From NCBI GenBank assembly GCA_050331235.1, contig JBHJHA010000040.1:1-16846 (forward strand): 16,846 nucleotides of DNA. Direction: 5' to 3'. Numbering within the stretch: position 1 is the first letter of the stretch; every line of letters begins with the position of its first letter. Positions 1 through 16,846 of the stretch are shown piece by piece. The translations under genes and the position numbers were made by a program. Source of the stretch: Leptolyngbyaceae cyanobacterium (lineage in GTDB: Bacteria; Cyanobacteriota; Cyanobacteriia; Phormidesmidales; Phormidesmidaceae). The notes below the pieces were generated by a model. It was not told where the DNA came from. It searched no databases and was given only the letters and a program-made list of their open reading frames with translations.

Positions 1-1
1 C

Positions 2-151
2 GTGATTGACGGCAACCTGCACAACTTGGGGACCGTGGGGAGCGATCGCATTGCTCGTGACGGTAGCGTTTGGACCTTTGAGGACGCCCATGATAACGAC
101 TTCAATGACGTTATCTTGACCCTCAACTCCGCTGAAGCGGCGGTTGCATAA
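2..151 (+). CDS. 3' end (partial) of an upstream gene with a DUF4114-like C-terminal domain, paralogous to the C-terminus of 651..3914
   Basis: Frame from position 2 reads VIDGNLHNLGTVGSDRIARDGSVWTFEDAHDNDFNDVILTLNSAEAAVA* (TAA 149-151). It is 36/49 identical to the last 49 aa of the 651..3914 protein and has the FED-x2-DNDFND motif typical of DUF4114. Not in the ORF track because it is truncated. Confidence 0.9.
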   Translation: MIDGNLHNLGTVGSDRIARDGSVWTFEDAHDNDFNDVILTLNSAEAAVA

Positions 152-186
152 ACCGACATTGAGCTAACTTGCTCCATAATCCCCAA

Positions 187-219
187 CCCCCGTCTTTCGA
201 GGCGGGGGATTCTTGTTTT
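187..219 (+). terminator. Intrinsic terminator of the upstream partial gene
   Basis: Stem-loop CCCCCGTCT-TTCG-AGGCGGGGG (187-208) followed by ATTCTTGTTTT, 35 nt after the stop codon. Confidence 0.75.
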
Positions 220-451
220 CTAGCTCCCGTGCCTCTCGGCCTTGATCTCGCCGGCCATTGTTGCCAGCGCTCACACTTGGTGAACTTCATTACGCTGCTG
301 TTACTTAAATTCACGGTTTGTTGGCGGGCAGATGGTTAAACCAGCCCAACCCGCAGCGATCGCCCTCACTCCGCACAAATCTCTTCAGATCGACTGAGAC
401 CCCCTGCCCTGGCTGAAGACTAGCGATCGTCCTCCCAGCAATTGAGCAACT

Positions 452-492
452 ATCAAAGGAAAATTAAAGTCGCCATAAACTGCTCTTGAATT
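452..492 (+). promoter_or_regulatory. Candidate Pho box (SphR/PhoB-type direct repeats) upstream of the EEP-PhoD gene
   Basis: Octamers at exact 11-bp period: ATCAAAGG (452), ATTAAAGT (463), CATAAACT (474), CTTGAATT (485). They are degenerate matches to cyanobacterial PyTTAAPyPy(T/A) repeats spaced by 3 bp. TATATT/TATTCT -10-like hexamers lie at 499-506, and the downstream gene is a phosphatase. Confidence 0.4.
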
Positions 493-650
493 GCCAGGTA
501 TATTCTCATCCATGCCGTGATTGATCACGGGATACCTCAGCAAAAATACGGATTCATCATCAACTTCAGCGGATTGTTAGCGCTGCTAACTCAGATTTTG
601 ACGCCGCCCGTTTTTGCCCACCTCTGCAAAGTCCCTACCCCCAAAAGCCG

Positions 651-3600
651 ATGCCTATTCGTTTTGCTAGCTACAATGCCTCGCTCAACCGCTCCGCCGC
701 TGGGCAGTTGATTACCGATTTATCGACCCCCAATGATCCCCAGGCCCAATCGGTGGCTGAAATCATTCAGCGCACGAGCCCGGATGTTCTACTAATTAAT
801 GAGTTTGATTATGACGCCGCTGGGGAAGCTGCCGAGCTCTTTCAAACCAACTATCTCGCGGTCTCGCAAAACGGCGTTGACCCGGCTGAATACCCCTACG
901 TTTATGTCGCGCCTTCTAACACCGGGGTAGCCTCCGGACTTGATTTTGATAACAACGGCAGCGTTGGTGGGCCGGGAGATGCGTTTGGCTTTGGCTTCTT
1001 TCCTGGGCAGTTTGGCTTCGCCATTTTTTCCAAATATCCCATCGCTGAAGATGAGATTCGGACGTTCCAAGAGTTTTTGTGGGCTGATATGCCCGGTGCA
1101 CTGTTGCCGCCCGACCCGCTAGATACCGATGGCAACGGGGACACGGCTAACTGGTTCACTTCAGAAGAACTGGCCGCATATCGCTTATCTTCTAAAAATC
1201 ACGTCGATGTGCCTATCGAAGTGGATGGCGACATTATCCATCTGCTAGCGAGCCATCCTACCCCGCCCGTCTTTGACGGTCCCGAAGACTTAAATGGCCG
1301 CCGCAACTTTGACGAAATTCGGTTCTGGTCGGATTACATCAACGGTGCGGATTACATCTACGACGATGACGGCAATTTTGGTGGCCTGGAGGCAGGGTCG
1401 CAATTTGTGATTGCCGGTGACCAAAACTCAGATCCGTTTGATGGTGATAGTCGGCCCGGAGCAGCCCAGCAGCTCCTCGAAAATCCCCTGGTGAATACGA
1501 CAGTGACGCCCAGCAGCGAGGGTGGAGTTGATGCGGCGATTCGTCAGGCGGGTGCTAATGTTACCCACACGGGCAACCCAGCCTTTGATACCGCTGACTT
1601 TGGCTTTAATGCTGATGATCCCAGCAGCGATAACCCACCGGGTAATCTGCGGGTAGATTATGTATTGCCCTCTGAAAATTTGGCGATCGCCGACGCCCAG
1701 GTTTTTTGGCAAGCTAGTGACGATCCGCTATTCCCCTTAGCAGAATTTCCCACCTCCGACCACCGGCTAGTCTACGTCGATGTCGAAACTGCTGGCGACG
1801 CAGATACTTTGCCGAATGGAGTCGCTAGCGGTGATGTCACCCAAGACTCCGTAGTCCTCTGGACTCGCAGCACCGCCATTGGTGACGTCACATTTGAATA
1901 TTCCACCCGCGCCGATTTCAGCACGATCGCAGGCTCCGTCGTGGCTACCGTTACGGATGACACCCTACCGGTTAAAGTCGAGGTGGATGGTTTGACCGCC
2001 GGCACCGACTACTACTATCGTGTCACGGATGCCGCCGGCAACACAAAAGCAGGAGAGTTTGAAACCGCTGCCGCCATTGGGGAGTATGCCGGTTTGCGAT
2101 TTGGGGTGGCGGGTGACTGGCGCGGTGAACTAGCGCCCTATCCGGCGATCAAGAATGCTGATGAACTAGAGCTAGACTTTTTTGTCGAGCACGGCGACAC
2201 CATTTACGCCGATTTCCCCTCACCGGCGCTGCCTGAGCCACAGGCAGAATCCTTAGCAGACTTTCGAATCAAGCATTCAGAGGTCTACAGCGATCGCTTT
2301 GGCAGCAACACCTGGGCTGATTTGCGTGCCTCCGCTGCAATTTATGCCACTATCGACGACCACGAAGTGATTAACGACTTTTCGGGCGGCGAGCCGATTG
2401 GTAATGATCAGCGCTTACTCGATATCTTCCCCAGCGACGACCCCAATGCCCTGGTCAATGACAGCACACTATTTGAAAACGGCCTTCAGGCATTCCAAGA
2501 ATACAATCCTCTGCGCGATGAATTTTATGGGGAAACAGGGGACGAGCGCACCGCCAATGAACGGAAGCTCTACCGCTCTGATACCTTTGGCGCCGATGCC
2601 GCGACCTTTATCTTAGATACGCGGTCCTTCCGCGATCAGCCGCTGGTTGGCCCTGATACTACTGATCCAGCCGATATTGGACGCTTTCTGACTGAGTCAC
2701 TCGTCCTGGATCGGCAATTTTTAGGAGAGCCTCAACTAGCGGACCTCAAAGCCGATCTCTTGGCCGCAGAGGCTAACGACGTCACCTGGAAGTTTGTCAT
2801 GGTGCCGGAACCGATTCAGGAACTGGGGATCTACAACGTCGATGCGTTTGAAGGCTATGCCAATGAGCGCAACGAGATTCTCCAATTTGTTGAAGCCAAC
2901 GATATTGACAACGTCGTATTTGTCGCTGCCGATATCCACGGCACTTTTGTCAATAATTTGACCTATACCGAAACAGTTGGCGGTCCTCGAATTGCTACCG
3001 ATGTTTGGGAAATTACCACCGGTTCAGTGGCCTTTGATGCGCCCTTTGGTCAAACAGTGGTCGATGTCGCAACGGCAGCAGGCTTGCTATCCGCTGAGGA
3101 GCGTGCCTTCTATGAGACGCTTCCCATTGCTCCCGATCTCGACGACATTCCCAATGACAAGGATGATTTCCTTGAGCAGGCCTTCCAAACTCTGACGATT
3201 GGACCGGGTGGCTATGATCCCATCGGCTTGGACAACAATCTCACCGCCGAACAGGGCTTACAAGGGTCCTTTGAGGTTGAAGCGACGTTGTTACAGGGTG
3301 ACTATGTGGCAGCCCATACCTACGGTTGGACACAGTTCGACATTGATCCGAATTCTCAGGTGTTGACGGTTACAACCTATGGAATTGAGCCGTACAGTGA
3401 AGCCGATCTCTTGGCAGACCCTGAGAGCGTCGTGAACTCGACTCCGTTCATTGTGAGCCAGTTTGAAGTTGTCCCGACTTTGGAGGAAAGGCCTGCGGCC
3501 CTTGAGACGCTGGTCGACCTAACGGGCATTGATGGCGACGTCACTGTCAATGTCACCCTCGATCGCGAAGCCGTTTTCAACAACACCGTGCGGTTCTACG

Positions 3601-3914
3601 AAACTGATGCTGACGGTAGCATTGACGGTCTCATGGTGGGCGATGCCGGCTACGAAGACGCGGTCTTGAACAACCTGCTCGATGTGGAATTGAGCGTTGA
3701 CAACTTAGTCACCAGCGAGGTCGAGTTTACCTTTGAGGGGGGCACTTACTATGCGCCGGTGCTTGTCATTAACGGCAACTCCAACAACTTGGGCACTATC
3801 GGCAGCGATCGCATCGCCCGCGATGGCAACGTCTGGACGTTTGAAGACGCCGCTGATAATGACTTTAACGACATCGTGATTACCCTTAACTCAGTTGAGA
3901 GTGCGACTGTGTAG
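651..3914 (+). CDS. phoD: Multidomain phosphate-scavenging enzyme: endonuclease/exonuclease/phosphatase (EEP) domain + PhoD-type alkaline phosphatase + C-terminal DUF4114-like domain
   Basis: EEP motifs: FASYN, PDVLLINEFD, SHPTPP, AGDQNSD, LRVDYVLP, SDHRLV. PhoD N-terminal domain: GVASGDVTQDSVVLWTR and GLTAGTDYYYR. PhoD catalytic motifs: HGDTIYAD, IDDHE, LDTRSFR, FEGY, ADIH. C-terminal FEDAADNDFND. Very acidic composition. Confidence 0.9.
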   Translation: MPIRFASYNASLNRSAAGQLITDLSTPNDPQAQSVAEIIQRTSPDVLLINEFDYDAAGEAAELFQTNYLAVSQNGVDPAEYPYVYVAPSNTGVASGLDFDNNGSVGGPGDAFGFGFFPGQFGFAIFSKYPIAEDEIRTFQEFLWADMPGALLPPDPLDTDGNGDTANWFTSEELAAYRLSSKNHVDVPIEVDGDIIHLLASHPTPPVFDGPEDLNGRRNFDEIRFWSDYINGADYIYDDDGNFGGLEAGSQFVIAGDQNSDPFDGDSRPGAAQQLLENPLVNTTVTPSSEGGVDAAIRQAGANVTHTGNPAFDTADFGFNADDPSSDNPPGNLRVDYVLPSENLAIADAQVFWQASDDPLFPLAEFPTSDHRLVYVDVETAGDADTLPNGVASGDVTQDSVVLWTRSTAIGDVTFEYSTRADFSTIAGSVVATVTDDTLPVKVEVDGLTAGTDYYYRVTDAAGNTKAGEFETAAAIGEYAGLRFGVAGDWRGELAPYPAIKNADELELDFFVEHGDTIYADFPSPALPEPQAESLADFRIKHSEVYSDRFGSNTWADLRASAAIYATIDDHEVINDFSGGEPIGNDQRLLDIFPSDDPNALVNDSTLFENGLQAFQEYNPLRDEFYGETGDERTANERKLYRSDTFGADAATFILDTRSFRDQPLVGPDTTDPADIGRFLTESLVLDRQFLGEPQLADLKADLLAAEANDVTWKFVMVPEPIQELGIYNVDAFEGYANERNEILQFVEANDIDNVVFVAADIHGTFVNNLTYTETVGGPRIATDVWEITTGSVAFDAPFGQTVVDVATAAGLLSAEERAFYETLPIAPDLDDIPNDKDDFLEQAFQTLTIGPGGYDPIGLDNNLTAEQGLQGSFEVEATLLQGDYVAAHTYGWTQFDIDPNSQVLTVTTYGIEPYSEADLLADPESVVNSTPFIVSQFEVVPTLEERPAALETLVDLTGIDGDVTVNVTLDREAVFNNTVRFYETDADGSIDGLMVGDAGYEDAVLNNLLDVELSVDNLVTSEVEFTFEGGTYYAPVLVINGNSNNLGTIGSDRIARDGNVWTFEDAADNDFNDIVITLNSVESATV

Positions 3915-3936
3915 TTAACGTTGCCATATCTCACTT

Positions 3937-3979
3937 AAAAAGCGGCCCAGTGGGGGATTCATCTGCTGGGTCGCTTCTT
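3937..3979. terminator. Probable bidirectional terminator between the convergent phoD-like and GNAT genes
   Basis: AAGCGGCCCAG (3940-3950) pairs with CTGGGTCGCTT (3966-3976), with an A-run on the left and TTCTT on the right. Confidence 0.65.
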
Positions 3980-4061
3980 GGTGGGCGGATGGGTCAGAGA
4001 TATTCAAATCTGTCTGTGTGCCGCAATGAATGCCTGATGTAGGCACTCCATCGGCAATCTC

Positions 4062-4466
4062 TTAATGATCGTTGCCGGCGTAGATCCACATCGGTTCCGT
4101 ATTGCCGGCTTTGGCAAAACCACATCGTTCATAAAACGGGATCGCCTCGCGATCGGCGACCAATATGTGCATATGCAAGGCCGCATATTTGGTTTTCAAC
4201 ATTTCCATAATATGTTGACCAATGCCCTGGCCTTGATAGTCTGGATGCACTAGCAGATGTGGATAATAAACCACTAAGTAACCGTCAGAGAGGGCATTGC
4301 CAATGCCGACTAGTTGCTCACCGACCCATGCCGAAATCAGGCTGTGGGAGTTAAGCAGCCCTTGATGGAGTGCTTGGGGCTTTTCTGCCGAAGACCAGCC
4401 ATTGGCCTGGTAAATCGGTAGGATTTGCTCAATAGAAATATCCCGTCGCTCTGAGTAAGTCATCAT
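4062..4466 (-). CDS. GNAT family N-acetyltransferase
   Basis: Motif A LLVHPDYQGQGIG and C-terminal FYERCGF. The start codon directly follows the stop of the upstream ABM gene (TAG-ATG). Confidence 0.9.
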   Translation of the reverse strand: MMTYSERRDISIEQILPIYQANGWSSAEKPQALHQGLLNSHSLISAWVGEQLVGIGNALSDGYLVVYYPHLLVHPDYQGQGIGQHIMEMLKTKYAALHMHILVADREAIPFYERCGFAKAGNTEPMWIYAGNDH

Positions 4467-4775
4467 CTATTTTGACTGCCCCACCACTTCGTAATGGGCA
4501 ACTCTGGGTTCAAACTCTAGGAGAAAGTCATCGTCTTCGGGATAATATTTCGCAACGCCGGCATCTTCCCCAGCAAACGCCTGGATGATTTCCAGATTTT
4601 TCCAAAATGACAGCGTCACAAAATGGGTGACGTCACCATCTGGCTGCTCCAAAATGTAAACGCCCAGATTGCCCTCAATAGACTGATAATCCGGAATGGC
4701 TCGGGCATTGAGAAACTCGTGATAGGCTTGAGCCTTGGAAGCTGGGACTCGACCATGCCACATACGTGAAATCAT
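4467..4775 (-). CDS. Antibiotic biosynthesis monooxygenase (ABM)-like dimeric alpha/beta barrel protein
   Basis: MISRMWHGRV...F.TLSFW...I.AFAGED...AKYYPEDDDFLLEFEP.V.HYEV is the characteristic pattern of this family. I prefer the ATG at 4775 over the track's start at 4823 because the recognisable family pattern begins at MISR. Confidence 0.85.
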   Translation of the reverse strand: MISRMWHGRVPASKAQAYHEFLNARAIPDYQSIEGNLGVYILEQPDGDVTHFVTLSFWKNLEIIQAFAGEDAGVAKYYPEDDDFLLEFEPRVAHYEVVGQSK

Positions 4776-4932
4776 GCTGCTCTGTGCCTTAAGGTGCGTG
4801 CCCCTGAATGTTAGGGCAAACACCTTAAGAATCGGCTACTGGTCTTAGGAACTGTGTGCGGATGAATACGCGGCGATCGCCCACAACAACCTAACAGCTA
4901 GATCAGCGTTGCCAATCAACAGCTACCGGCCG

Positions 4933-5367
4933 CTAGTAACGGCCACCCACCCCGATAGGCGTTTCCACAATCTCTGCTCGGGTAATGTCCAAATCGTTCA
5001 TCGTGGCGCCGGCTACATCAACGAAGTACAGTTTGGCTTCAGTTAGGTCAACGCCGTTGAGATTGGCATTGCGGAAGCTCGCGTTCGTCAAAAAGGCACC
5101 GGTTAAAGTCGCTCCCTCTAGATTGGCACCGGCTAAGTCAGCGCCCTCCAGGTTGACCTCAGTCAGGTTGGCATTGGAGAGGTCAGCCTCTCGTAGGTCA
5201 GCGCCAATTAAATGTTGCTGAGTTAAATCAGCCCCGGACAAATCACAGGCATAGCAAGACCCTGTCGCAATCAGCTGCTCTACGTGGGCAGGTTCTGCTG
5301 CTCTCGCAGAAACAGTTAGCATTGTGGGAATGGCGACTGATAGCACAGCAGTGGTCATCAGTTTCAT
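4933..5367 (-). CDS. Pentapeptide repeat protein with N-terminal signal peptide (periplasmic or lumenal)
   Basis: A(D/N)LXX repeats (GADLT, ADLRE, ADLSN, ANLTE...) preceded by the C-x2-C-DL cap (SCYACDLSGADL). Hydrophobic N-terminus ending in A-R-A. Strong SD (AAGGAGG) upstream. Confidence 0.93.
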   Translation of the reverse strand: MKLMTTAVLSVAIPTMLTVSARAAEPAHVEQLIATGSCYACDLSGADLTQQHLIGADLREADLSNANLTEVNLEGADLAGANLEGATLTGAFLTNASFRNANLNGVDLTEAKLYFVDVAGATMNDLDITRAEIVETPIGVGGRY

Positions 5368-5460
5368 AGCTTCCCTCCTTAAAGGTAATCACTGCCGATC
5401 AAGGCGGCTCGACTTGTTTAATAGCGATTGCTAAGTTGACTCTACAAATTAACTGGGGCG

Positions 5461-5547
5461 ATCGCTGAAAAGCCAACACAGCAAAGAGTAAAATCGTATA
5501 CCTAAAATACCTACTACCCGAAAGTTGAGAATTGGCATTTCAGCGAT
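5461..5547. repeat. 16-bp inverted repeat (15/16 match) with 55-bp spacer
   Basis: ATCGCTGAAAAGCCAA (5461-5476) versus TTGGCATTTCAGCGAT (5532-5547). Confidence 0.8.
5488..5501. promoter_or_regulatory. Candidate NtcA site (GTA-N8-TAC)
   Basis: GTA AAATCGTA TAC in an AT-rich divergent intergenic region. There is no TAN3T at the canonical ~22-nt spacing on either strand, so it is not a class II NtcA promoter. Confidence 0.3.
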
Positions 5548-5671
5548 TTGCTATCAATGAAACTTATTTAACAGTCACATTGATTCACAAAAGGGATTAC
5601 AAGTGAGACGCGACTGATTTCAAACAAGAATATTCTTTCTTATCGCCTGAATTCAGACTTCGGTATAGCTT

Positions 5672-5677
5672 TATAAT
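5672..5677 (+). promoter_or_regulatory. Consensus -10 element (TATAAT) ahead of a structured leader and small ORF
   Basis: Perfect TATAAT immediately upstream of a run of hairpins starting at 5697. No good -35 element. Confidence 0.45.
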
Positions 5678-5985
5678 GGCACATTTAAATTGATAGCAGC
5701 AAGGCCGGGAACCCCTACTGAATAGGGAGATTGGCCGACTTATGCTCTTGCTGAGGACAGATATTCTTCTCATAGTCTTCACAAATCGATAGCCCATTTA
5801 TTGGCGTGATTGGTCACTATGAAGAAGGGCTGATAGCTCAAACCAGTAACTGGTTTGTGACTGACTTTACAGCTCTTGAGGGTGTGTTAGTTTTGACTAG
5901 ATAACGGTCATTCCATGGGTGGAATCTACCGCGCTACCTTAAAGACCGCGTTCCCTACTTGCTTTTTAAGGAAATAAGCTTGGCT

Positions 5986-6177
5986 ATGCTTTGCAATACC
6001 TGCCAACGACAACAAAATTGTCTGCCAGCGGCACTGGCTACAGATGACACCAAACTTCGTACGCTGCTCGAACGGCTAAAGGGATGCGATCGCCACGTCC
6101 CCATGTCAGCCCCTAAGACCGAGTCAAACTCTGGCAAGCGTTCTTTCCTGCAATTGCTCATCCGCCATCCCGCTTAA
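5986..6177 (+). CDS. Small Cys-rich hypothetical protein (63 aa, C-x2-C-x5-C-x21-C)
   Basis: MLCNTCQRQQNCLPAALATDDTKLRTLLERLKGCDRHVP... SD-like AAGGAAATAAG at 5968-5978 precedes ATG 5986. It fills an otherwise empty gap and contains a HIP1 site. Confidence 0.6.
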   Translation: MLCNTCQRQQNCLPAALATDDTKLRTLLERLKGCDRHVPMSAPKTESNSGKRSFLQLLIRHPA

Positions 6178-6318
6178 GCAATCATCACCAGGGCCATCAT
6201 GCTCCGCCGTTGGTTTACGTTATTCCCCTGATGCACATAATTTTTCGGCGTTTGTAATCACCAAGTCCATCGACCGCTACGTTGGTATGGCAAGCTAGCA
6301 CTTGACCCCTTCTGCGTA

Positions 6319-7233
6319 ATGCTTGTCATGGCTACTGCTCCCATTTCTCCTTGGACGCTCCGCGATCGCAAGTTTCATTGGGGCGATCGCACTTACGTCA
6401 TGGGCATCCTCAATGTCACCCCTGACAGTTTTAGCGACGGGGGACAGTTCAGTACCTTAGCCAGTGCAATCGATCAAGCCCAAACCCTAGTCAATGCTGG
6501 CGTTGACATCATCGACATTGGCGGGCAATCGACCCGCCCAGGGGCCGAGCAAATCTCCTTGCCTGAGGAACTTCGCCGCGTTGTCCCTCCCATCGAAGCC
6601 ATTCGGGCGAGTGATGATGATGCATTAGCCCAAAGCATCATCTCCATCGATACACCACGCTCAGCGGTGGCTCGGGCGGCGGTGCGGGCGGGGGCTGATC
6701 TTGTGAATGATATCTCAGGGGGCACCTTTGACTCGGCCATGTTTTCGACAGTGGCCGATCTCGGCGTGCCGATCATTTTGATGCACATTCGGGGGACTCC
6801 CGAAACCATGCAGCAAAACACGGACTACAGCGACCTCATTAGTGAGATCTACGGCTTTTTAGAGCGTCAAATAAAAACTGCCCAGGCGGCTGGATTGAGC
6901 TCGAGTCAGATTATGGTTGACCCAGGGATCGGCTTTGCCAAAAACTATCCTCAAAACCTAGAGCTCTTGAGGCAAATCGCCGCTTTTCGCAAACTGCATT
7001 GCCCCGTGTTGGTTGGTGTCTCGCGCAAAAGCTTTATCGGCTGGCTATTGGACGAACCTGAGCCACAACAGCGGGTTTGGGGAACGGCTGCCGCCTGCTG
7101 CGCGGCGATCGCTGAGGGAGCCGATATGCTGCGGGTGCATGATGGCAAAGCCATGGTCGATGTGGCTAAAGTCGCCGATGCCATTTGGCGTCAGCGACTG
7201 CCTGATTACTGCCAACCCATGACTTCAGGCTAG
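6319..7233 (+). CDS. folP: Dihydropteroate synthase
   Basis: Motifs VMGILNVTPDSFSDGG, DIGGQSTRPGA, ISIDT, VNDISG, LMH.RGTP, DPGIGFAK, GVSRKSFIG and LRVHD. The start could alternatively be ATG 6328. Confidence 0.97.
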   Translation: MLVMATAPISPWTLRDRKFHWGDRTYVMGILNVTPDSFSDGGQFSTLASAIDQAQTLVNAGVDIIDIGGQSTRPGAEQISLPEELRRVVPPIEAIRASDDDALAQSIISIDTPRSAVARAAVRAGADLVNDISGGTFDSAMFSTVADLGVPIILMHIRGTPETMQQNTDYSDLISEIYGFLERQIKTAQAAGLSSSQIMVDPGIGFAKNYPQNLELLRQIAAFRKLHCPVLVGVSRKSFIGWLLDEPEPQQRVWGTAAACCAAIAEGADMLRVHDGKAMVDVAKVADAIWRQRLPDYCQPMTSG

Positions 7234-7234
7234 C

Positions 7235-8338
7235 CTAGCGATAGCGCACATCTCTAAACACCACCCGGGCGTTGTGAAAGCCTTCTGAGCGCAGCTCTAG
7301 AACGCGCAGCATGGCTGCATCGTGGCTGGGAAAGGCGCCGGCATTGATAAAGTCACCTTGGCGGGCGCTCGTATCAATGAACGCTTCTGGAAACTCCTGC
7401 TGTACACGTAACAGGGTGTCTTCACCGCCAAAAACGGCGGCCACATAAGCATCATTGACGCGATTAATGTTATCAACCCCGGGAGGCAGATCCCCTGCAG
7501 GAATATTGACGATCACTTCGCCCGTTCCTATTTCTTGGAATAGTCGTTGACCATTAACATTTTCAATTTCAAGAATAGTGCGGCCCTGGCCATCAATTCG
7601 GGCAAAGTAGCGCACCGGCTGACCGCTACGCTCCCCTGATGCGACGTAACTGACGGCGTCTTCATAGGGGGGAGCGGGATCAACCAAGCTGGCCGCCTTG
7701 CCGTTAAGTTCCTGCTGGGTGGTGAACTTATTGTAGACGTTCATAAAGCGCTGACCGTCGCGCTCAAATACCCTCACGGCATAGCTTGAGGTTTGAAACG
7801 CCAGAATGTTGTTGTTGCGAGTCTGCTCAAACACGCTGTCAGGCACGTTGAAGGCATTGATCACTTCAGCATCTTGGCTCGCAATCACTGACCCTGAGCC
7901 ATCGACAATCACCAACCGTGCAAAATCGTTGGCAAAGAGTTCAGCCACGTAGTCAGCCTGACGCCCGCTGTAGTCACCGGGGGTGAGATACACTGGCTTG
8001 CCATCACGCACTGTCAATGTGGTGCTGAGACTATCAACGCGCAACAATCCTTCCGCTTTGTCAAATACATTCATCCGAGGCTGACCGTTTTCGTCTCTAA
8101 AAACGCGGACGGCATAGTCTCGAGTTTCATAGGCGACGATGGTTTCGACTACCTGTTGAGCAATCAAGGGGCCAGTCGGAGATATGCCAGCTTCTCTGAA
8201 GATTAAATCCCGTTCGGCGACAGAGGCACGACTCAATCCGACGAAGGAGCTCAAGACCAAGGTCGAGGCCACCGCAAGGCTGGGGGCGACTTTTCTTAGG
8301 ACAATAACCGGGGACTGTTGTTTAGAACTCCTCATCAT
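7235..8338 (-). CDS. Secreted hypothetical protein with two ~100-aa internal repeats and a C-terminal SPOR-like domain
   Basis: N-terminal hydrophobic segment, then repeats IVAYETRDYAVRVF..MNVFDK and ILAFQTSSYAVRVF..MNVYNK. The C-terminus (YVAAV...PEAFI...INAGAF...LRSEGF.NARVVF) resembles cyanobacterial SPOR-like domains. SD-like AGGTGG precedes TTG-ATG-ATG, so the start could be 8341, 8338 or 8335. Confidence 0.75.
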   Translation of the reverse strand: MMRSSKQQSPVIVLRKVAPSLAVASTLVLSSFVGLSRASVAERDLIFREAGISPTGPLIAQQVVETIVAYETRDYAVRVFRDENGQPRMNVFDKAEGLLRVDSLSTTLTVRDGKPVYLTPGDYSGRQADYVAELFANDFARLVIVDGSGSVIASQDAEVINAFNVPDSVFEQTRNNNILAFQTSSYAVRVFERDGQRFMNVYNKFTTQQELNGKAASLVDPAPPYEDAVSYVASGERSGQPVRYFARIDGQGRTILEIENVNGQRLFQEIGTGEVIVNIPAGDLPPGVDNINRVNDAYVAAVFGGEDTLLRVQQEFPEAFIDTSARQGDFINAGAFPSHDAAMLRVLELRSEGFHNARVVFRDVRYR

Positions 8339-8664
8339 CAACCACCTATTTAACCCGCAGTAGTTCTGGACTTAAAAACAGGGAAAAACCCCGACCAAAC
8401 CCAGATAATGCGCTTCTACGCCCGTAATTTTATGTCAACTTTCTAAAATCGTACGGTCTTTCTAAAACTTCATGGAGCGATAGGTCTTGCCCGGATCGCC
8501 GATTGGATTAAGCGCGGTTTGATCACGCTAGAACAGCATTTTAGGAAATCGTTAATCTTGTCTCCGGTGAGGAAAGCCTATGATGGGCAGCGGGGCGGGT
8601 TGAAACATTCCCCTGACAGTTTGGAGTCCGCCAAACCGCTGTTGTTTTATCAGGAGTTCCCTCA

Positions 8665-9111
8665 ATGGTTAAACAAAACTGGGACCGTATGGGCATGGGC
8701 CTCGCTTTTTTGAGTGGTTTGCTTGGGGCAATCGCGTTCTCCTCGCCGGTGCGGGCAGAGGTGACCGTGGCCTATTGTGATACGCCTCGCTTTGCGATCA
8801 ACATCTTTAACCGCAATGATGAGCTCGATCAAGAATCTCCGGATCGCGACATCTTGCTGGTGCGAATTTATGACCGTCAAGACAGCATTAGTTTTATCAA
8901 CGGCATCAGAGTCAGCGCTGAAAATGCTATCTATAACGGCGTTGATGGCGTCTACTACACTAACCTCCGGGGCGAAAACGAGTGGAAGCTATTCGTTCCT
9001 GACAATCCGGGCGGCGGTCTAGACCCGGAAGCGCCGGGGGCCGATGCCGATCGCTGTGCTCTATTTCGCGATGATGAACTGATGGAGCTGGGGCAAGGCA
9101 GTCGCCCGTAG
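8665..9111 (+). CDS. Secreted hypothetical protein (Sec signal peptide)
   Basis: SD AGGAG at 8652-8656. Signal peptide ending P-V-R-A|EV. The mature part resembles one repeat of the divergent neighbour. Confidence 0.8.
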   Translation: MVKQNWDRMGMGLAFLSGLLGAIAFSSPVRAEVTVAYCDTPRFAINIFNRNDELDQESPDRDILLVRIYDRQDSISFINGIRVSAENAIYNGVDGVYYTNLRGENEWKLFVPDNPGGGLDPEAPGADADRCALFRDDELMELGQGSRP

Positions 9112-9127
9112 CGCTGCTGCGCGTAGG

Positions 9128-9838
9128 CTAAACCATGACCTGCCGCGATCGCTTCACTTCGTAATAGCGCTGGGCCAAAAAGCCGACGCTATAAATGATG
9201 GCCGCATCGGATGAAACGCCGATAACGGTGCCCGCTCCAGGCAAAACCTCTAAAAAGCTGAGACCCGATTTCAGCGTCCCGGAGCTGCCGGTAAACACAG
9301 CCCAAATGGCGAGTACCTCACCCCGTCGGGTCGTATCCTCAGCAGAAAATCCGTAGAGTGCCGCAATCTTATAGATCATTTCTGCCTGCAAAGCGGCGAT
9401 CGCCCCCAGATCTAACGCAAACAAAAGTACCGCCACTGGGGGCACAATGTTTGTCAATAAACCGACTTGGGCCGCCCGCCAAGTCGTAGTCGCGACAACT
9501 CGCTGCACCAGTTTTTCGTCCGTCTCGAGGGGATACTGGGTCCTCAGCTCAGCAATTTCGCGCTGAATTTTGTCCGCATTGACCTGTCCCAATGCCGCTA
9601 GTAGCCAGCTAATGCCAGGAATACCCGTGGCAAATTTGATTAAGGGGAGGTCCGCGATCGGCGCGACCGTATTGCCTGCTAGCTGAGTAGCCTGCTCAAT
9701 GGTGGGATAAATTAAGTTGATGAAGGCATCGCCCGCATCGTTAGCCCAATTTTGTAGCGTTTGGCCCATTTCATAAAACATGCGAGTGGCGGTATCCACG
9801 GCTGAATCTGGGCGATTGGGGGGAGGCGTATCGGTCAT
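9128..9838 (-). CDS. EcsC-like (DUF697-related) protein
   Basis: Pattern DLGAIAALQAEMIYKIAALYGF...RRGEVLAIW...LPGAGTVIG...A.IYSVG..AQRYY. ATG 9838 (MTDTPPP) is preferred over the track's start at 9895. Confidence 0.7.
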   Translation of the reverse strand: MTDTPPPNRPDSAVDTATRMFYEMGQTLQNWANDAGDAFINLIYPTIEQATQLAGNTVAPIADLPLIKFATGIPGISWLLAALGQVNADKIQREIAELRTQYPLETDEKLVQRVVATTTWRAAQVGLLTNIVPPVAVLLFALDLGAIAALQAEMIYKIAALYGFSAEDTTRRGEVLAIWAVFTGSSGTLKSGLSFLEVLPGAGTVIGVSSDAAIIYSVGFLAQRYYEVKRSRQVMV

Positions 9839-10032
9839 CAATAAAGTCCTAGGGCAAAAACGGCGGGCTTCGGCAAAATCGTAGGGACATCTCAAAATGC
9901 TGGCCTATGACCTAACCTTGGGTACAGTCTATGCGGTCCCTCGCGGTGGTGGCTTCTATCCGCTGAGGGAGCTCCGTAATGCCGCTGATTGGCGTTGAGG
10001 TCTGCTGCTAGGACAGTGCTGTTGAACTCGCC

Positions 10033-10530
10033 ATGACTCAATTCGATAATGATTGCGATCGCCTACTCCATAACTTGACCTACAGCGCCCAGGCCGGCGG
10101 ATACTTTTTCATCGGTTTAGGCCTGTTCTTATTTGGGCTCGTCCTCTTGATTCCCCTAGGCATCTTGGAGCTAAGCGCCACAGCAGACCCCAATTTTTGG
10201 CTCGGATGGTTGACCATGTGTGCCGTGTTGATGGGGATTGGCGGGTGGCTGCTAGATTACCGACGGCGACTGCGCCGCACCTTAGCAGACCGCAAAACCT
10301 TTTACCCCGCTCGACTAATTGAGTGGCGGGGGCCAACTGAGGTGGGTTGGTTTATTTATGTAGAGGTAGAGATTTCACCCAATCACCGCCGCCGGGGCAA
10401 ACAGCGCTTTTTAGAAGCCCCCCGCTGGCAGTCGGGCGATACGCTGGTGGTTTGTGTGCTAGCTGATGGCCGCCGCTTCTTTCCCAAAGCCTTGACCCAA
10501 CGGGCCGATGTTGGCTATCTCCAAAAATGA
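10033..10530 (+). CDS. Hypothetical membrane protein (two TM helices plus a small basic beta-rich domain)
   Basis: Hydrophobic segments GGYFFIGLGLFLFGLVLLIPLGIL and FWLGWLTMCAVLMGIGGWLL, followed by an Arg-rich stop-transfer and a beta-strand-like C-terminus. Confidence 0.75.
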   Translation: MTQFDNDCDRLLHNLTYSAQAGGYFFIGLGLFLFGLVLLIPLGILELSATADPNFWLGWLTMCAVLMGIGGWLLDYRRRLRRTLADRKTFYPARLIEWRGPTEVGWFIYVEVEISPNHRRRGKQRFLEAPRWQSGDTLVVCVLADGRRFFPKALTQRADVGYLQK

Positions 10531-10552
10531 TTTTCATCGGGTAACCTTTGTC

Positions 10553-10915
10553 ATGGTCAAACAGATTCACCTGCAAGCTGGAGACACCTCAATTATTTAT
10601 CGCCGCAGCTTTAGCAGTCTGCCGACGACCATTCATTTTGAGGTGGCCGCTGCCGATATGAGCGCGCCGCTCGGGCTGATTGAGGTGCGCGGCTCTACGT
10701 GGATCTTGGCGCATCCGCCCAAGACCCAGCCTTTACAGTTCACCAACTCGATCAAGGTGGGGTTTTGGGATACCTTTTTTGCGATCGCAGTTACGGCCCA
10801 TACGGATATCACGATTACCCTGTCCGGCCGACCAACTGGCCTGTCGCCCCTGATAGGGGTGGCGGCGATCGCCGTTGTGGCGGTCATCGCTGTTCTCATG
10901 ATGCTCCTGACGTAA
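10553..10915 (+). CDS. Hypothetical protein with C-terminal membrane anchor
   Basis: Beta-rich body ending in LIGVAAIAVVAVIAVLMMLLT. ATG 10553 avoids overlap with the upstream gene (the track's start is 10508). Two HIP1 sites. Confidence 0.65.
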   Translation: MVKQIHLQAGDTSIIYRRSFSSLPTTIHFEVAAADMSAPLGLIEVRGSTWILAHPPKTQPLQFTNSIKVGFWDTFFAIAVTAHTDITITLSGRPTGLSPLIGVAAIAVVAVIAVLMMLLT

Positions 10916-11182
10916 TTTGTCCAAATTCACGGAGAAGCGCACCTAAGGAATATCAGGTTTTCCGATGCCGTCAGGTTAATATCTTTAAAGCCTTTGTAAA
11001 GGTTGATTAAACAGCGGCCTTGTGATGAAAAATATACCTATGCCCTGTGAGCACATTTGCTCATCTCTTATGCTGTGCTTCAATAAAGCACGGTTATCGA
11101 TCAAAATTGACTAAACAAAATCACGACGACTGATTTTAGCTCTACATTTTCTTGCCCTATCAGATTATTCCTTGTTGACAGC

Positions 11183-12337
11183 ATGAGTGAATACAGCATT
11201 TTTACTTCGGAATCGGTGTCGGCAGGTCATCCTGACAAAATGGCCGACCAAATATCGGATGCCATCATAGACGACATCCTCAAAGACGACGCTCATGCCC
11301 GGGTGGCAGTCGAAACGTTGGTCAAGACCGGCATGGCCGTCATTGCTGGAGAGGTCCGTACCAGCACCTATGTCGATTTAGTAGACGTAGTTCGCTGTGT
11401 CATCTTTGACATTGGCTACGATAGCTCCGATGTGGGCTTTGATGGAGCTTCCTGCGCTGTGTTGAATGCCATTGGCAAACAGTCTTCTGACATTGCCATG
11501 GGCGTCGACGAAGCTGAAGCCAAAGACCTTGGCGCTGGCGACCAAGGCCTCATGTTTGGCTACGCGACGAACGAGACGGATGTGCTCATGCCGGCTCCTA
11601 TTTACTTTGCCCATCGCCTGGTTGAGCGCCAAGCGGAGCTGCGAAAAAATAAAACTCTGCCCTGGTTACGTCCCGATGCCAAGAGCCAGGTGACCCTACG
11701 CTACGAAAACGGTAAGCCCGTTGCCGTTGATGCCGTGGTGCTGTCAACCCAGCATGAACCAGACGTGACTTTGGCTGAGATTCGCGAAGCCGTGATGGAA
11801 GAAATCATCAAGCCGGTCTTGCCTCAGGCGTGGTTCCACGTGGAGACCCAGTATCACATCAATCCAACGGGACAATTCATCATCGGCGGTCCGGTGGGCG
11901 ACTGCGGTCTGACCGGACGCAAAATCATTGTCGACACTTACGGCGGCATGGCCCGACACGGAGGGGGCGCTTTTTCGGGTAAGGATCCCTCCAAGGTCGA
12001 TCGCTCGGCAGCTTATGCGGGGCGCTATGTCGCAAAAAACATCGTGGCGGCCGGTTTGGCCGATCGCTGTGAGATTCAGGTTTCTTACGCCATTGGGGTT
12101 TCTGAACCGACATCGATTTCGATCAATACCTTTGGCACGGGCAAGCTCTCCGACGAGGAGATTTCGAAGCTGGTTCGAGACAACTTTGATCTGCGTCCGC
12201 AAGGATTAATCGATATGCTGGATCTACGTCGTCCGATTTATCGACAAACGGCAGCATTTGGCCATTTTGGCCGGGAACTGCCCGATATGACGTGGGAAAA
12301 GACCGATAAGGCGGCTGCCTTGAAAGCCGCTCTGTAA
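11183..12337 (+). CDS. metK: S-adenosylmethionine synthetase (methionine adenosyltransferase)
   Basis: Motifs [66 protein letters not shown] and FGHFGR. Confidence 0.98.
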
Positions 12338-12388
12338 TCATCGCTAATATCACTCACTGACTGCAATTTACTCAACCTAAAGGAATCA

Positions 12389-13774
12389 ATGACTGCACAA
12401 GTTCTGAAGCAAGATTACAAAGTTGCCGATATTTCTCTAGCCGACTGGGGCCGCAAGGAAATCGCGATCGCCGAGAGCGAAATGCCGGCGCTGATCAAAA
12501 TTCGCGAAAAGTATCGCGCTAGCCAGCCCCTCAAGGGAGCCAAAATCATTGGCTGCATCCACATGACCATTCAAACGGCGGTATTGATTGAGACGCTGCA
12601 AGCGCTGGGTGCTGAGGTGCGGTGGTCTTCCTGCAACATTTTTTCCACTCAGGATCACGCCGCGGCGGCGATCGCAGCAGCAGGCACCCCCGTCTTTGCT
12701 TGGAAGGGCGAAACCGAAGAAGAATACATGTGGTGCATTGAGCAGACCTGCCGTACCCCCGAGGGCGACCTATGGGATGCCAACATGATTTTGGATGACG
12801 GTGGCGACTTGACTGGCCACATCCACGAACACTACCCCGAGATGCTCGACCACATCCACGGCGTCACCGAGGAGACCACCACCGGCGTTCACCGCCTGCT
12901 GGAGATGATGGAGCACGGTGAACTGAAGGTGCCTGCCATCAACGTGAATGACTCTGTCACCAAGGCGAAAAACGACAACAAGTACGGCTGCCGCCACAGT
13001 CTGAACGATGCTATCAAGCGGGCGATCGACCACCTTCTCGCCGGTAAAAAAGCCTTGGTCATCGGCTATGGCGATGTTGGTAAGGGCTCTGCGGCGTCCC
13101 TCCGTCAAGAAGGCATGATCGTCAAGGTGGCGGAATGTGACCCCATCTGTGCCATGCAGGCCTGCATGGACGGTTTTGAGGTGGTTTCTCCTTACATTGG
13201 CGGTCAGAATGACGGCACTGAGAGCTGCATTGACCGCGACCTGCTCGGCAACACCGATCTGCTGGTGACGGCCACTGGTAACGTCAACGTCTGCGATGCC
13301 TACATGCTGGCGGCTCTGAAGCGGGGCGCTGTGGTCTGCAACATCGGCCACTTTGATAATGAAATCGACACGGCTTACATGCGCCGCACCTGGCGCTGGG
13401 AAGAGGTGAAGCCCCAAGTCCATCAGGTCTACCGCAGTGATGACCAAGATGATTTCTTGTTGCTGTTGGCTGAGGGCCGCTTGGTGAACCTGGGTAACGC
13501 CACCGGTCACCCCTCTCGCATTATGGACGGCTCTTTTGCGAACCAAGTGCTGGCGCAAATGTTCTTGTACGAGCGTAAGTTTGCAGACAAGTCTCCCGAA
13601 GAAAAGTCCACTGCCATCACCGTTGAGGTGCTGCCTAAGCACCTAGATGAGGAAGTTGCCCGCTACATGGTAGAGGGCTTTGGTGGCGTGGTCACTCAGC
13701 TCACCGAAAAGCAGGCCAAGTACATCAACGTGCCCATGAACGGTCCGTTCAAGACCGACAGCTACAAATACTAA
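12389..13774 (+). CDS. ahcY: S-adenosyl-L-homocysteine hydrolase (adenosylhomocysteinase)
   Basis: Motifs [54 protein letters not shown] (NAD binding), NIGHFD and [20 protein letters not shown] upstream; 51 bp after metK, so probably one operon. Confidence 0.98.
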
Positions 13775-13832
13775 GTGGCATTTAGAGCGATCGCATCCCC
13801 AAGGCGATCGCGATTAAGGATTACTTGATTTC

Positions 13833-13875
13833 CAAAGGAGAGTTCTGGCTAGTGCTCAGGGCTCTCCTTTGTTTT
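13833..13875 (+). terminator. Intrinsic terminator after ahcY
   Basis: CAAAGGAGAGTTCTG (13833-13847) pairs with CAGGGCTCTCCTTTG (13857-13871, two G-U pairs), followed by TTTT. Confidence 0.8.
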
Positions 13876-13951
13876 GGACGAGCGACCGCTTCCAGCTCTC
13901 GGATCCTTCTACAGCCGACTTAGAATAAGCAAAAGCCACAGAGCGATCGCC

Positions 13952-14584
13952 ATGGTGCTCCTGAACGAGTTAGCCAGCCGAATCACCCTAGATGATCCTG
14001 AAGAACGACGGGTCTTGAGCCGTGTCTCGTGGGCACAGTACGAAGCATTGCTGGCCGATTTGGGAGACACCGGTGCTTATCGGGTGCATTTTTTAGATGG
14101 AGTTTTAGAGATCTTGGCCCCGAGTCGCCATCATGAAGTCGGCAAGACCCTGATTGGTAATCTTCTGGAACTCTATTTTCTAGAAACCGACACCGAATAT
14201 TTCCCGATGGGCTCCACCACACTAAAGAAGTCTGAACAACAGGCGGGCGGTGAACCAGATGAAAGCTACTGCATCGGGACAAACAAAGAATTTCCTGATT
14301 TGGCCATTGAAGTTATCGTTACCAGCGGCAGTATCAATCGGCTGGAGCTGTACCGACGACTCGGTGTGCGTGAAGTTTGGTTTTGGCAAAAGCATCGACT
14401 GTCGCTTTATCACCAGCGAGCAGATCACCCGGCCGAGTTTGCTGAGACTGCAGGCTATGAGCTGATTCAGCACAGCGAGGTATTGCCCGATCTCGATCTA
14501 GCGCTATTGACTCGCTGCCTACAAATGCCAAATCCGTTAGCTGCCGTGAAAGCGTTTCGACAGGGACTGCGCAAGGGGGCTTGA
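13952..14584 (+). CDS. Uma2 family (DUF820) PD-(D/E)XK endonuclease-like protein
   Basis: Pattern VSWAQYEALL, DGVLEILAPS..HE, GSTT, EPDESY, PDLAIEVIVTSGS, Y.RLGVREVWFW. The track's start (13874) lies in the terminator tail; ATG 13952 follows a TAGAAT -10-like hexamer at 13921. Confidence 0.92.
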   Translation: MVLLNELASRITLDDPEERRVLSRVSWAQYEALLADLGDTGAYRVHFLDGVLEILAPSRHHEVGKTLIGNLLELYFLETDTEYFPMGSTTLKKSEQQAGGEPDESYCIGTNKEFPDLAIEVIVTSGSINRLELYRRLGVREVWFWQKHRLSLYHQRADHPAEFAETAGYELIQHSEVLPDLDLALLTRCLQMPNPLAAVKAFRQGLRKGA

Positions 14585-14708
14585 GGCGATATTGGTGAAC
14601 GATCGCAGTGCAGACCAGAGATCGCGGTAATTATCATTCATCGTCACGCTAGCGCTGGTCGAGCCGTCGGGCGATCGCGTTGTTAGAAGCCAGCCATAAT
14701 AATGGACT

Positions 14709-14972
14709 ATGCTCAAAACCACTCGCTATTTTGACAATTTTGCCTCGCAAAAACACCCTGAAGTAGAGCGAGCATGGATTGAAAAGGTTTTGGCAAATCC
14801 GATTAAGACAGAGTCGCAGCCTAACCAGCGAATTTCCCATTGGGGCAACATTGAAGCAGCAGAAAACCGGGTTTTGCGAGTGATCACACTAGAGGATGGC
14901 GAAACGGTTCATGATGCTTTCTTCGATCGCAACTTTTATAAACGTCAGCAGCGAGGTGAGGAACCCCAATGA
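14709..14972 (+). CDS. Putative type II toxin (DUF4258-like, predicted RelE/BrnT-type RNase fold)
   Basis: 87 aa with pattern WIEKVLANP...Q...R..HWG.I....NRVLRVITLEDGETVH.AFFDR, typical of partners encoded upstream of DUF2283 genes. ATGA overlap with the next gene. Confidence 0.7.
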   Translation: MLKTTRYFDNFASQKHPEVERAWIEKVLANPIKTESQPNQRISHWGNIEAAENRVLRVITLEDGETVHDAFFDRNFYKRQQRGEEPQ

Positions 14973-15175
14973 AGATTCAATATTTTGCGGATACCGATAC
15001 CTTAGCGATCGAGCTGACGACACAGGCTGTTGCCGCTACGGATGCAATTACCGATGATTTGATTTTGGACTACGACAGCAATGGCAAAGTCGTTGCCATT
15101 ACGTTGGACAACTATTCTAAAAATGTCGAAACAGTTGATTTGCAAGCATTGGGAGTACCGGTTTTGGCGGCGTAA
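14969..15175 (+). CDS. DUF2283 domain protein, putative antitoxin
   Basis: MKIQYFADTDTLAIEL...LILDYDSNGKVVAITL matches the DUF2283 pattern (Y...D.LYI.L...DYD..G.VVGI). Small, acidic and translationally coupled to the upstream gene. Confidence 0.85.
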   Translation: MKIQYFADTDTLAIELTTQAVAATDAITDDLILDYDSNGKVVAITLDNYSKNVETVDLQALGVPVLAA

Positions 15176-15278
15176 CGCTTGCCAGCTCGCCCCAATGCCC
15201 GATGGCTTGCGGAAAGGCCGTACCTGCCGCTGGAGCATTACAGTATGCTGTGACCATATTTACGCTGCTGATTACTGA

Positions 15279-16846
15279 ATGAATTGCCCCTGGTTGTGGT
15301 TGCTAGCCCAACCCTCTACAGGAAATCCGCCCCAGTCAAAGGCTGAGCAGCTTTTGGAGTGGTTTAACAGCAACCCTCTGGTGGGGTGGGGAATGGCAAT
15401 TTTTGCAGTGGTGGCAGTGGCTGTCGCTGCCGTTGCTAAGTTGACGGGCAATCTCGATAACATCATTGGCTTTGTTGGCAAGTACCGCCCCAAAAAGCGG
15501 GAGCTTACCGAAGCTGATCGAGATCGCCTGCGGCGAGACCTCATCGACGTGGTGCTGGGGCAAGTGGTAAAGCGCCTAGAAGACTCTTTACATCACAAAA
15601 TTCGGTTGGATTTGAAGCGCCAAGAAGAACGTCAGCGGGTCGGGCGACGCGACTGGTCACCGTCCGCTCAAACACTTGATAGTGACGCGGCGTTACAGCG
15701 ACGCTATCAGTTTCAAACTGCTGAGCGACTCAGCCTAATTCGCACGCTCAATAGGCTACCGTCAGCCATGTTTGACGAATTGATGTTTACGCTTGACCCG
15801 CCTCAAGGTCAGGTGCCAGGGAGTTCGGCAGCTCAAGGCGATCGCAGCCGGGCGCTGCTGGCATGGGTGGAAAGTGCTGAGGGGCCGGGACTGGAAAAGT
15901 TCTGTGAGGTGCTGGAGCTGGTGGGTATCCCTTTACCGGAAATGGCAGCAAATGCGGTTGAGGAGCAGGCGCTGACCAACGCATCGACCCATGACTTACT
16001 CAGGCGCGACGACATCAACGGCAGACTGCTGATCCTGGGGGAACCGGGGACGGGCAAAACGAATGAGCTGCTAGCCCTGGCGAAAACGCTGTTGCAACAG
16101 GCTAAAGCGTCAGCCGATGCGCCTATTCCAGTCATCTTTGAACTGTCGGAATGGTCTAGCGAGCCTGATAAAACCTTTGCCGATTGGCTGTGTGAACAGC
16201 TTCAGGAAAAATACACCGTGCCGCTGGCCGTGGCGAACCATTGGATGGAGCACAATCGACTCTGGCCCTTGCTGGATGGTCTGGATGAACTGCGTCGGGT
16301 AGATGAGTCTGAGACTGCTACTGATGAAGAGCTGGACCGCCAGCGGCAGGCGAAACAGATTCAGTGTATGCGGAGCATTAACGCGTTTCTCGACCTGCAT
16401 CCGGCCACGTCAGCGGTGGTCTGTTGCCGACGCCAGGAATACGAAGCTTTAGAAGCGCGGGGCGAATATCTGAAGCGCTTGAATGGTGCTATCACTTTGC
16501 AAGCGCTGGACGACGAGCAAATCTGCACGTACTTTGAAAACTCGAATCGGGGACCGCTGTGGGACACGCTGAAAAATCAACCGGAGCTTTTGGCACTGGC
16601 CCGCTCGCCGCTGTTTTTGCTGATGCTGGTGGTGGCCTATCAGGGGCAACCGATTCACAATCCAAATAAATTGCTCGATCTTTACATAGATATTCAACTG
16701 AATGACCAGAACAATCGAGGCGCTTACCCACCTGACAAAGCTCCGTCTCAAGAGCAGACCGAACACTATCTCGCGTGGCTAGCCACCAAACTTGAACAGC
16801 AGGAATTAACTGAATTTCTGATTGAGCGATTGCAGCCTAGCTGGCT
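15279..16846 (+). CDS. NACHT (STAND) NTPase, 5' part; N-terminal TM helix and Death-like/EAD-like helical domain; runs off the window
   Basis: Manual translation from ATG 15279 (in-frame TGA directly upstream) is open for 522 codons. Walker A LLILGEPGTGKT (16038-16061), IPVIFELSEW, Walker B LLDGLDE (16269-16289), VVCCRRQEY, LARSPLFLLML, YLAWLA and FLIERLQPSW are all typical of cyanobacterial NACHT proteins. Absent from the ORF track because there is no stop in the window. Confidence 0.92.
   Translation, partial: MNCPWLWLLAQPSTGNPPQSKAEQLLEWFNSNPLVGWGMAIFAVVAVAVAAVAKLTGNLDNIIGFVGKYRPKKRELTEADRDRLRRDLIDVVLGQVVKRLEDSLHHKIRLDLKRQEERQRVGRRDWSPSAQTLDSDAALQRRYQFQTAERLSLIRTLNRLPSAMFDELMFTLDPPQGQVPGSSAAQGDRSRALLAWVESAEGPGLEKFCEVLELVGIPLPEMAANAVEEQALTNASTHDLLRRDDINGRLLILGEPGTGKTNELLALAKTLLQQAKASADAPIPVIFELSEWSSEPDKTFADWLCEQLQEKYTVPLAVANHWMEHNRLWPLLDGLDELRRVDESETATDEELDRQRQAKQIQCMRSINAFLDLHPATSAVVCCRRQEYEALEARGEYLKRLNGAITLQALDDEQICTYFENSNRGPLWDTLKNQPELLALARSPLFLLMLVVAYQGQPIHNPNKLLDLYIDIQLNDQNNRGAYPPDKAPSQEQTEHYLAWLATKLEQQELTEFLIERLQPSW

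Follow-up and report, generated by a model that had tools for sequence, protein, structure and literature searches.

The window analysed here, 16,846 nucleotides in length, is the complete contig C40 of a draft cyanobacterial genome (G000; 4.8 Mb in 118 contigs, 95.5% complete). It ends within a gene for a NACHT NTPase that carries an additional block of residues shortly before the P-loop. The gene raises the questions of what this block is, whether it was inserted into a conserved protein, and what such a domain might do in this position.

The NACHT gene at the contig end

The gene has the following features, numbered as in the window.

15279 to 16844, forward strand: NACHT NTPase gene, 522 codons, frame open to the contig end
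15378 to 15434, forward strand: predicted lone N-terminal membrane helix (aa 34-52, Kyte-Doolittle 2.49)
15516 to 15701, forward strand: conserved pre-NACHT segment RDRLRRDL...LEDSLHHKIRLDL...VGR, common to homologs without the insertion
15705 to 15932, forward strand: inserted domain, predicted Death-like adaptor of an uncatalogued family (aa ~143-218; profile match 15705-15926)
15933 to 15998, forward strand: linker returning to the host protein, of low confidence in the model and changing faster than the domain
16038 to 16061, forward strand: Walker A, GEPGTGKT (aa 254-261), read from the sequence
16269 to 16289, forward strand: Walker B, LLDGLDE (aa 331-337), read from the sequence

The Pfam NACHT model matched residues 250-386 above its cut-off (E 3.4e-8; 33.9 bits vs 26.7). 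The same scan of ORF 15279-16844 had no match on the inserted block; NCBIfam and PADLOC gave weak P-loop matches only, with nothing on the block and no strong PADLOC match. A second hydrophobic peak at residues 436-454 falls within the helical part of NACHT. Full-length homologs of about 660-790 aa supplied the C-terminal sensor that the first-pass annotation had sought downstream: a membrane region of several helices, after which the protein ends in a winged helix. These membrane helices lie outside the window and were seen in P0002 (84% identical) and P0152; the sensor of the homologs is a membrane bundle rich in glycine and leucine rather than a receptor built of repeats.

A contig from a public sequencing run covers 15241-16692 with 3 letters different; the run may be the source sample and is not independent. 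At position 16050 the window has A and all three contigs of run X1 have G; with G, the variable residue 258 of Walker A reads Ala, the residue of most homologs, where the window encodes Thr. This may be a strain difference or an assembly variant. Runs X2 and X3 contained small shares of the stretch only, and no RNA run is listed for it.

Directly upstream of the NACHT gene, at 14709-15175, are two small overlapping genes with a weak DUF4258 match (E 0.034) and a DUF2283 match, respectively; they look like a toxin-antitoxin pair, and many variant copies of this region are found in the same metagenome. The pair is preceded by a Uma2 gene (13874-14584). Adjoining genes for SAM synthetase and S-adenosylhomocysteine hydrolase at 11183-13774 are each the sole match in the genome at E<=1e-10, and we take them to be more proteobacterial than cyanobacterial in appearance. 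An Rfam scan of the window gave no match, including no riboswitch at the SAM genes. The segment 1-186 (minus strand) resembles 3749-3934 (minus strand), the end of a phosphatase gene at 651-3914 with PhoD and exonuclease-endonuclease-phosphatase domains, which suggests a tandem phosphatase paralog upstream of the contig start.

An in-frame insertion before the P-loop

From the sequence alone, the block had been described as 67 residues set between a conserved segment and the P-loop of a membrane-anchored NACHT protein. Translating 15723-15923 reproduces these 67 residues exactly, as residues 149-215 of the ORF, and the flanks are as claimed, with the N-terminal hydrophobic helix and the LEDSLHHKIRLDL segment on one side and Walker A and NACHT on the other. 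The position of the block held, and its limits were widened slightly, to about residues 143-218, by the profile match.

The block is a true in-frame insertion, present in some homologs and absent from others. A short linker had been proposed as the normal condition of the subfamily, and the spacing between the SLH segment and Walker A bears this out: among the 108 homologs that could be scored within the best 120 of 362, it is 62-102 residues (median 81) in 103, as against 154-160 in the 5 internal carriers. When 41 related genomes were compared, G012 matched along the entire ORF, block included, whereas G013, G007 and G006 aligned at 70-83% over residues 1-143 and 234-522 in one open frame that skips the block. 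The insertion site, here called site A, is common to the window, G012, P0002, P0153 and P0157; misassembly is unlikely because the same insertion occurs in these four further records. In P0154 the domain lies about 25 host residues further on, directly before the strand leading to the P-loop (site B). Only G000 and G012, among 151 genomes of the cyanobacterial family, have a full-length match spanning both junctions. No clean junction or target repeat was seen by eye in the DNA alignment.

Predicted fold of the inserted domain

The domain model (~75 aa, pLDDT 90.2) has four helices by DSSP and no strands, with a proline-rich loop of 13 residues between helices two and three; the classical Death fold is a six-helix bundle. 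In a structural alignment against 48,161 chains, the top match was 3mop_K (Z 8.5, rmsd 2.7 Å, 80 aligned). Death-fold proteins (Death, DED, CARD or PYD) make up 46 of the 50 listed rows, at Z 5.5-8.5, their status being taken from the title or from the nature of the aligned domain; the remaining four are two CENP-N chains, a designed protein and an unnamed entry. A Z of 8.5 is below the value of about 13 that the aligner's note requires for helical bundles and is thus modest, so that it is the consistency of the list which argues for a Death fold. The model had no Foldseek match at E<=0.001, and in the weak Foldseek list PYD and DD chains were frequent, with PYD rows at TM 0.55-0.57. The check by structure model and Foldseek suggested earlier gave a confident model and, through the structural alignment, a list of Death-fold proteins, with nothing from Foldseek itself at that threshold. 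Overall, the model agrees with the Death-like fold first proposed for the block, and we predict such a fold for the domain.

In the full-length model of P0002 (pLDDT 84.3), the insert stands apart between linkers of pLDDT <50, and the NACHT core and membrane helices are intact. The insert is thus predicted to be an independent domain on two flexible linkers. The same model matches NLRP, NOD2 and NLRC4 chains. A complex prediction with four domain copies (score 0.12, mark 0.42) was uninformative either way.

Relation to the EAD and bDLD families

The first-pass annotation had likened the block to the effector-associated (EAD) and bacterial Death-like (bDLD) adaptors. Of 24 members of the domain family, none matched the Pfam models for EAD1, 2 and 4-11 at E<=5; the models for EAD1, 2, 4, 7, 9 and 10 do match other proteins. 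There was likewise no match to bDLD1 (PF20689) or bDLD3 (PF20690) in the 24 members. In five genomes carrying 1-17 domain copies, bDLD1 had no match at E<=1, with a match in the positive control G508; bDLD3 likewise matched none of five genomes. A profile comparison with EAD1 (8 sequences) gave P 9.9e-5, against 0.48 for the reversed control; the comparison with bDLD1, from two sequences and weak by itself, gave P 0.62. An adaptor of the EAD/bDLD kind was thus upheld, and membership in Pfam EAD1, 2, 4-11, bDLD1 or bDLD3 was not. On these sequence comparisons, the domain is best read as a separate adaptor family near EAD1.

Two identities were considered and dropped. bDLD1 came into question on account of the copy N-terminal to iSTAND, and was rejected on the HMM results with the G508 control, together with the two-sequence profile comparison. 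EAD7 was proposed by the Atlas (0.85, and 0.93 on a cluster with EAD7 in 25% of its members), and was supported neither by Pfam nor by profile comparison with four EAD7 sequences (P 0.07).

Distribution and fusions of the domain family

The block is a member of a large mobile adaptor family, with the consensus RLxLxxTLNxLPxxQFxELxFALNPPxGxxPxxxAxQGxRxxALLxWxExPxGPGLxxLxxxL. A search with a 24-sequence profile found 1021 cluster representatives (50% identity) at E<=0.001, and 637 at 1e-10. Within the cyanobacterial family of the window, 64 of 151 genomes carry it, with 323 matches (median 4, maximum 17); it is single-copy in 19 of these carriers and present in 2-17 copies in the other 45. Only 7 of 301 genomes drawn from the phylum have the domain. 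Named carriers are Adonisia, Nodosilinea, Halomicronema and Leptolyngbya, together with plasmids of Gloeothece and Calothrix, and one domain record is labelled Acidobacteriota. In an adaptor of the EAD class, copies in adjacent genes would be expected to resemble each other more than others do; here the difference is slight, with a pairwise identity of 42.6% within a locus (17 pairs) vs 39.9% between loci (389 pairs), and one co-oriented pair reaches 61%.

By position, the copies in 149 representatives divide into 91 at the N-terminus, 30 at the C-terminus, 35 internal ones, often in tandem arrays, and 10 that form a protein by themselves. Partners were identified by a Pfam scan of 128 of the 150 listed representatives, many of which had no Pfam match at all. 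They include TIR, CHAT, trypsin, kinase, TRADD-N with pentapeptide repeats, and VMAP (domain N-terminal in P0095 and P0104), and further NACHT, NB-ARC with TPR, nSTAND1, GUN4, EAD1, EAD2 and EAD9. The loci added Roc-COR, PNPase with SEFIR, a hydrolase, FGE-sulfatase and a thiamine-diphosphate enzyme; a PsbP-like protein is a further partner. The domain is fused directly N-terminal to iSTAND in one of 55 loci (L168). By coordinates, a copy also precedes iSTAND on its strand, by no more than about 1 kb, in G005, G009, G016, G356, G376, G391, G397 and G448. The domain gene of G016 lies upstream of an operon of EAD9-iSTAND, MoxR, vWA and SAVED. Occurrence of the block in other domain contexts, as anticipated by the first reading, is thus seen across the family in TIR, trypsin, kinase, CHAT and STAND fusions.

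Tandem arrays of four to seven domain copies occur in P0003, P0004, P0006 and P0053, some behind a segment resembling the vWA linker of ternary systems. A 20 kb locus of G011 (L059) has four domain copies, and a gene at 2-2218 (minus strand) joins the domain and TRADD-N to a thiamine-diphosphate enzyme, which is a surprising partner. In G016, the domain gene that precedes EAD9-iSTAND (L062, 5440-7000) is apparently frameshifted in its second half and is followed by two EAD9-like coiled segments in other frames. By eye, the iSTAND N-termini in the 55 loci L120-L174 are mostly EAD9-like coils, trypsin, TIR, caspase or CHAT, and several are HTH-like segments.

Candidate partners in G000 and its relatives

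A search of the genome for other proteins bearing the block had been suggested; in the G000 draft, tblastn, a profile search and an HMM built from 222 sequences all found no second copy. No partner having been found there, homotypic recruitment in this strain is something that we infer. None of the 5 TIR matches in G000 carries the domain, and the Pfam EAD/bDLD models tested on this genome had no match. Such proteins are present in relatives. The nearest carrier, G012, has four copies besides the insert: TIR+domain, domain+TIR+NB-ARC+TPR, domain+nSTAND1 and domain+FGE-sulfatase. TIR fusions of the domain were found in G012, G009 and G011.

History of the insert

In a quick tree of 79 columns, the domains of the five site A carriers group on a single branch (SH-aLRT 99). 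In the tree of the NACHT core, four site A carriers (P0157, too short, was dropped) do not form a clade (AU p 0.0029), and P0153 falls outside a starred group that contains three insert-free proteins. The cassette has therefore been exchanged between alleles or lost more than once; exchange and repeated loss fit the data on the insert alike. A common origin of the domains at sites A and B is not rejected (AU p 0.65), so that the case for two insertions is that the sites differ. Compared with G012, silent and replacement codon changes number 17:13 in the insert (75 codons), 64:47 in the NACHT core (282) and 6:10 in the linker (24). In this one pair, by counts only, the balance of silent and replacement changes in the insert is close to that in the NACHT core, and that in the linker is different. 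The genes flanking the NACHT gene are unlike in G000, G012, G013, G007 and G006, and the gene therefore moves.

Topology and a proposed mechanism

The basic stretch KYRPKKR (aa 68-74) lies C-terminal of the membrane helix. By the positive-inside rule, a basic stretch after a membrane helix marks the inside, which suggests that the N-terminus is outside and NACHT inside. The domain is present in 14 of the best 120 homologs, internally in 5 and at the N-terminus in 9. Among the 87 homologs that could be classed (33 of the 120 could not), 65 have the helix without the domain, 9 have the domain replacing the helix, 5 have both and 8 neither; an arrangement with the domain ahead of the helix does not occur among them. 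The helix is thus kept in 5 of 5 internal carriers and 0 of 9 N-terminal carriers, and these carriers are related, not independent. A retained helix would place the N-terminus across the membrane, and a cytoplasmic adaptor would therefore have to enter the loop. The internal position of the domain is likely to be forced by topology. This pattern of replacement vs insertion suggests a simple topological rule by which membrane-bound NLRs gain adaptors.

The reading we favour, and regard as reasonably probable, is that the block is a mobile Death-like adaptor in the pre-P-loop segment of NACHT and serves as a docking plug recruiting immune effectors with the same domain. By analogy with other STAND ATPases and with EADs, the membrane bundle would sense a change linked to infection; the NACHT module would exchange nucleotide and form a ring; the ring would cluster the inserted domains; and these would recruit TIR, CHAT/caspase, trypsin or hydrolase proteins bearing the same domain, which may then kill or arrest the infected cell. 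A more far-reaching version is possible, at somewhat less than an even chance. It holds that an undescribed Death-fold family is the main immune adaptor of this lineage and was grafted at least twice into the loop of a doubly membrane-anchored NLR, with a cassette that recombines between alleles and switchably links membrane sensors to a shared pool of TIR and protease proteins. It would amount to a bacterial analogue of the inflammasome or Myddosome, bound to the membrane and using a Death fold of four helices.

The block might instead be a real Death-like adaptor orphaned in a strain without effector partners, where it aids ring assembly or is a passenger. This is suggested by the single copy in a 95.5% complete genome, in which no paralog of the NACHT family was found either, by the mobility of the gene seen from its differing neighbours in the five genomes, and by close homologs that are intact genes without the insert. 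We think it unlikely, since the one pair compared shows no faster change in the insert than in the NACHT core, two of the four further copies in the sister carrier G012 are on TIR proteins, and the downstream neighbours are out of sight because the gene lies at the contig end. Plant NLRs carry integrated domains that act as decoys, and the insert could in the same manner bind phage proteins that target Death-like adaptors and so switch NACHT on. Such a decoy would fit a non-canonical domain that entered a receptor at two sites, has a patchy distribution in the host tree (AU p 0.003) and stands without a partner in G000. It is nevertheless very improbable: one query found no phage copy in IMG/VR contigs, 50,697 phage records or PHROGs (0 of 61 members), there is no sign of fast change in the insert, and the family lies mostly at the termini of effectors and cores, as adaptors do.

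The signal, too, could be unrelated to infection; examples are membrane stress, programmed cell death as filaments develop, and self/non-self contact of filaments. The sensor is a membrane bundle rather than a repeat receptor, some fusions are with GUN4, PsbP-like and thiamine-diphosphate proteins, and the portions of the literature covered held no experiment on this NACHT subfamily. Most identified fusions, however, are with TIR, proteases, STAND ATPases and parts of ternary systems, and bacterial NACHT proteins are phage-protective according to the Kibby preprint (10.1101/2022.07.19.500537). We consider a non-infection signal improbable, and retain recruitment of effectors upon infection as the preferred reading.

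Comparison with known systems

The conflict systems built on EADs and bDLDs were described by Kaur et al. in 2020 (PMC7159879) and 2021 (PMC8195603). Like EAD1-11 and bDLD1-3, the present domain is small, helical, non-enzymatic and multi-copy per genome, and like EADs it is fused both to cores (VMAP, iSTAND, STAND ATPases) and to effectors (TIR, protease, kinase). It is grouped with EADs because this pattern of fusions and neighbours is the one that defines them (PMC7159879), where homotypic binding between EAD copies is a proposal. Its likeness to EAD1 (P 9.9e-5) is of the size listed between separate EAD families (PMC8195603, Supplementary file 1). Unlike EADs and bDLDs, it matches none of 12 Pfam models, carries motifs of its own (LNPPxGxxP and W-E-x-x-x-G-P-G-L) and is concentrated in a single cyanobacterial family. 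The contexts described for bDLD2 (with trypsin and STAND in NucA systems) and for bDLD6 (between SH3 and OB folds, 2026 preprint) differ from those seen here. The literature covered has no description of the domain, and a search of the supplements of the 2021 paper for its motifs and accessions found no entry for these proteins, so that the family may be undescribed. Internal EADs are known, 39 of 442 EAD and bDLD positions being given as 'middle' in a table of PMC8195603. Unlike EADs, the present domain is neither terminal nor between domains, lying inside the conserved pre-P-loop segment of NACHT, a site for which the literature covered gave no EAD or bDLD insertion. We conclude that this is an uncatalogued family of a known adaptor kind in an unusual position.

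NACHT proteins with 'TM regions' appear in the same preprint of Kibby et al., and the label NACHT+68TM-wHTH in the source data of PMC8195603; the architecture of the window protein suggests that this label covers its subfamily. The window protein shares the NACHT core with these bacterial membrane NACHTs and, judged from its full-length homologs, the several membrane helices and winged-helix end that follow; cyanobacterial expansions are common to both. In the Kibby NACHTs, effectors are mostly at the extreme N-terminus, whereas the window protein keeps an N-terminal membrane helix and has its adaptor internally.

Bacterial Death-like adaptors have been proposed as a link between animal cell-death signalling and bacterial immunity, with binding largely at the stage of proposal in the sources seen. 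Natural gene pairs, such as TIR+domain adjoining domain+TRADD-N, make the present family easy to test, and closely related alleles that have or lack the insert offer a natural test of what an NLR gains from an adaptor. The profile would also annotate more than 1000 clusters now called hypothetical. As in the animal NLRs that carry PYD or CARD (NLRP3, NLRC4, NOD2), a predicted Death-fold domain stands upstream of NACHT, and the domain model aligns to DD, DED, CARD and PYD chains; Death-fold assemblies such as MyD88-IRAK4-IRAK2 are likewise among the closest known systems. The identity to the listed structural matches is 5-23%, and common ancestry with the animal domains is not implied. Unlike the animal NLRs, the bacterial protein has a membrane sensor in place of leucine-rich repeats and a domain of four predicted helices.
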